NCBI GenBank assembly: GCA_963666425.2
Contig: OY762825.2
Location: 2,240,001 to 2,304,000, forward strand
Length of the DNA: 64,000 nt
Direction: 5' to 3'
Origin: Bacillota bacterium
GTDB lineage: Bacteria; Bacillota; JAAYKD01
In this document: piece after piece, positions 1-64,000 of the stretch
Layout of the letters: every line of letters begins with the position of its first letter
Position numbering within the stretch: the stretch's first letter is position 1
Position numbers and translations under genes: made by a program
The notes under the pieces: model-generated
What the model saw: only the letters and a program-made list of their open reading frames with translations
Told to the model about the DNA's origin: nothing
The model's database searches: none

Positions 1-1032
1 ATGTTTGGTTTGATTGGCGATCCTGACCAGAATCAACATGGTGGGAACTTCGGTCAGAACACCAACCGTGGTCGCCAAAGCGGCAGGAGAGGTGGTTCCA
101 AACAAGGCGATTGCAACCGCCACCGATAATTCAAAGAAATTGGAGGCGGCGATCATGCCGGCTGGTGCCGCAATCTCATGCGGCAATCGCAGCCAGCGGC
201 AGGGAAGATAGGAAATAAAGAAAATGAAGAAGGTTTGAATGATCAGAGGGATTGCGATCAGCAGAATGTGCAAAGGGTTCTTCAGGATAATCTCACCCTG
301 AAAAGAAAACAGCAGGATTAAGGTCAGCAGCAAACCGGCGATGGTGGCGTGATCGAATTTCGGCAAGAATTGCTTTTCGAAATAGGCCGTGCCGCTGCGG
401 CGGCTGACGAACAGCCTGGTCAGGATACCGCCGGCCAAAGGAACAACCACGAAGAGAACCACCGATAAAATCAAGGTATCCCAGGGGACGAAAACATTGC
501 TGACGCCCAGCAGAAATTTCACTATGGGAACAAAAGCGACGAGAATAATCAGGTCATTGGTCGCAACCTGCACGACCGTATAGGCAGGATTTCCGTTGGT
601 TAAAAGGCTCCAGACAAAAACCATCGCGGTGCAGGGAGCTGCGCCCAAGAGAATTGCTCCGGCGAGATATTGTTTGGCCAGATCCGGCGGAATCAGATCC
701 TGAAAGACGACATACAGGAAAAAAGAAGCGATTGCATACATCGTAAACGGCTTAATCAACCAATTGGCGATCCAGGTGACATATAAGCCCTGGGGATTTT
801 TTCTCACATTTTTGATGCTCTGAAAATCGACCTTCATCATCATGGGATAGATCATAATCCAGATCAGAATCGCAACCGGTATGGATACCTTGGCATATTC
901 AAACCGGTTCAGGAAAGCAGGGATGCCGGGCAAATACTGACCAATCAAAACTCCGGCCGCCATACACAGCAGCACCCATACCGTTAAATATTTCTGAAAG
1001 AAACCGATATCCTGAACTTTTTCGTTTGGCAT
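1..1032 (-). CDS. acr3: Acr3-family arsenite efflux transporter (runs off left edge; absent from ORF track)
   Basis: Manual translation from ATG at 1032: MPNEKVQDIGFFQKYLTVWVLLCM...MIYPMMMKVDF...NWLIKPFTMY...GAAPCTAMVFVWS...SNFFEL, all Acr3 hallmark motifs. Confidence 0.93.
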   Translation of the reverse strand, partial: MPNEKVQDIGFFQKYLTVWVLLCMAAGVLIGQYLPGIPAFLNRFEYAKVSIPVAILIWIMIYPMMMKVDFQSIKNVRKNPQGLYVTWIANWLIKPFTMYAIASFFLYVVFQDLIPPDLAKQYLAGAILLGAAPCTAMVFVWSLLTNGNPAYTVVQVATNDLIILVAFVPIVKFLLGVSNVFVPWDTLILSVVLFVVVPLAGGILTRLFVSRRSGTAYFEKQFLPKFDHATIAGLLLTLILLFSFQGEIILKNPLHILLIAIPLIIQTFFIFFISYLPCRWLRLPHEIAAPAGMIAASNFFELSVAVAIALFGTTSPAALATTVGVLTEVPTMLILVRIANQTKH

Positions 1033-1051
1033 CGTCAGATCGCACCTTTGC

Positions 1052-1450
1052 TTATAGAGTTTTCTTCAGTAATTTTTCCAGATCGGCTGGTTTCAAGACT
1101 TTTCCCATCGCAACCACTTTTTCATTGATCACGACGGCCGGCATCGACATCACGCCGTAGGCCATGATCGTTGCTAAATCGGTGATGTATTCTACTTTGG
1201 CTTCGAGCCCCATCGTTTTGACGGTTTCTTCTACGTTTTTTAATTGTTCATGACATTTGGCGCAGCCAGTACCCAGAATTTTAATGCTGAGGCTGCCCGG
1301 TTGACATTGCCCGCCGCAGTCACAGGTTTTTGCTGCGGGTGGTTGGCTTTCCGCAGCGCTGCAGCTGCAGGTGGGTTCCGCTTGCGGCTCTGCAGCGCAC
1401 GTGCAGGCGGGTGTTTTGGTTTCGTTTTTCTTGATGTGGAATAAAGACAT
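1052..1450 (-). CDS. Thioredoxin-like redox-active disulfide protein (MTH895/Thioredoxin_3 type) with Cys-rich N-terminal extension
   Basis: IKILGTGCAKC, YGVMSMPAVVINEKVV; N-terminal CTC/CSC/CDC; typical ars-operon neighbour. Confidence 0.85.
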   Translation of the reverse strand: MSLFHIKKNETKTPACTCAAEPQAEPTCSCSAAESQPPAAKTCDCGGQCQPGSLSIKILGTGCAKCHEQLKNVEETVKTMGLEAKVEYITDLATIMAYGVMSMPAVVINEKVVAMGKVLKPADLEKLLKKTL

Positions 1451-1503
1451 GATTCTTCCTCCTCTGATTTGATGAATTTCTTTGTGGAAATACGGAGCCT
1501 TGC

Positions 1504-2517
1504 TTAGATCAGGAAAGGCTGCAGTGCATTGAATAGATAACCGACCGCGATAATACCCAGTGTACAGTAACCGACGAATAAGGTCAAGAGTTTTGGTTTT
1601 ACTGCTTTACGCAGCATGATGATCGACGGCAGAGAAAGGGTAGTGACAGCCATCATAAAGGCAAGGATGGCGCCAAGCTGAGCTCCTTTGCTCAGCAGCG
1701 CTTCCGCAACCGGCAGCGTACCAAAAATATCGGCATACATGGGAACACCAACCAGAGTAGCCAGGATCACGGAAAAAGGATTATGGCTGCCAAGCACATT
1801 GCTGACCCAGGCATCGGGAATCCAGTTGTGGATGAGAGCGCCGATCCCAACCCCGATCAAGACATAGAGAAACACTTTTTTCACGGTTGCCAGCACTTGA
1901 TCCCAGGAAAACTGCAGGCGGTCCTGGACGCTCAGTGCTTCGGCTTCCAAGTCAACCGATCCGGCACTGCGGATGAACGCTTCCACCTGATCCTCCATAT
2001 GCATTTTTTCGATCAGACTGCCGCCCAGAATGGCGATCAGCAAGCCCATGCTCACATAAGCAAGTGCGACTTTGGCGCCAAAAATACTCATCAGCAGAAC
2101 GAGCGAACCAAGGTCAACCATCGGGGAAGAAATTAAAAAGGAAAAAGTAACACCCAGGGGTAAGCCGGCGCCGGTGAAACCGATGAACAAGGGGATTGAG
2201 GAACAGGAACAGAAGGGAGTAACCGTGCCGAGCAGAGCGGCAATCATATTTGCACCAAGGCCATGGAAGCGGCCAAGGATTTTTTTACTGCGTTCTGGCG
2301 GAAAATAGCTTTGAATATAAGAAATCAAAAAGATCAGGATACTGAGCAGCAGCATTATTTTGATGGAATCATAGAGAAAAAATTGTGCGCTTTTGCCAAT
2401 TTTACTGTTCAGGTCTAAACCAAAGCGTGTCAGCAGGCGGCCGACCAGAAGATTCAGCCATTGCATGCCAAGAACCTGATTCTGAAAAAACCCCCAACCG
2501 GTTTGCAGTGCCGTCAT
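1504..2517 (-). CDS. arsP: ArsP (DUF318) permease
   Basis: TPFCSCSSIPLF, FLISSP, GVPMY, TLSLPS motifs; start moved to ATG 2517 behind GGAGGG RBS. Confidence 0.88.
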   Translation of the reverse strand: MTALQTGWGFFQNQVLGMQWLNLLVGRLLTRFGLDLNSKIGKSAQFFLYDSIKIMLLLSILIFLISYIQSYFPPERSKKILGRFHGLGANMIAALLGTVTPFCSCSSIPLFIGFTGAGLPLGVTFSFLISSPMVDLGSLVLLMSIFGAKVALAYVSMGLLIAILGGSLIEKMHMEDQVEAFIRSAGSVDLEAEALSVQDRLQFSWDQVLATVKKVFLYVLIGVGIGALIHNWIPDAWVSNVLGSHNPFSVILATLVGVPMYADIFGTLPVAEALLSKGAQLGAILAFMMAVTTLSLPSIIMLRKAVKPKLLTLFVGYCTLGIIAVGYLFNALQPFLI

Positions 2518-2539
2518 AACGATACCCTCCACTAAATTA

Positions 2540-2555
2540 ATATATTTAAATATAT
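2540..2555. promoter_or_regulatory. 16-bp perfect palindrome just upstream of arsP RBS, putative ArsR/SmtB-type operator
   Basis: ATATATTT|AAATATAT; AT-rich, so chance occurrence possible. Confidence 0.45.
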
Positions 2556-2633
2556 CTATATGATGGTTTGAAAAGAAAGTCATCTTGCGATGACTCGAGA
2601 AGACAAACCGTTCCGGTGTAGCCGGATCAAATA

Positions 2634-2679
2634 GACAAGTCTCTATCTGCTATTATAACTATAGATAGAGACTTGTCAA
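2634..2679 (-). promoter_or_regulatory. sigmaA promoter for ars cassette overlapped by a 15-bp inverted-repeat operator
   Basis: Minus strand TTGACA-N16-TATAAT; GACAAGTCTCTATCT (2634-2648)-N14-AGATAGAGACTTGTC (2663-2677). Confidence 0.8.
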
Positions 2680-2731
2680 TGGGTTAGCGGAAAATCACAA
2701 AAAAAATCAGAATCAGCCAGCGTCCGTCCTC

Positions 2732-3505
2732 TCAGCGGATTCTGCCTTCCAAGCGGCTATTTAAAAAATTACCATTGGGATAATCAGGGAGAAACATTTT
2801 CACGGTAGCCTTGACAATATCCTTGCGCACACTATCCATAAAGGGATTAAAAACCACTTTCATTTCATGCAGCACCTGAGTAGGAAGTGTGCAATAGATA
2901 TAATCAAAATTGGGGTAGTTGTATTTTGTACTGACCCCGGACTTATTTTTGCTGATCGAAACGGAGGGATTACCTTTGCCAACATCAATGTAGCAGCGCA
3001 GTCTCGTTTCTTGCTCATATTCCCAAATTTTCGTTTTAGCGAAACCGATACAGGTGGAATAAACTGCATCGGCGCTGTCCACACCGTCTGGGCGGGTAGT
3101 TAATTCAAACTTGGATAAGTCATCGTCGTATAAAACATCCAGCAGTTTGGCATCCCGTACTTCCCAACCTTTTTCGATGGCCAAATAGTTGCTTTTGTCT
3201 TCCAGGAAATCCAGATGATCAAATCGCAGGGACAACCCCATTTTATCATTGGCGTAAATTTTCCACATGGGGATTGTTTCGGTGCTGTGGTGGGTAAAGC
3301 AGAGGGTGAATACTTTATTTTTATATAAGGGCAGTGCTCGTTCTTCTTCGATGGGATCATTGAATTTTTTTAACTGGGATAATCGAATCGATTGATCAGA
3401 GACAATATGTGCGAGTGTTTCCAAATTGGTAAAATGATAATAGCTGTCGTGCGCTTTTGCTTTCTCATTTTGTTGGGTGTAAAATTCTTTTTCATTCAAA
3501 CTCAA
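2732..3505 (-). CDS. DUF2971-like protein
   Basis: YYHFT, FNDPIE, LCFT...MWKIYA, KTKIWEYEQETR motifs; AT-richer than flanks. Confidence 0.7.
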   Translation of the reverse strand: MSLNEKEFYTQQNEKAKAHDSYYHFTNLETLAHIVSDQSIRLSQLKKFNDPIEEERALPLYKNKVFTLCFTHHSTETIPMWKIYANDKMGLSLRFDHLDFLEDKSNYLAIEKGWEVRDAKLLDVLYDDDLSKFELTTRPDGVDSADAVYSTCIGFAKTKIWEYEQETRLRCYIDVGKGNPSVSISKNKSGVSTKYNYPNFDYIYCTLPTQVLHEMKVVFNPFMDSVRKDIVKATVKMFLPDYPNGNFLNSRLEGRIR

Positions 3506-3934
3506 GTCTGATCCCTCGCTTTGCGTTGGTCACTCTAATTTTGGCTTAGATACTGATCCAATCGCATTATACAACATATAGCTACAAAAAGCCAGAAGAA
3601 CGGCCGCTGCAACATTTTTTGTATCGGTGAAACGTACAGAAAAATGGAATCCACTTAAATTGGATGCAATATCCTGATGTAAATTTAAATACCGGTGCGC
3701 TGATTTTTCAAGGGACCCTGAACTTACGAATCTGCTGGGGGCATTCAGTTCAAAACGAGGTTTATTTTGAATTTTTTCTGAAATAGAGTTCTTTTTTTCA
3801 GCTGCGAAAGGGAAACCTCTCGGCTTTGCAGAATAAAAAAAAGTATTGCTTTATCAAATCACGGTTTCGGCAGTAAAAATGGTAGATGATGTTGGTTTGT
3901 GTTTGTCTTACCGAACCAGTCTGGAGGGAAATTT

Positions 3935-4765
3935 ATGGAGAGAATTCTAGCGATTTTCGCTGATTTTAGTTTACTCGACGCAGTGGATGTGCTGATCGTC
4001 TCCATCGCCATATCCAGTTTGATTATGATGATTCGCAATACGCGAGCCATTCAATTGGTCAAAGGATTGCTTTACGTCTTACTGGCTTTTGCCGTCAGTT
4101 CGTTCCTGGAGTTGAAAGCAATCGGCTGGCTGATGGATAAAATCCTTACTTTAGGTATTGTCGCTATTCCCATTGTTTTTCAATCCGAGCTGCGTAAAGT
4201 TTTGGAAGAATTGGGACGCGGTACTTTTTTTCGCAAACAAACGGCGGATCAAATTCAAATGAACCAGATGTTCGCAGAAATTATTAAAGCAGTGGATACG
4301 ATGTCAGCTGCTAAAACCGGCGCTTTGATTGTTTTAGAGCGCAAAACCGGTTTGCGGGAGTATATGGAAACCGGTATCGAGCTGGATAGTCTGGTTACCA
4401 GTCAGCTGCTGCTGAATATATTCTATAAGAATACACCGCTGCACGATGGTGCTGTGATGATTCGAAATAACCGCATTGTTGCCGCAGCCTGCTATCTGCC
4501 GCTGTCCGCCAATCCGGAAATTGCGCAGGAACTAGGTACGCGCCATCGGGCCGGCATTGGCATCACCGAACAATCCGATTGTCTGACCATTGTCGTATCC
4601 GAAGAAACCGGCGCCGTATCTTTGGCTCAGGCAGGAAAATTAATCCGTTATCTGGACGGTAAAATGTTGGGCGAATTACTGCAGCAGACTTATTTCGAAG
4701 AAGAAAACACCATTAAGGCTGCGCTGCCGTCCTGGCTGCATTGGGGAGGGAAAAAAGATGAATAG
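3935..4765 (+). CDS. cdaA: Diadenylate cyclase CdaA/DacA
   Basis: 3 N-terminal TM segments, TPLHDGA and GTRHRA catalytic motifs; ATG 3935 behind GGAGGG. Confidence 0.96.
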   Translation: MERILAIFADFSLLDAVDVLIVSIAISSLIMMIRNTRAIQLVKGLLYVLLAFAVSSFLELKAIGWLMDKILTLGIVAIPIVFQSELRKVLEELGRGTFFRKQTADQIQMNQMFAEIIKAVDTMSAAKTGALIVLERKTGLREYMETGIELDSLVTSQLLLNIFYKNTPLHDGAVMIRNNRIVAAACYLPLSANPEIAQELGTRHRAGIGITEQSDCLTIVVSEETGAVSLAQAGKLIRYLDGKMLGELLQQTYFEEENTIKAALPSWLHWGGKKDE

Positions 4766-5759
4766 AATTTTTTCTTCCAATTTGGCCGTGCGTATTTTAT
4801 CGGTTTTGATTGCTCTGACAATTTGGGTCGTAGCCAGCGAGCAGTCAACCCAGCAAGCAGCAGGCGCTGAAATGAGTAAGAATTTCTATCGTATTCCGAT
4901 TGAGGTGCTGAATGCTCCGGCTAATTATGCGATCTCCTATGATTATACCGCGGTGGAAAGCATCGTGCTGAAAGGGTCTTCTTCTTTACTGACCGATTTA
5001 CTTGGCCAGGAGATTACAGCCAGTATTGACCTGAAAGGATTAAGCGAGGGAGAATATGATCTGGACATCAGTCTGCGTTATCCTGCCGGTTTAAGCCTCG
5101 AAGCAGTCCAACCGCGTAAAGTTCATGTCAGCATGGTCAGCAGCATGAGCCGGGTGATGGATGTGGAAGTGATCATCACAGAGCAGCCAACCGATGCCGC
5201 TGTCGATCCTGTGGTAAGGATTCAACCGGAAACCGTCTTAGTAGTCGGTTCTCGCTCTACCTTAGAGCAGGTAGCGCAGGCAGTTGTGCTGATTGACCTA
5301 AGTGATCGCAAAGGGAATTTCGAACAAAATCTTGAGGTGAAGATTCTGGACAGCGCCGGCAACAGCGTGGAAGGCGTCACCGTGCAGCCCAGTTTGATTG
5401 CCGTAACAATTCAGCTGCTGTCCGCCAAAGAGGTCGGTTTAGCGTTGCCGGATTCATTGGTGATTCCGGAAGGGTGGGCGCTGCAGAATTATACCTTTTC
5501 TCCGACCACAATCCGGATCAATGGTGACTTTGCCCAGCTGGCTTTGATTGATAAGCTGCCGGTGAAAATGAGTGTTCTGGAGATTACGGCCGAGGACAAG
5601 ACAAGCGAAGAGATCGTGAAATCACTGCGTACCACCATCCAATTACCGGAGGGGATTACATTGTCGCAGGAGATAACCAATACTGTCAGAGTGACACTGA
5701 CGCTGAAACAGGTGAGCAGCGGCACAACCGTGATCGCTGCAACAGGAACCGGCAACTGA
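4758..5759 (+). CDS. cdaR: CdaR/YbbR regulator of CdaA
   Basis: N-terminal TM, YbbR-like repeats, overlaps cdaA stop, canonical synteny. Confidence 0.88.
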   Translation: MNRIFSSNLAVRILSVLIALTIWVVASEQSTQQAAGAEMSKNFYRIPIEVLNAPANYAISYDYTAVESIVLKGSSSLLTDLLGQEITASIDLKGLSEGEYDLDISLRYPAGLSLEAVQPRKVHVSMVSSMSRVMDVEVIITEQPTDAAVDPVVRIQPETVLVVGSRSTLEQVAQAVVLIDLSDRKGNFEQNLEVKILDSAGNSVEGVTVQPSLIAVTIQLLSAKEVGLALPDSLVIPEGWALQNYTFSPTTIRINGDFAQLALIDKLPVKMSVLEITAEDKTSEEIVKSLRTTIQLPEGITLSQEITNTVRVTLTLKQVSSGTTVIAATGTGN

Positions 5760-5850
5760 GCAGAATTGAAGACCCGTTCGCTTCTGATGATGTAAAGACA
5801 GGAGATGAGCGCAGCAAAAAAACTGAAGGCAACTTCTGGGGGGCAGCAAG

Positions 5851-7203
5851 ATGACAAGATTATTTGGTACAGACGGGGTTCGCGGGATCGCAAACACGAA
5901 ACTAACACCGGAATTGGCATTTCAATTGGGGCGTGCAGCCGCAGCGGTATTAACGCCGCAGCAGGAAAGACCGACGATTTTAGTTGGCAAAGACCCAAGG
6001 TCTTCCGGAGATATGTTGGAAGCAGCCTTAGCGGCAGGGATGATGTCGAATGGTGCCGAGGTGATTTCTCTCGGTATCGTCACCACACCGGCAGTAGCTT
6101 ACCTGACCAAACACATGGCGGTGCAGGCAGGTGCGATGATCTCCGCTTCACATAACCAGGTGGAAGATAACGGTATTAAGTTTTTTTCGCATAACGGCTA
6201 TAAATTGCCGGATAAAACAGAGGACGCCATCGAAGCATACTTGCGGCAGGATCAGGAGGTAAGTCAGAGACCGACCGGTGCCGGCGTAGGCAATTGGCAG
6301 CAAAACGAGACGGCGATTCAGCTTTATTTGCATCACCTGCAGCAAAGCATTGCCGGGATCAGGCTGGAGGGCTTGCATATCGTGCTTGACTGCGCAAATG
6401 GTGCCGCCTCTCCTTTTGCCGCGGATTTATTCCGCAGTGCCGGTGCTAAGGTAACAGCGCTGCATGCCAAGCCAAGCGGAGCGAATATTAATCTGGACTG
6501 CGGCTCAACGCACCCTGCCAGTTTACAAAAAGCAGTCACGCAATTACAGGCGGATTTCGGATTTGCTTTTGACGGAGATGCCGATCGCTGTTTGGCCGTG
6601 GATAGGGACGGCAATTTGGTCGATGGCGATCAAATCATGGCTATGTTGGCTCTGCATTTTAAGCAAAAAGGCAGGCTGCATAAAAACACTTTGGTCATTA
6701 CGGTGATGAGCAACCTTGGCTTAAAAAAAGCCATGGCAGAACATCAGATTGATTTGCAGATTACAGCGGTTGGTGATCGCTATGTTTTGGAAGCAATGCT
6801 GGCCAACGACTACTGCCTGGGCGGAGAACAGTCCGGTCACGTCATTTTAACCGATTTTTCCACGACCGGTGACGGTATGCTGACCGGATTACAAATTGCA
6901 GCCATGCTGAAAGAGAACAAAGCATCCATGCGGGAGAAGGCTGAGGTGATGCATAAATTCCCGCAAATCCTGCTGAATTGTCAAGTGGAAGATAAACAGG
7001 CTGCCATGCAGAATACCGCTTTCACTCAAGCAGTGGCAGAAGAGACAGCAGTTTTAGGCGAGCGGGGGCGCATTTTAGTGCGGCCTTCCGGCACTGAGCA
7101 GCTGATACGAATTATGGTTGAAGCGGAACAGGAAGCAGCAGCGGCAGCAATTGCCAAGCGCTTGAGCCTGTATTTAGTGAATGAAGCACGGATAGTAGAA
7201 TAG
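5851..7203 (+). CDS. glmM: Phosphoglucosamine mutase
   Basis: LFGTDGVRG, MISASHN, FDGDADR, GGEQSGH, VRPSGTE. Confidence 0.97.
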   Translation: MTRLFGTDGVRGIANTKLTPELAFQLGRAAAAVLTPQQERPTILVGKDPRSSGDMLEAALAAGMMSNGAEVISLGIVTTPAVAYLTKHMAVQAGAMISASHNQVEDNGIKFFSHNGYKLPDKTEDAIEAYLRQDQEVSQRPTGAGVGNWQQNETAIQLYLHHLQQSIAGIRLEGLHIVLDCANGAASPFAADLFRSAGAKVTALHAKPSGANINLDCGSTHPASLQKAVTQLQADFGFAFDGDADRCLAVDRDGNLVDGDQIMAMLALHFKQKGRLHKNTLVITVMSNLGLKKAMAEHQIDLQITAVGDRYVLEAMLANDYCLGGEQSGHVILTDFSTTGDGMLTGLQIAAMLKENKASMREKAEVMHKFPQILLNCQVEDKQAAMQNTAFTQAVAEETAVLGERGRILVRPSGTEQLIRIMVEAEQEAAAAAIAKRLSLYLVNEARIVE

Positions 7204-7215
7204 GAGGGATAGCGT

Positions 7216-9042
7216 ATGTGCGGGATTATGGGTTATGTTGGACCAAAGGAAGCACTGCCGATCATTATCGACGGGTTACGTTGTTTAGAATATCGGGGTT
7301 ACGATTCTGCCGGTGTAGCGATCATTGAGGCGGGTAAGCTGAACCTGCTGAAAAGCGCCGGGCGTTTATCGGAATTGGAAGCGATTTTAAAAGAAACACC
7401 ACTGACGGGGCATATCGGCATCGGTCATACCCGCTGGGCGACGCATGGGGAGCCCAACAATGAAAATGCCCATCCGCATCTAGGCAGCCGCGGTCGGATC
7501 ACGCTGATTCATAATGGCGTGATTGAAAATTATAAAGAACTGCGCCAGGAACTCGTCGCCAAAGGCGTTGCTTTTCTTTCCCAAACCGACTCTGAAGTCG
7601 TGGTGAATCTGTTGGAAGAAACTGAATTGCCGCTGATGCAGGCGTTGGACGTGGTATTACCCCGTTTACGCGGCGCTTACGCTTTGGTTATGCTGGATCT
7701 TTGGCAGCCGGATCGCATTGTTGTGGCACGTAAAGATAATCCGGTGGTCATTGGTTTGGGTAAAGGCGAAAATTATGTAGCGTCTGATATTCCGGCGCTG
7801 TTGCCCTATACACGCGAGATGGTTTTTTTGAATGACGGCGAACGTGCTGTGATCACCAAAGAAAAGGTGACCTTTTATCAAAAGAACGGCAGCGAAATTG
7901 AAAAACAGCCACAGGAAATTACTTGGACGGCAGAAGCAGCCGATAAAGTCGGCTTTGAGCACTATATGCTGAAAGAGATTCATGAACAGCCCAAAGTCCT
8001 GCGCGAAACAATGAAAGAACGCATGCCGAATGCCGACGGCAGAAAGTTCTTTGCTGAAATTGATGCTTCCCCCTGGAACTGGCAGAAGGTAAACCACATT
8101 CATATCGTGGCATGCGGGACAGCCTATTATGCCGGTATGGCAGGTAAATATATGATTGAGCGCGTTGCCCGCATTCCGGTAGAAGTGGATATGGCCTCAG
8201 AATTCCGCTACCGGGAGCCCATCCTGGAGGCTTCTGATGTGGTGATTATTATCAGCCAATCCGGTGAAACCGCGGATACCCTCGGCGCTTTGCGTGAAGC
8301 GCAGCGCAGGGGTGCGAAAGTATTGGCTGTGACCAATGTCATGGGCAGCACGGTTTCCCGTGAAGCGGATTTTGTGGTTTATACGCAAGCCGGACCGGAA
8401 ATTGCCGTGGCTTCCACCAAAGCCTATATTTCCCAATTGCTGATTATGTTGATGCTGGCTTTCAAATTAGGTCATCTGCGCAATCAGGTCACGGATACGG
8501 AATTAGCGGCATGGATGGAAAAACTGCGTGTCTTGCCTTATTGGGTAGAAAAAGTATTGCTGCAGGAAAAAACAATTGCCAATTGGGCCAGACAAATTGC
8601 AGGATATCAAAATTTCTTCTTTATCGGACGCGACCTGGATTATGCTTTGGCTCTGGAAGGCGCTTTAAAACTCAAGGAAATCTCCTATATTCATGCGGAA
8701 GCCTATGCAGCCGGCGAATTAAAGCACGGTCCGCTGGCCTTGATTTCCGGCGGTACTCCGGTGGTTGCTCTGACGACTCAGAGCCGCTTGGTGGAAAAAG
8801 CGCTGAGCAATATTGAAGTGGTGAAAGCCCGCGGCGCGTCGGTTTATCATATTACCAATTCGGAAATCATCAGCCACAGCGAAGACAATGAACATATCCT
8901 CGCTTTACCTGAATTGGATGATCTTTTAATGCCGCTGCTGGCGATTGTTCCTCTACAACTTTTGGCATATCATGCAGCGGTCGCCAAGGGCAACAATGTG
9001 GATAAACCGCGGAATCTGGCAAAGAGCGTTACAGTAGAATAA
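7216..9042 (+). CDS. glmS: Glutamine-fructose-6-phosphate aminotransferase
   Basis: MCGI N-terminus, GHTRWATHG, SQSGETADT, C-terminal PRNLAKSVTVE. Confidence 0.98.
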   Translation: MCGIMGYVGPKEALPIIIDGLRCLEYRGYDSAGVAIIEAGKLNLLKSAGRLSELEAILKETPLTGHIGIGHTRWATHGEPNNENAHPHLGSRGRITLIHNGVIENYKELRQELVAKGVAFLSQTDSEVVVNLLEETELPLMQALDVVLPRLRGAYALVMLDLWQPDRIVVARKDNPVVIGLGKGENYVASDIPALLPYTREMVFLNDGERAVITKEKVTFYQKNGSEIEKQPQEITWTAEAADKVGFEHYMLKEIHEQPKVLRETMKERMPNADGRKFFAEIDASPWNWQKVNHIHIVACGTAYYAGMAGKYMIERVARIPVEVDMASEFRYREPILEASDVVIIISQSGETADTLGALREAQRRGAKVLAVTNVMGSTVSREADFVVYTQAGPEIAVASTKAYISQLLIMLMLAFKLGHLRNQVTDTELAAWMEKLRVLPYWVEKVLLQEKTIANWARQIAGYQNFFFIGRDLDYALALEGALKLKEISYIHAEAYAAGELKHGPLALISGGTPVVALTTQSRLVEKALSNIEVVKARGASVYHITNSEIISHSEDNEHILALPELDDLLMPLLAIVPLQLLAYHAAVAKGNNVDKPRNLAKSVTVE

Positions 9043-9187
9043 GGAATCAAACCAGAGTGGTGAATGAAAAGTGAAATGGAATGAAAGGGATCTATTCCCC
9101 CCCGGGAGACTGAGGAACCTTTGGGGAAAGGTCTCTTTTTTCTGTCAAAAGACGAAGCGTGGGATGCGATGACGGAGAGAGTGTAGA

Positions 9188-10101
9188 ATGGATGGAAAAG
9201 TAATTCTCGCTGCATGGAATTTACAGCAAAGTCAAATTAAGCAAATCTATGCTACAACTTGGCAGGTTGACGAACATTTTATTCTAAAACATACAGAGAA
9301 TAAAGAACAGCTGCAGCGCAGCATAGTAATTATGCACGGATTAAGTCAACTGGGTATTCCGGTTGCATTACCAATCCCCACGATAACAGGGGAAGAATAC
9401 CTGACAAGTGGAGATAGTGATTTCTGGTTGTTAATGAATCAATTACCTGGCGATCACATCCAAGGGATCTATGAGGGCGACTCAGAGAAAACCGCCTATC
9501 GATTGGGTGAAATTCTGGCGGAACTGCATCAGGCTCTTCGTCAATTACCCATGGTATCAGGAGTCAAGGATCATGACTTTACAATTGAAATGAGCGGTTG
9601 GGTCTATGAAGTTTATCAGCAAAAAGCACAGCGACTGGTTCCGTCAGAAAAAGTAGAAGCTATGCTTGCTGAGCTAAAGCAGATTTATCCCCAGCTGCCG
9701 CGTCAATTGATTCACGTGATCCTCACTTGGGTAATTTGCTGTTCTGTGAAGGCATACTTACCGGATATATTGATTTTGATTTGAGTCAAGTCAATGCTCG
9801 TTGTTTTGATTTGGCGTATTTCACACTCGGCTGGCTGATCAATCACTTCAATACGCAAGAAGAGGGCGCGCAATGGTTGAAACTATTGGCTGCAGCCGTA
9901 AGTGGTTACCATGGTAAGCTCCCTTTGACAGAGGCAGAGAAGCAGGCCATGATCTGGATGATGTTGAATATAGAATTGCTTTTTGTCTCTTATTTTACTC
10001 AAAAAGAAATGACGGAGGCTGCAGAAAATGCGGCTGCGATGGTCATCTGGTTGTGGAATCATCAGAAAGAGATCAATGCTGTCGTATTTGCATCTGTCTG
10101 A
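9188..10101 (+). pseudogene. APH/homoserine-kinase-type phosphotransferase split by a 1-nt deletion
   Basis: ORFs 9188-9784 and 9727-10101 join at ~9715: restoring one base gives QLIH(R)DPHLGNLL...YIDFD (Brenner and DFD motifs). Confidence 0.8.
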
Positions 10102-10218
10102 AGAAAAGGCAGCGGATCGCCAGCTCTACCTAAGGCAGAATATTCTTTACAGAATAAAGAATCATAGTCCATCATGCTTTTTTCTAACACCGTTCGTAGA
10201 TAACAATAAGGGGATATC

Positions 10219-11457
10219 ATGGATCATTACCAAAATAATTATAAGCATAATATCAGAGGAGGCTTGCTGGGCACTTTTGTGATGGGATCCGCCAGTTACG
10301 CAGCGACTTTTCTCAAAGCGCTGGGTGGAACGGATCTCCATTTTGCTATGCTGAATGCCTTGCCCGCGATGATTGCTGTTTTAGCACTGATTCCCGGGGC
10401 GATGTTGATTGACAATGCCAAAAACAAATTGAAGACTGTTTTGATCATTTGTTTGATCTCGCGCCTGTTTTTTTTATTCTATGCGGCGATTCCGCTTTTA
10501 CCGCCTGTTCTGCAGCCGCTGGCCTTGGTTTTTTTAATCGGACTGCGCAATGCACCGGAATCGATTTGGCTGATCGGCTATCAATCGCTAATTGGCGATG
10601 TTTTCCCCATGGCTCACCTGAATGAGATCATCGGCAAACGCAACAAATATAACAGCTTGCTGACCATCGGCGCTACTTTTTTGTTGGGAATTTTTCTTTC
10701 TTTGAATGAACGGTTTGCCATCAGTAATTTCACCTTGTTTGAAATTCTCTTCGTCTTTACCTTCCTGGTCGGTTTGACGGAAATTTATCAATATAAACAA
10801 TTTGCTTTTCTGCAAAAGCCGCCTGCCAAGGGAGATCTTCTTGGTAAGAAACTGCTTGGTATCATCAGGACATTGCCAAAACACCCGCAATATGTTCGTT
10901 ATTGTTCGACAGTGATCGTCTTTTATCTTGGTTGGCAAATGGCTTGGCCGCTCTACAGCATTTATCAGTTGAATGTGCTGCAGGCAAATGCAGCTTGGAT
11001 TGGCTATTTTACAATTGTCTCAACCATCACTCAGGTAATCACGATTGAACTCTGGATCAGATTGAGCAGAAAAATCGGCAGTCAGTTCGTGCTTGGAATT
11101 TGTATGTTCCTGATGGCAATTTCTCCTTGTGTCTATGCCCTCAGCGCTACGCTTCCTATGCTTTTATTGGCGCAGATCGTGGTAGGCAGCGGGACAGGCG
11201 GAGTGCTCTTCCTGGTATTCAATGAATTGATCTATGTTTGTCCGCAAGAAAATCGAACGCTGTATATTTCTCTTTTCACCTGTCTGACTCAAATCACCGG
11301 CTCGATCATGCCCTTTGTAGGTACTTACATCAAACAACTCTGGTCGATTTACGCAGCTCTCTATCTCAGCGCTGCAATTCGCTTCGTAGGCGCCGCAATT
11401 TTCCTGTGGGCTTGCAATCGAAATCTAAGGAAAACCGATAAAGCGAAGCAAGCATAA
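10219..11457 (+). CDS. MFS transporter
   Basis: ~12 hydrophobic segments in 412 aa with central hydrophilic loop. Confidence 0.85.
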   Translation: MDHYQNNYKHNIRGGLLGTFVMGSASYAATFLKALGGTDLHFAMLNALPAMIAVLALIPGAMLIDNAKNKLKTVLIICLISRLFFLFYAAIPLLPPVLQPLALVFLIGLRNAPESIWLIGYQSLIGDVFPMAHLNEIIGKRNKYNSLLTIGATFLLGIFLSLNERFAISNFTLFEILFVFTFLVGLTEIYQYKQFAFLQKPPAKGDLLGKKLLGIIRTLPKHPQYVRYCSTVIVFYLGWQMAWPLYSIYQLNVLQANAAWIGYFTIVSTITQVITIELWIRLSRKIGSQFVLGICMFLMAISPCVYALSATLPMLLLAQIVVGSGTGGVLFLVFNELIYVCPQENRTLYISLFTCLTQITGSIMPFVGTYIKQLWSIYAALYLSAAIRFVGAAIFLWACNRNLRKTDKAKQA

Positions 11458-11554
11458 CAAAAAGCCCGACAGATGAAAAATCTGATATGCTCCCCATAGA
11501 GTAGACACTCGAAATAACAAAAAGTTCGAGACTACACAATGGGGAGCTATTATT

Positions 11555-12232
11555 ATGCAAAAAACGAAAGCAACATCAGAAGAAAAGATCAAAGCTGTAG
11601 AAGCAAATCTAGCTGGAGAAGGAAGCCAAGCAGAATGGGCAAAGAAATTCGGGATAGATGAATCATCCTTTCGTCAATGGGTACGAAACTACAAATCAAT
11701 GGGACGAGATGGGCTTAGGCCACAAAAAAACAATAAGAAATATACAATAGAAATGAAGCAGGAAGCCGCACTTGCCTATCTTTCAGGGAAAGGGAGTCAA
11801 ACCGAAATTTGCGAAAGATACAAAATTCGAGCGAACCGGCAATTGCAAACTTGGATAAAGATGTATAATGGTCATAAAGAATTCCGCGCTTCCAGCGGTA
11901 AAGGGAGTGAACTCTATATGACCAGGGGGAGAAAGACGACACGGGAGGAACGAGTTGAGATCGTTAGCTATTGCATAGAGCAAAATAAAGATTATGCTGA
12001 GACGATTGAAAAATATGACGTCAGCTACCAACAAATCTATGCTTGGGTAAAGAAGTATGAAGAACGCGGTGTAGATGGTCTCTCAGACAAACGGGGAAAA
12101 CGGAAAGTAGAAGCTGAAATGACGGAGATAGAGAAGCTACGCGCTGAACACCGACTCCTAACAGCAAGGAACAAAAGACTGGAATTGGAAAATGCTGTCC
12201 TAAAAAAACTCGAGGAATTGAGGAGGAGGTGA
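11555..12232 (+). CDS. IS3-family transposase OrfA (repeated HTH + coiled coil)
   Basis: Three HTH-like repeats, C-terminal LELENAVLKKL; A7C slippery site at ~12202. Confidence 0.92.
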   Translation: MQKTKATSEEKIKAVEANLAGEGSQAEWAKKFGIDESSFRQWVRNYKSMGRDGLRPQKNNKKYTIEMKQEAALAYLSGKGSQTEICERYKIRANRQLQTWIKMYNGHKEFRASSGKGSELYMTRGRKTTREERVEIVSYCIEQNKDYAETIEKYDVSYQQIYAWVKKYEERGVDGLSDKRGKRKVEAEMTEIEKLRAEHRLLTARNKRLELENAVLKKLEELRRR

Positions 12233-13131
12233 CGTTAAGCGGAGTTCGACAGCAAAGTTTATATGTTTGTGTAGAAGGCTTTGCAGAAGAAAACTCCTCT
12301 GTTGCGGAGATCTGTGACATCTTGGAATTAAATCGTTCCAGTTACTACAAATGGACACACAGGGAAAAGAGTCAAAACGAACTGGAGAACGAAAAACTCA
12401 TCCATGAAATTGGATTGATTTATGCCAAGAATAACAGTACGTTTGGATATCGGAGAATTGCTGATGAATATAATGGAAACGAAAAGCACACACAAAAATA
12501 TAACTACAAACGGTTTTACAGATTGACGCAGCTAGTGGGATTGCAGTCCGTCATCCGTCGTAAGCGACCAGCTTACCAAAGATCTAAACCAGAGGTTACG
12601 GCAGAAAACATTCTGAATCGTGAATTCACTGCTGAAAAGCAAAATGAAAAATGGCTGACTGATGTAACCGAGATGAAATACAACCATAACATGGAGAAAC
12701 TCTATTTGAGTGCGATCCTGGATTTAAAGGGAAGAGATATTGTTTCTTTTGCCATTGGGCACAGTAACAATAACCAATTGGTCTTTGACACCTTTGACTT
12801 AGCAGTCCAAAGATATCCGAATGCTCATCCCTTGTTTCATAGTGACCGCGGATTTCAATATACGAGTAAGTCTTTTAAGAGAAAACTGGACCTTGCAGAA
12901 ATGACGCAAAGCATGTCTCGTGTTGGTCGTTGCATTGACAATGGCCCAATGGAAGGCTTCTGGGGAATTCTTAAGTGTGAGATGTATTATCTAGATCAGT
13001 CTGAAGATTATGACTCTCTTGCTAAAGCAATTGAAGATTTCATTCACTATTACAATTATGAACGTCGTCAACACAAGCTGCAGAAACTAGCACCGATGAG
13101 TTACCGGAATCTATTCGAAAAAGCGGCATAA
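12229..13131 (+). CDS. IS3-family transposase OrfB (DDE integrase core)
   Basis: WLTDVTE, FHSDRGFQY, DNGPMEGFWGILKCE. Confidence 0.95.
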   Translation: MTLSGVRQQSLYVCVEGFAEENSSVAEICDILELNRSSYYKWTHREKSQNELENEKLIHEIGLIYAKNNSTFGYRRIADEYNGNEKHTQKYNYKRFYRLTQLVGLQSVIRRKRPAYQRSKPEVTAENILNREFTAEKQNEKWLTDVTEMKYNHNMEKLYLSAILDLKGRDIVSFAIGHSNNNQLVFDTFDLAVQRYPNAHPLFHSDRGFQYTSKSFKRKLDLAEMTQSMSRVGRCIDNGPMEGFWGILKCEMYYLDQSEDYDSLAKAIEDFIHYYNYERRQHKLQKLAPMSYRNLFEKAA

Positions 13132-13283
13132 GTAAAACCGCAAATTTTGAATGGCTGTTTTGACGTCCATTCGAAATTTGCGGTTGCCACAGCGCGCAGC
13201 GCTGTGTTTCCTAAGAGTTTTTTGTTATTTCATCTGTCTACTTGACAGGGAGCAGTTCAATCCGCCGGGCTTTATTTTTTTTT

Positions 13284-14648
13284 TTAGACAACTTCTTCTG
13301 CGGTATGTTTTTTCTCATAACGCTGCAAAACTTTAAAGCTGGAAGCTCCGCCGACCCGCAGCAGAGCACAGATCAGGAAAGCAATTGGAAAGCCGAAAAG
13401 ATCCCTTAAGCCAACACCGACAATGGGAGCAAACACGGCCATGATATTGATAAACGTTTGATGATACGCAAGAAAACTGGTGCGGTTCTTTTCCGGCGCC
13501 GCCTCAAGTGTCGCATTAAAGAGAGAAAGCGTGACACCAGAAAAGACCATGCCGGTAATCAGATTGATGCAAGCAACAAAATACAGGCTTTTCGAAAAAG
13601 CATAGGCCAATGGAACGACGAAAATCCAAATGCCCGAAGAGAAGAGCGTGGCCAGATTACCATTCTTTTGGCTGTATCTTGTCCAGAAGCCGTAACCGAG
13701 TAAGGAACCTCCGGTATTGATCAAGCTTAATAGACTGACCCAGGTATTGTTGGCACCCAAGATCCGCACCTGATAGAGAGAGAACAAAGACCAAGGGATC
13801 ATCATGGCAAAATTGAAGCAAAGAGAAGCGGCGCAGAAGCGCAGAAAACGCTTTTCCTGCCATATTTCCTGCAGGTTTTTTTCCAGGCTTTGCAGCAGAC
13901 TCGTTTTGGCTTGAATGGTCTGTGCTCGCTGTTCAATCGCCTCATCACCCGGCAGGTCCGGTTCATCCATGCGAGAGAAGACCCAGATTTCAACCATAGT
14001 GAGCAAAAAAGAAGTGAAGAAAGCCAGTTGATAGCCAATGGGATAGGAAGCAATATCGAGGAAGCGGCCGGCGAGCAGGGTAAAACAAGTGCCGACCAAA
14101 TTCTGCATTTTATTCCTGGTAGCAATCGATTGCGGACGCAATGCCGGCGGAATGACCCGTGCGATATACGACTGCCAGGAAATCGTACTGATCGAACCGG
14201 GCAGATTCATTAAAGCGATGGTCGCTACCAGCAAAGAGGCGCGCAGACTGGGGCGAAAGAAAGGAATGCAGGCCAATAACAGATAAAAACAGCGATGAAA
14301 AAGCATGGTGATCATCGTGACTTTATGCTTCTTGGCACGTTTATCAATATAGCGTGCACCGGGGATCATCGATAAAACACTGACCAATGCCGGAGCGGAG
14401 GCGAGCAGAGCAACTTGATAATCGGTCGCACCGTTTTTAATCGCGAAGATGCTTAAAAACGGATTGACCAGATTGATCGCCATGATGGACAGGATGCCTT
14501 GCGCCACATTGATTTGCTGATTGCGTTGGAACTGTGCTTCCGATCCATCGGTGTTTTTGTTGCGTAAAAGCTGCCAAAAAGTTTGCGGGTTGGGAAAACT
14601 CAAAACTAAAACCACCTTATTTGTCGATTTTGCCGCACACGTTTCCAA
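13284..14648 (-). CDS. MFS transporter (start uncertain)
   Basis: ~12 TM segments; same subfamily appearance as 10219-11457. Confidence 0.82.
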   Translation of the reverse strand: METCAAKSTNKVVLVLSFPNPQTFWQLLRNKNTDGSEAQFQRNQQINVAQGILSIMAINLVNPFLSIFAIKNGATDYQVALLASAPALVSVLSMIPGARYIDKRAKKHKVTMITMLFHRCFYLLLACIPFFRPSLRASLLVATIALMNLPGSISTISWQSYIARVIPPALRPQSIATRNKMQNLVGTCFTLLAGRFLDIASYPIGYQLAFFTSFLLTMVEIWVFSRMDEPDLPGDEAIEQRAQTIQAKTSLLQSLEKNLQEIWQEKRFLRFCAASLCFNFAMMIPWSLFSLYQVRILGANNTWVSLLSLINTGGSLLGYGFWTRYSQKNGNLATLFSSGIWIFVVPLAYAFSKSLYFVACINLITGMVFSGVTLSLFNATLEAAPEKNRTSFLAYHQTFINIMAVFAPIVGVGLRDLFGFPIAFLICALLRVGGASSFKVLQRYEKKHTAEEVV

Positions 14649-14851
14649 ATCAGAAAGGGGGGAAGAGAATCATCATTTGCTTCCGGTGCAGCATTTTGAG
14701 TAAGTATGATAATTTTCGCCCGGACACCCTGACCTCAAACTGGCACGAATCAAAGCTTTGTTCAAAGACAAGATTATCTAAAAAACAGCACCCGGTTCGC
14801 TTTACGCCGGGTGCCTTCATGTTGCGTCACGCGCAGCAGTTCGTTCTATTT

Positions 14852-15286
14852 TCAGCCGCAATCCTCTTCAGCATCAGCAAGACCTTTGTCCAGCAATTCT
14901 TCTACTTTTTCGGCTACGAAACGCACATATTCGGCGCATTGCTTTTTGGCATTGCTTTCCGGTTTGAGCTTCAAACAGCTTTCCGCCCCGAATTTGTCCG
15001 TGAAAGCTTCATATAAAGCTTTGCCGTATTCTTTCATTTCGTCCTTGCGTGCTTCATTTAAGTTACGGCCAAACCAGCGGCCCAGCGTCAGCATGCCGCC
15101 TGTCAAGGCGCCGCAGACGGAGCCCACACTCATCCCACCGGAAAAAGCGCCGGCCATATGATTTCCTGCATCCATTTCTTCTGCGGTTAAATCATCGGCT
15201 TCGGCTAAAGCAATATAAACGGATTCTGAACAGCTGAAGCCTTTCTCCAGATAGAGCTCAACTGCACGATTGCCTGTTTTTGACAT
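14852..15286 (-). CDS. C-GCAxxG-C-C family putative redox-active protein
   Basis: GFSCSESV, FSGGM..GSVCGALTGG, FGAESC..L, C..YV; start at MSKTG behind AAAGGA. Confidence 0.85.
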   Translation of the reverse strand: MSKTGNRAVELYLEKGFSCSESVYIALAEADDLTAEEMDAGNHMAGAFSGGMSVGSVCGALTGGMLTLGRWFGRNLNEARKDEMKEYGKALYEAFTDKFGAESCLKLKPESNAKKQCAEYVRFVAEKVEELLDKGLADAEEDCG

Positions 15287-15495
15287 GGAAACCATCCTTT
15301 CTATACCCAAAATCATACGCATTGCGTAGATCATTTAGCTGAGATTATAACATGGATTGAGTCAAAATGCAATTCGGAATCCGATCGGGTTCTGGTATAA
15401 AAAGGAGAAAGAAGGACTCAGGAAGCTTTGTCCAGAAAAGAATATATTCAATCTGAAGATAAGCACAAGCCGCTAGAGAAAAGAGGTGTCAAACC

Positions 15496-16947
15496 ATGAG
15501 CACAAAAAACAAAGCGATCATTTATGATTTACGCTTCATTCAGCAAGTAGAGGATTTGTTGACAGAAGCACTGTCGCGGCAGGATTTACAACAAATCAAG
15601 ACACAGCCTGTCAATCAGCTGATTGAAATGATGGAAGCACGGCCCGCGGATTTTTTAGCCGCTCTGGTGATGCAGTTTCGTAAACCATATGAACAGAAGC
15701 GGCTGAATTTCTTGGCTTGGCTGATGACAGAAGGCGATCTGCCGGGTGTGGAGGAAGCTTTATATCGGGTGATGGGCAATCCGAAAATCCCGGATATGCA
15801 GCGGATGGCGGCAGCAACGATTCTGACGGACTTGGGTGAGAACGTCGATAAAGAAGAATTATTGCTGTCATTACAGGACTCTATGTCGATTTTAAGATAT
15901 TATTACGACGAGTATTTACGTGCGATTGCCGATGAGGATGAAAACCTGGATAAGCTGGCAGAGGAATTCTGCGATTTGGATGAGGAGCTGCAGATTGAGT
16001 GTATGGCAGCCATCTCTCAGCAAAAAACAAAGCGCGCCGCTATGTTCCTTTGGCTGCTCAGTTTACAGCGGGAAGAGTGGTATCAGGAAGAAGCCTATGA
16101 TTTGCACCGGAAACTTGTCCTGCTTGGTGTTCCATTTTTGGATCCTGTGCAGCGCATGAAGGAAAGCGTGCCAATTAGTCTGAAAATTAGTCATAGCAGA
16201 GACGATTGCTTGGTTCTAATCCTGCTGGCTTGGCAGACTGAGGGCTTTGTGGAGTACGTTTATTTCTATCTCAACGCTTATATGCAGGAAGGTCGCGGCA
16301 TCCAATTTAATAGCGAGAGAGTGCCAATCAAGCAATTCTATGCTTATTTTGAACATGCCAGATTTAACACGGACATCAAAATGCAGGATACTGATCTGCT
16401 GACCTGTCGCTATTTATTGGCAGATGCGGTAGCACTTGCCGAGGCGAGCCAGCGTAATGTGGAGCTGCCCATGAAATACCATTGGCTGATTGAAGAACTG
16501 GCAGAAAAAAAAGATGCAGACTACCAGGTATTCAATCGTTCTCTGTATCGCTGCAAATTAGGTCCGAAGAATTTGCTGACGATTTTTTGCAGAGCTTGGG
16601 GCAGCCAGGATTGGGGAATGCTCTGGGATTTATATGAACCAAGCGCAGCGCCGCTCGGGCGAATGGAATATGTGCAAGCCATGTCGGCACGTGCCATCAA
16701 AGAGAAATTGTTCTTCAGTTTTGCCGGCTTCCAGATGGCGGAGGGGAAAACCAAGAGAACGGCAGTCGTTCGCCTGGAATATCAATTAAATAGCAGCCAC
16801 TTTGAAGCCGTTTGGCATGTGCTGATCAGCAAATTGGAAACGGAGTGGTATATTAGCGAAATTCGCGATCAACAGGAAAAACCATGGCTCTTTCCTTTCC
16901 CGGAGAATTCGATGCAGGATATCTTGCGGTTACCTTTGAAACGTTGA
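15496..16947 (+). CDS. Hypothetical protein, helical (HEAT-like) N-half
   Basis: 483-aa ORF with GAGGTG RBS; no recognisable catalytic motif. Confidence 0.7.
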   Translation: MSTKNKAIIYDLRFIQQVEDLLTEALSRQDLQQIKTQPVNQLIEMMEARPADFLAALVMQFRKPYEQKRLNFLAWLMTEGDLPGVEEALYRVMGNPKIPDMQRMAAATILTDLGENVDKEELLLSLQDSMSILRYYYDEYLRAIADEDENLDKLAEEFCDLDEELQIECMAAISQQKTKRAAMFLWLLSLQREEWYQEEAYDLHRKLVLLGVPFLDPVQRMKESVPISLKISHSRDDCLVLILLAWQTEGFVEYVYFYLNAYMQEGRGIQFNSERVPIKQFYAYFEHARFNTDIKMQDTDLLTCRYLLADAVALAEASQRNVELPMKYHWLIEELAEKKDADYQVFNRSLYRCKLGPKNLLTIFCRAWGSQDWGMLWDLYEPSAAPLGRMEYVQAMSARAIKEKLFFSFAGFQMAEGKTKRTAVVRLEYQLNSSHFEAVWHVLISKLETEWYISEIRDQQEKPWLFPFPENSMQDILRLPLKR

Positions 16948-17066
16948 CAATGAAAAGTGAAATGCTGTCGAATCGTTAAGAATTCTGATAGGGTGATAGG
17001 AATCTTGTCAGTGGGGCAGAAATGGTAAGTAGAAGCTTTGCTGATGAATTGTGAGGAGGAACGATT

Positions 17067-18182
17067 GTGGACGCAGGAAAAATCATAAAACTATTCGCCG
17101 GCACGGCAAGCCGTCGTTTGGGAGAACGAATCGTCGATCATTTAAAAACAGAATTACCGGAAACAGCAGGTCACAAACATTTGGAGAAATATCGCCTTGG
17201 TGATATTACGGTGAAAAAGTTTTCCAATGATAATACTTTTGTTAAATTGGAAGAAACAGTACGGGAAGCCGATACCTTTATCATCCAATCTTCCGGAGTA
17301 CCGGTGAATGACCGATTGATGGAATTGCTGCTGACGATCGATGCCATGCGCCGCAGTTCAGCCGGACGCATCACAGCGATCCTGCCCTATTTTCCCTACT
17401 CGCGCTCAGATAAAATCGATCAGCCCCGCATTCCGCTGACGGCCAGACTGGTAGCGGATTTAATTGAAGCGGCCGGTGCCGATCACATTGTTGTCATGGA
17501 TCTGCATGCCGACCAAATTCAGGGCTATTTTAATATTCCGGTCGATCATCTGAAGGCGACCAGTATTCTGGCTTCTTATGTCAGAGAGAATATATTAAAG
17601 GGCTTGAGTAAGAAAGAATTAGCGAGTTGGACTGTGATCTCACCGGATGCCGGCTCTGCCAAGCGTGCGCAGAGCTTTGCTTCCAAGTTAAACCTACCCT
17701 TGGCGGTTGTGCTCAAAGAACGTCAGGGTAATGAAGATGTCTCTGAAATTATGCATGTCATCGGTGATATTGATGGCAAGAACGCGATTGTCTTTGACGA
17801 TGAAATTGATACTGCCGGTTCCATGATGAACGCGATTACTGCCCTCTGTGAAAATTTTGGGGTAAAACGCGTAATCGCTGTGGCAACGCACGGGATTTTC
17901 TCCGGTGCCGCCCTGCGCCGGATTGAAGAAAATAAGTATTTGCAGGAAGTCGTGGTCACTGACACGCTGGATGTCCCAGAAAAAGGCGAGACCGTGACCA
18001 AGTGCTATTTATCCGGAGGGAAGATGGTGGAAGATCGGATTACCGTGACGAAAATCCGGGTTTGCTCTGTCTCGGAATTGTTTGCTGCTACCATCCGTTC
18101 CATTCATTTGGGAGAGAGTGTGACCCATCTCTATCAGCGCTGGGAAATTAATGATCCCACCGATAATAACGAAACCATTTAG
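17067..18182 (+). CDS. prs: Ribose-phosphate pyrophosphokinase
   Basis: PYFPYSRSDK, MDLHADQIQGYF, SPDAG, VFDDEIDTAGS, ATHGIFS. Confidence 0.95.
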   Translation: MDAGKIIKLFAGTASRRLGERIVDHLKTELPETAGHKHLEKYRLGDITVKKFSNDNTFVKLEETVREADTFIIQSSGVPVNDRLMELLLTIDAMRRSSAGRITAILPYFPYSRSDKIDQPRIPLTARLVADLIEAAGADHIVVMDLHADQIQGYFNIPVDHLKATSILASYVRENILKGLSKKELASWTVISPDAGSAKRAQSFASKLNLPLAVVLKERQGNEDVSEIMHVIGDIDGKNAIVFDDEIDTAGSMMNAITALCENFGVKRVIAVATHGIFSGAALRRIEENKYLQEVVVTDTLDVPEKGETVTKCYLSGGKMVEDRITVTKIRVCSVSELFAATIRSIHLGESVTHLYQRWEINDPTDNNETI

Positions 18183-18231
18183 TCTCTGCTGCCCCGTACT
18201 GTCGGTTTGATCGGCTGCGGCCAGCGCATAC

Positions 18232-18260
18232 AGCCGATCGCCGCGCACGATCGGCTTTTT
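18232..18260 (+). terminator. Intrinsic terminator after prs
   Basis: AGCCGATCG-ccgcgca-CGATCGGCT followed by TTTT. Confidence 0.7.
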
Positions 18261-18375
18261 CTATCTACTGTAATGTAAGAAAAATCAGGAAGCCATGCTC
18301 TTTTAAATGAAGCAGAGCCTGGATATAAAGCAAATTCGGATCAATGCTTGTCTAAAAGTGAAGGAGGATGCGACC

Positions 18376-19152
18376 ATGAGGAAGATGATTGACTTAAACA
18401 GCGATATGGGAGAATCTTTTGGCGCTTATCGCTATGGCGCTGACCAGGATATTGTGGAGTTTATTTCTTCTGCTAATATCGCTTGTGGCTGGCATGCCGG
18501 TGATGCGGTCGTCATGGATCAAAGCACGAAGCTATGTCGTACGCATCAAGTTGCGATGGGAGCACATCCCGGATTCCCCGATTTGCTCGGCTTTGGCCGA
18601 CGTAACATGAACTGCTCCGCAGCCGAAATCCGTGCTTATCTGATTTATCAGATCGGTGCGCTGCAGGCATTTGCACACAGCCAGGGGATTGAATTGTCAC
18701 ATGTCAAACCCCATGGCAATTTGTATAATATGGCCGGTCAGGACTTAAAGATGGCACTGGCCATCGCTGAAGGGGTAAAAGCGGTGAATCCAAAATTGAT
18801 TCTGGTTGGACTGGCCGGTTCTCAGCTTTGCCGGGCGGGTTATCAAACGGGATTGCAGGTGGCCGAAGAAGTCTTTGCCGATCGCGGTTATCGTGCGGAT
18901 GGCAGCCTTGTCCCCCGCGGCGAACCGGGGGCGATGATTGAAACTTTGCAAGAAGCGGTCAGTCGGATTGTTCATTTGGTGGAAACCGGTGAAATGATTG
19001 CCAATGACGGCAGTATCTTAAAGTTGGAAGCGCATACCGTCTGTCTGCATGGTGATACACCCGGAGCAGCGGCGTATGCCAAAGCCATCCGTCAAATGCT
19101 GACCGAAAAAGGGATTACGATCGCTCCCATGGCAGAGGTGATTCGGCAATGA
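18376..19152 (+). CDS. pxpA: 5-oxoprolinase subunit A (LamB/YcsF)
   Basis: IDLNSDMGESFG, ANIACGWHAGD, HVKPHG, EVFADRGY, CLHGD; ATG behind AAGGAGG. Confidence 0.95.
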   Translation: MRKMIDLNSDMGESFGAYRYGADQDIVEFISSANIACGWHAGDAVVMDQSTKLCRTHQVAMGAHPGFPDLLGFGRRNMNCSAAEIRAYLIYQIGALQAFAHSQGIELSHVKPHGNLYNMAGQDLKMALAIAEGVKAVNPKLILVGLAGSQLCRAGYQTGLQVAEEVFADRGYRADGSLVPRGEPGAMIETLQEAVSRIVHLVETGEMIANDGSILKLEAHTVCLHGDTPGAAAYAKAIRQMLTEKGITIAPMAEVIRQ

Positions 19153-19886
19153 GCAGCCCTCGCTTCTTAAGACAGGGTGAAAGCGGTTTGGTAGTGGAGT
19201 TTGGCGACCGTATCGATCCCACTTTGGTAGCGCAGGTGCGCAGCCTGGAAAACGCCTTACAGCGGGAAAATATCGCTGCCATTCGGGAAACGATTCCCAC
19301 CTATCGCTCCCTGCTGATTGCCTACGATCCGCTGCAGCTGCACTTTGACGATTTAAAGCATGAAGTCGAGCGTTTGCTGCAGCATGTCTCGCATGAAACG
19401 GCAGAAGCGGAAGTCGTGGAAATTCCTGTTTGTTATGGCGGTCTCTTCGGACCCGATCTGCACGATGTAGCAGAACATGCCGGCGTAACGGAAGAGAAGG
19501 TGATCGAACTGCACAGCTCGGTCGATTATTTGATTTATATGCTGGGCTTCACGCCGGGTTTTCCTTATCTGGGCGGTTTGCCGCCGGAAATTGCCTGTCC
19601 GCGTTTGCCTTCTCCCCGCACAGCGGTACCGATCGGATCCGTCGGCATAGCGGAAACACAGACGGGCGTCTATCCCTTGGAAACACCCGGTGGCTGGCGC
19701 CTGATTGGGCGGACGCCGCTGAAACTCTTTAATCCCCAGCTGGACCAACCGGTTTTACTGAAAGCCGGTGACTATCTGCGCTTTTCACCGATCAGTTTAG
19801 CCGATTATGAGAGGATCCAACAAGAGGTTTCACTGAATGCTTATCAAGTGATCCGCCGCCGGAAAGAGGGAGGCGATGTCCGATGA
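19149..19886 (+). CDS. pxpB: 5-oxoprolinase subunit B (KipI/CT_C_D)
   Basis: IPVCYGG..GPDL, LGFTPGFPYLGGL, TPGGWRLIGRTP; ATGA overlap. Confidence 0.95.
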   Translation: MSSPRFLRQGESGLVVEFGDRIDPTLVAQVRSLENALQRENIAAIRETIPTYRSLLIAYDPLQLHFDDLKHEVERLLQHVSHETAEAEVVEIPVCYGGLFGPDLHDVAEHAGVTEEKVIELHSSVDYLIYMLGFTPGFPYLGGLPPEIACPRLPSPRTAVPIGSVGIAETQTGVYPLETPGGWRLIGRTPLKLFNPQLDQPVLLKAGDYLRFSPISLADYERIQQEVSLNAYQVIRRRKEGGDVR

Positions 19887-20914
19887 GTCTACAATTACTG
19901 GTGGGGCAACCCGGTTTGCTGACGACCGTGCAGGATTTGGGCCGATATGGCTATGGTTCCATTGGTCTGCCTGCCGCCGGAGTGATGGATGAATACGCTG
20001 CTTCCGTGGCGAATTTCATGCTGGGCAACGAGGCTGAGGCGGCCGTGCTGGAAATCACTTTGCTGGGACCGACCTTGACTGCAGTCGGCAGCGGCCTGGC
20101 TGCGCTGGTGGGCGGTGATCTGGGCGCTAAACTCAATGGCATCGCCTTACCTGTTTGCGGCAGCTTTTGGCTGCATGAGGGTGATGTCTTGAGTTTCCGC
20201 GGTGGCACAGGCAGCCGTACTTACCTTGCTTTGGCAGGTGGAATTGATATAGCGCTTGTTCTGCACAGCCGCAGTACTTTTTTACGCGGTAAACTAGGCG
20301 GTTTTCAGGGCAGAGCCCTGATGCGCGGTGATCTGATTGCGGCTGGTGCCGCAGCAGGGCTGCCTGCCTGGTATGGCCGGCTGCCGGAACGGTTTTGGCC
20401 GCAAAGCCAAGGCGAGCGGCAGCTGATTCGGGTTTTACTTGGGCCACAAGGTGATTTTTTCGGCGCAGCTGAAAAATTGAGCTTCTTTACGCAAACCTGG
20501 CAGGTGAGCAAAGATTCCGACCGCATGGGTTATCGCCTGGAAGGGGAAGCGCTGCATCATCTGGATAAAAAAGAGATCGTTTCTGATGGTGTGATGAAAG
20601 GCGCGATTCAAGTGCCGGGTCATGGCCAGCCGATTGTCTTGCTGGCGGATGCCCAAACGACGGGGGGTTATCCCAAAATCGCAACGGTAATCGGGCCTGA
20701 CTTAGGTAAGTTCGCCTATTTTTCTGCGGGTAATCGGTTACGTTTTCAGGAAGTCAGTTATGAGGCGGCGCTGCAGGCCCGGCGTGATCGGAATGCACAG
20801 TATGCAGCCATTAAAAATTGGCTGGCAGGTCAAACGACGCCTACCAGCCACCTCTATAGAATTTCTGTCAAAGGAGAAGTCTTTACCGTGCGGGTGGATG
20901 AGAAATTAGAGTAG
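19883..20914 (+). CDS. pxpC: 5-oxoprolinase subunit C (KipA/CT_A_B)
   Basis: PGLLTTVQDLGR, SDRMGYRL, ADAQTTGGYPKI. Confidence 0.93.
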   Translation: MSLQLLVGQPGLLTTVQDLGRYGYGSIGLPAAGVMDEYAASVANFMLGNEAEAAVLEITLLGPTLTAVGSGLAALVGGDLGAKLNGIALPVCGSFWLHEGDVLSFRGGTGSRTYLALAGGIDIALVLHSRSTFLRGKLGGFQGRALMRGDLIAAGAAAGLPAWYGRLPERFWPQSQGERQLIRVLLGPQGDFFGAAEKLSFFTQTWQVSKDSDRMGYRLEGEALHHLDKKEIVSDGVMKGAIQVPGHGQPIVLLADAQTTGGYPKIATVIGPDLGKFAYFSAGNRLRFQEVSYEAALQARRDRNAQYAAIKNWLAGQTTPTSHLYRISVKGEVFTVRVDEKLE

Positions 20915-22117
20915 CTTGGCCTGCCTTTGCTCCAATTTAAACCGCATCAGCAGTAAATCGAACAGCAGAACCAAACAACAGAAGAAAAATACACCGCGGT
21001 AACCGATATAAGTGGCAGCAAAACCCAGAGTAAAGGCACCCAAACTGGCGCCTAAATCAGAAGCGGCCATATAAGTAGAATTGGCTTTGCCCCGTCTTTG
21101 TGACGGGGCTTTTTCTACGGCCATGATGTTTAATAAAGGGAAACATAAACCACCTCCGATGCCATAGAAACCGGCTGCTAACAGCAGAATGGTTTTATTT
21201 GTGGCAAAAGCCATTAACAGAAGAGCGGTCGTAGTGATCAGCATTCCCGCCGTCAGAGTATTTTTCACACCAAATCGCTTCGCCAAGGCAGCTGCCTGCA
21301 AGCGACTGAATAACAGACAGGCCGCTTGCGTGGCATAGATTGCAGTCAATCCGCTGACACCGAGTGAAGTTGCAAACGGAAATAGGAACGTCATCAGTCC
21401 ACCCATGGGAAAGGCGTAGAGCAGCATAATCATACCCGGAAGCAAGGCGGTCTTTTCAAAAAAAGCATCAAATAAACCAAGCATACCATTAGTCAAAGGT
21501 ATTTTTTCCGGATGGACCCGGTGTTTCATTTCCTGACCTTGTTCATAGTTCATGCGGGTGGTCAACAACCAAGCTAAACCGGAAAAAATGCCGACCAACA
21601 GGAATAATCGAGCGGAAGGATAGTTTTCCCAGAGATAGAGACCAAAAATCGAACCAAACATGCTGCCGATTGTGCTGAATAAGCCGAAATAACCAATTCC
21701 TTCGGCAAAACGTTCACTGGGCAGGAGATCGGCAGCCATAGTGGAAAATGTAACGGTAGCCAGTGACATACCGATGCCTTGCAACAGGCGCAGCAGTACA
21801 GTAACCAGTGGCAGCGGGAAGCAGACATATCCGATCAATCCCAGGACAAAACAAGCAAGACCGGTCAGTGCCATGCTGCGCCGGCCATATAAATCGATCA
21901 GGTAACCTGAGGATAACCGCATAATCAGGATACAAAAAGTATAGGTGCCGCTGATAATACCGATTTCAGCTAAGTGGAAGCCGAGATAAGCCAGATACAA
22001 CGGAAAGATCGTAAAAACCATTTCGGTCGACAAACCAAATGAGACAGAAATACTGCCTAAGAGCAGGAACCTTCTGTTCCATACAGAGGTTGCTGCTGTA
22101 CCGCTTGACTGTGCCAT
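20906..22117 (-). CDS. MFS transporter
   Basis: G.LID..GRR motif A, 12 TM; ATG 22117 behind AGGAG. Confidence 0.88.
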   Translation of the reverse strand: MAQSSGTAATSVWNRRFLLLGSISVSFGLSTEMVFTIFPLYLAYLGFHLAEIGIISGTYTFCILIMRLSSGYLIDLYGRRSMALTGLACFVLGLIGYVCFPLPLVTVLLRLLQGIGMSLATVTFSTMAADLLPSERFAEGIGYFGLFSTIGSMFGSIFGLYLWENYPSARLFLLVGIFSGLAWLLTTRMNYEQGQEMKHRVHPEKIPLTNGMLGLFDAFFEKTALLPGMIMLLYAFPMGGLMTFLFPFATSLGVSGLTAIYATQAACLLFSRLQAAALAKRFGVKNTLTAGMLITTTALLLMAFATNKTILLLAAGFYGIGGGLCFPLLNIMAVEKAPSQRRGKANSTYMAASDLGASLGAFTLGFAATYIGYRGVFFFCCLVLLFDLLLMRFKLEQRQAKLL

Positions 22118-22251
22118 CGATAAAACTCCTTGTCCTATTATTCTGCGCTGTGTCTGTGAGCAGGAAATGAGCAGCAGCACTGTGAATTATAAAATAAAAG
22201 GTGAGGTGCTCTGTAGGTATTGTAGTCGGGTGGCGCTGCTGCCGTCAACCA

Positions 22252-22288
22252 TCAACTTCGCAAAACAAGTTGACTAATCAACACTTGT
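22252..22288. promoter_or_regulatory. Putative TetR operator between divergent MFS and tetR
   Basis: TCAACTT-N8-AAGTTGA plus overlapping ACAAG..CTTGT dyad; adjacent minus-strand TTGACG-N18-TACAAT. Confidence 0.45.
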
Positions 22289-22322
22289 CCGAAAAAAATG
22301 GAAACGAAAAGGAGGGAGAATC

Positions 22323-22886
22323 ATGGCGGATCGACGTTATCGCAAAACAGAAGCAGCGATTGAAGCGGCTTTTCTGAAATTAGTATCAGAAAAACCGATT
22401 CGGCAAATCACGGTCAAAGAACTGTATGAAGTGGCAGATATGAATAAAAGTACTTTTTATGCTCATTATCAGGATATTTACGCTTACGCTGAAGTTTGGC
22501 TGTTGGGAACTGTGGCAACTTTTGATCAGATATTGGCTGATTATAATTTTGAGCAATTGATTTTCCATCTGCCATTTGTGATACGACGAATCACGGAGAA
22601 GATTCACCAATTTTCCGAGCAATATCGTATGACGGCGAAATCACCGGAAGTTTCGACCCTATTGGTGCAAATCAAGAAGAAGCTGGTAGAGCGAATGCTG
22701 CAGCGCGCTACCGCTGGAGAACGTGCGGATATGAGCTTTCGCTGTTCGGTGACTTTTGTAATTTTCGGCATTATTGGTTTATATGAAACCTATTATTACA
22801 GCGAGCTGACGGAGGAAACGATTGCAAATGTGTCACATCGTATTCAAGCTGCTTATGCGCTGCAGCCTTTTGGCAAGCTTTCTTGA
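22323..22886 (+). CDS. TetR/AcrR-family regulator
   Basis: MADRRYRKT...ITVKEL...KSTFYAHYQDI HTH. Confidence 0.92.
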   Translation: MADRRYRKTEAAIEAAFLKLVSEKPIRQITVKELYEVADMNKSTFYAHYQDIYAYAEVWLLGTVATFDQILADYNFEQLIFHLPFVIRRITEKIHQFSEQYRMTAKSPEVSTLLVQIKKKLVERMLQRATAGERADMSFRCSVTFVIFGIIGLYETYYYSELTEETIANVSHRIQAAYALQPFGKLS

Positions 22887-22999
22887 ATAAACCTCAGCAA
22901 AATAGCGAAAAAAGACTTTCCAATTAGAAAAGAATATGGTATACTAAAGGACGTTATCGTTTGAAAACAACGAAATCAACGTGAGAAGAGGTGCTACGT

Positions 23000-23152
23000 A
23001 TGCCTAAAACAAAAAGAGGTAAGAACATTAAAGCCACTGCCGGTTGGAGAGGTACCTGCCCTGTCTGTAAGAGAACCGGTGTAAAATTATTATGGAATAA
23101 GAATGATGCCAATGGCAATGCAATCAATGTATGCAAACGCTGCGGTAAATAA
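23000..23152 (+). CDS. 50-aa basic Zn-ribbon protein (below ORF-track cutoff)
   Basis: MPKTKRGKNIKATAGWRGTCPVCKRTGVKLLWNKNDANGNAINVCKRCGK; GAGGTG RBS, upstream TGGTATACT, downstream terminator. Confidence 0.85.
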   Translation: MPKTKRGKNIKATAGWRGTCPVCKRTGVKLLWNKNDANGNAINVCKRCGK

Positions 23153-23163
23153 TCGGTAAACTG

Positions 23164-23201
23164 AAAAGCTTGTGGATCAAAAAAGATTCGCAGGCTTTTT
23201 T
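23164..23201 (+). terminator. Bidirectional terminator after the Zn-ribbon gene
   Basis: AAAAGCTTGTGGATC-aaaaaa-GATTCGCAGGCTTTTT. Confidence 0.65.
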
Positions 23202-23292
23202 ATTTTCTTCTTTTATCGGTTTTGTTGATGGAAGAAGCCAGTCTGTTTCGAATATAACGCGCGTTATAAAAAAGGAAAACAGACCGTTCGCT

Positions 23293-23967
23293 TTACCGGC
23301 AATCGATAAAGCGTTTGATATTTGCTTCCTTCGCCAGGGGGTTCAGCCGCAGGATTTGTTCCCGAATGGCAGCTTCTGCTTCGCAGCAAGAGAGCTGTTC
23401 GGCTTCTGCCTGCAGTTCAGATGTAAAAAATTCTTCTGCCGTGGAAAAGGTGCTGACAGGCCAGCCATACGGTTCGCCATTTTTACTCAGCTTGCGCGTC
23501 TCGCCATCCAAGGTGATCAGCAGCAGCATCTGCAGTTGAACTAAAGCGGTTTCCGCTGTTGGATCACCGGTGATTGCTTTGATCGTGTGCAGTGACGAAG
23601 CGGTTCCGTTTTTGATCAGAGCATAGATGTCCCGTTCCAGCCGGCTGAGCTTCCCTTCTGCGTATAATTCTTCGCAGCTTTTTGCCGCACGCCGCACGGC
23701 AATAAAATAGGGATACCATTTTCGCGTGATCCAGCCGCTTTTTTTCAAAAAAACCTTACCATAGGCAACATCGTCGTATTCCAAAACGGCTCTGATGCGC
23801 CAGGTCCAGGGATCGCTTTCCGGTTCGCCGGTGTGCCAGACAATCAGCGGGGAGGCGTAATTCTGCAGGGTGAAGATCCCTTCATTATTCTCACCGGCTG
23901 TCGAAAAACCGGCTTGCTGCAGAGCGGTATAAAAATCTTTGAATTGACCGATCATCGGAATCTCCAT
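23293..23967 (-). CDS. Conserved hypothetical protein (AlkZ-related/winged-helix-like)
   Basis: WHTG..E.DPW.WR, AYGKVF.KKSGWI, LQM.LLI, PYGW motifs. Confidence 0.55.
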   Translation of the reverse strand: MEIPMIGQFKDFYTALQQAGFSTAGENNEGIFTLQNYASPLIVWHTGEPESDPWTWRIRAVLEYDDVAYGKVFLKKSGWITRKWYPYFIAVRRAAKSCEELYAEGKLSRLERDIYALIKNGTASSLHTIKAITGDPTAETALVQLQMLLLITLDGETRKLSKNGEPYGWPVSTFSTAEEFFTSELQAEAEQLSCCEAEAAIREQILRLNPLAKEANIKRFIDCR

Positions 23968-24243
23968 CCAAAATTACCTCCGTAGAAATGAATTTCTGCC
24001 GCCGGATTGTCAGGCAGGATTCCACCAGGCAGCGAGAGAAAGAGAGAGCAGGTTGTTTATATTCAATACGAGTCAGCCCATGACGCAGCACAAAATCTAC
24101 CCGATCCGAAGCAGCAGACGATGATCACAGCAGCCGCCTGGGCACGGAAGAACAGCTTTTTTTGCGAAGGGAGATTGCGAAAGGATAAGACTCCTATTCA
24201 ATTCTCTTTTACGCGGTTAATTCCTTTGCATGGGGAGGTCAGA

Positions 24244-24846
24244 ATGAAGACAAGATACATGGAAGTGCCAAACCCGCAGCCGCGGCAATTAAGCTGCCGA
24301 TCCGAGCGGAAAGAGGATGCGGCTTGCATTCGTCTGATTCATACTACCGCATTTGGGCACGACTGGGAAGCCAATCTGATTGAAGAACTGCGCCAAGAGA
24401 ACCTGCTGGATCCCGCTCTCTCTTTGCTCGGCATGGTCAACGGGGAAGTCGCCGCTCACATTCTTTTTACTCCGGTCAGCATTCATAACAGCGTTCGCAA
24501 GCTGCCTGTGATGTTATTGGCACCGCTGGCTGTTTTGCCTCAATATCAGGGCATCGGCGTCGGCAGCCTGCTGGTTCGGGAAGGACTGCGTCTCTGCAAG
24601 GAACGCGGTCTTAAAATTGTGCTCGTCTACGGTGAAGCTTATTATGCCCGCTTTGGCTTTCGGCCAGCCAGAGAATTTAACGTTTTTCGTCCGATTGTGG
24701 AAACAGGAGACCATTTCTGGCTGCTGGAATTGGTTCCGGAGGCGGCGGTCAATGCGAGCGGCGTGATCGAATATCCCAAACCGTTTTACCCGCTTGTGTT
24801 CCAAAATGTGCTGGCAGCCTTGCATCTGAGCACCTTGAAATGTTAA
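24244..24846 (+). CDS. GNAT N-acetyltransferase (YhbS-like)
   Basis: LAPLAVLPQYQGIGVGSLLV, YYARFGF; ATG behind GGGGAGG. Confidence 0.88.
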   Translation: MKTRYMEVPNPQPRQLSCRSERKEDAACIRLIHTTAFGHDWEANLIEELRQENLLDPALSLLGMVNGEVAAHILFTPVSIHNSVRKLPVMLLAPLAVLPQYQGIGVGSLLVREGLRLCKERGLKIVLVYGEAYYARFGFRPAREFNVFRPIVETGDHFWLLELVPEAAVNASGVIEYPKPFYPLVFQNVLAALHLSTLKC

Positions 24847-24968
24847 AAAACAATGACAAAAAACCGAGGCGGGTTATTGCATTAAATGAGGGATTGTGTT
24901 ATTCTATGACTATGTGACGTGCGTAAAAAGCGCACCACGAAATAATTTTTAGGAGGAAAGAACTGAAA

Positions 24969-26045
24969 ATGAAGAGAAAAAGTATTACGATGTTACTTAT
25001 TCTGGCCATGGTTTTAGCTATGTTTGCAGGCTGCGCTCCGAAAAAAGAAACTTTTGAAATTGGTTTAGTCACAGATGTTGGTACTATTGATGACAAATCC
25101 TTTAACCAGGGCGCTTGGGAAGGTGTCGTTCAATATGCAAACGAAAGTAAGAAAACCTTTAAGTATTACCAACCAAAAAGCGATGCGAAAGACGATTTGC
25201 TTGCCTCCATTGGCCTTGCCATTGACGGCGGAGCAAAAATCGTGGTTTGCCCCGGTTTCAATTTTGAAGTAGCTATTTATGAAGCCCAGACCAAGTATCC
25301 CAAAGTAAACTTTATTCTCCTGGATGGCGTACCTCATACTGCAGATTTTAAAACCTTCAAGACGGAATCCAATGTGAAATGCATTTCCTATGCAGAACAA
25401 GAAGCCGGATTCCTCGCCGGTTACGCTGTTGTCAAAGACGGCATGACCAAATTGGGCTTTATGGGCGGTATGGCTGTTCCCGCCGTGATCCGTTTTGGCT
25501 ATGGTTTTGTTCAAGGTGCTGATTATGCTGCCAAAGAAATGAAACTTGCCGCAGGTGCGATTGAAGTGAATTACAATTACACCGGCAAATTCGCAGCGAC
25601 ACCCGAAGCGCAAACGATGGCTGCCGGCTGGTTCACCAACGGCACTCAGGTTATCTTTGGCTGCGGTGGTGCTCTGGGCGATTCCGTAATGGCTGCCGCT
25701 GCGACAGCGAAAGCCAAAGCAATTGGTGTTGACGTCGATCAATCCAGCGAATCCCCAACCGTCATCACTTCTGCGATGAAGAACCTGACCAAATCCGTTT
25801 ATGATTCTCTGAAAGAATATTATGCCGGGAAATTCGCCGGTGGCGCCACTTTGACTGTTGACGTAAAATCCAAAGGCGTGGGCCTGCCGATGGCCACCTC
25901 CAAATTCACTACTTTTAAACAAGCAGATTACGATGCGATCTATGCCAAGTTAGTTGCCGGCGATATTAAGATCCTCGTCGATACGGATGTAGATTCCGCT
26001 GCGAAACTTACCACTACAAATGTAGTCGTCAACGAGATCAAATAA
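24969..26045 (+). CDS. BMP-family (PnrA/NupN-like) lipoprotein, nucleoside-binding
   Basis: Lipobox FAGC, DDKSFNQGAWEG, IGVDVDQS. Confidence 0.93.
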   Translation: MKRKSITMLLILAMVLAMFAGCAPKKETFEIGLVTDVGTIDDKSFNQGAWEGVVQYANESKKTFKYYQPKSDAKDDLLASIGLAIDGGAKIVVCPGFNFEVAIYEAQTKYPKVNFILLDGVPHTADFKTFKTESNVKCISYAEQEAGFLAGYAVVKDGMTKLGFMGGMAVPAVIRFGYGFVQGADYAAKEMKLAAGAIEVNYNYTGKFAATPEAQTMAAGWFTNGTQVIFGCGGALGDSVMAAAATAKAKAIGVDVDQSSESPTVITSAMKNLTKSVYDSLKEYYAGKFAGGATLTVDVKSKGVGLPMATSKFTTFKQADYDAIYAKLVAGDIKILVDTDVDSAAKLTTTNVVVNEIK

Positions 26046-26159
26046 GAAAGAACCTGAATGCTCTCGGTAATCGTCAAACAGGGGGATGTTTATCCAACAT
26101 CTCCCTGTAATTATCATAAAGCTTTCAAGAGGCAGCAACGAAACAAGAGGGGATAAGTC

Positions 26160-27692
26160 ATGGAAAATGTCATTGAGATGCTCAATATCACGAAGAAGTT
26201 CCCCGGAATTATCGCCAATGACAATGTAACTTTTCTAGTCAGAAAAGGTGAAATCCACGCACTGCTTGGTGAGAACGGCGCGGGGAAATCGACGCTGATG
26301 AGCGTTCTTTTTGGTTTATATCAACCCGAAAAGGGAACGATTCGCATTAACGGGCAAGAAGCGAAAATTCGCAATCCCAATGACGCGAACCGCTATCATA
26401 TCGGTATGGTGCATCAGCATTTCAAGCTGGTGCAGAATTTTACTGTCCTGGAGAATATTATCCTTGGTGTTGAATCAACTCGTCAAGGATTTTTGGAAAT
26501 GAAAGAAGCCAGGGGCAAAGTGATCAAGCTCAGCGAAAAATATAAACTGAAGATCGATCCGGATGCCCTTGTATCCGATATTACCGTTGGCATGCAGCAG
26601 CGAGTAGAGATTCTAAAGATGCTCTACCGGGAGAATGAGATTTTGATTTTCGATGAGCCGACGGCTGTCTTAACCCCGCAGGAAATCATTGAATTAATCA
26701 AGATTATGAAGAATCTGGTGCATGAAGGAAAATCGATTGTCTTTATTACACATAAACTCAATGAGATCAAAGAGGCTGCCGACCGCTGTACTGTGCTGCG
26801 CAAAGGTAAATATATCGGCACAATCGATGTGCAGACCACCAGCAAAGAGCAAATGTCAGAAATGATGGTCGGACGCCTGGTCAATTTTAAAATAGATAAA
26901 AAAGCAGAAATCAAGGGTGAGCAAATCCTGAATGTGGAGCATTTATCCGTGAAAACCGGCCATCATGGTCAATCCGCTGTGGAGGATGTTTCTTTTATTG
27001 CCAATCGGGGTGAAATTGTCTGTGTCGCCGGAATTGACGGCAACGGACAGAGTGAACTGGTTTACGCTTTAACCGGCCTGCTGCCGGCGGGCAGCGGCAC
27101 GATTGAATTTATGGGTCAGGACATCACGCACCGCTCCATTCGTGACCGGACGCTGCTGGGTATGGCTCACATCCCGGAAGACAGACATAAGTATGGTTTG
27201 GTACTGGATTATTCGTTGGAGGAAAATTTAATTCTGCAAAGGTATTTCGAGCAGCCATTTTCCGTGCATGGCTTTCTGCAATTTGATGCCATTGACCAAT
27301 TTGCCCAGCAATTGATCGAACGCTTTGATATCCGCAGCGGTCAGGGAATCAAGACATCTGCCAGAAGTATGTCGGGTGGCAATCAGCAAAAAGCGATTTT
27401 GGCCCGGGAAATTGAACGCGATCCGGAACTCCTGATCGCCGTGCAGCCGACACGCGGCTTGGATGTAGGAGCGATTGAGTATATTCATAGCCAAATCATT
27501 GCCCAACGCGATCAAGGCAAAGCGATTTTATTGATTTCCTTGGAACTGGATGAAGTGATGGATGTCAGCGATCGTATTCTGGTGATGCACAATGGTCGAA
27601 TTGTAGCGAATCTGCTGCCGGAAGAGGTAACGATGCAAGAGCTTGGACTGTATATGTCCGGTGCGAAGGTGGGGGCGGGTTATGAAAGGTAG
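26160..27692 (+). CDS. Nucleoside ABC transporter ATPase (two NBDs)
   Basis: GENGAGKST, DEPTAVL, SGGNQQK. Confidence 0.95.
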   Translation: MENVIEMLNITKKFPGIIANDNVTFLVRKGEIHALLGENGAGKSTLMSVLFGLYQPEKGTIRINGQEAKIRNPNDANRYHIGMVHQHFKLVQNFTVLENIILGVESTRQGFLEMKEARGKVIKLSEKYKLKIDPDALVSDITVGMQQRVEILKMLYRENEILIFDEPTAVLTPQEIIELIKIMKNLVHEGKSIVFITHKLNEIKEAADRCTVLRKGKYIGTIDVQTTSKEQMSEMMVGRLVNFKIDKKAEIKGEQILNVEHLSVKTGHHGQSAVEDVSFIANRGEIVCVAGIDGNGQSELVYALTGLLPAGSGTIEFMGQDITHRSIRDRTLLGMAHIPEDRHKYGLVLDYSLEENLILQRYFEQPFSVHGFLQFDAIDQFAQQLIERFDIRSGQGIKTSARSMSGGNQQKAILAREIERDPELLIAVQPTRGLDVGAIEYIHSQIIAQRDQGKAILLISLELDEVMDVSDRILVMHNGRIVANLLPEEVTMQELGLYMSGAKVGAGYER

Positions 27693-28857
27693 AAGTGTCA
27701 GTAAATTAACACGAGCCATCCTGCCCTCCGTCTTGGCGGGACTCGCAGGTTTTTTACTTGGTTTTGTCATCATGCTGATTGTCAATCCGCAGCAAGCCCT
27801 GCAGGGGATCGGCATTATTTTAATGGGAGGTTTTCAAAAAGGCGCTGCCGGGATCGGTCAAACGCTCTATTATGCCACTCCCATTATCATGACCGGTCTG
27901 GCGGTTGGCTTTGCTTTTAAAACCGGTTTGTTCAATATCGGTGCTTCCGGACAGTTTATGCTGGGTTCCTTTGCCGCTGTCTATGTTGGTGTGACCATGA
28001 CTTGGCTGCCGGGCAGTATTCACTGGCTGGTGGCGCTTTTGGCAGCCATGCTGGCAGGAGCCTTATGGGGGATGATGCCGGGTCTGCTGAAAGCGGTCAG
28101 CAATGTCAGCGAAGTGATTACTTCGATCATGATGAATTATATCGGTATGAGTTTGGTCAATCTGTTGATCAAGGCTACCGTGTATAATAAACTCAAAAAT
28201 GAAACGATGCCGGTGGCGGAAGCCGCTAACATTCCGAAATGGGGCTTAGATCTACTCTTTCCGTATAGTAGTATGAATGGCGGTATTTTAATCGCCGTTC
28301 TGTGTGTAATTGTGATTTATATTGTTTTGAATAAGACAACTTTTGGTTATGAGCTGAAGGCCTGCGGTTTCAATAAAAGCGCCAGCCTCTATGCCGGGAT
28401 CAATGCCAAACGCAATATCGTTTTTTCGATGATGATCTCCGGTGCTTTGGCTGGGATTGGCGGCGGGTTGCTTTATTTATCCGGCTCCGGCAAATACATT
28501 AAAGTCATCGACATCATCGCCAGCGAAGGGTTTGATGGCATGTCAGTCGCCTTGTTAGGCTTATCGAATCCCGTCGGTATCCTGATTGCCGGTTTATTCA
28601 TTGCTTATATTCAGGTAGGCGGATTCAATTTGCAGTTATTGAATTATGATCAGGAGATCATCAACATTATCACAGCCGCCATCATCTATTTCAGCGGTTT
28701 TGTACTTGTTTTCCAAAACAATCTGGAACAGGTTCAAAATTGGTGGAAGGGCAGAAACTCCAAAAACAAGAGCAGTTTAGCGAACAGCGAAACAGAGGGG
28801 ACAGCATCAGAAACCCTGGAAAATGAGTCTCCCACGGAAGGAGGCGGTCAGCGATGA
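27682..28857 (+). CDS. Nucleoside ABC transporter permease 1
   Basis: GLFNIGASGQ, EVITSIMMNY, GFDGMSVALLG. Confidence 0.92.
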   Translation: MKGRSVSKLTRAILPSVLAGLAGFLLGFVIMLIVNPQQALQGIGIILMGGFQKGAAGIGQTLYYATPIIMTGLAVGFAFKTGLFNIGASGQFMLGSFAAVYVGVTMTWLPGSIHWLVALLAAMLAGALWGMMPGLLKAVSNVSEVITSIMMNYIGMSLVNLLIKATVYNKLKNETMPVAEAANIPKWGLDLLFPYSSMNGGILIAVLCVIVIYIVLNKTTFGYELKACGFNKSASLYAGINAKRNIVFSMMISGALAGIGGGLLYLSGSGKYIKVIDIIASEGFDGMSVALLGLSNPVGILIAGLFIAYIQVGGFNLQLLNYDQEIINIITAAIIYFSGFVLVFQNNLEQVQNWWKGRNSKNKSSLANSETEGTASETLENESPTEGGGQR

Positions 28858-29840
28858 AAGGAATCGGTCTACTTTATTTTATTGTCCAGCAAACGATGTT
28901 CTTTTCGATGCCGCTGCTTTTGGTTGCCTTGGGCGGACTTTTTTCCGAACGCAGTGGTGTTGTCAACATTGCTTTGGAAGGAATTATGGTCATTGGTGCT
29001 TTAGCCAGTGTGCTTTTTATTTATTTGATGCAGACTTATGCGCTGCTCTCCGGCAATCTTTTATTGATCTGCGCGGTCTTGATTGCCATCGCGGCCGGAA
29101 TGCTTTATTCCCTGCTGCATGCTTATGCCGCTATCAATATGAAGGCAAACCAAGTCATCAGCGGTACTGCTCTGAATCTGGCGTCCTCCCCGTTGGCGAT
29201 TTTAATCGGCAGAATTGCGACCGGTTCCATCAGTGGCCGCAGTGTGCAGCAGATCCCTTTTCAAAATCAATTTCACATTGCAAAAGTACCGTTCTTGGGC
29301 GATTTGCCTCTGATTGGACCGCTTTTTTTCCAAAACACCTATATAACCACCTATATTTCGATCGCTATTCTGATCGTTTCCTGGGTGATGCTCTATAAAA
29401 CCAGATTTGGCTTGCGCTTGCGTGCCTGCGGTGAACATCCTCAGGCAGCCGATTCGGTTGGGATCAATGTTTATCAAATGCGTTATGCCGGCGTAGTCAT
29501 CTCCGGTGCTTTAGCGGGATTAGGCGGTCTGGTTTTTGTGATCCCAACTTCGACCAATTTCAATGCTTCCGTGGCCGGTTACGGCTTTTTGGCGATGGCT
29601 GTGCTGATCTTCGGTCAATGGAAACCTTGGCGTGTGTTTGCCGCCTCGCTTTTCTTTGGCGTGATGAAAACCATTTCGGCGTCCTATTCTTCCATAGGAC
29701 TGCTGCAGGGTTTGGGAATTTCCAGCGAAATCTATAAAATGATCCCGTATTTTGCTACTCTGATTGTCTTGGTTTTTTCTTCTAAAAATTCGCAGGCACC
29801 GAAAGCATCCGGTGAACCCTACGACCAAGGCGCCAGATAA
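28854..29840 (+). CDS. Nucleoside ABC transporter permease 2
   Basis: SERSGVVNIALEG, LRACGEHPQAADSVGINV. Confidence 0.93.
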   Translation: MKGIGLLYFIVQQTMFFSMPLLLVALGGLFSERSGVVNIALEGIMVIGALASVLFIYLMQTYALLSGNLLLICAVLIAIAAGMLYSLLHAYAAINMKANQVISGTALNLASSPLAILIGRIATGSISGRSVQQIPFQNQFHIAKVPFLGDLPLIGPLFFQNTYITTYISIAILIVSWVMLYKTRFGLRLRACGEHPQAADSVGINVYQMRYAGVVISGALAGLGGLVFVIPTSTNFNASVAGYGFLAMAVLIFGQWKPWRVFAASLFFGVMKTISASYSSIGLLQGLGISSEIYKMIPYFATLIVLVFSSKNSQAPKASGEPYDQGAR

Positions 29841-30062
29841 CCGTTGTCCAGGTAGCATAGTAAAGGTAGGACCGTATCGCTTTCTTATGAGGAAGAAGAA
29901 ACGATACGGTTTCTTTGCTTTTAGTTCGGCTTTTCTTGTAAGGAAAACGGGCTAGCATGTCTTGATTCAGCGAGCAGGGCAGGAACCCTATGCAGCCAAA
30001 GAGAATTTTGAGACAGCTGCAGTAACAGACGGCCCGAATGGACCGCTCGAAAGACAGGAGAA

Positions 30063-30749
30063 ATGATCATGGCACTCAGAAAAGAAATTTACTGGCATTC
30101 CAATCTCTGGAATCACTTTATGGCAAGCTTTAGCGATTTAGCAGGCATGCTTTTGCTCCGTGCGGCGCTGCTGCCGGCGATTTTCATCACAGCGGAATTA
30201 CTGCTGCTGCAATATTATCACTTTCTGTCCGGTTTATTGCCATTTTCGGAATTTTATCTGGCTTTGGCTGGCGTTGTTTGTTTATTGGCAGCGCTGGTCA
30301 CCGCTCGTCTGAGAATTCCGCCTGTGACCATTTTCTTGCGGAATTGCGGCGGCGGATTGATTTGCCTGGCGGTTTTGTGGCTGAGTGTTTTTCGTTATGG
30401 TCTGGCGGCATTTTGGCTTTTACCGGTTGATTTTCTTTTCGGTGATAGCAGCCTTTGGTTCAGCTCTGTTTACAATCTGCCCAATCAGGCGATTGCTCGT
30501 TGGATCATCAGCGCAAAAAGCCTGCTGACCAACGGCGGCGGAGGAACCCTGCAGGATTTTTTAAGTTTTTTTGTGCTGAAACCGATCCGGCAAGATGCGA
30601 TTTATTGGGCAATCCCTGCCGCGGTACTGGGGGTTACTCTTGTCATAGTACTCCTTTATTTTTTAATTGTGGGTTGTTTTTTTCTGCCGCTGCTGCCTGC
30701 CATTGCTGCTTATACCCTCTTAAGAAAAGGTTGGAATCTGCTCGTTTGA
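30063..30749 (+). CDS. Hypothetical integral membrane protein
   Basis: Highly hydrophobic 228 aa, AGGAG RBS, sigmaH-like promoter upstream. Confidence 0.65.
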   Translation: MIMALRKEIYWHSNLWNHFMASFSDLAGMLLLRAALLPAIFITAELLLLQYYHFLSGLLPFSEFYLALAGVVCLLAALVTARLRIPPVTIFLRNCGGGLICLAVLWLSVFRYGLAAFWLLPVDFLFGDSSLWFSSVYNLPNQAIARWIISAKSLLTNGGGGTLQDFLSFFVLKPIRQDAIYWAIPAAVLGVTLVIVLLYFLIVGCFFLPLLPAIAAYTLLRKGWNLLV

Positions 30750-30901
30750 GCAGCTGCCGATTGCCGAGCAGCATGCTATTCTCATGAACAAAAAATGAAT
30801 TCAGCTCTTTTGTTGGCAGATAGCAGATTTCCTTATTTTGACTGAGAAGGAATCGAGTCAAGAAATGATGAATAAGATAAGATTGTAAGGAGGCGTATGA
30901 T

Positions 30902-32329
30902 ATGTCAATGAAACTAACCCGTGAACAGATCAATAAGATCATCGACGAATGTCAAAAACAAATCGTCAAGAATCCGCATAATAAAGAAGCGCACCATGAT
31001 TTGGCTGTAGCCCGCATGGAAGTCGGTCAATTTGATCAGGCTTTACCAGGCTTTTTAAAGGCGATCGAACTGGATCCCCGTTTTGTCAGTGCTACTTATT
31101 TAGCAGGTGTCTGTTATGCGGAATTGAACCGGCCGGATGAAGCGGTGGAGATGTGGAAAAAAACCTTGACCTTAAATAAACGGCATGATAACGCGATGTA
31201 CTTCATCGGTAAAATTTACGGAATGAAGGGCATGTGGGATATGGCCATTCATCAATTCAATCAAGCCATCAAGGTGAATGATGAAATCCCGCAGTATTAC
31301 CAGGCTCTGGCTGAAATGTATTTAGCCAAGGGGGAATTTCAGACCGCAGTGGAGAATTGGCAGAAAATCCTCACGCTTGATGAAAAAAATCTCCAGGCGC
31401 ATGTCAATTTATGCGCCTGTTATCTGGATATGCATGACCTAGAAAAATCAGTCCTGCACGGCGGCATCGCTGTCAGCTTGGGTGTGGTCAGTCCCACGCT
31501 CTATTACGATTTGGCGATGGCTTACCTTTTTGCCGGTATGTATGAAGACAGTATTAAGTATTTCCTGTTGGCTAAAGAAGGCGATGAAAATGATATCCCA
31601 ACCCGGCTTTCTTTGGGAGAAGCGTATATCGCCAATGGTGAACGTCAGAAGGCGATTGCAGAATGGCAAGAATTACTGGCAAAAGATGCTGCCTGCGTCG
31701 AAGCCTGGTACAATTTAGGTTTGGCTGCCGCACAGGATGAAAATTCCGAACAGGCGTTCGAATATTTTGATAAAGCACTGGCGCTGGATCCGAGTTATTT
31801 GCCCGCCACATCGAATAAAGGTATTTTGTTTTACCAATTGGGAAAACTGGATGAATCTCTGGAGCAATGGCAGAAAATTGTCAGCGTCGAACCGAATCAT
31901 ATTCAGGCGCTCGGTAATATTGTGGAAATCTACATGGATAAGAAAGACTTTGTGCAAGCAAAGAAAAATCTGGACCATGCGATTGAACTGCAGCCGGAGG
32001 AAGCCCGCTTTCAATACTTGAAGGGGTGTTACGACCTGACGCGCAATGATGTCAACGAAGCGCTGCCTGCCTGGCAGAAAGCTTACGCGCTCAATCCGGA
32101 GATTTTTGTGACCTATGCGACTCAAGTGCAGCTTCTGCTGACGGATGAGAAATACGAACACTTAATTGCCGCCGCCGGGGCGGACGATCGCGCTATGCTG
32201 CAAAAATTACAGGATGTGAAAAGCGGTCAGGCGGTCAAGCAGGTTTTGGAGCAAGCCAAGCGACAGGCAACGGTGCAGCAGGAAGAAAAAAAGAGCCTGA
32301 TGCAAAAAGTAAAGAATTTATTTAAGTAG
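30902..32329 (+). CDS. Tetratricopeptide-repeat protein
   Basis: About 11 successive 34-aa TPR units (e.g. AWYNLGLAAAQ...FDKALALDP); AAGGAGG RBS. Confidence 0.92.
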   Translation: MSMKLTREQINKIIDECQKQIVKNPHNKEAHHDLAVARMEVGQFDQALPGFLKAIELDPRFVSATYLAGVCYAELNRPDEAVEMWKKTLTLNKRHDNAMYFIGKIYGMKGMWDMAIHQFNQAIKVNDEIPQYYQALAEMYLAKGEFQTAVENWQKILTLDEKNLQAHVNLCACYLDMHDLEKSVLHGGIAVSLGVVSPTLYYDLAMAYLFAGMYEDSIKYFLLAKEGDENDIPTRLSLGEAYIANGERQKAIAEWQELLAKDAACVEAWYNLGLAAAQDENSEQAFEYFDKALALDPSYLPATSNKGILFYQLGKLDESLEQWQKIVSVEPNHIQALGNIVEIYMDKKDFVQAKKNLDHAIELQPEEARFQYLKGCYDLTRNDVNEALPAWQKAYALNPEIFVTYATQVQLLLTDEKYEHLIAAAGADDRAMLQKLQDVKSGQAVKQVLEQAKRQATVQQEEKKSLMQKVKNLFK

Positions 32330-32340
32330 GCGGACAGAGC

Positions 32341-34500
32341 ATGGATTTAATCAGACAAATAGCCAGAGAAAGCAAATTGCCGGAAAAATATCTGAATGCC
32401 GCGCTGCAGTTGCTGGATGAAGGCAATACCGTTCCCTTTATTTCCCGTTACCGTAAAGAAGTAACCGGTGAAATGGACGAAAATCAGCTGCGCTTCTTAG
32501 AAGAACGCATCGCTTATCTGCGAAATTTGGAAAAGCGCAAACAAGATGTGCTGGCCAGTATTGAGGAACAGGGAAAATTAACCGCCGAGCTGAGTGACAA
32601 AATCACCCAGGCTGCCATTCTGCAGGAAGTGGAAGATCTTTATCTGCCTTACCGTCCCAAACGCCGGACTCGAGCCAGTATGGCCAAAGAAAAAGGCTTG
32701 GAACCGCTGGCAATCTTATGCCTGCAGCAGTTTTTTACAACGGAAGCATTACAAAAAACAGCGGCAGGATTTATCACCGAGGACGGTTCCGTACAGGATG
32801 TGGCTGCAGCGCTGGCAGGTGCGCAGGACATTCTGGCGGAGAAAATTGCCGAGGATGCCGAACTGCGTACCTGGGTACGGAATTACAGCTTTAATCAGGC
32901 AATTCTGAAATCGCAAGCCGTTGCTGCGGAAAAGATCAGCGACTTCAGTGATTATTATGAGTATGAAGAACCGGTTTTACGCCTGCCGCCGCATCGTGTT
33001 CTGGCCTTGAACCGCGGAGAAACAGAAGGCTTTTTAAAGCTGAAACTGCTGACGCCCAGAGAACAGATTCTCAATCGGCTGCAGCTGGCTTATCAGGCGC
33101 CAAGTGGTTCTGCTGCAGCGGAGTTGGTGGCAGCTGCCGCAGCGGATGGCTATGATCGCTTGATGACCCCTTCCATCGAACGGGATATTCGTACTGCGCT
33201 CAGCGAAAAAGCAGAAATCCATGCCATTGAGAGTTTTGCAGAAAATGTGCGCAACTTATTGCTGCAGCCGCCTGTGCGCAATCGGGTCGTCATGGGAGTG
33301 GACCCGGCGTTTCGCACGGGATGCAAATTGGCAGTTGTCGATGGCACCGGAAAATTGCTGGATTTGGCTGTGATCTATCCAACGCCGCCACACCGCGAAA
33401 CAGAGCAATCCGCTGTCAAAATGACAGCGCTGATCGAAAAACACCAAGTCGATTGCCTGGCCATTGGCAATGGCACTGCTTCCCGCGAAACTGAAACTTT
33501 CGTGGCGGAGACATTGAAAAAAATCCCGCGCTCTGTTTTTTATACCATCGTCAACGAAGCGGGGGCTTCGGTCTATTCCGCATCGAAATTGGCAGGCGAA
33601 GAGTTCCCTGCTTTGGATGTCTCGGAGCGCAGTGCAATTTCAATTGCCCGTCGTTTACAGGACCCTTTGGCGGAATTGGTGAAAATCGATCCGAAGAGCA
33701 TTGGGGTTGGTCTATATCAGCATGATGTCAATCAAAAACAATTGGGTAAAAAGCTGGATATGGTAGTGGAAAGTGTTGTCAATCATGTGGGAGTCGATTT
33801 GAATACCGCCTCACCCTCACTGCTGCAATATGTTTCCGGTTTGAAGGCGAATGTCGCTAAAAATATCGTTGCTTATCGGGAAGAAAACCAGCGCTTCAAG
33901 AAGCGAGCGGAATTGAAAAAGGTCGCGGGTTTGGGTGCACAAAGTTTTGTGCAGGCTGCCGGTTTCCTGCGGATAACGGACGGTGACGAACCGTTTGACA
34001 ATACTCCAATTCATCCGGAGAGTTATCCTGCCGTGAAAAATTTATTGGCGATGTTAAAAATCCATTGGAACAAGGCGGGAATTACGGAATTTACGGCCAT
34101 CCAGAAAACGCTGACCGATCAGGATATCGAACAATTAGCAGCGGCTTTACAGATCGGTATTCCTACTCTGCGTGATATTTTGGAAGCACTGGCTCGTCCC
34201 GGCCGGGATCCCCGAGATGATTTGCCGCCTGTCGTATTTTCCCGCGATGTGCTGAATATGGAAGATGTGAAGATTGGCATGATCCTGCAGGGTATTGTTC
34301 GTAATGTGGTTGATTTTGGCTGTTTTGTGGATATTGGAGTGCATCAGGACGGCTTAGTGCATGTATCGGAAATTTCCTATAGCAGGATCAGTCATCCATC
34401 CAATGCGGTGAAAGTAGGCGATCACGTTCAGGTAATGGTAATCTCGTTGGATAAGCAACGAAATCGGATCGGATTGAGCATGAAGCAGGCAAAAAAATAA
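32341..34500 (+). CDS. tex: Tex (YhgF) transcription accessory RNA-binding protein
   Basis: GNTVPFISRYRKEVTG, GVDPAFRTGCK, NEAGASVYSAS, C-terminal S1 domain. Confidence 0.97.
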   Translation: MDLIRQIARESKLPEKYLNAALQLLDEGNTVPFISRYRKEVTGEMDENQLRFLEERIAYLRNLEKRKQDVLASIEEQGKLTAELSDKITQAAILQEVEDLYLPYRPKRRTRASMAKEKGLEPLAILCLQQFFTTEALQKTAAGFITEDGSVQDVAAALAGAQDILAEKIAEDAELRTWVRNYSFNQAILKSQAVAAEKISDFSDYYEYEEPVLRLPPHRVLALNRGETEGFLKLKLLTPREQILNRLQLAYQAPSGSAAAELVAAAAADGYDRLMTPSIERDIRTALSEKAEIHAIESFAENVRNLLLQPPVRNRVVMGVDPAFRTGCKLAVVDGTGKLLDLAVIYPTPPHRETEQSAVKMTALIEKHQVDCLAIGNGTASRETETFVAETLKKIPRSVFYTIVNEAGASVYSASKLAGEEFPALDVSERSAISIARRLQDPLAELVKIDPKSIGVGLYQHDVNQKQLGKKLDMVVESVVNHVGVDLNTASPSLLQYVSGLKANVAKNIVAYREENQRFKKRAELKKVAGLGAQSFVQAAGFLRITDGDEPFDNTPIHPESYPAVKNLLAMLKIHWNKAGITEFTAIQKTLTDQDIEQLAAALQIGIPTLRDILEALARPGRDPRDDLPPVVFSRDVLNMEDVKIGMILQGIVRNVVDFGCFVDIGVHQDGLVHVSEISYSRISHPSNAVKVGDHVQVMVISLDKQRNRIGLSMKQAKK

Positions 34501-34515
34501 GCAGAAGGTGATAAT

Positions 34516-35187
34516 TTGGCAAAACGCAAAAAGAAAGATGCGGCTGAAAATTCAAAGCAGACAAGTGCAGCGGCCGGCAAAAAGGGACAGATCCGTGATG
34601 AAAAAGGAAAAATCGGCTGGACAGAAGTACCCGGCGAAATATTACTGGACTGGAAAGGCCGACCTTGGCGGGCTCGACCTAAAAAGTTAACCGTTCTGAC
34701 GCTTTTTTATGTTTTTCTCTTCCTGCTGGCAATTAAAGTACTCCCAGAATTCGGGATTTTTCTGGCTGTCATTCCTTTGGTTCTGCTGGGGAATTCTTCA
34801 TCCCATCTGGTGAACAGCTATTATGTGGTAACAACCGAAGGTGTCTATTGGAAAAATTTTGCGAACCAAATGTTTAAACCCTGGATCGCGATCGAAGGCT
34901 TTATTTTTGAAGATGAAATGGCAGAATTATTTTTTGAACGCGGTAATATCCGGGCACGCATTCAGCGCAGCATGCCGGTCTATTATGATCAGAACAGAGA
35001 AGAAGTGGAACGCGTGATTCGGGAATATCACGGCGCTGTTTGGAAGCAAATCCGGGAGCGCGTGGAGAGCGAGGATGCTCGGATCAGGGAAGAAGTGGTT
35101 GCGAAACTTGAGGGGAAGACAGAAGAAGAAACCGTAGAAAAAACCGTAGAAAAATCGGATGAGAAAGGAGTGGAGACGAATGAGTAA
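34516..35187 (+). CDS. Membrane protein, 2 TM + bacterial PH-like domain
   Basis: Two hydrophobic helices then Y.VT.EGV..K.....KPW (bPH-like); acidic tail. Confidence 0.65.
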   Translation: MAKRKKKDAAENSKQTSAAAGKKGQIRDEKGKIGWTEVPGEILLDWKGRPWRARPKKLTVLTLFYVFLFLLAIKVLPEFGIFLAVIPLVLLGNSSSHLVNSYYVVTTEGVYWKNFANQMFKPWIAIEGFIFEDEMAELFFERGNIRARIQRSMPVYYDQNREEVERVIREYHGAVWKQIRERVESEDARIREEVVAKLEGKTEEETVEKTVEKSDEKGVETNE

Positions 35188-35593
35188 AAATAATGACGAG
35201 AAAATTCCTGCCAGCCCCAATCCGATTTTAGAACCGGATTACTACGAACTGGATCCTACCCGCCGCGATTTTATCGTAGACTATATGGCCAAAAAAATTG
35301 ATAAATACCAAATGGCGACGCCGGCTATCATATTTTTGGAAGCCGGGCGTCCGGTAAGTTTTATCGGCGGTTCTCTTGTTTGGGGCGCAGCTCCGTTTTT
35401 GAATATCTTTGTCAATGATCAATATGTTCGCGAAATTGCGCTCTTTCTCGAAGACAGAAAGAACATCGAACTGCTGATTGAGAAAATTGAAAGCATGGAA
35501 TATGAACGTGTCGCACGCGAGAAAATTGAAAAACAGGAAGCAAAGAAACGCGCGATTGCGGAAGGCAGAAAACCCTGGTGGAAGTTCTGGTGA
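35180..35593 (+). CDS. Conserved hypothetical protein of the GlmL-like module
   Basis: MAKKIDKYQMATPAIIFLEAGRPVSFIGG...FLEDRKNIELLIEKIE; overlaps previous gene; C-terminal KPWWKFW. Confidence 0.75.
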   Translation: MSKNNDEKIPASPNPILEPDYYELDPTRRDFIVDYMAKKIDKYQMATPAIIFLEAGRPVSFIGGSLVWGAAPFLNIFVNDQYVREIALFLEDRKNIELLIEKIESMEYERVAREKIEKQEAKKRAIAEGRKPWWKFW

Positions 35594-35787
35594 TTGATGC
35601 AGTCGTAAAAGCTCGAAATTGACTAGCAAAGCGTGTGTAAATTGATACTATTAGTTTCTTTTTCAACATGGAAGGGTTTTATCTCATAAAAAGCGAAAAG
35701 AGTTTGGTATTTAACGGCAGCTTGTTTCATTTTCGTAGTCCTACGGAAAAGTCAAGTGTGCCATTAAGGTAAGAAGGAGGAACGTTC

Positions 35788-37662
35788 ATGGCTCATGAAG
35801 TGAAGCGAGAAGCAATAACTCGCGAGATCAATTCCATTATTGCCACGGACTGCGGATCGACAACAACAAAGGCAATCTTGATTGAAAAGGTTGACGGCGC
35901 GTATCGTTTGATCAATCGTGGTGAATCCCCTACAACCGTCGAGGCACCTTTCGAAGATGTTACCGCAGGTGTCCGCAATGCAGTTCATGAATTGGAAGAA
36001 CTGGTAGGCCGTATATTTTTAGGCCCTGACGGTGTTGTTACACCCAGACAAGCAGACGGCACAGGTGTTGACATTTATTTGTCTACTTCTTCCGCCGGTG
36101 GTGGTTTGCAGATGATGGTTGCCGGTGTTGTAAAATCAATGACCGCTGAATCTGCCCAACGTGCTGCTCTAGGCGCCGGTGCTATTGTTATGGATGTCAT
36201 TTCCATTGATGATGGCCGCAAAGCCTATGAGAAAATCCAACGAATTCGTCAATTGCGTCCGGATATGATTCTTTTATCCGGTGGTATTGACGGAGGCACC
36301 ATTACGCACGTTGTTGAAATCGCCGAGTTGATTTCTGCTGCAGAACCGAAACCGCGTCTTGGTATTGGCTTTAAACTTCCGATTATTTACGCCGGCAACA
36401 AAGAAGCCCGTAAGTACATTACCGACATCCTGGAAAAGAAAGTTGACTTACGTATTGTAGACAACCTTCGTCCTGTTCTGGAATCGGAAAACCTTGGACC
36501 GGCGCGTGAAGAAATTCATAACCTGTTCATGGAGCATGTTATGGCTCAGGCTCCTGGCTATAATAAATTAATGCAATGGACCGAAGTGCCGATCATGCCG
36601 ACGCCTGGTGCAGTTGGTAAAATCATTCAAACATGCGCAGCTGAGTACAATATCCATATCATTGGTGTGGATATCGGCGGTGCTACTACCGACGTTTTCT
36701 CCGTCTTCGGCGATGATCATGAGTTCTTCAATCGTACCGTTTCTGCCAACCTTGGTATGAGCTATTCCATTTGCAACGTTTTGTTGGAAGCAGGCGTAGA
36801 CAATATCATGCGTTGGGTTCCTTTCGATATCGATGAAGCCGATCTTCGCAACCGTATCCGTAATAAAATGATTCGTCCTACCACCATCCCGCAGACTTTG
36901 GATGAACTGGTAATTGAACAGGCAGTTTCCCGTGAAGCATTGCGCCTTTCCTTTATCCATCATAAATCCTTAGCCACCGGTCTGAAGGGCGTTCAAAAAG
37001 TGCGTGATATTTCCGAAGCTTTTGATACTTCCTCTTCCAGTGATACCGTTATCAATCTGATGGACCTTGGTATGATCGTCGGTTCCGGCGGCGTTTTATC
37101 GCATGCTCCCCGCCGTCAACAGACAGCTTTGATGATGCTTGACTCCTTCCAATTAGAAGGCTTCACCGAGTTAACCGTTGACTCCATCTTCATGACTCCG
37201 CAATTAGGCGTTTTATCCGAAGTGCTTCCGAAGGCTGCTGCCGAAGTATTCGATCGTGACTGCTTGATCTTCTTAGGTACCGCTATCTGCCCGGTAGGCA
37301 ATGCGCAAAAAGACGGCGAAAAATGCGTCACCGTCAAAGCGACCATGCCGAATGGCGAAGTGATCACCAAAGAAGTAGCATATGGTTCTTTGGCTACCAT
37401 CCCATTGGGAGAAACAGAATATGCCGAAGTGGAAGTAACTCCTTCCAGCAATTTCGATATGGGCAACGGTAAAGGCAGAGCCATCAATAAAAAAGTGCGC
37501 GGCGGTGTAGCCGGTGGTATCATCATTGATGCCCGCGGTCGTCGTCCTTTCAGTTTACCGACCGACAAGAGCGCTCGTATCGCGAAATTGTTTGAATGGT
37601 TCAAAGCTCTGGACATCTATTCCATGGATGTTCTGGAACGCTATATGAAGACATCGAAGTAA
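35788..37662 (+). CDS. GlmL/MutL-like (glutamate mutase L family) ASKHA-fold ATPase
   Basis: ATDCGSTTTKA (phosphate 1), SSAGGGL, MPTPGAV, GVDIGGATTDVFS (phosphate 2), RTVSANLGMSYS, GSGGVLSH; AAGGAGG RBS. Confidence 0.9.
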   Translation: MAHEVKREAITREINSIIATDCGSTTTKAILIEKVDGAYRLINRGESPTTVEAPFEDVTAGVRNAVHELEELVGRIFLGPDGVVTPRQADGTGVDIYLSTSSAGGGLQMMVAGVVKSMTAESAQRAALGAGAIVMDVISIDDGRKAYEKIQRIRQLRPDMILLSGGIDGGTITHVVEIAELISAAEPKPRLGIGFKLPIIYAGNKEARKYITDILEKKVDLRIVDNLRPVLESENLGPAREEIHNLFMEHVMAQAPGYNKLMQWTEVPIMPTPGAVGKIIQTCAAEYNIHIIGVDIGGATTDVFSVFGDDHEFFNRTVSANLGMSYSICNVLLEAGVDNIMRWVPFDIDEADLRNRIRNKMIRPTTIPQTLDELVIEQAVSREALRLSFIHHKSLATGLKGVQKVRDISEAFDTSSSSDTVINLMDLGMIVGSGGVLSHAPRRQQTALMMLDSFQLEGFTELTVDSIFMTPQLGVLSEVLPKAAAEVFDRDCLIFLGTAICPVGNAQKDGEKCVTVKATMPNGEVITKEVAYGSLATIPLGETEYAEVEVTPSSNFDMGNGKGRAINKKVRGGVAGGIIIDARGRRPFSLPTDKSARIAKLFEWFKALDIYSMDVLERYMKTSK

Positions 37663-37693
37663 TTCAAATTGTGTATGAAAGGAGCGGCAATCA

Positions 37694-38815
37694 ATGGCTA
37701 ATGCTTATACCCCAGGACTTAAGGTAACGGCTGCCTCTATAATTTCCAAGAAGCGTCGTTTGCCTATTTTAGGCGAAGTGCTGGTACAAAAAGGTTCCAA
37801 AGTGAGCCCAGAGACCCCTGTAGCCAAAGCATATATTCCCGGCAATCCCCAATCGATAAACGTTGCGAATATCCTCGGCTGCGAAGCGGAAGATATTGAA
37901 GGTTACATGAAAAAAAAGGCGGGAGACACCATCGCAAAAGATGAAGTTCTTGCCTCTTCAAAAACATTCTTTGGTCTGTTCAAGACCGAATGCAAGTCTC
38001 CTGTTGCCGGCACAGTAGAACATGTATCAGAAGTTACCGGTCAGGTTATTATTCGTGAACCGGCAATGCCGATTGTGATCAATGCCTATGTCACTGGTAC
38101 CGTTACCGAGATTATCGACCGTGAAGGCGTTACCGTAGAAACCAAAGGTGCCTTTATTCAAGGTATTTTCGGTGTTGGCGGCGAGCGTGAAGGCGTTCTG
38201 AAAATGATCAGCCAGAATCACGATGAAGTCCTTGACGGACCTGCGATTACTGCGGATTGCAAGGATAAAATTATCGTCGGTGGTTCCTTGATGACTGCGG
38301 CTGCAATCAAAAAAGCAGCTTCTGTCGGTGCCCGTGGTATTGTAGCCGGCGGTATCATCGATAAAGATTTGGTGGACTTCCTTGGCTTCGATATTGGTGT
38401 TGCCATTACCGGCCATGAAGATATTCCTCTTACCTTAATCGTCACCGAAGGCTTTGGTAAAATCCCGATGGCCAACAAGACATTTGATCTTCTAAAATCA
38501 CTGGAGGGCATGACTGCTTCCATCAATGGCGCCACGCAAATTCGTGCCGGCGTTATGCGTCCGGAAATCATTGTTCCCAACGAAACGGCTGTGGTTCGCG
38601 AATCCACCATCGACTTGGAAGGTAATTTGGATTCCGGCACGGTTGTTCGCTGTATCCGTGAACCATATTTCGGTCAATTGGCCGAAATCGTGGATTTGCC
38701 GCCGGAATTGGTTGTCATTGAAACCGGCGCCAAAGTACGTATTATGCATGTGAAATTGCGCAATGGCGAAGTCGTTGTTGTTCCGCGTGCCAACGTCGAG
38801 TTAATTGAAGAGTAA
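37694..38815 (+). CDS. Hypothetical protein with barrel-sandwich-hybrid motifs and C-terminal KOW/SH3-like domain
   Basis: MANAYTPGLKV; V.KG..V and K.GD.I..DEVLA...KSPVAGTV hybrid motifs; VRCIREPYFGQ...VPRANVELIEE. Confidence 0.75.
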   Translation: MANAYTPGLKVTAASIISKKRRLPILGEVLVQKGSKVSPETPVAKAYIPGNPQSINVANILGCEAEDIEGYMKKKAGDTIAKDEVLASSKTFFGLFKTECKSPVAGTVEHVSEVTGQVIIREPAMPIVINAYVTGTVTEIIDREGVTVETKGAFIQGIFGVGGEREGVLKMISQNHDEVLDGPAITADCKDKIIVGGSLMTAAAIKKAASVGARGIVAGGIIDKDLVDFLGFDIGVAITGHEDIPLTLIVTEGFGKIPMANKTFDLLKSLEGMTASINGATQIRAGVMRPEIIVPNETAVVRESTIDLEGNLDSGTVVRCIREPYFGQLAEIVDLPPELVVIETGAKVRIMHVKLRNGEVVVVPRANVELIEE

Positions 38816-38824
38816 TTGAACATT

Positions 38825-38858
38825 AAAAAACCTCACTATTTCGGTAGTGGGGTTTTTT
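38825..38858 (+). terminator. Bidirectional terminator closing the GlmL-like operon
   Basis: AAAAAACCTCACTA-tttcgg-TAGTGGGGTTTTTT. Confidence 0.85.
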
Positions 38859-38950
38859 GCGTGTACAGACGTGAAAATACCGGCTTTTTCAGCTGAACAA
38901 AATGATATAGCTGATCGATAGAACAAAAATAGAGGTAATGAAAAGGGGAT

Positions 38951-39787
38951 TCATTTTCCTTTTAGCTCTATCAATTTCAAATCTGTCTCAATTTGCTGAA
39001 TGCTTTTCTCCGGAGTGGAAAGATTTTCTGGCATAGTACCGCCAATATCCTTGATTGCTTTCCGAACTTTCTTACCAACTTCGAAGTGTGTTTTATTAGC
39101 AGCTGTTTTATCGGTAATTCCATCCTTGTTTAATTTTTCTTCGGTTTGTGTTGCACGGAAAAGATTCGCTGCAAGCTCGGTGCTGCCCATATGATCCAGT
39201 ATTTTTTGACTTGATTTCAACCCTTTATTTTTATGAATTTCCTTAACACCAAGACCACCGTATAAACCCTGATAACCCTTGTTTTGGAATATGGCATAAT
39301 CCTGAGGTGTTGCAACTACTGCGGTTTTTGCGATTTCAGCTAGGGCTTTGTTATGTGAGATCATTTCATTGCGGATGGCCAAGCGTTTTTGATTCTCGGA
39401 AAGTTGATCATAATTGTCAATCAGTTCTTGTTGCCTGGTTTTTACGGCAAAATAGGTTTGACCAAGTGCAATGACGTCTTTGCGTGGATTACCGTTTTGG
39501 ACAATGAGATAGCAAGCATAGCGGGAAAGCATATAATCGTTGATCGGTTTAGGAGCAACACCTGCAGCAACCATTTTGCTGACCTTAGCAAAATGGGCAG
39601 AAACGATATTTTTACTCTTCTCACAAGCGGTTTTGGCTTTTTCAATAACTAATTCGAAATTACGCCATTGTGAATATTCTAAAATTGGTTGCAGTTCTCT
39701 GGCTGACCAATATTCATTACCTCCCTCTGTATAATGCTTTATGCTCTCAAAAATCTCTTCGGAATAGTTTTGTATCGGTCCCATCAA
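38951..39787 (-). CDS. dinD: DNA damage-inducible protein D (BRO-like N-terminus)
   Basis: EYWSARELQ..LEY, LSRYACYLIVQNG.PRK, AIFQNKGYQGLYGG, ILDHMGSTELAANLFRATQTE. Confidence 0.93.
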   Translation of the reverse strand: MMGPIQNYSEEIFESIKHYTEGGNEYWSARELQPILEYSQWRNFELVIEKAKTACEKSKNIVSAHFAKVSKMVAAGVAPKPINDYMLSRYACYLIVQNGNPRKDVIALGQTYFAVKTRQQELIDNYDQLSENQKRLAIRNEMISHNKALAEIAKTAVVATPQDYAIFQNKGYQGLYGGLGVKEIHKNKGLKSSQKILDHMGSTELAANLFRATQTEEKLNKDGITDKTAANKTHFEVGKKVRKAIKDIGGTMPENLSTPEKSIQQIETDLKLIELKGK

Positions 39788-39913
39788 ATCGTTTCCTCCC
39801 TATTACTACCGGTTGATTATTTGTATCAAGTGAGTTGATCTTGTTCTACGTAGCTAAATTAATAGGAGTAAAGCAAGGATTATTCATAATTTCCTCTTCA
39901 TCTGAGTAATCTT

Positions 39914-40087
39914 TTACTTCATACCAAATAAGTGCAGAAAAAAATTACCTACCTTTTTTTCACGTCCGGACTTAGTCAGCGGTATTCCTATTGCTCGGGA
40001 GATCTTGCGTTTTGCAGAACTTATGCCTAACGCTCGTTTGATAGAAAATGATACGCCGGGAATCTTAAAAAAAGACTTTCTTGCCAT
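39914..40087 (-). CDS. 57-aa very basic small protein of a type seen in prophage/MGE accessory regions (below ORF-track cutoff)
   Basis: MARKSFFKIPGVSFSIKRALGISSAKRKISRAIGIPLTKSGREKKVGNFFLHLFGMK; AGGGGG RBS. Confidence 0.75.
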   Translation of the reverse strand: MARKSFFKIPGVSFSIKRALGISSAKRKISRAIGIPLTKSGREKKVGNFFLHLFGMK

Positions 40088-40114
40088 GATTATTCCCCCT
40101 TGTTTTTGTTTAGC

Positions 40115-40616
40115 TCATTCAACTCGTTCATTAAAGATGATCAAAGCAGACAATAAAATATAACCGAAGGCCAAAGTAGCTACTGCGATAAGTGGATCCT
40201 TTTGTTTACGAAGTACATTGATTATTAGTGTAACGCTTTTTGAATAGCGCAATAATTTGAAAACACGAAACACACGCATTGTTCGCAACAGGCGTAAAAT
40301 CTTAAGAATACGAAAACCGCTGCTCAATGCCGTAACTGAAGGTAAAATACAAAGAAGGTCAACGATGGCCATTGGAGTCAGCGGATATTTAACAAAGGGG
40401 AAAATTCCTTGCTTGTTCATTGCGTAATCAGCCGTAATCCACCTCATCAGATAATCAGCGATAAATATCACAAGGGCAATGTGGTCTATCCAAATAAACA
40501 GGGGTAGTTGCGTATCTTTAAAAGCCAACGGAACCAAACTTACTACAATGACAAACATCATCGTGAAGTCATAAATTTTATCGGTCAACCCATCGCCGAA
40601 TGTGCTTTCTTCTCAT
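40115..40616 (-). pseudogene. Truncated voltage-gated-type K+ channel (Ion_trans): S1-S5 only, pore missing
   Basis: MAIVDLLCILP, S4 FRILKILRLLRTMRVFRVFKLLRY; stops at IIFNERVE before TVGYG; N-terminal MRRK (ATG 40616) out of frame. Confidence 0.8.
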
Positions 40617-40877
40617 GCTTTTGAACCGAGATCACGTTTTTATTGACTGCTTTGTAAAGTTAATATTGTATTAAAAAGTAAAAAAAAAAAATCCCTGCCA
40701 GCACCCTATGTTGGGTTACCGGCAGGAGGAAAAAAGAGGCTGTTTATAACGAAAGAATCAACGCGAGCAGCTGATCATTTCACCCTGCAAAAGGAAAGCG
40801 ACGGAGGGTGAAATGGCAGATAATCAGGCTGCCGGATTCTTGTGAATGACGAACAAAAAAGCGCCAACCTTTTGGTA

Positions 40878-41945
40878 TTAAGTAATATAGCTGCTGATGA
40901 TTGGGATACGCCGCAGCAGCCAGGTGATGAGGAAGCTGCAAACAAACACGAGGAGCGCAAAAAGAGGAATGGTGGTAAACGGATTGCTGAGATAAGCGTA
41001 GATATTCATTTGTATAAAGAAAGCAAGGATAAATGGATGCACGAGATACATGCCAAAGCTGCAGGAAGAGAGCACAGAAATGATCTGAAGCAGTTTTGGC
41101 GAGTAATTGCGGTTCGAAAATATAGATTGAAAGAAAACGAAAACAGCAATACTTTGCAGAACGACGGTTGGCGAATTATACTGGTAGAATGTCATATCAC
41201 CGAAACCGGTTTGTTCGGAAAGGCATTGGGTCAAGAGGAAAGTAGCCAGGAAGCCGAGTACTCCCAACGCATAGAGGAATAGACGCTTCTGATGGTTGAT
41301 CGCATACTGAGCGAGATAATGGCCGGCCACAAAATAGCCTACATTGCCTAGCACGAATTTAAAATCCGCATACGAGAGGATAATATTGAAGGTTGATTTG
41401 AGCAGTGGGCTGCTGCGCAGGACGATGAGCGGCACAACGGAAGCGAAGATAAAACAGAGCAAGAGAAAATATTGTGTGCTGGTTTGATCATGCAGCACGA
41501 TTTTACGTAAAAACGGTGTGATAGCGTATAAGCCGGCAATCATATACAAAAACCACAGGTGATAATGACCGGTCAGGAAGGATATGATTGCTTGCTTTTG
41601 CATGCTCCAATCAATGGGTAAGTGATTGCTCCATTGCAGAAATAAAGGAGCAACCGCATAGGCAGCAGACCAAAAGAGAAAAGCAACCGCAACCCGCAGA
41701 ATATATTTCAGGTAGATTTTGCGATAGCTCAAATTTCTTTCGGGATCCAAGAAAAACATGCCGCTGACCATGATAAAAATAGGCACACAGAAACGCACCG
41801 CGCTGTTATAAAGGTTCATGACATGCCATTCGGTAGAGAATACACTTGCCGTATCCCAGTGACCGGCAGCGATATGGAGCAGCATGACTGCAAAGGTGGC
41901 TGTAATCCGAAGCAGATCCGCAAAAATAACACGTTCTTGTTTCAT
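40878..41945 (-). CDS. Acyltransferase-3 family membrane O-acetyltransferase (WecH/OafA-like)
   Basis: DLLR..A.FAV..LH, VPIFIMVSG, YHLWFLY, SFGMYLVH. Confidence 0.92.
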   Translation of the reverse strand: MKQERVIFADLLRITATFAVMLLHIAAGHWDTASVFSTEWHVMNLYNSAVRFCVPIFIMVSGMFFLDPERNLSYRKIYLKYILRVAVAFLFWSAAYAVAPLFLQWSNHLPIDWSMQKQAIISFLTGHYHLWFLYMIAGLYAITPFLRKIVLHDQTSTQYFLLLCFIFASVVPLIVLRSSPLLKSTFNIILSYADFKFVLGNVGYFVAGHYLAQYAINHQKRLFLYALGVLGFLATFLLTQCLSEQTGFGDMTFYQYNSPTVVLQSIAVFVFFQSIFSNRNYSPKLLQIISVLSSCSFGMYLVHPFILAFFIQMNIYAYLSNPFTTIPLFALLVFVCSFLITWLLRRIPIISSYIT

Positions 41946-42164
41946 TTTTTCTCCTAACAGATAAAGTGTTCGGAATGAGTAGAAATTGGATGCTGATTCA
42001 TTATAAGAGAAGATGCTTGCTCTGTCAATCGCGAGAGCCTTCTCTGCTTTTTACGATAAAAACAGCGGTTGCCGGATCGGAAAGGATTTCCTGCTTTGTT
42101 CTGCGAATCAAAGAGACAAACCGTTGCGGCCACTGGTATAGGATTTCGAGAAGGAGGGATCAGT

Positions 42165-43040
42165 TTGAGAGATTATCACATGCATCTCGAAAAAGGAGAA
42201 TATCGGCAGGAATACTTAAAGGAGTTTGTCGCTGCAGGTGCCAAACGCGGCGTGACCGAGTTGGGCATCAGCGAGCATACCCATCATTTCAAGGAATTTC
42301 AGGAAATCTATTTTCGGCATGTGATCATGGATGATTCGGCGATCGGGAACTATCAAAGAAAGTGGCTGCAGCAGAGCCCCAAGTCTTTTTGTTACACGCT
42401 GGATCAGTACGTATCACTGATTGAAGCCGGTAAGCAGGCGGGACTGCCTTTAAAACTCGGCCTGGAGGTTTGCTATTTTCCCGGCGAAGAGGAAGCGATT
42501 CGCACGATCCTCCAACAATATCCGTTTGATTATTGTATTGGCTCGGTGCATTGGCTGCAGGGCTGGGGATTTGATACCAAAGCGGAACTGTGGCAAGGTA
42601 AAAACGTAAACGAAGTGTATACTATTTATCAGGAAGTTTTACTGCAGGCGATTGAGAGTGATTTGTTTGATGTGATCGGACATGCTTTTTCCTGTAAGGC
42701 TTTTCAGCATTGGCCGCAGGGAATTGCCATGCAGCCCTGGTATGCAAAAATTGCAGCTGCTTTGTTGCAGCATCAGACAGCGCTGGAAATCAACACAGGG
42801 CTGCTTTACCGTTATCCTGCCGCAACAATTTGCCCGCCGTTGGGTTTACTGCAGGCCGCCGCTGATTTAGGCTGTCAGATCAGCTTTGGCTCCGACGCCC
42901 ACCTCAGCAGCGATTGCGGACGTGCTCTGGGGTATGCGGTGCAGCTGGCCAAAGAAGCGCAGATCAGAGAACAAATGAATTTTGAAGGCAGAAAAGGCAA
43001 CCGGGTTTTATTGGAAGCGCTGCCGGTCAATACTCTTTAG
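42165..43040 (+). CDS. PHP-family histidinol-phosphatase-like phosphoesterase
   Basis: DYHMH, GISEH, GLEV, IGSVH, GH, LEINT, FGSDAH; TTG start behind AAGGAGG. Confidence 0.85.
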   Translation: MRDYHMHLEKGEYRQEYLKEFVAAGAKRGVTELGISEHTHHFKEFQEIYFRHVIMDDSAIGNYQRKWLQQSPKSFCYTLDQYVSLIEAGKQAGLPLKLGLEVCYFPGEEEAIRTILQQYPFDYCIGSVHWLQGWGFDTKAELWQGKNVNEVYTIYQEVLLQAIESDLFDVIGHAFSCKAFQHWPQGIAMQPWYAKIAAALLQHQTALEINTGLLYRYPAATICPPLGLLQAAADLGCQISFGSDAHLSSDCGRALGYAVQLAKEAQIREQMNFEGRKGNRVLLEALPVNTL

Positions 43041-43155
43041 AGAAATTGCTGTGGCGGTGCAGGAATTATTTCGCATAACGGATAATATAACAAGGAGCCA
43101 TTGCCGAATGAGTCGGCAAGGCTGTTGAACGAAAAGCACAGGAGGTACTTTTAAG

Positions 43156-43590
43156 ATGAGTAAAGCTGTAATTGAAATGGAAAAAGGCGGCAGCATCGAA
43201 ATCGATTTTTTTGATGATGCCGCACCGAACACCGTGAAGAATTTCTGCGATTTAGCCAAAAAAGGATTTTACGACGGCCTGACCTTTCATCGCGTGATCA
43301 AAGGGTTTGTTGCTCAAGGCGGCTGCCCCAATGGCACCGGCACAGGCGGTCCCGGTTACACCATCAAATGTGAGACAGTTGGCAACCCCTATAAACATGC
43401 CCGGGGTCGCTTGTCGATGGCGCATGCGGGTAAGGATACCGGCGGCAGTCAATTCTTCATTTGCTTTGACGCCTTTCCGCACTTGGATGGCGTTCACACC
43501 GTGTTTGGTGAAGTCAGCAAAGGGATGGAAGTTGTTGATGCGCTCAAGCAGGGAGATAAGATGAAAAAGGTCACGGTAACGGCAGAATAG
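43156..43590 (+). CDS. ppiB: Cyclophilin peptidyl-prolyl isomerase
   Basis: [35 protein letters not shown]. Confidence 0.95.
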
Positions 43591-43750
43591 CCTGAGAAAA
43601 TGGCAGAGTAGGGCTTAGCTGCGCTACGAAAAAGGCACTTCAGAGTCGGCAAAAGAGCAAGGGAAACAGGCATAGACTATCTTTTCTGGTCAGAGTGTTT
43701 TCAATGCCGCAAGGCGTTTGAGAAATAGAGTAAGCAAAGGAGTTGTTTTG

Positions 43751-45142
43751 ATGAACGAAATCGCATTAAAGACGATCGAAGCAAGACGCAAAGAATTGAT
43801 TCAAATCAGCGACTACATCTGGGAGAATCCCGAGCCGGCTTATGTGGAATACAAAGCGGTTGCTGCCCTGAAAAAATTTCTGGTGGACGATGGCTTCCGC
43901 TTGCAAGACGAAGTCGCCGGCATGCCCACTGCTTTTATGGCTTCCTGGGGCTCAGGCAAGCCTGTCATCGGTTTTCTGGCCGAATATGATGCTTTACCCG
44001 GGCTCAGCCAAAAAGCCAGCACAGAGCTTGATCCGGTGATTCCTAATGCACCCGGTCAAGGCTGCGGCCATAATTTGCTGGGCGTAGCCACCTTGGGTGC
44101 TGTGATCGGCTTAAAGCAAGAGATGATTGAAAATCATCTGCCCGGCACGATCATCTTCTATGGCTGCCCTGCCGAAGAAGTACTGACCGGAAAAACTTTC
44201 ATGGCACGCGGCGGTGTCTTTGATGGTCTTGACTTGGCTTTGGCCTATCATCCCGGCCGTGGCAACAATGTCGGTTTGGATAGCTCCAATGGTCTCAATT
44301 CTGCCGTCTTTCACTTCAGAGGCCGCACTGCCCATGCCGGCGGTGATCCGCATAACGGCCGCAGTGCGCTCGATGCCGTGGAATTAATGAATGTCGGCGC
44401 TAATTATTTAAGAGAACATGTCACCACAGACGTGAGAATCCACTATGTCATCAAAGAAGGCGGCATGGCGCCCAATATTGTGCCGGATAAGGCCTCCGTT
44501 TGGTATTATGTCCGTGGTCCGAAACGCAGTGTGATTGATGAAGTCTATGCACGGCTGATCAAAGTGGCCAAAGGCGCTGCGATGATGACCGAAACGGAAA
44601 TGGAAATCGAATTCCTGGGCGGCTGTCATAATACGATGCCAAACAAGGTGCTGGCCAATGTCTTGTATGACAGCATGAAAGCAATTCCGCCGGAAACCTG
44701 GACTGCGGAAGAATTGGCTTTTGCCAAACGTCTCAATGACCAGCAGCCGGTCCAGTATCCCGCCGCCTTGAAACAGATGAATCTGCCGGAAGGTACAGAG
44801 ATCGCCGCCGGCGTCAGTCCCATGATTGCCACCGGAAGAATCGGCGGCGGTTCTACCGACGTTGGTGACGTGGAACATATCGTGCCCTGCGCTTCGTTCG
44901 GCACTGCCACCGATAATCTGGGTGCTCCCGGTCATAGTTGGCAGATCACTTCCTGCTCCGGTATGAGCATCGGTCATAAAGGTATGATCTATGCCGCTAA
45001 AATAATGGCGGATGCGGCTGGCAACCTGCTGCGTGATCCGGAAACCGTCGCCAAAGCCAAAGCGGAATTCCTGGAAGCAACCGGCGGTAAGCCCTATCAA
45101 TGCCCGATTCCACCGGAAGTAAAAGCTCCCGGTCAGAAATAA
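43751..45142 (+). CDS. M20 amidohydrolase, AbgB-like
   Basis: EYDALPGLSQ, GCGHNLLG, GCPAEE, GRSALDAVELM, GSTDVGDV. Confidence 0.9.
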   Translation: MNEIALKTIEARRKELIQISDYIWENPEPAYVEYKAVAALKKFLVDDGFRLQDEVAGMPTAFMASWGSGKPVIGFLAEYDALPGLSQKASTELDPVIPNAPGQGCGHNLLGVATLGAVIGLKQEMIENHLPGTIIFYGCPAEEVLTGKTFMARGGVFDGLDLALAYHPGRGNNVGLDSSNGLNSAVFHFRGRTAHAGGDPHNGRSALDAVELMNVGANYLREHVTTDVRIHYVIKEGGMAPNIVPDKASVWYYVRGPKRSVIDEVYARLIKVAKGAAMMTETEMEIEFLGGCHNTMPNKVLANVLYDSMKAIPPETWTAEELAFAKRLNDQQPVQYPAALKQMNLPEGTEIAAGVSPMIATGRIGGGSTDVGDVEHIVPCASFGTATDNLGAPGHSWQITSCSGMSIGHKGMIYAAKIMADAAGNLLRDPETVAKAKAEFLEATGGKPYQCPIPPEVKAPGQK

Positions 45143-45170
45143 TAGAATAACCTCAGCATGACCTAAGTAA

Positions 45171-45240
45171 TGAACTGCTCCCCATCGTGTAGTCTCGAAT
45201 CTTTTTAACTTCGAGTGTCTACCCTATGGGGAGCAGTTTC
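45171..45240. mobile_element. ~70-bp miniature palindromic element derived from the IS150-like ends, inside a terminator loop
   Basis: TGAACTGCTCCCCAT...ATGGGGAGCAGTTTC; interior matches revcomp of IS 11483-11548; flanked by stem CCTCAGCATGACC / GGCCATGTTGAGG-cTTTTTT. Confidence 0.85.
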
Positions 45241-45298
45241 GTTTGGCCATGTTGAGGCTTTTTTGCGGAATAAGCAGGAGAGCAGTTTTTCTAGTGGT

Positions 45299-45982
45299 TT
45301 AAATAATGAATTGGTAAATCAAGATAAAATGGCAGATGCTGCCGAGCAGAATAAAAACATGAAACACTTCATGAAAACCAAAACGGGGATGATCGCGGCC
45401 GGGCCATTTGAGCGCGTAAAGCACCCCGCCAAACGTGTAGAGGAGTCCGCCGCTGAATAACCAACCGAGGGCTGGCAAAGACAAGGTTTTCAGTAAGGGA
45501 CCGATCACGAAAATCGCCAGCCAACCCATAGCGATATAGATAGCAGAAGCAAGCCAACGCGGCATGCCGATCCAGAAAATACTGAGGACAGTACCGCCCA
45601 GCGCAATCAGCCAAACCACGGCGAAAAGCAGCTTACCACCGCTATTGGCCAGAGAAATTAAGCAGATGGGGGTGTAAGTGCCGGCAATCAGACAATAAAT
45701 CATGCTATGATCCAGTTTCCGCAAGGCCAGACGCCCGGGAATCCCTGTTCGCAAACTATGATACACCGTGCTTGCGGTATAAAGGCAGACAGCGGAGGTG
45801 CCGTATATCAGCAAAGCCAGCAAGGTCTGCAGCGGCAGCGACAGGCGCTGTGCTTTTTGCAGCAGCAGCAGTGTGCCAACAAAAGCGAGTCCCCCTCCAA
45901 TCCCGTGTGTCAATGCGGAGTAAAAACGCAAACCAATGTAAGGATCGCGTGCCGCTTCTCGAAATTGCTTTTTCAATGTCAT
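45299..45982 (-). CDS. Hemolysin III/PAQR (TrhA) family membrane protein
   Basis: SALTHG, STVYH, LRKLDHSMIY.LIAGTYTP, GFHEVFHVF. Confidence 0.93.
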   Translation of the reverse strand: MTLKKQFREAARDPYIGLRFYSALTHGIGGGLAFVGTLLLLQKAQRLSLPLQTLLALLIYGTSAVCLYTASTVYHSLRTGIPGRLALRKLDHSMIYCLIAGTYTPICLISLANSGGKLLFAVVWLIALGGTVLSIFWIGMPRWLASAIYIAMGWLAIFVIGPLLKTLSLPALGWLFSGGLLYTFGGVLYALKWPGRDHPRFGFHEVFHVFILLGSICHFILIYQFII

Positions 45983-46116
45983 AACCCCTCTCGAACCAAC
46001 AACCAAATTTATAGTGATCTGCTTTTAGCAACTAAAAACAAAGTATACCACAAGCAGAGCGGGCCTGCAATCAAACGGTTTCGATAATATTTTCTGGTAG
46101 AAAAGATCAGATTTGC

Positions 46117-46145
46117 TTGACATGCTGTTGGATTGGCATTATAAT
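46117..46145 (+). promoter_or_regulatory. Consensus sigmaA promoter for the 46299 gene
   Basis: Exact TTGACA-N17-TATAAT. Confidence 0.85.
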
Positions 46146-46298
46146 GGTCGTAAAATTGATAATTCATCCATATTAGGTAAAATATTCTTTAGCGGATTTA
46201 TAGGAAACGAAATAAGGTGAATCCTATGTAAGCTGAACCGTGCCAAAGAGTTGTACCCTGCCTATGGAAACCTACCAAATGAAATGGAGGGGATTATC

Positions 46299-47141
46299 AT
46301 GCCTTGGTATCAAAGACTCATGAAAATCGATCAGCGTATCTTATACCTAACGATGTTTCTGGGAATTGCCGGAGTCATGTTTTTTCCGATCGGCTTACCG
46401 GTACCTGCGGAAGAATCTACGCTGGCCAGCTGGGATTACATCAATGCTCTACCGGCGGATAGCGTCGTACTCTATTCCTTTGATACGAGTGCTTCTGCCA
46501 TGACAGAAACAAAACCACCTGCGGAAGTGCTTCTGCGCCGTTCTTTTGAATTGGGACATAAAGTGGTAATGATTTCCACCACAGCGGATTCCAACAGCCT
46601 TTCCTCGCTTTGGATTGATCCCATCATAGAAGAGTTGGGGAAAGTTTATGGTAAAGATGTTGTGCATTTGGGATTCATTGTGAACTGGCAATCGTTTATG
46701 GAACAATCAAGAACAGATCTTTCCGGTGCTTTGGGCGGTATCGACAAATATGGCACGAAATTGTCGGAGCTTCCGATGATGAAAACAATCACCAAAGCAA
46801 CTGATTTTGCTTGTGTGTTTTCTTTTTATGGAACCGACCCCGGGCCGAACGGTTGGATCAATATGTGGAATGCAACGGAGGGTATTGATGTACTCACAGC
46901 TTGTACAGCGGTTTCTACACCGGTGTGCTACAATTACTATCAATCCGGCTTATTGAAAGGAGTCGTAGGTGGGATTGGTGGTGCTGCTTATTTGGAGATG
47001 CTGGCAGGACGCCCGGCTTCGGCTGTTTCCGCTATGGATGCGCAATCGCTCGGTCATATCATTATCATAGCTTTTTTGATTCTTGGTAATCTCAGCTATT
47101 TTATCAACAGGCATTATGAAAAAAGAAAAGTTACCAAGTGA
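46299..47141 (+). CDS. Uncharacterised membrane protein (N-terminal TM, alpha/beta soluble domain, C-terminal TM)
   Basis: IDQRILY...P, YGKD.V.LGF, YYQSG..KG..GG..GAA..E, MDAQS.GH.III.F.I.GN; ATG behind GGAGG. Confidence 0.8.
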   Translation: MPWYQRLMKIDQRILYLTMFLGIAGVMFFPIGLPVPAEESTLASWDYINALPADSVVLYSFDTSASAMTETKPPAEVLLRRSFELGHKVVMISTTADSNSLSSLWIDPIIEELGKVYGKDVVHLGFIVNWQSFMEQSRTDLSGALGGIDKYGTKLSELPMMKTITKATDFACVFSFYGTDPGPNGWINMWNATEGIDVLTACTAVSTPVCYNYYQSGLLKGVVGGIGGAAYLEMLAGRPASAVSAMDAQSLGHIIIIAFLILGNLSYFINRHYEKRKVTK

Positions 47142-47189
47142 GAAATCGAATCACTGATCTATTTGAATCGATTCATCGAAGCAAACAAA

Positions 47190-47320
47190 CCTGTTCCAAC
47201 CTCTGCCGCTTGAAGATCGCGCCGGCAGAGGTTGGGGCAGGCTTTTCTATGGGCAGCAGCGGCGGTAGCGCTGCAATAGCAGCTAAGTCTCTCTCTTTGT
47301 GGCGACCACAAAGAGAGAGA
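47190..47320. terminator. Two hairpins between convergent genes
   Basis: CCAACCTCTGCCG...CGGCAGAGGTTGG-GGCAGGCTTTT and perfect 15-bp TCTCTCTCTTTGTGG-cga-CCACAAAGAGAGAGA. Confidence 0.7.
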
Positions 47321-47341
47321 GCGTGCCCTGCTTTGAGTTTC

Positions 47342-47992
47342 TCAATTTTTCTGCAGCAGCTTGAGCAAATCTCCTTTACTGCCGCCAACCACCAAATGCT
47401 CCTCCTGAATTAAAATAGAATCCGGATCGGTCATTGGTGTCATTTGGCCGTTGCGTTTCATGCCGATGATGTTGATATGATGAGCAGTGCGCACATTCAA
47501 CGAGCGGATGCTCTTGCCAACCCAGTTTTCCGGTACCGCAACTTCTAAGATAGCATATTCCGGGGTCAGCTCAAAGTATTCAAAAGCATTGGCAATACTG
47601 TATTTGATGGCGGTGCGCTGTGCCATATCTCTTTCGGGATAGATGACATCATCCGCTCCGATTTTGCGTAAAAATTTCGCCTGAATCTCCCGGTCTGTTT
47701 TGGAGATGACATAGCGGGCACCGATTTCTTTCAGCAAAGAAGTAATCTCCAGGGAGGATTGGAAATTATCGCTGATGCAGACAAAACAGATATCAAAACT
47801 AGCGACATCAAGCGCTTGCAGTACCTCAATTTCCATACAGTCACCAATCTGGGCTCTGGTGACAAAAGGAGCGATTTTGTTCACCAGCTCCTCATCGATA
47901 TCGACTGCCATTACCTCATTGCCCAATTCGGCCAATTTGCGGGCTAGATTGCTGCCGAAATGACCAAGTCCAATTACCAGCATTGGTCTCAT
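47342..47992 (-). CDS. ktrA: KtrA/TrkA RCK regulatory subunit
   Basis: VIGLGHFG Rossmann, IGADDVIYPE, RCK_C; ATG behind AGGAGG. Confidence 0.9.
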   Translation of the reverse strand: MRPMLVIGLGHFGSNLARKLAELGNEVMAVDIDEELVNKIAPFVTRAQIGDCMEIEVLQALDVASFDICFVCISDNFQSSLEITSLLKEIGARYVISKTDREIQAKFLRKIGADDVIYPERDMAQRTAIKYSIANAFEYFELTPEYAILEVAVPENWVGKSIRSLNVRTAHHINIIGMKRNGQMTPMTDPDSILIQEEHLVVGGSKGDLLKLLQKN

Positions 47993-48002
47993 GCGAATCC
48001 TC

Positions 48003-49340
48003 CTATCCAACGATGATTTTATCTTCCGGGTTTCTTAAGGGGTTAACGTTGCGGTGTTCCGTAGCGGCCAAAAAAATAGTTAAGCTGCCGACGCGGCCGG
48101 CATACATTAGCAGAAGGATGATCAGTTTTGAGAAGGGGAGCAGTGTACGGGTAATCCCTGTACTGAGTCCTACCGTGCCGATCGCAGAAAATGTTTCAAA
48201 CAGCGTATCTTTGAGTGTCAGATTTTGAGTCGCTAAAATCAACAAACTAGCCGAGCTCAATAAGATAAAGTAAAAAGCAGTACTGAGGAAGGCTCTTTTG
48301 ACAAGATTTGCTTCCAGACGGCGATGAAAGATTTCAACATCTTCCCGTCGCTGCAGATTTGCCCAAACAGCCAATAAAATCACAACAAACGTGGTAATCT
48401 TGATGCCGCCGCCGGTAGAGCCGGGAGCGGCGCCGATCGCCATCAGCAACATGGTGAGCAAAGATCCACCCTGGCTGAGCGCAGTGAGGTCGACCGTGTT
48501 GAAGCCTGCCGTTCTTGGAGTGACAGCCTGGAACAGAGCGGCGAGCAGTTTGCCTCCGCTGCTGAGGCCGGCGAAAGCCGCATCCCTTTCCAAAAAATAA
48601 AATAAAGCCGCAGAAACAAATAAAACGATGCCGGTAGAGACGAGAGTGACCTTGGTATGCAGCAGATACCTGGTGAAATGCCAGCGATTTTTCAACAGAT
48701 CGTCCCAGATCACAAAACCGATGCCGCCGATGATGATCAAACTAATGATGGTCAGGTTAACAAGAGGATCATTCACAAAGGGAATGAGAGAAGTGAATGG
48801 CTGGATGGAACCCATCAGATCAAAACCGGCATTGCAAAAGGCAGAAACGGAATGGAAGACACTAAACCAGATGCCATCAGCCAGACCAAAGCGCGGCCAA
48901 AACCGGCTGAAGAGCAGAATTGCACCCAGACTTTCAAAAAAAAGGGTGCCGAGCAGAATGTGTTTGGCTAATCTGACGATACCGCCCAGCTGCGAAGCGC
49001 TGACGGCTTCCATTAAATAACCGCGTTCCGTTAATCCGATTCGTTTGCCCAAAGCCATGGCAAAGAGAATGGCAAAAGTCATAAAGCCGAGTCCGCCGAT
49101 TTGAATCAGCAATAGGATGATCGCCTGACCAAACAGACTGAATTGCGTCCAGGTATCATAAACAACCAAACCCGTGACACAAGTGGCGGAGGTGGCGGTG
49201 AAGAGTGCGTTGAGGAAGGGAATGGATGCTCCATTCCTGCTGGACAGCGGCAGCATTAGTAACAAAGCGCCGCTGAGAATAATCAGGGCAAAACCGGCAG
49301 CTAAGATTTGCCTTGCGCTGAATCGCGCTTTGGATATCAT
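48003..49340 (-). CDS. ktrB: KtrB/TrkH potassium uptake permease
   Basis: SATCVTGL, SAFCNAGF, RTAGFN, STGGGIK, GTVGLS, GRVG. Confidence 0.93.
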   Translation of the reverse strand: MISKARFSARQILAAGFALIILSGALLLMLPLSSRNGASIPFLNALFTATSATCVTGLVVYDTWTQFSLFGQAIILLLIQIGGLGFMTFAILFAMALGKRIGLTERGYLMEAVSASQLGGIVRLAKHILLGTLFFESLGAILLFSRFWPRFGLADGIWFSVFHSVSAFCNAGFDLMGSIQPFTSLIPFVNDPLVNLTIISLIIIGGIGFVIWDDLLKNRWHFTRYLLHTKVTLVSTGIVLFVSAALFYFLERDAAFAGLSSGGKLLAALFQAVTPRTAGFNTVDLTALSQGGSLLTMLLMAIGAAPGSTGGGIKITTFVVILLAVWANLQRREDVEIFHRRLEANLVKRAFLSTAFYFILLSSASLLILATQNLTLKDTLFETFSAIGTVGLSTGITRTLLPFSKLIILLLMYAGRVGSLTIFLAATEHRNVNPLRNPEDKIIVG

Positions 49341-49371
49341 AGCAGTTCGTTCCTTTCTGGATCAGCAGGTT

Positions 49372-50286
49372 TCATTCGAGGTCGAATAAGGTTGGCTGCT
49401 TTTGCTGATCGTTCTGCCGATATGCGGCGATGATTTGCGGCATTTGATAGAGAATACCAAGCCGGTCACATTCTTTGGCAAAAAGAGCAAAGAGCAGACG
49501 AGCCTTCGGACTGTCACAGCGATAGCGATCGCCATACAGACTTTGGTAACGTCGACTTAAGCCCGGAAAACGGTCATCCAATTGCCGGTAATAGTATTCT
49601 CTCTGGTTGCTCCGTAAGGTCACGCCAAAACCGGGGTAGATGAATTTAGCGCCGCAGTCTGCGGCGCGATGTACAATGCCAAGTACATTTTCTGCCGTAT
49701 CTTCGAGAAAAGGTAAAATCGGCATCATCAGGATGCCGCTGAAAAGGCCGGCATCCGTCAACTGCTTGATGGCGGCAAAGCGGGCAGAAGAAGCAGCAAC
49801 ATGAGGTTCCACCTGTAGGCTGAGCGCATCCTCCGCAGCCGTGACGGTCAGTTTGCAGAGGACGGGGGAGTGCTGACTGATCTGCTGCAGCAGATCAATG
49901 TCACGCGTGATCAGGGGGCTTTTCGTGCAGATACCGATCCCGAATCGATACTGATTAATGCACTGCAAAGCCTGACGGGTCAGACGGTGGCTTGCTTCAA
50001 AGGGATTATACGGATCACTCATCGCACCGGTGCCGATCACACCGCTGCGCCGCTTACAAGCCAGGTTAGCGGCCAGAATAGCAATGGCATTTGCTTTGGC
50101 TCGAACCGTATCGAAGTGCTCTACATGGTAACAGTCACTGCGGCTGTCACAATAAATGCAGCCATGACAGCAGCCTTTGTAAAGGTTCATATTATAATTA
50201 TAACCAAACCACAAACTGCCGTCGGTTTCGGCGTAAGCGGAGAGAATATTTTTGGCTGGTATCAACGGCAGATTCCCATTTTCCAT
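49372..50286 (-). CDS. Radical SAM protein, spore-photoproduct-lyase-like family
   Basis: NLYKGCCHGCIYCDSRS (CxxxCxxC), GAMSDPY, TKS.LI.RD.D. Confidence 0.88.
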   Translation of the reverse strand: MENGNLPLIPAKNILSAYAETDGSLWFGYNYNMNLYKGCCHGCIYCDSRSDCYHVEHFDTVRAKANAIAILAANLACKRRSGVIGTGAMSDPYNPFEASHRLTRQALQCINQYRFGIGICTKSPLITRDIDLLQQISQHSPVLCKLTVTAAEDALSLQVEPHVAASSARFAAIKQLTDAGLFSGILMMPILPFLEDTAENVLGIVHRAADCGAKFIYPGFGVTLRSNQREYYYRQLDDRFPGLSRRYQSLYGDRYRCDSPKARLLFALFAKECDRLGILYQMPQIIAAYRQNDQQKQPTLFDLE

Positions 50287-50337
50287 GCTGCTTCCTCACA
50301 TCAATTTCAGCGTTGCTCTCGGTTCAGAGTCCTCTGT

Positions 50338-52518
50338 TCAGGGTTGTGGTTCCCCTTCGTTTGGCGCTTCCGCTGTAAAAGGGACTTTAAAACTGATTTT
50401 TCGCACCGTATCCAACAGATCAAACTGGATAACATAAGCCGCGAGATCACGGTCAATCCCGATCACTTCACCGGCGCCCATGATGCTGTGTACGATGCGG
50501 TCACCCGCCTGAAAAGCAAGATCGCTGTTTTTCGCCTGCAGCCGATTTTCGCTGTTACTGATTTGCCAAGTGGCATCTTTGATCAGACTGTCATCGAGTT
50601 CATGCGTATAGACCAGCAGAGATTTATCAATATTCAGCAGAAAACGCGACGGATAGCGGTATGAACCATCCAAATTGCTGCCTTCGGAATCGGTCAGGAA
50701 CAACGCTTTTTCCGCGCGGGTGATGGCGACAAAAGCCAAGCGGCGCTCTTCTTCCATGGCTTCCGGCGTAGAGGTTTTTTTGGACGGGAAGACCCCTTCC
50801 TCCAGGCCGCAGAGAAAGACATAAGGAAATTCGAGCCCTTTGGCCGTGTGTACGGTCATCAGTTTAACCGTGTTTTTACCGGTCACTGCGTCGGTATTGG
50901 TCAGCATGGCAACATGGGACAGATAGTGTTCCAGGGTGCTTTCTTCGCCGCAGGTGACCTCGTAATCATAGACCGATTGCTTCAGTTCCGCCAGATTATC
51001 CAAACGTTCCTGATTGCCTTCGGTGCGCAGCATGGTTTCATAGCCGCTTTGATCCAGCACATCGCTCAGCAAGACCGAGATCGCTGTCGTTTGATAACGA
51101 TCCGCAAAGTGTTCGACGAGTGAGAGCAGGTGCTTCGCTTTGGTGTTTTTAAAAATCTCCTCCTCAATACTGTCTTCCAGCGCGGCATAGAGAGAACAGT
51201 GGTTTTTTTCTGCATAATTCTGCAGAAATTTCATCCGGCGTTCCCCAATGTTGCGCTTCGGCAGATTAGCAACCCGGCGAAAGGAGAGGTCATCCTTAAA
51301 AACGATCAGGCGTAAATAAGCCAGGGTATCTTTGATTTCCATACGGCCAAAAAATTGGACGCCGCTGAAGATCGTATAAGGCAGTTCCTCTTTGAGAAAC
51401 ACTTCCTCCAAAGTGCGGGTCAGGAAATGAGCGCGGTAGAGAATGGTGATTTCATGCAAAGACGCACCCTGGTCGACCAACTGTTTGATCTGAGCCACGA
51501 TCCAGTGTGCCTCCAATTGTGCTGTTTTGGCATGATGGTAAATTACCGCAGCACCGGCAGGCAGGGTAGCGATCAGGTCTTTTTTGATCCTGGTTTGATT
51601 CTTGCCGATCAAAGAATTGGCAACAGCAATGATCTCTGGGGTGGAACGATAATTCTGCATCATCATAATCGTTTCTACATGGGGGAACTGGCGGTCGAAA
51701 TCGAGCAGCAGCTGCACATTGGCTCCCCGCCAGGTATAAATCGTCTGATCCGGATCACCGACAATAAAAAGATTTTTATGAAAGCCGCAGAGTACTTTCA
51801 TCAGACGGTACTGCAGGTCATCGATGTCCTGATATTCATCGATCATAATATATTCCAGCCGCTGCTGCCATTTTAAGCGGATTTCCTCATTGGTGTCAAA
51901 AATAAAAAGCGTATATTTAATCAGATCGTTGTAATCAAGCCCGAAGCATTTCTTTTCCTGATAGAGATAGCCATAAAAGATGATTTCAAAGGTTTCGGTG
52001 GCCTCCAGATATTTTTGATGCAGCTGATCAATCGACATGGCAATCATGGCCTCATAATAGTCCGGTTCTCGCAAGATTTTCCGGATCTCAATCAATTCAC
52101 GCGCGCGGGAAAAGGTCATATGGCGCAGCGTCAGATTGCGTTCTTCATAAATGATCTTCAGCATATCATCGATATCCGAATTATCCAGCACCAAAAAACT
52201 TTTAGGGTACGATACCGCATTGCTGTCTTCCTGCAGCACCGAGACACAAAAACTGTGGAAAGTACTGATGTAACCGGTATCGCTGTCACCGGTCAGCAAG
52301 CGGATGCGCTGCTTCATTTCATTGGCTGATTTGTTGGTGAAGGTAACGCAGAGGATATGGGAGGGCATGATCCCGATTTCATTGACTAAATAAGCAAAGC
52401 GGTGCGACAGAGCCCGTGTTTTACCGGAACCGGCGCCGGCAATCACCCGAATAAAGCCTTCGGTTGCAGTGACCGCCTGCAATTGCTGTTGATTGAGGTT
52501 TTTCAAAATATCACTCAT
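50338..52518 (-). CDS. pcrA: UvrD/PcrA superfamily-1 helicase
   Basis: AGAGSGKT, TFTNKSA, DEYQD, GDPDQTIY, QNYRST, TVHTAKGLEF, EEERRL. Confidence 0.9.
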   Translation of the reverse strand: MSDILKNLNQQQLQAVTATEGFIRVIAGAGSGKTRALSHRFAYLVNEIGIMPSHILCVTFTNKSANEMKQRIRLLTGDSDTGYISTFHSFCVSVLQEDSNAVSYPKSFLVLDNSDIDDMLKIIYEERNLTLRHMTFSRARELIEIRKILREPDYYEAMIAMSIDQLHQKYLEATETFEIIFYGYLYQEKKCFGLDYNDLIKYTLFIFDTNEEIRLKWQQRLEYIMIDEYQDIDDLQYRLMKVLCGFHKNLFIVGDPDQTIYTWRGANVQLLLDFDRQFPHVETIMMMQNYRSTPEIIAVANSLIGKNQTRIKKDLIATLPAGAAVIYHHAKTAQLEAHWIVAQIKQLVDQGASLHEITILYRAHFLTRTLEEVFLKEELPYTIFSGVQFFGRMEIKDTLAYLRLIVFKDDLSFRRVANLPKRNIGERRMKFLQNYAEKNHCSLYAALEDSIEEEIFKNTKAKHLLSLVEHFADRYQTTAISVLLSDVLDQSGYETMLRTEGNQERLDNLAELKQSVYDYEVTCGEESTLEHYLSHVAMLTNTDAVTGKNTVKLMTVHTAKGLEFPYVFLCGLEEGVFPSKKTSTPEAMEEERRLAFVAITRAEKALFLTDSEGSNLDGSYRYPSRFLLNIDKSLLVYTHELDDSLIKDATWQISNSENRLQAKNSDLAFQAGDRIVHSIMGAGEVIGIDRDLAAYVIQFDLLDTVRKISFKVPFTAEAPNEGEPQP

Positions 52519-52696
52519 CGAGCTGCCCCGCCTCCTTTGGAATTTACTGACATAATCAGCCTGTTTTGCTTGCTTATTTCCGCAAAGCCCTTGAAATCTC
52601 CTTTTTTACAGCGAAATTAAACAAATTTTTGCGAAGAAAACAAAAGGGTTCTGCCTTACGGGCAGCGAAATAAATTTCTCAATAGGGGGTGAATCG

Positions 52697-54133
52697 ATGC
52701 AGGAACAACTGAAAAATCTGCTGGCCTTGGCAAAACGGCGGGGAGCAAGTTATGCCGATCTGCGCTTTACTCAGGCAATCAGCAAACCGCTGCAGATGAA
52801 AAATGGCGAAGTACAGAGCCTAACCTCCACACAGGAAGAGGGAATCGGCATCCGGGTCATCGTCGATGGCGGTTGGGGCTTTGCTTCCACGCCATCCAAG
52901 CAGACGGAGGATCTGGAAAGAACGGTAGAGCGCGCGATTGCCATTGCTCAAGCGAGTGCTCGCTGTCAATTGCAGCCGGTTGAGTTGACCTATGTGGAAC
53001 CGGTGCAAGCAAAGAAAGCGATACCGGTGCAGCGAGACGCCTTTCAAGTCAGCAGCGAGGAAGTCAGCCATCTACTGCGCGATTGTCATGAGGCAATGAC
53101 ACAGGTAACTGCTGTCAAAAGTACCTCCGGCAGCGTCTTTATGAGCCGGGAAAACAAAATTTTCGCCAGTTCTGAGGGTGCTTGGATTGAACAGGAAATC
53201 AGCATTACCGGTGCAGGTTTCGATGTGCTGGCCAGAGGCAACAATGATGTGCAGCGCAGATCATTCAATATGAACAAGACCGGTGGATTTGAAGCAGTGG
53301 AACGCATGCACTTAGTGGAACGGGCCACGCTGATGGCGAAAGAGGCGGCTGTTTTACTAACGGCGGCAGAGTGTCCGCATCGGGTGGATCATCTGATTCT
53401 GGATAGTTCCCTTGCCCGCCTGCAGGTGCACGAATCCTGCGGTCACCCTATGGAACTGGATCGCGTCCTGGGTTCGGAAGATACCTATGCCGGTAAGAGC
53501 TTTCTGACACCGGATCTCTACGGCAAGAACTATCGCTTCGGCTCGGAAGCCGTGAATTTAACCGCCGATGCCACGCTTGAGGGTGCTTTAGGCAGCTTTT
53601 ACTATGACGACGAAGGGGTTCCTGCCCAAAGGACGGATCTGGTGGAGCAGGGGATTTTCAAAAATTATCTGACCTCGCGCGAAACGGCTGCCGACTACGG
53701 CGGCACTTCCAACGGTTGCATGAAAGCCATGAATTGGGCGAATATTCCCTTGATTCGCATGACCAATATCAATTTGGAGCCGGGTGATTGGTCATTGGAA
53801 GAAATGATTAAAGACACCAAATCAGGGATTTTAGCCTGTACACCCAAGAGTTGGTCTTTGGACGATAAACGCATGAATTTTCATTTTGCACCCGAAATCG
53901 CCTATGAAATCAAAGACGGTGAAATTGTACGCCCTCTGAAAAATGCTGCCTATACCGGCTTAACACCGGAATTCTGGGGCTCCTGCGATGCGGTTGCCGG
54001 CAAGCAGAAGGGCGAGTGGGAAGTTTGGGGCAGCATCAGCTGTTCCAAAGGAGAACCGCATCAAAATATCGGTCCCGGCCACGGCGTTGCGCCGGTTCGC
54101 TTTGCTCAGGTGCAGCTCGGTGTTGGTGAATAA
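52697..54133 (+). CDS. tldD: TldD metalloprotease subunit, copy 1
   Basis: HESCGH metal motif, YDDEG, RMTN, C-terminal CSKGEP. Confidence 0.9.
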   Translation: MQEQLKNLLALAKRRGASYADLRFTQAISKPLQMKNGEVQSLTSTQEEGIGIRVIVDGGWGFASTPSKQTEDLERTVERAIAIAQASARCQLQPVELTYVEPVQAKKAIPVQRDAFQVSSEEVSHLLRDCHEAMTQVTAVKSTSGSVFMSRENKIFASSEGAWIEQEISITGAGFDVLARGNNDVQRRSFNMNKTGGFEAVERMHLVERATLMAKEAAVLLTAAECPHRVDHLILDSSLARLQVHESCGHPMELDRVLGSEDTYAGKSFLTPDLYGKNYRFGSEAVNLTADATLEGALGSFYYDDEGVPAQRTDLVEQGIFKNYLTSRETAADYGGTSNGCMKAMNWANIPLIRMTNINLEPGDWSLEEMIKDTKSGILACTPKSWSLDDKRMNFHFAPEIAYEIKDGEIVRPLKNAAYTGLTPEFWGSCDAVAGKQKGEWEVWGSISCSKGEPHQNIGPGHGVAPVRFAQVQLGVGE

Positions 54134-54238
54134 CCGAAAAAAGACAGGCTGCAAGATATGTTTTCAATCAAGCGTAGAGGTGAGAGCTGCTTGCCGGCAA
54201 GCTAGAAGTGGCCAATCGTAAAAAAAGGGGGAGTCAGT

Positions 54239-55675
54239 ATGGAGGATCAATTTCAGGAGCTCATCGCTCTGGCGCAAAGAAAAGGCGCGTCTTACGCCGA
54301 TGTCCGTTTTACCAAGCAAATCAGCCGCCCTTTGTTCATGCACAACGGTGAAGTCGACAGTTTGTCGGTCAGTGAAGATAAAGGGATTGGCATTCGTGTG
54401 ATCGTGGACGGCGGCTGGGGGTTTGCTTCCACGCCATCCAAAGTAAAAGCGGAGCAGGAAGCAGCGGTGGCGCGGGCAATTGCCATTGCCAAAGCCTCCG
54501 CCAGCTGCAAAATCCGTAATGTTGAATTGAGTCCGCTGGCTGCGGTGCAGGTGAAAAAAGCGGTCAAAGTGCAGAAGGATCCCTTCCAGGTTTCGGTGGA
54601 TGCCATGTCTGATTTATTGCGGCAATGCCATGAGGCGATGGTCAAAGTTCCGCAAGTGAAAACTACCGCCGGCACCATCAGCATGCAAAAATTGCAGAAA
54701 ATTTTCGTCAATAGCGAAGGTGCCTGGATCGAACAGGAACTGACCAGCAGCGGGGCCAATTTAGAGGCTTATGCCAGAGGCAACAACGATGTGCAGCGGC
54801 GTTCTTATCTCAACGGCAAAACTGCCGGGTTTGAGGCAATCGAAGCAATGCAATTGGTGCAGCGGGCAGAAAAACTGGCTCAGGAAGCAGCCGATCTGCT
54901 GCAGGCCGCTGAGTGTCCCCGCGGGCTGAACACCTTAATTCTAGGCGGAGAAATCGGTCAGCTGCAGGTGCATGAATCCTGCGGTCACCCCATCGAATTG
55001 GATCGGGTTTTGGGTTCGGAAGATACCTATGCCGGCCGGAGTTTCTTAACGACCGATAAATTCGGCAAAAATTACCGTTATGGTTCCGCAGCGGTGACCA
55101 TCATGGCAGATGCCACCATCGAAGGTGCTAACGGTTCCTTCTTCTACGATGACGACGGCGTACCTGCCCAGCGCACTACCATCATTGATCAAGGCATCTT
55201 TACCAATTATCTGACGTCGCGTGAAACGGCCATCGATTTTGGCGGGACTTCCAATGGCTCAAATCTGGCCATGAACTGGGCGAATCTGCCTTTGATTCGC
55301 ATGACCAATATTAATTTGGAACCGGGCGACTGGACCCTGGATGAGATGATCAAAGATACGAAACAGGGCATTTTTGTGGATACACCGAAGAGCTGGTCCT
55401 TAGATGACAAACGGGTCAATTTTCATTTCGGCGGTGAAATTGCTTATGAGATCAAAGACGGTGAAATTGTGCGCTTATTAAAAAATCCGGCCTATACGGC
55501 CATCACACCGGAGTTTTGGGGTTCCTGTGATGCGGTCGCCGGCAAAGGTAAAGGAGAATGGGAAGTTTGGGGCAGTACGACTTGTGCCAAAGGGGAACCG
55601 GTGCAGCTCGTGCATCCGGGCCATGGAGCAGCTCCCTTCCGTCTGCGTAATGTAAAGGTAGGTGTAGGAGAATGA
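54239..55675 (+). CDS. tldD: TldD metalloprotease subunit, copy 2
   Basis: HESCGH, YDDDG, RMTN, CAKGEP; same length (478 aa) as copy 1. Confidence 0.9.
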   Translation: MEDQFQELIALAQRKGASYADVRFTKQISRPLFMHNGEVDSLSVSEDKGIGIRVIVDGGWGFASTPSKVKAEQEAAVARAIAIAKASASCKIRNVELSPLAAVQVKKAVKVQKDPFQVSVDAMSDLLRQCHEAMVKVPQVKTTAGTISMQKLQKIFVNSEGAWIEQELTSSGANLEAYARGNNDVQRRSYLNGKTAGFEAIEAMQLVQRAEKLAQEAADLLQAAECPRGLNTLILGGEIGQLQVHESCGHPIELDRVLGSEDTYAGRSFLTTDKFGKNYRYGSAAVTIMADATIEGANGSFFYDDDGVPAQRTTIIDQGIFTNYLTSRETAIDFGGTSNGSNLAMNWANLPLIRMTNINLEPGDWTLDEMIKDTKQGIFVDTPKSWSLDDKRVNFHFGGEIAYEIKDGEIVRLLKNPAYTAITPEFWGSCDAVAGKGKGEWEVWGSTTCAKGEPVQLVHPGHGAAPFRLRNVKVGVGE

Positions 55676-57015
55676 TTGAACGTGAACAGGCTGAGAAAAT
55701 TCTCAAAACCGTCTTGGCTGCTTCAACGGCGGACGAAACCCAAGTCGTACTGAACAGTGAAGACTTAGCGCTGACCCGGTTCAATAATAATTGGATCCAT
55801 CAGCATCTTTTCCGCGAAACCTATACGGTGGAAATCAAGGTAATCAACCAAAAAAGAGTCGGCATCGCTACCGTCAACGCCTTGGATGAGGCTTCTTTAA
55901 GAAAAGGTGTCGCGGATGCCATGCATAACGCCAGTTTCGTCAAACCCAATGCCAATCTCGTGTCTCTGCCGGAGCCGCAGCCGATACGGGAGATCGACGG
56001 CATCAATCAGAATAGCCTGCATTTAACCGACATGGATCGCGCGGATTTGGTCGCTTCGATGATTGCGGTCGCCAAGGAAAACCATGTGGATGCTTCCGGT
56101 TCTTTCAGCAATGAGTTGGCCAGTGTGGCAGTTGCGAATTCTAAAGGTGTGATGTGCTATCATGCCGGCAATGTTCTGCGGCTGCGCAATATTATGGCCA
56201 ATGGTCTGCAAACCGGTTATGCCGAAGCGATGGCGGTCGATGTCAAGGATCTTGATTTTGTCGCGGTTGCCAAGGATGCATTATGGAAGGCTAAATTGAA
56301 GGCGGAACAAAGTTTAACCCTCGATCTGGGTTCCTATGATACAATTTTTGAAGCGCCTGCCGTTGCGGATTTACTGCGTTTTCCCGCATATATTGCTTTC
56401 CAGGGACAGTCTTTTCTGGATGGACGTTCCTTTATGAAAGAGGCGATCGGAAAACAGGTATTCAATCAGCAGGTCAGCATTTATGATGATGCTTACGAAC
56501 CGCGCCATATCGTGATGCCCTTTGATATTGAGGGGGTTCCGAAAAAGAAAGTCGCGATTTTTGAAAATGGCGTTGCTAAGGGTGTTGTTTATGACCATGC
56601 TACTGCGGTGAAACAAGGGGTGGAAAGTACTGGCCATGCCGGCGGCGGTCATCGACCCGGCCCGAATCCCAGTCATTTGCTGATGCTGCCCGGCCAATCC
56701 AGTCTGCCGGAGATGATTCGCAATACAAAGAACGGTGTCTATGTCACCCGCTTCCACTATACCCATTGTCCGGAACCCATGCGCTGTGTGGCTACCGGCA
56801 CCACGCGTGACGGCACTTTCCTGATTCGCGATGGGGAAATTGTCGCGCGCTTAAAGAATCTGCGCTTTACCGAAAGTATGATCGATGCTTTTGCTCATGT
56901 GGATGCTTTGAGCAGCCAGCAATATCTGGTGAAAGACTGGTGGTTCAGCTTCAATATGCTGTTGCCGGCAGTGAAAATCAACCAATTTACCTTCACCGGT
57001 AATACCACTTTCTAA
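55672..57015 (+). CDS. tldE: TldE/PmbA non-catalytic partner
   Basis: TRF.NN.IHQ, FDIEG, STGHA, TG.TRDG; lacks HExxGH; ATGA overlap with tldD copy 2. Confidence 0.85.
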   Translation: MIEREQAEKILKTVLAASTADETQVVLNSEDLALTRFNNNWIHQHLFRETYTVEIKVINQKRVGIATVNALDEASLRKGVADAMHNASFVKPNANLVSLPEPQPIREIDGINQNSLHLTDMDRADLVASMIAVAKENHVDASGSFSNELASVAVANSKGVMCYHAGNVLRLRNIMANGLQTGYAEAMAVDVKDLDFVAVAKDALWKAKLKAEQSLTLDLGSYDTIFEAPAVADLLRFPAYIAFQGQSFLDGRSFMKEAIGKQVFNQQVSIYDDAYEPRHIVMPFDIEGVPKKKVAIFENGVAKGVVYDHATAVKQGVESTGHAGGGHRPGPNPSHLLMLPGQSSLPEMIRNTKNGVYVTRFHYTHCPEPMRCVATGTTRDGTFLIRDGEIVARLKNLRFTESMIDAFAHVDALSSQQYLVKDWWFSFNMLLPAVKINQFTFTGNTTF

Positions 57016-57027
57016 ACAGGTTTTACT

Positions 57028-57065
57028 TGCGCCCATATCGCAAATTCTTCTATGGGCGCATTTTT
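57028..57065 (+). terminator. Terminator after tldE
   Basis: TGCGCCCATA...TATGGGCGCA-TTTTT. Confidence 0.75.
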
Positions 57066-57304
57066 CGTGCTCACGGCTGCAGACAAATATCCGGTCCGGA
57101 AAAATCCGAACTAATTTTGTATAATTTAAAAAATCATTCGTATTTTTCGATTCGGGGCTTGAACTTTTTAACTTCTCTGTTACAATGGAGACATGGAAAA
57201 GTCAAAGATAGCACAAAATTAACAGCACCTTGCCTGCGCGGCTGGTCTTCGGTTCTTTTGCGCAGCTGGGGATGATCTAAAAAACAGAGAGGCTGACTTT
57301 TTTT

Positions 57305-57880
57305 ATGAAATTACTACAGGAACGGATTCAGACCAGTGCGCAGATTGTCGATCATAATATTGTTCGGGTCGATATGTTCCTCAATCATCAGATTGATGTC
57401 GAATTGCTGGACCAAATGGGTGAGGAATTTTATCGTTTATTTGGCTCGCTGGGGGTAACGAAAATACTGACGGCAGAAGCATCCGGCATCGCCATCGCCT
57501 GCCTGGCCGCCTTGCATTTTAAAGTGCCGGTGGTTTATGCCAAAAAAGGCTTTGTCCGCACCCAGGGCAGCAATGTTTACAGCACGGAGATCTTTTCTTA
57601 TACCAGAAACAAGACAACCCAGATTTCTGTGGCGCAGGCCTATTTAAAACCGGAGGATCGTGTCTTGATTATCGACGATTTTCTGGCCTCCGGCAGTGCT
57701 GTGCTTGGCTTAAAAGAGATTGTCGATGCAGCCGGGGCAACCCTGGTAGGCGTTGGAATTGCGATTGAAAAAGGCTTCCAGGACGGTGGGCAAAAGCTGC
57801 GGCAGATGCAGATCAACCTTCGTTCACTGGCGATTATTGCTTCGATTGAAAATGGTAAAGTTATTTTCATGGAAGAATAG
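57305..57880 (+). CDS. xpt: Xanthine phosphoribosyltransferase
   Basis: VDMFLNHQID, TKILTAEASGI, LIIDDFLASG, IEKGFQDG. Confidence 0.95.
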   Translation: MKLLQERIQTSAQIVDHNIVRVDMFLNHQIDVELLDQMGEEFYRLFGSLGVTKILTAEASGIAIACLAALHFKVPVVYAKKGFVRTQGSNVYSTEIFSYTRNKTTQISVAQAYLKPEDRVLIIDDFLASGSAVLGLKEIVDAAGATLVGVGIAIEKGFQDGGQKLRQMQINLRSLAIIASIENGKVIFMEE

Positions 57881-57930
57881 TCGTTGTGAAATAGAACTAA
57901 TTCTTTAATATTTTAAGGAGGAAATCAAGA

Positions 57931-59061
57931 ATGAAGAAACTTTCCAAAGTACTGATCCTGATGCTGGTGTTGGTCACCTTGATTAGCATGACAGCCTGTA
58001 ACAAAACTCCAGAACCGGTCAAAGACCCTGAAGTAAAGTCTGCGTTTGCGGCGGTTGCCAAAAAAGACATTAAAGTTGGCATGATCTATATCGGTTCCGC
58101 AACGGATAAGGGTTGGACTTATTCTCATGAACAAGGTGTTCTTGCCATGCAGAAAACCTTAGAATTGAAAGATGAGCAGATCATCAGAAAAGAATTTGTC
58201 ACCGAAGACAGTGCCTGTGAAACTGCCATGCGCGAACTGATCGAAGCGGGCTGCCAAGTCATTTTCGGCAACAGCTGGGGCTACATGGATTATATGGCGG
58301 AATTAGCCACAGAATATCCCAAAGTGATTTTCTCCCACTGTTCCGGTTATAAGAACAACGGTGTCAATTTCAACAATTATTTTGGCGCGATCAACGATGC
58401 GCGTTACCTTTCCGGTATCGCTGCCGGTTTGAAGACCCAAACCAATAAAATTGGTTATGTCGGCGCTTTCAAAAATCCCGAAGTCATGTCCGGTGCGGAT
58501 GCATTTGCGCTGGGCGTAATGTCTGTTAATACGCAGGCAAAGATTTATTTTGTGGAAACACAAACCTGGTATAATCCGGATTTGGAAAAGTCTGCCGCTA
58601 TTTCTCTCCTGGATAAAGGCTGCGACGTGATCGCACAGCATCAGGATACCACCATGGCTCAAATCGCCGCCGAGGAGAGAGGCGTTTGGGGAATCGGATA
58701 CCATGTAGATATGACAGCCGAAGCGCCCAAAGCGGAATTGACCGCACCTGTTTGGGATTGGAGCGGTTATTACACCGATACCGTCTCTAAAATCATCGCA
58801 GGAAAATGGATTTGTGAAAATTATTATGGCACTCTGAAAGATGGTCTGGTCAATCTGGCTCCTTTAACCAAAAATGTGGCTGCCGGGACAGAAGAGAAAA
58901 TTGCTAAAGCCAAAGCCGCCATTCTCGACGGTTCTCTGGTTGTCTTCCGTGGTCCGGTGACCGATAATACCGGCAAAGAAGTGATTGCCAAAGGCCAAAC
59001 CTATCTGCGGGCTGATGTGGATGCGATCAACTGGTTTGCTTCCAACATTGTCGTAGAATAG
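57931..59061 (+). CDS. BMP-family lipoprotein, probably purine/nucleoside-binding
   Basis: Lipobox MTAC, DKGWTYSH, YLSG..AG, DVIAQHQD. Confidence 0.92.
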   Translation: MKKLSKVLILMLVLVTLISMTACNKTPEPVKDPEVKSAFAAVAKKDIKVGMIYIGSATDKGWTYSHEQGVLAMQKTLELKDEQIIRKEFVTEDSACETAMRELIEAGCQVIFGNSWGYMDYMAELATEYPKVIFSHCSGYKNNGVNFNNYFGAINDARYLSGIAAGLKTQTNKIGYVGAFKNPEVMSGADAFALGVMSVNTQAKIYFVETQTWYNPDLEKSAAISLLDKGCDVIAQHQDTTMAQIAAEERGVWGIGYHVDMTAEAPKAELTAPVWDWSGYYTDTVSKIIAGKWICENYYGTLKDGLVNLAPLTKNVAAGTEEKIAKAKAAILDGSLVVFRGPVTDNTGKEVIAKGQTYLRADVDAINWFASNIVVE

Positions 59062-59087
59062 AGTAAATTTTAAAGTAAGGATGTTGC

Positions 59088-60650
59088 GTGATGGAGAAAG
59101 AGCAAGCCAATTACAGCAATGCCATCGAATTACGGGGTATCTGTAAAGCATTTGGCACCGTCGTCGCAAACAAAAATATTGACCTAACCGTTCGGAAGGG
59201 CGAGATTCTTGCTCTTCTGGGTGAAAACGGCTCGGGGAAAACCACGCTGATGAACATGCTGTCGGGGATTTATCACCCCGACAGCGGTTCTATTTTTGTT
59301 TATGGCCACGAAGTGCATATCCGATCTCCGCAAGATGCAATGGCACTCGGAATCGGTATGATCCACCAGCATTATAAGCTGGTGGATAACCTGACAGCGA
59401 CCGAGAACATCATTCTCGGTACCGATACCAAACGTCAAGCTGCGCGGACTTTAAGCGAAAAAGTGCGTCAGATCAGCAATCGTTTCGGATTGGAAATCCA
59501 GCCGGATAAGAAGATTTACGATATGTCGGTCAGTGAAAAACAAACGGTCGAAATCGTCAAAGTCTTGTATCGCGGCGCCAATATTCTGGTCCTGGATGAA
59601 CCCACTGCCGTTTTGACTCCGCAGGAAACAGAAAAACTCTTCGCAATTCTCCGGCGTATGAAACAGGATGACTGTGCCGTGATTATCATTACCCATAAGC
59701 TCAATGAAGTGCTGGAAATCAGTGATCGGGTGGCGGTATTGCGCAAAGGCGAAAGCGTCGCCACGGTGGCAACGGCCGGTTGTGATATCAATCAATTGAC
59801 GGAACTGATGGTGGGTCGTGCTGTGAATTTATCCATTGACCGGCCAAAAACCGCTCAGAAAACACCGATTTTAGAAATCGTGCACCTGGGTGTGAAAAAC
59901 ACAGATGGGATCGCCGCCTTAAAAGATGTGAATTTTGATTTGCGCAAAGGGGAGATCTTGGGTGTGGCTGGCATTGCCGGCAGCGGCCAAAAAGAATTGT
60001 GTGAAGCGGTAGCGGGGCTGCATCCGGTCGAAGAGGGCGCCATTCTCTTTCGAAAACAGAATTTGGTCGGTAGAACGCCCGAAGAAATCATCAAGTTGGG
60101 CATCAGCATGAGCTTTGTGCCGGAAGATCGTCTTGGCATGGGACTGGTGGCTGCGATGGGTATGACCGACAACATGATTTTAAAAAGCTATCGGGCAGGC
60201 AAAGGCTTTTTGGTTGACCGCAAACCGGGCCGGGCACTCGCTGCCCGCCTGATTCAACGTTTGGGGATTATCACACCGGATACCGAAACGCCGGTCAGCC
60301 GCTTATCCGGCGGCAATGTGCAGAAAGTACTGCTGGGCCGCGAGATCGAGTCGCAGCCCAATGTGCTGATCACGGCTTACCCGGTGCGGGGCTTGGATAT
60401 CAATTCCTCTTATCTGATTTACAGTCTGCTCAACGAACAAAAGGCCGCCGGTGTGGCGATCCTTTATATCGGTGAGGATTTAGACGTGCTTCTGGAATTG
60501 TGTGACCGTATTTTGGTCCTTTATGACGGCAGAGTACAGGCGATTCTGAAAGCAGAAGAGGCGACGAAGGAGATGCTGGGTTTGTTGATGACCGGCAGCC
60601 CATTAACGGCAGAGGGAGGCGAAAAGCATGCCACCGAAAGAAATTCTTGA
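59088..60650 (+). CDS. Nucleoside/purine ABC transporter ATPase
   Basis: GENGSGKTT, DEPTAVL, LSGGNVQK. Confidence 0.95.
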   Translation: MMEKEQANYSNAIELRGICKAFGTVVANKNIDLTVRKGEILALLGENGSGKTTLMNMLSGIYHPDSGSIFVYGHEVHIRSPQDAMALGIGMIHQHYKLVDNLTATENIILGTDTKRQAARTLSEKVRQISNRFGLEIQPDKKIYDMSVSEKQTVEIVKVLYRGANILVLDEPTAVLTPQETEKLFAILRRMKQDDCAVIIITHKLNEVLEISDRVAVLRKGESVATVATAGCDINQLTELMVGRAVNLSIDRPKTAQKTPILEIVHLGVKNTDGIAALKDVNFDLRKGEILGVAGIAGSGQKELCEAVAGLHPVEEGAILFRKQNLVGRTPEEIIKLGISMSFVPEDRLGMGLVAAMGMTDNMILKSYRAGKGFLVDRKPGRALAARLIQRLGIITPDTETPVSRLSGGNVQKVLLGREIESQPNVLITAYPVRGLDINSSYLIYSLLNEQKAAGVAILYIGEDLDVLLELCDRILVLYDGRVQAILKAEEATKEMLGLLMTGSPLTAEGGEKHATERNS

Positions 60651-61725
60651 GGCGAACACCCGCGAGCCCTTGCTGCGGATTGTCAGTATCCCGGAAAGCT
60701 CCGAGCGAAGAGGGATCGTCCTGCGTATTTTGGCAGTCGTGGCAGCGCTGATTGCCGGCAGTTTTTTCATCGCTCTGCTCGGGCATAATCCGCTCACCGT
60801 CTATTTCGCCATGCTGAAGGGCAGTTTCGGCACGCCAATGAGCTTTCAGGGCACCGCTAAGATTGCCATTCCCCTGGTGATTTGTGCGCTTGGTGTCACA
60901 CCTGCTTTTCGGATGCGGTTTTGGAATATCGGCGGGGAAGGGCAGATGATAGTCGGCGCCATTGCCGCTTCTTATTTTGCCTTATTTCATGCCGATTGGC
61001 CGCATGTGCTCTTGCTTTTGGTGATGGCTGCGGCCGCTATTGTGGCAGGTGGTCTGTATGGTTTAATTCCGGCTTTTTTCAAAGCGCGCTTTAACACCAA
61101 TGAAACTTTACTGACCTTAATGGCCAATTATATCGCCCTTTATGTGGTGCAGTATTTGCGGGAAGGTCCCTGGAAAGATCCCGGTGCCAAAGGCTTCCCA
61201 CAGATTGCACGTTTTGCCGCAAGCGCCCGCCTTGGCATGCTGGGCGGAATCCATGTTGGTTGGGTGGTTGCTGTCTTACTCGTCCCGGTGATTTTTGTTT
61301 ATCTGAAATACAGCAAGAATGGCTACGAAATTGCCGTGGTGGGTGAAAGTGAAAAAACCGCCGCCTACGCCGGTATCAATGTGCGCAAAGTAATTATGCG
61401 CACCATGTTTCTCAGCGGCGCGATCTGCGGCTTGGCCGGGATGCTGCAGGCATCCGGAGCCGATCGCACACTGACCGATTCTGTGGCCGGTGGCATCGGT
61501 TTTACCGCCATCATCATCGCCTGGCTGGCCAATCTCAATGCGCCGGTCATTCTGCTGGTCTCTTTATTGTTTGCCGTTTTGGAAAAAGGCGGCGGTTATA
61601 TTCAGTCGATGTTCATGATCTCCTCTTCCGCTGCCGGTGTTCTGGAGGGAATCATTCTCTTCTTTGTCTTGGGATTTGAATTCTTTATCCGCTACAAAGT
61701 AGTGGTGCGCAGGAAAGGGGTGTAG
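60628..61725 (+). CDS. Nucleoside/purine ABC permease 1
   Basis: FWNIGGEGQ, NETLLTLM.NY, GFTAIIIAWLA. Confidence 0.92.
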   Translation: MPPKEILEANTREPLLRIVSIPESSERRGIVLRILAVVAALIAGSFFIALLGHNPLTVYFAMLKGSFGTPMSFQGTAKIAIPLVICALGVTPAFRMRFWNIGGEGQMIVGAIAASYFALFHADWPHVLLLLVMAAAAIVAGGLYGLIPAFFKARFNTNETLLTLMANYIALYVVQYLREGPWKDPGAKGFPQIARFAASARLGMLGGIHVGWVVAVLLVPVIFVYLKYSKNGYEIAVVGESEKTAAYAGINVRKVIMRTMFLSGAICGLAGMLQASGADRTLTDSVAGGIGFTAIIIAWLANLNAPVILLVSLLFAVLEKGGGYIQSMFMISSSAAGVLEGIILFFVLGFEFFIRYKVVVRRKGV

Positions 61726-61727
61726 CC

Positions 61728-62690
61728 ATGCAAACAAATTATCTGGTGAGTTTTGTTTTCGCTGTGATTGTGGCCGGCACACCCTTGCTCTTCGCTACCC
61801 TGGGTGAGATCATTACGGAAAAAGTCGGCAACATGAACCTTGGCGTGGAGGGTATGATGTATATCGGCGCCGCGGCCAGCTTTGCTGCGGCCTATTATAC
61901 CGGCAGTGCCATTCTGTTTTTAGTGGCTGCGGTGGTGGCCGGCATCCTGGCCTCTTTGATTTATGCTTTGCTGACTGTCACCCTGAAGGCAAATCAATCG
62001 GTGACCGGTTTGGCTTTGACGATCTTCGGCACCGGCCTGGCGAACTTCGTGGGGGAGACCATCACTACCCGTTCCCCGACTCATACGGCAGTGTTGAATT
62101 CAGCGCTGGTCGATCGCTTTGATTCCATCTCAATTCCGGGTTTGAGCAACCTGCCGGTGATCGGCAAATTGCTTTTTTCGTATAACCCCTTTGTCTACTT
62201 TGCTATTCTTTGTGCTGTGATCGCAGGGCTTTTTCTTTATCGCAGCATTCGAGGCTTGAACCTCAGAGCGGTTGGGGAAAATACAGCCGCTGCCGACGCT
62301 TCCGGCATTAACGTCACGCTCTATAAATATCTCGGCATTGCTGCCGGCGGGGCTTTGAGCGGCATGGGCGGCGCTTACATTATTATGATTACCTGCGGTG
62401 GTACCTGGACGGCCAACTGTGTCAGTGGTTTGGGTTGGATTGCCGTAGCGCTGGTCATTTTTGCTGGTTGGAATCCTTATAAAGCCATTTTTGGCTCGGC
62501 GATTTTTGGCGCTTTACGCGTGCTGCGCTTCTATGTGCCGAAGAGCGTGATCAATATCCCCAATTCTTTTTATGCCATGCTGCCTTTTGTCGTCACGGCT
62601 TTGGTGATTATTTTTACCTCGATTCGCAACTCGCGCGAGATTCAGCAGCCTGCCGGCTGCGGAGTCAGCTATTACCGCGAGGAACGTTAG
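61728..62690 (+). CDS. Nucleoside/purine ABC permease 2
   Basis: EK.G.MNLGVEG, LRAVGEN..AAD.SGINV, GWIAVALVIF, YYREER. Confidence 0.93.
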   Translation: MQTNYLVSFVFAVIVAGTPLLFATLGEIITEKVGNMNLGVEGMMYIGAAASFAAAYYTGSAILFLVAAVVAGILASLIYALLTVTLKANQSVTGLALTIFGTGLANFVGETITTRSPTHTAVLNSALVDRFDSISIPGLSNLPVIGKLLFSYNPFVYFAILCAVIAGLFLYRSIRGLNLRAVGENTAAADASGINVTLYKYLGIAAGGALSGMGGAYIIMITCGGTWTANCVSGLGWIAVALVIFAGWNPYKAIFGSAIFGALRVLRFYVPKSVINIPNSFYAMLPFVVTALVIIFTSIRNSREIQQPAGCGVSYYREER

Positions 62691-62721
62691 CGCTGCTATG
62701 CTTTTTTATAGATTGAAAACC

Positions 62722-62758
62722 AAAAACAAGCTTCCGCTGATCTGGAAGCTTGTTTTTT
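62722..62758 (+). terminator. Terminator after xpt-ABC operon
   Basis: AAAAACAAGCTTCC-gctgatct-GGAAGCTTGTTTTTT. Confidence 0.85.
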
Positions 62759-63056
62759 GAAACTCAAACTGCAAAGAGTAGCGCTATTTACTGAAAAAAT
62801 TAAATAATGACAGAAAATCTAGTTTATAAAAGGGTTGGCAAGATTTCAAATTCGCAGATTCCGGGTTATAATAGGAAAGGAATCTTCGTATCATAACAAG
62901 GTGTGGAAACGCTGAACGGCGAAAACAAGTTTCGCTGAACTGCAGCAAAGGCAATCATAAAAAGAAAACCCGCTGCATCGTTTGATTCACGGTTTTACTC
63001 CGTATTTACGGTAAAAATCGTAAAAAAGGACATGATCAAGAGAAAGAGGGCTAAAT

Positions 63057-63899
63057 ATGTTCGAAATTATCAGAAAAATCGAGTTGAACCCTACTGTTAC
63101 CCAACTGGATATCTATGCTCCGCTGGTCGCGAAAAAAGCAGAACCGGGACAGTTCATCATCCTGCGCGTGGATGCCGAAGGGGAAAGAATTCCTTTGACT
63201 GTAGCGGACTATGATCGCAGCAGCGGCAGCGTTTCCATCATCTTTCAAATTGTGGGTGCGACAACCGCCAAATTGAATCACCTCAAGGTGGGTGATTCCT
63301 TACAGGACTTTGTCGGTCCGCTCGGGAAACCAACCGAAACAGACGGATTAAAGAAAGTGGCTGTGGTCGGCGGCGGCGTTGGCTGCGCCATCGCCTATCC
63401 GATCGCCAAGAAACTGCATGAACTGGGTGCAGAAGTGCATACGATCGTCGGTTTTCGCAGCAAAGACCTGGTCATCCTGGAAGATCAATTCAAGTGTTCC
63501 TGCAGTTTATTGAAGATGATGACAGATGACGGCAGTTATGGTGAAAAAGGATTTGGCACCGATGCCTTGAAAGCCCTGATTGAGAGCGGCGAGCAATATG
63601 ATGAAGTGATTGCCATCGGACCTTTGATGATGATGAAATTCGTCTGTAAGCTGACGAAAATCTATGGGATTAAAACCATTGTCAGTATGAATCCGATCAT
63701 GATCGACGGTACCGGTATGTGCGGCTGCTGCCGATTGACGGTGGGCGGCAAAACCAAATTTGCCTGCGTGGACGGACCGGATTTTGACGGGCATCAGGTT
63801 GATTTTGACGAAGTCATCGCGCGCGCCTCGATGTATCAGGCGTTTGAGCGAACAGCTTTCGAGCATACCTGCAATCTCTTTCAATTGGAGGTAGAATAA
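63057..63899 (+). CDS. nfnA: NfnA/SudB small subunit of electron-bifurcating transhydrogenase
   Basis: PGQF..LR....GERIPLT, GGGVG, NPIMIDGTGMCGCCR, CVDGPDFD. Confidence 0.88.
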   Translation: MFEIIRKIELNPTVTQLDIYAPLVAKKAEPGQFIILRVDAEGERIPLTVADYDRSSGSVSIIFQIVGATTAKLNHLKVGDSLQDFVGPLGKPTETDGLKKVAVVGGGVGCAIAYPIAKKLHELGAEVHTIVGFRSKDLVILEDQFKCSCSLLKMMTDDGSYGEKGFGTDALKALIESGEQYDEVIAIGPLMMMKFVCKLTKIYGIKTIVSMNPIMIDGTGMCGCCRLTVGGKTKFACVDGPDFDGHQVDFDEVIARASMYQAFERTAFEHTCNLFQLEVE

Positions 63900-63900
63900 A

Positions 63901-64000
63901 TTGACGAATTTATCTTTAAAGAAAAATCCAATGCCTGCGCAAGACCCAAACGTCCGAAATAAGAATTTTTTGGAAGTCACCCTCGGCTATACGGCAGAGC
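63901..64000 (+). CDS. nfnB: NfnB/SudA (GltD-like) large subunit, 5' fragment
   Basis: TTG start: MTNLSLKKNPMPAQDPNVRNKNFLEVTLGYT. Confidence 0.8.
   Translation, partial: MTNLSLKKNPMPAQDPNVRNKNFLEVTLGYTAE

Follow-up and report, generated by a model that had tools for sequence, protein, structure and literature searches.

Organization of the locus

Four genes, here called A, B, C, and D, lie in the same orientation within the window (the whole 64,000-nucleotide stretch of DNA that was analyzed), and all four open reading frames of the original prediction were confirmed on the + strand. A fifth gene, E, lies farther downstream. The genes and signals are as follows.

A: 34516 to 35187, + strand; 223-amino-acid (aa) open reading frame with a TTG start; small membrane protein that combines a hydrophobic hairpin region with a C-terminal domain
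B: 35180 to 35593, + strand; 137 aa from the ATG at 35180 (144 aa if the start is at 35159), with a moderately hydrophobic conserved core (VPAI.FLE..KPLSFIGSQ) and a Lys/Glu-rich tail
B-C spacer: 35594 to 35787, + strand; 194 bp, with an AAGGAGG ribosome-binding site before C
C: 35788 to 37662, + strand; 624-aa ASKHA-fold ATPase of the Pfam MutL family (PF13941)
D: 37694 to 38815, + strand; 373-aa partner of C, consisting of a barrel-sandwich hybrid domain, an alpha/beta (swivel-like) domain, and a KOW-like end
Terminator-like hairpin with T run: ~38826 to 38860, + strand; intrinsic type, closing the C-D unit
E: 46251 to 47141, + strand; orphan copy of the third protein of a membrane cassette (described below)

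The translation of C contains the complete ASKHA motifs that had been noted in it (TDCGSTTTK, VDIGGATTD, and GSGG). The hairpin after D, described beforehand as a strong terminator, is indeed strong (−18.5 kcal/mol; z = −6.1), and none of 200 shuffled sequences was equally good. It was not among the sites listed by a consensus scan for signals, which also listed no promoter-like site in the spacer between B and C; this spacer may carry a separate promoter for C-D. The high-expression type of codon bias claimed for C and D was borne out for CGT (0.64 of Arg codons in C and 0.79 in D versus 0.22 genome-wide) and GGT (0.49 and 0.45 versus 0.33) but not for ATC, the share of which (0.51 and 0.41 versus 0.47) showed no bias. 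Both genes are covered by contigs from four RNA libraries belonging to three studies, which weakly suggests that they are expressed. A had been described as having two transmembrane segments; a hydropathy scan confirmed one clear segment, and the second is only a shorter hydrophobic stretch directly after it. A matched no Pfam or NCBIfam family and has no paralog in this genome. PADLOC models, which represent known antiphage defense systems, assigned no family to A, B, C, D, or E, nor to DUF6754, f5, f6, or X.

C belongs to a clade separate from mutase-linked GlmL proteins

C matches the MutL model over positions 1 to 450 of 450 at 420.4 bits (gathering cut-off, 27 bits). The phosphate-1 (DxGSTxTK), phosphate-2 (DxGGATTD), and adenosine (GxGG) motifs are present in C and in all five paralogs and are invariant in alignment A2, which has a mean column identity of 65% across phyla, including archaea. 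By these motifs C is an ATPase of the ASKHA superfamily, with hydrolysis itself predicted. C remained below the cut-offs of the curated subfamilies, scoring 222 bits (curated cut-off, 475) for the GlmL equivalog (NF040745), 206.7 bits (cut-off, 600) for Or-4 (NF040744), and 171.2 bits (cut-off, 204.05) for the TIGR01319 GlmL subfamily. Matches to hydantoinase/oxoprolinase models were also subthreshold (PF01968, 19.0 versus 22.9 bits; PF05378, 19.5 versus 25.2 bits).

C falls in a distinct clade of long proteins, extended at the C terminus by ~130 aa. As anticipated, this clade is separate: one branch of the tree (SH-aLRT, 100) split all 12 mutase-linked GlmL/Or-4 rows from all 52 others, which comprise 48 D-linked proteins and 4 fused forms. 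C shares with GlmL the three ASKHA motifs as well as SSAGGGL and GG.DGG, but it has the ~130 extra C-terminal residues, an 8-residue insert, and the segment RNKMIRPTTIPQT and lacks the 12- to 15-residue insert of GlmL. The gene contexts differ as well. Canonical GlmL members do adjoin GlmS/GlmE. C lies outside any such glmS-glmE arrangement, and the genome (98.5% complete) lacks GlmE, with no PF06368 match. D is an obligate partner of C, whereas GlmL-only genomes are without D; PF13941 but no D was found in 31 of 101 genomes. Or-4 shares the Pfam family of C and is similar to it in core length, but C does not adjoin any OraE-type aminomutase, and the only PF09043 gene of the genome lies ~1.3 Mb away. 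Both types coexist in five genomes (G003, G004, G007, G008, and G009), which hold a short GlmL-like gene beside an OraE-like gene as well as C-type genes.

More distant ASKHA relatives of C are the ATP-binding subunits of hydantoinase A, oxoprolinase, and acetone carboxylase, which work as multisubunit ATP-dependent enzymes; Pfam gave no sign of a relationship between D and HyuB-type subunits. DdrA/PduG (diol dehydratase reactivase) and EutA offer a parallel, as ASKHA ATPases to which a swivel-type domain or partner has been added and which use ATP to act on another protein, but C had no Pfam match to them at E values up to 0.01.

GlmL is a presumed reactivase for its mutase. The claim that C has no tie to such enzymes held across genomes: GlmE was found in none of 49 D-holding genomes and KamD/OraE in 6, neither type was present in the remaining 43, and the positive control was recovered in 4 of 4 cases. 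As also noted beforehand, the window has no B12-binding gene, the four PF02310 matches of the genome all being elsewhere. The genome does encode the lysine 5,6-aminomutase KamD/KamE, ~1.3 Mb away, and a methylmalonyl-CoA mutase. Two observations had been named in advance as jointly counting against the original prediction, namely, clustering of C with mutase-linked GlmL proteins and an orphan B12 mutase in the genome. The former was not seen; the latter was, in the form of the aminomutase KamDE, which has no GlmL-type gene beside it. All five PF13941 genes of the genome are of the C type, and none is near KamDE.

C and D are paired

Comparison across genomes shows the pairing of C with D. In this genome every one of the five C paralogs is accompanied by an adjoining D paralog. 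Adjacency of C and D was seen in 41 of 81 sources, and 48 of the 49 D-holding genomes, which span many phyla, encode a C-type protein. Natural fusions exist: all four long forms that were fetched combine C-like and D-like parts, and P0142 (995 aa) consists of a complete C with a complete D after it. Complex prediction, which covered the C-D pair and three controls, yielded the confident interface that had been proposed as a check (0.77 for C-D versus 0.00 for the best control). The 0.77 mark is reached by 58 of 80 solved complexes and by 2 of 110 mismatched pairs, a calibration that holds only roughly here because our own alignments were used. Runs agreed in at least 94% of contacts, with a partner pLDDT of at least 84. 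The predicted interface involves, on the C side, segments confined to the C-type clade (RNKMIRPTTIPQT at residues 358 to 370, the insert at 186 to 193, and SHAPRR at 438 to 443) and, on the D side, invariant D motifs. As part of the explanation that we favor below, and with similar caution, we suggest that C and D may constitute one two-protein ATPase, which some organisms carry as a single fused protein.

The description of D as a hybrid-motif/KOW protein is in line with weak matches to Biotin_lipoyl and NQRA_N and with an AF2 model (pLDDT, 85) that matches the KOW domains of Spt5/NusG. D belongs to no curated family and has no whole-chain structural match in the PDB. Its first domain resembles the N-terminal barrel-sandwich hybrid of NqrA/RnfC and weakly matches NQRA_N, RnfC_N, and Biotin_lipoyl (the last at an E value of 0.002), and in paralog D2 the NQRA_N match reaches 1e-7 and the Biotin_lipoyl match 5.6e-7. 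D differs from NqrA/RnfC, however, in having no invariant Lys or His able to carry a cofactor and no redox domains. Assignment of D as a biotinyl/lipoyl carrier (PF00364) was rejected, with a score of 18.4 versus 22.1 bits and no invariant Lys among 30 sequences. The end of D is KOW-like, as in NusG/Spt5; in the comparison only this KOW-sized end and part of the Thermotoga maritima NusG insert domain matched, and no NGN match was seen.

A four-gene membrane cassette co-occurs with C-D

The membrane cassette has the gene order DUF6754, f5, E, f6. This genome has four DUF6754 genes (PF20539; 248 to 302 bits, with a cut-off of 27 bits), none of them in the window; the DUF6754 protein of locus L055 scores 410 bits. 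Four other E copies sit in complete cassettes outside the window. E begins and ends with a membrane segment and contains a Rossmann-like domain that is predicted to face outward; f5 and f6 are ~205 aa each, with four to five membrane segments. Charge distribution places the domain of E outside and the soluble domain of DUF6754 inside, as a prediction. Some DUF6754 proteins carry an N-terminal FN3 domain ahead of the first membrane segment, and some have external FN3 domains or extensions of up to ~640 aa. No transporter family in Pfam or NCBIfam was found for f5, E, or f6, NCBIfam gave no transporter match for the cassette proteins of this genome, and an Atlas search returned nothing for f5. 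E folds as a Rossmann-like lobe of generic type, with many unrelated folds among its matches (best Z, 9.4). In a recent tandem cassette duplicate in this genome, DUF6754, f5, and f6 are 98%, 95%, and 97% identical, respectively, and E is only 74% identical; within our favored explanation, E would be the variable part of the cassette. Fast change in an exposed domain like that of E can have causes other than substrate choice.

Gene linkage and phyletic co-occurrence of all the parts are likewise shown by comparison. The co-occurrence with DUF6754 that had been stated beforehand was correct, with DUF6754 present in 49 of 50 D-holding genomes and in 0 of 14 controls. Among 101 genomes of the phylum to which the window belongs, D and DUF6754 are present in 6 each, 5 of which are shared. 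The one D-holding genome without DUF6754 is a 0.6-Mb bin. C-D and a cassette are neighbors at 15 of 80 loci, and these 15 represent several phyla and one archaeon. No C-D pair among the five in this genome has a cassette next to it; the closest one to C is ~45 kb upstream. B is conserved, as claimed (47 of 49 D-holding genomes, with one copy in 45). It is directly upstream of C in most genomes and directly upstream of DUF6754 in G012, G017, G020, G045, G046, and G048, its placement varying by phylum. The proposed linkage of four genes held widely for B, C, and D and less so for A; in 18 of 81 sources a homolog of A precedes B-C-D. Outside the Bacillota, most genomes combine a single C and a single B with up to seven cassettes. 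G024, G026, G033, and G039 have one of each and 5, 5, 6, and 6 DUF6754 copies, respectively. The system is spread over one-membrane bacteria, two-membrane bacteria, and archaea. In WOR-3, Poribacteria, and Armatimonadota, D is found alone among unrelated genes.

Neighboring genes provide hints, each from one or a few related lineages and with Pfam run on one locus of each kind. At L075 the flanking genes include a TonB-dependent receptor, glycine-cleavage genes, and LplA; peptidases C26 and S58 precede the system at L022; and two amidohydrolase-family (Amidohydro_1/3) genes follow it at L018, one of them scanned and the other a family-mate by clustering. Among the paralogs in this genome, C5-D5 is followed directly by an MFS carrier gene, C2 overlaps a CDP-alcohol phosphatidyltransferase gene, and pairs also lie beside MBOAT and AlgX-like SGNH protein genes and a lipoprotein-like gene. 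A literature search found no paper on the C-D/DUF6754 system.

Possible functions of the system

Our tentative preference is for a shared ATP-using cytoplasmic module that serves several membrane modules, probably in solute uptake. B-C-D, often with A, would be the single-copy cytoplasmic part of a conserved system, and the cassette would be its membrane part, composed of DUF6754 with its cytoplasm-facing domain, f5, f6, and the outward-facing E. One B-C-D set would serve several paralogous cassettes, with C-D docking on the cytoplasmic side via B and DUF6754, E acting as the specificity part, and f5/f6 forming the path through the membrane. ATP-dependent solute uptake appears to be the most likely role, and gene neighbors in a few lineages hint at amino acids or peptides as the substrate. 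The original prediction, that C belongs to the cytoplasmic energizing or processing part of a membrane complex and is not a mutase reactivase, was supported wherever it could be checked, by the separate clade, the absence of a mutase tie, the DUF6754 co-occurrence, and the C-D interface.

ECF-type transporters combine a shared energizing module with several membrane specificity parts. The likeness is one of gene logic only, a single cytoplasmic set with several diverged membrane modules; there is no ABC-type ATPase domain (no ABC_tran match) and no permease family match in C, D, or the four cassette proteins of L055, the cassette consists of four unrelated proteins, and no sequence similarity was found. 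Several points speak against the uptake reading: the cassette proteins f5, E, and f6 match no transporter family, the fold of E is generic, the C-D pairs of this genome lie apart from its cassettes, D is found alone in WOR-3, Poribacteria, and Armatimonadota, and we know of no transporter driven by an ASKHA ATPase. More doubtfully, this could be the first case of solute transport driven by an actin-fold (ASKHA) ATPase rather than an ABC, P-type, or rotary one, with a shared B-C-D motor and several DUF6754-f5-E-f6 modules, found in more than 12 bacterial phyla and Thermoproteota archaea and in no model organism. If so, it would represent a new class of membrane machine.

A somewhat unlikely alternative is that C and D form a soluble ATP-dependent enzyme of two subunits, either a kinase or an activating enzyme resembling hydantoinase/oxoprolinase, that spends ATP on a metabolite and not on transport. 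The metabolite would be brought in by the DUF6754 cassette or, for paralogs, by an MFS carrier. The subthreshold Hydantoinase_A and Hydant_A_N matches of C are in line with this, as are the peptidase, amidohydrolase-family, and glycine-cleavage genes nearby, the MFS gene after C5-D5, and the overlap of C2 with the phosphatidyltransferase gene. The invariant D residues T281, R284, R322 to F326, and R365 to N367 are predicted to lie beside the phosphate/adenosine loops of C (S24, A299, and H439 to P441), a placement compatible with an active site shared by both proteins. Mean column identity is 65% for C and 60% for D, far above that of the cassette proteins (42 to 51%) and of A and B (32 to 33%; 33% for A in alignment A9), a degree of conservation that would also suit a metabolic enzyme. 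However, a single conserved C-D set accompanied by as many as seven diverged cassettes is more in keeping with a shared module blind to the substrate than with an enzyme specific for one; B looks membrane associated, is single copy, and adjoins C or DUF6754; and no known catalytic partner such as HyuB is among the conserved neighbors (PF02538 was outside the direct search).

It is unlikely that the task of the system is construction or remodeling of the cell envelope or membrane, with C-D using ATP, in the manner of actin or Hsp70, to assemble membrane proteins or surface polymers. ASKHA proteins acting at membranes exist (PilM, FtsA, and MreB), the whole-length conservation resembles that of proteins with many contacts, and the phosphatidyltransferase, MBOAT, AlgX-like SGNH, and lipoprotein-like genes beside paralog pairs would fit such a role, as would the external parts of some DUF6754 proteins. 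Yet no envelope-synthesis gene is conserved across phyla next to the main C-D pair, and the system is common to one- and two-membrane bacteria and archaea, the envelopes of which differ.

We consider it quite improbable that C, as presumed for GlmL, is a reactivase (a chaperone for cofactor repair) whose client is some enzyme besides the mutases searched and whose adaptor is D. C is a strong MutL member (420 bits), the mutase-linked clade branches among divergent D-linked paralogs (where long-branch effects are likely), and the swivel-like alpha/beta domain of D recalls the swivel domains that occur in diol dehydratase reactivase; but no candidate client enzyme is conserved nearby, and the tight phyletic link to four membrane proteins would be left unexplained. 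Finally, an ordinary GlmL/Or-4-type reactivase acting in trans on KamDE is suggested by the presence of KamD and KamE and by the five PF13941 genes, all of the C type and distant from them, but it is very hard to reconcile with the 43 of 49 D-holding genomes without KamD/OraE and GlmE, the scores of C below the GlmL, Or-4, and TIGR01319 cut-offs, the grouping of all 12 mutase-linked rows as a separate clan, the existence of five pairs, the presence of D, the link to DUF6754, and the five genomes in which a short GlmL-like gene stands beside the OraE-like gene and C-type genes are present as well.

Gene organization and expression

Four co-oriented genes had been predicted from the sequence, and ORF calling of the window found all of them in place. 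We designate them A (a 223-aa membrane protein), B (137 or 144 aa), C (a 624-aa GlmL-like ASKHA ATPase), and D (the 373-aa partner of C).

34516-35187, + strand: A
35159 or 35180 (two possible starts) to 35593, + strand: B
35788-37662, + strand: C
37694-38815, + strand: D

The terminator proposed to close the set was confirmed by folding; the hairpin and T run at ~38826-38860, unlisted by a simple terminator scan, had a folding energy of -18.5 kcal/mol (z, -6.1), and 0 of 200 shuffles were as good. Codon usage in C and D was biased toward CGT and GGT, as originally predicted, but the bias also claimed for ATC was not seen. CGT made up 0.64 and 0.79 of the Arg codons of C and D, respectively, versus 0.22 genome-wide, and A, B, and the C and D paralogs were unbiased. 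C and D look highly expressed in their own genome. RNA contigs spanned C and D, with none over A, B, or the downstream region, though such contigs cannot rank expression and gaps in them prove nothing. A gene for a Tex-like protein (32341-34500, +) ends 15 bases before the TTG start of A, so A and B may be cotranscribed with this gene instead of with C-D. Ahead of it are genes for a TPR protein (30902-32329) and a polytopic membrane protein with no assigned family (30063-30749). Just beyond the terminator, on the opposite strand, is a gene (38951-39787, -) whose 278-aa product has a BRO-N domain, which is often phage related.

Family and structure matches

C gave a full-model match to Pfam MutL (PF13941; 420 bits) and scored below every curated NCBIfam cutoff (222 versus 475 for GlmL, 207 versus 600 for Or-4, and 171 versus 204 for TIGR01319). 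A, B, and D matched no curated family in Pfam or NCBIfam, D having just a weak Biotin_lipoyl match. Sequence searches of the PDB returned 0 matches for C and nothing but weak NusG and RraA matches for D. Foldseek matches to the D model were at the domain level, with none beyond, and an Atlas search with D recovered nothing except its own unnamed clusters. A word-based search for D homologs yielded at least 8000 candidates (the named ones among the matches listed were all "hypothetical" or similar), and 522 clusters were found at E values up to 1e-30 in a library of representatives clustered at 50% identity. D proteins were 59 to 65% identical across Bacillota and 52 to 57% identical in WOR-3, Zixibacteria, Poribacteria, Armatimonadota, Ignavibacteria, Fermentibacteria, and Thermoproteota archaea; the conservation of C and D is about that of core housekeeping proteins.

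C differs from mutase-linked GlmL proteins

Among 101 genomes surveyed from the window's phylum, 37 carried PF13941. The long form (580 to 650 aa, 335 to 427 bits) was confined to five genomes, those with both D and the membrane protein DUF6754; a sixth genome with D (G058) had a variant C adjoining D and no DUF6754. The other 31 PF13941 genomes had no D, and all but one had short forms only, in open frames of ~450 to 700 aa (mostly 450 to 490 aa) scoring 460 to 610 bits. The exception, genome G132, has a 1245-aa open frame (G132:C156:22377-23924) in which the MutL domain is full length but low scoring (277 bits) and which may represent another architecture of the MutL family. Twelve short forms were fetched; seven were confirmed to lie beside a GlmE, GlmS, or OraE-like gene, by Pfam (loci L103, L106, L109, L111, and L114) or by coordinates (L104 and L105), and the remaining five adjoin a GlmE-sized ORF.

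Consistent with the separate clade that had been proposed for C, the 12 mutase-linked rows of a 64-row unrooted tree formed one side of a branch with an SH-aLRT value of 100 (length 2.49 in a preliminary tree), and the D-linked rows had short branches. C-type proteins have in common an 8-residue insert, a RNKMIRPTTIPQT segment, SHAPRR after GSGG, and a 99- to 136-residue tail, and they do not have the 12- to 15-residue insert seen in mutase-linked forms. The original prediction also held that C has no tie to mutases: GlmE was found in 0 of 49 D-holding genomes, by a search that recovered 4 of 4 known carriers, and KamD/OraE was found in 6 of the 49. C is not a mutase-linked GlmL. The window's own genome encodes KamDE and a methylmalonyl-CoA mutase, neither near any C gene. 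In five Bacillota genomes (G003, G004, G007, G008, and G009), the two kinds of PF13941 gene coexist: a short GlmL-like gene next to an OraE-like aminomutase gene, and several C-type genes of the long form next to D.

Pairing of C and D

The window's own genome (3.2 Mb, 98.5% complete) encodes five C paralogs of 580 to 624 aa, and each is accompanied by an adjacent D paralog. Two of these loci have the order C-D; the other three have D-X-C, X being a protein of ~285 aa (282 to 287 aa) with no family and no relatives among neighbors in other phyla. D adjoins C in 41 of 81 sources (80 fetched loci, many of them short contigs, plus the window), and 48 of the 49 genomes with D also carry a C-type gene, including those where C and D are unlinked. 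All 4 of the long forms that were fetched (952 to 1091 aa) are fusions with a C-like front and a D-like rear; in protein P0142 (995 aa), a full C (58% identity) is followed by a full D (47%).

Complex prediction returned the confident C-D interface that had been anticipated, with a score of 0.77 compared to 0.00 for the best of 3 controls; of 80 solved complexes, 58 reach this score mark, as do 2 of 110 mismatched pairs, a rough calibration here because our own alignments were used. Contact agreement between runs was at least 94%, and partner pLDDT was at least 84. The predicted interface comprises residues 354 to 374, 183 to 194, and 439 to 442 of C and 281 to 284, 321 to 326, and 363 to 369 of D and extends to the phosphate loops of C (S24 and A299); in the models, segments specific to the C-type clade coincide with it. 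Some Ignavibacteria and Zixibacteria have additional genes separating C from D; these are lineage specific and were rejected as system members. The other neighbors of lone D genes (topoisomerase I, AP endonuclease, AccA, TMEM260-like, ABC-2, and sigma factor genes) look unrelated.

A membrane cassette accompanies C and D

Beside C-D in 15 of 80 loci, we found one to three tandem copies of a four-gene membrane cassette.

First gene: DUF6754 (PF20539; 410 bits in locus L055)
Second gene: f5, ~207 aa
Third gene: E, ~280 aa
Fourth gene: f6, ~210 aa

These 15 loci come from Zixibacteria, Ignavibacteria, Fermentibacteria, Latescibacterota, Fibrobacterota, Poribacteria, a Bacillota-like metagenome-assembled genome (MAG), and a Thermoproteota archaeon. 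The proposed co-occurrence with DUF6754 was confirmed in 49 of 50 D-holding genomes searched, compared to 0 of 14 control model genomes. The window's own genome has four complete cassettes, all outside the window, and an orphan E within it (46251-47141). Hydropathy analysis gave four to five hydrophobic segments for each of f5 and f6 and, for both DUF6754 and E, one membrane segment at each end; charge distribution places the E domain outside and the DUF6754 domain inside. In some DUF6754 proteins, an FN3 domain at the N terminus precedes the first membrane segment, and the PDB sequence match of DUF6754 was confined to this extension. Some DUF6754 proteins are 792 to 912 aa long (L037:9151-11862 and G050:C25:154-897), with an ~640-aa N-terminal extension that has no Pfam match. 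The four cassette families showed no detectable relationship to each other: hhalign comparisons of f5 with f6 and of E with DUF6754 found no homology, which rules out an internal duplication as the origin of the cassette. A PDB sequence search with E gave 0 matches; its predicted structure (pLDDT, 89.6) forms a generic Rossmann-like lobe, gave similarly generic Rossmann-like matches with Foldseek and VIA-wide, and neither shows nor excludes a substrate-binding-protein fold. An Atlas search with f5 gave no usable named match.

Of 49 D-holding genomes, 47 encode B, 45 of them as a single copy. B lies directly before C in most; in six genomes with dispersed C and D genes, it directly precedes DUF6754, which ties the C-D and cassette modules independently of C-D adjacency.

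Two tandem cassettes in the window's own genome (contig C1:1104427-1111612, -; L014) immediately precede gap-pgk-tpi-pgm-eno, which is encoded on the same strand. A 474-aa ORF (window 43718-45142, +), ~1 kb upstream of the orphan E, is 31% identical to a 424-aa ORF (C1:2234721-2235995) located downstream of the nearest full cassette at a distance of ~4 kb.

Possible functions of the system

Most non-Bacillota genomes have one C, one B, and up to seven DUF6754 copies, and in a recent tandem cassette duplicate in the window's own genome, the E proteins are 74% identical while the other three are 95 to 98% identical. These copy numbers and the divergence of E suggest that one cytoplasmic module would be shared among several membrane modules with a variable outward-facing part. 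Neighboring genes, annotated with Pfam in one locus per kind, hint at uptake of amino-acid-like compounds: gcvT-H-PA-PB precedes the system, and LplA and a TonB-dependent receptor follow it, in L075; peptidases C26 and S58 lie ahead of it in L022; and two amidohydrolase-family genes, one identified by Pfam and the other by clustering as a family-mate, follow it in L018. We tentatively favor the full reading, in which the shared module would dock at the membrane and drive transport for substrate uptake, docking, transport, and substrate being the parts that we infer.

A soluble ATP-dependent enzyme having its own carrier is a rather unlikely alternative, and an assembly factor for the envelope or membrane is less likely again. 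A repair chaperone for a client enzyme other than the mutases searched is improbable. That C is a reactivase acting in trans on KamDE is very hard to credit.

An ATP-driven membrane system would represent a new kind of energy coupling, and an enzyme with its own carrier would be a sign of an unknown central pathway. With either reading, "glutamate mutase L" labels on C-type genes are wrong and unfit for inferring B12-dependent fermentation.

Distribution and novelty

In a set of 49 genomes spanning many phyla, candidate phyla and archaea among them, B, C, and D each occurred in 47 or more. For the seven or eight system proteins, we found no known function, solved relative, or paper, and for D, B, A, f5, E, and f6, no curated family, solved structure, or defense-system model. 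The literature search returned no paper naming DUF6754, PF20539, PF13941, TIGR01319, "methylaspartate mutase accessory," or "GlmL family," and in the library searched, nothing on the C-type clade was found under GlmL, MutL, glutamate mutase, ASKHA proteins, or reactivases; PMC5597319 lists glutamate mutase among actin-fold enzymes. Absence from the 14 control model genomes may be why the system has been overlooked so far.

Features of the paralog loci

At the C2/D2 locus (L010), a CDP-alcohol phosphatidyltransferase gene (C1:1184149-1184886; L010:12149-12886) has a 4-base overlap with the start of C2, with RadA upstream and, downstream of D2, TsaB/TsaD-like genes. Paralog locus 5 (C1:732738-736319; L013) appears partly decayed: D5 ends early, at a TAA within the profile match, and X5 lacks a clear start codon, its frame overlapping C5 at the called start of the latter. 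A gene for an MFS carrier directly follows C5.
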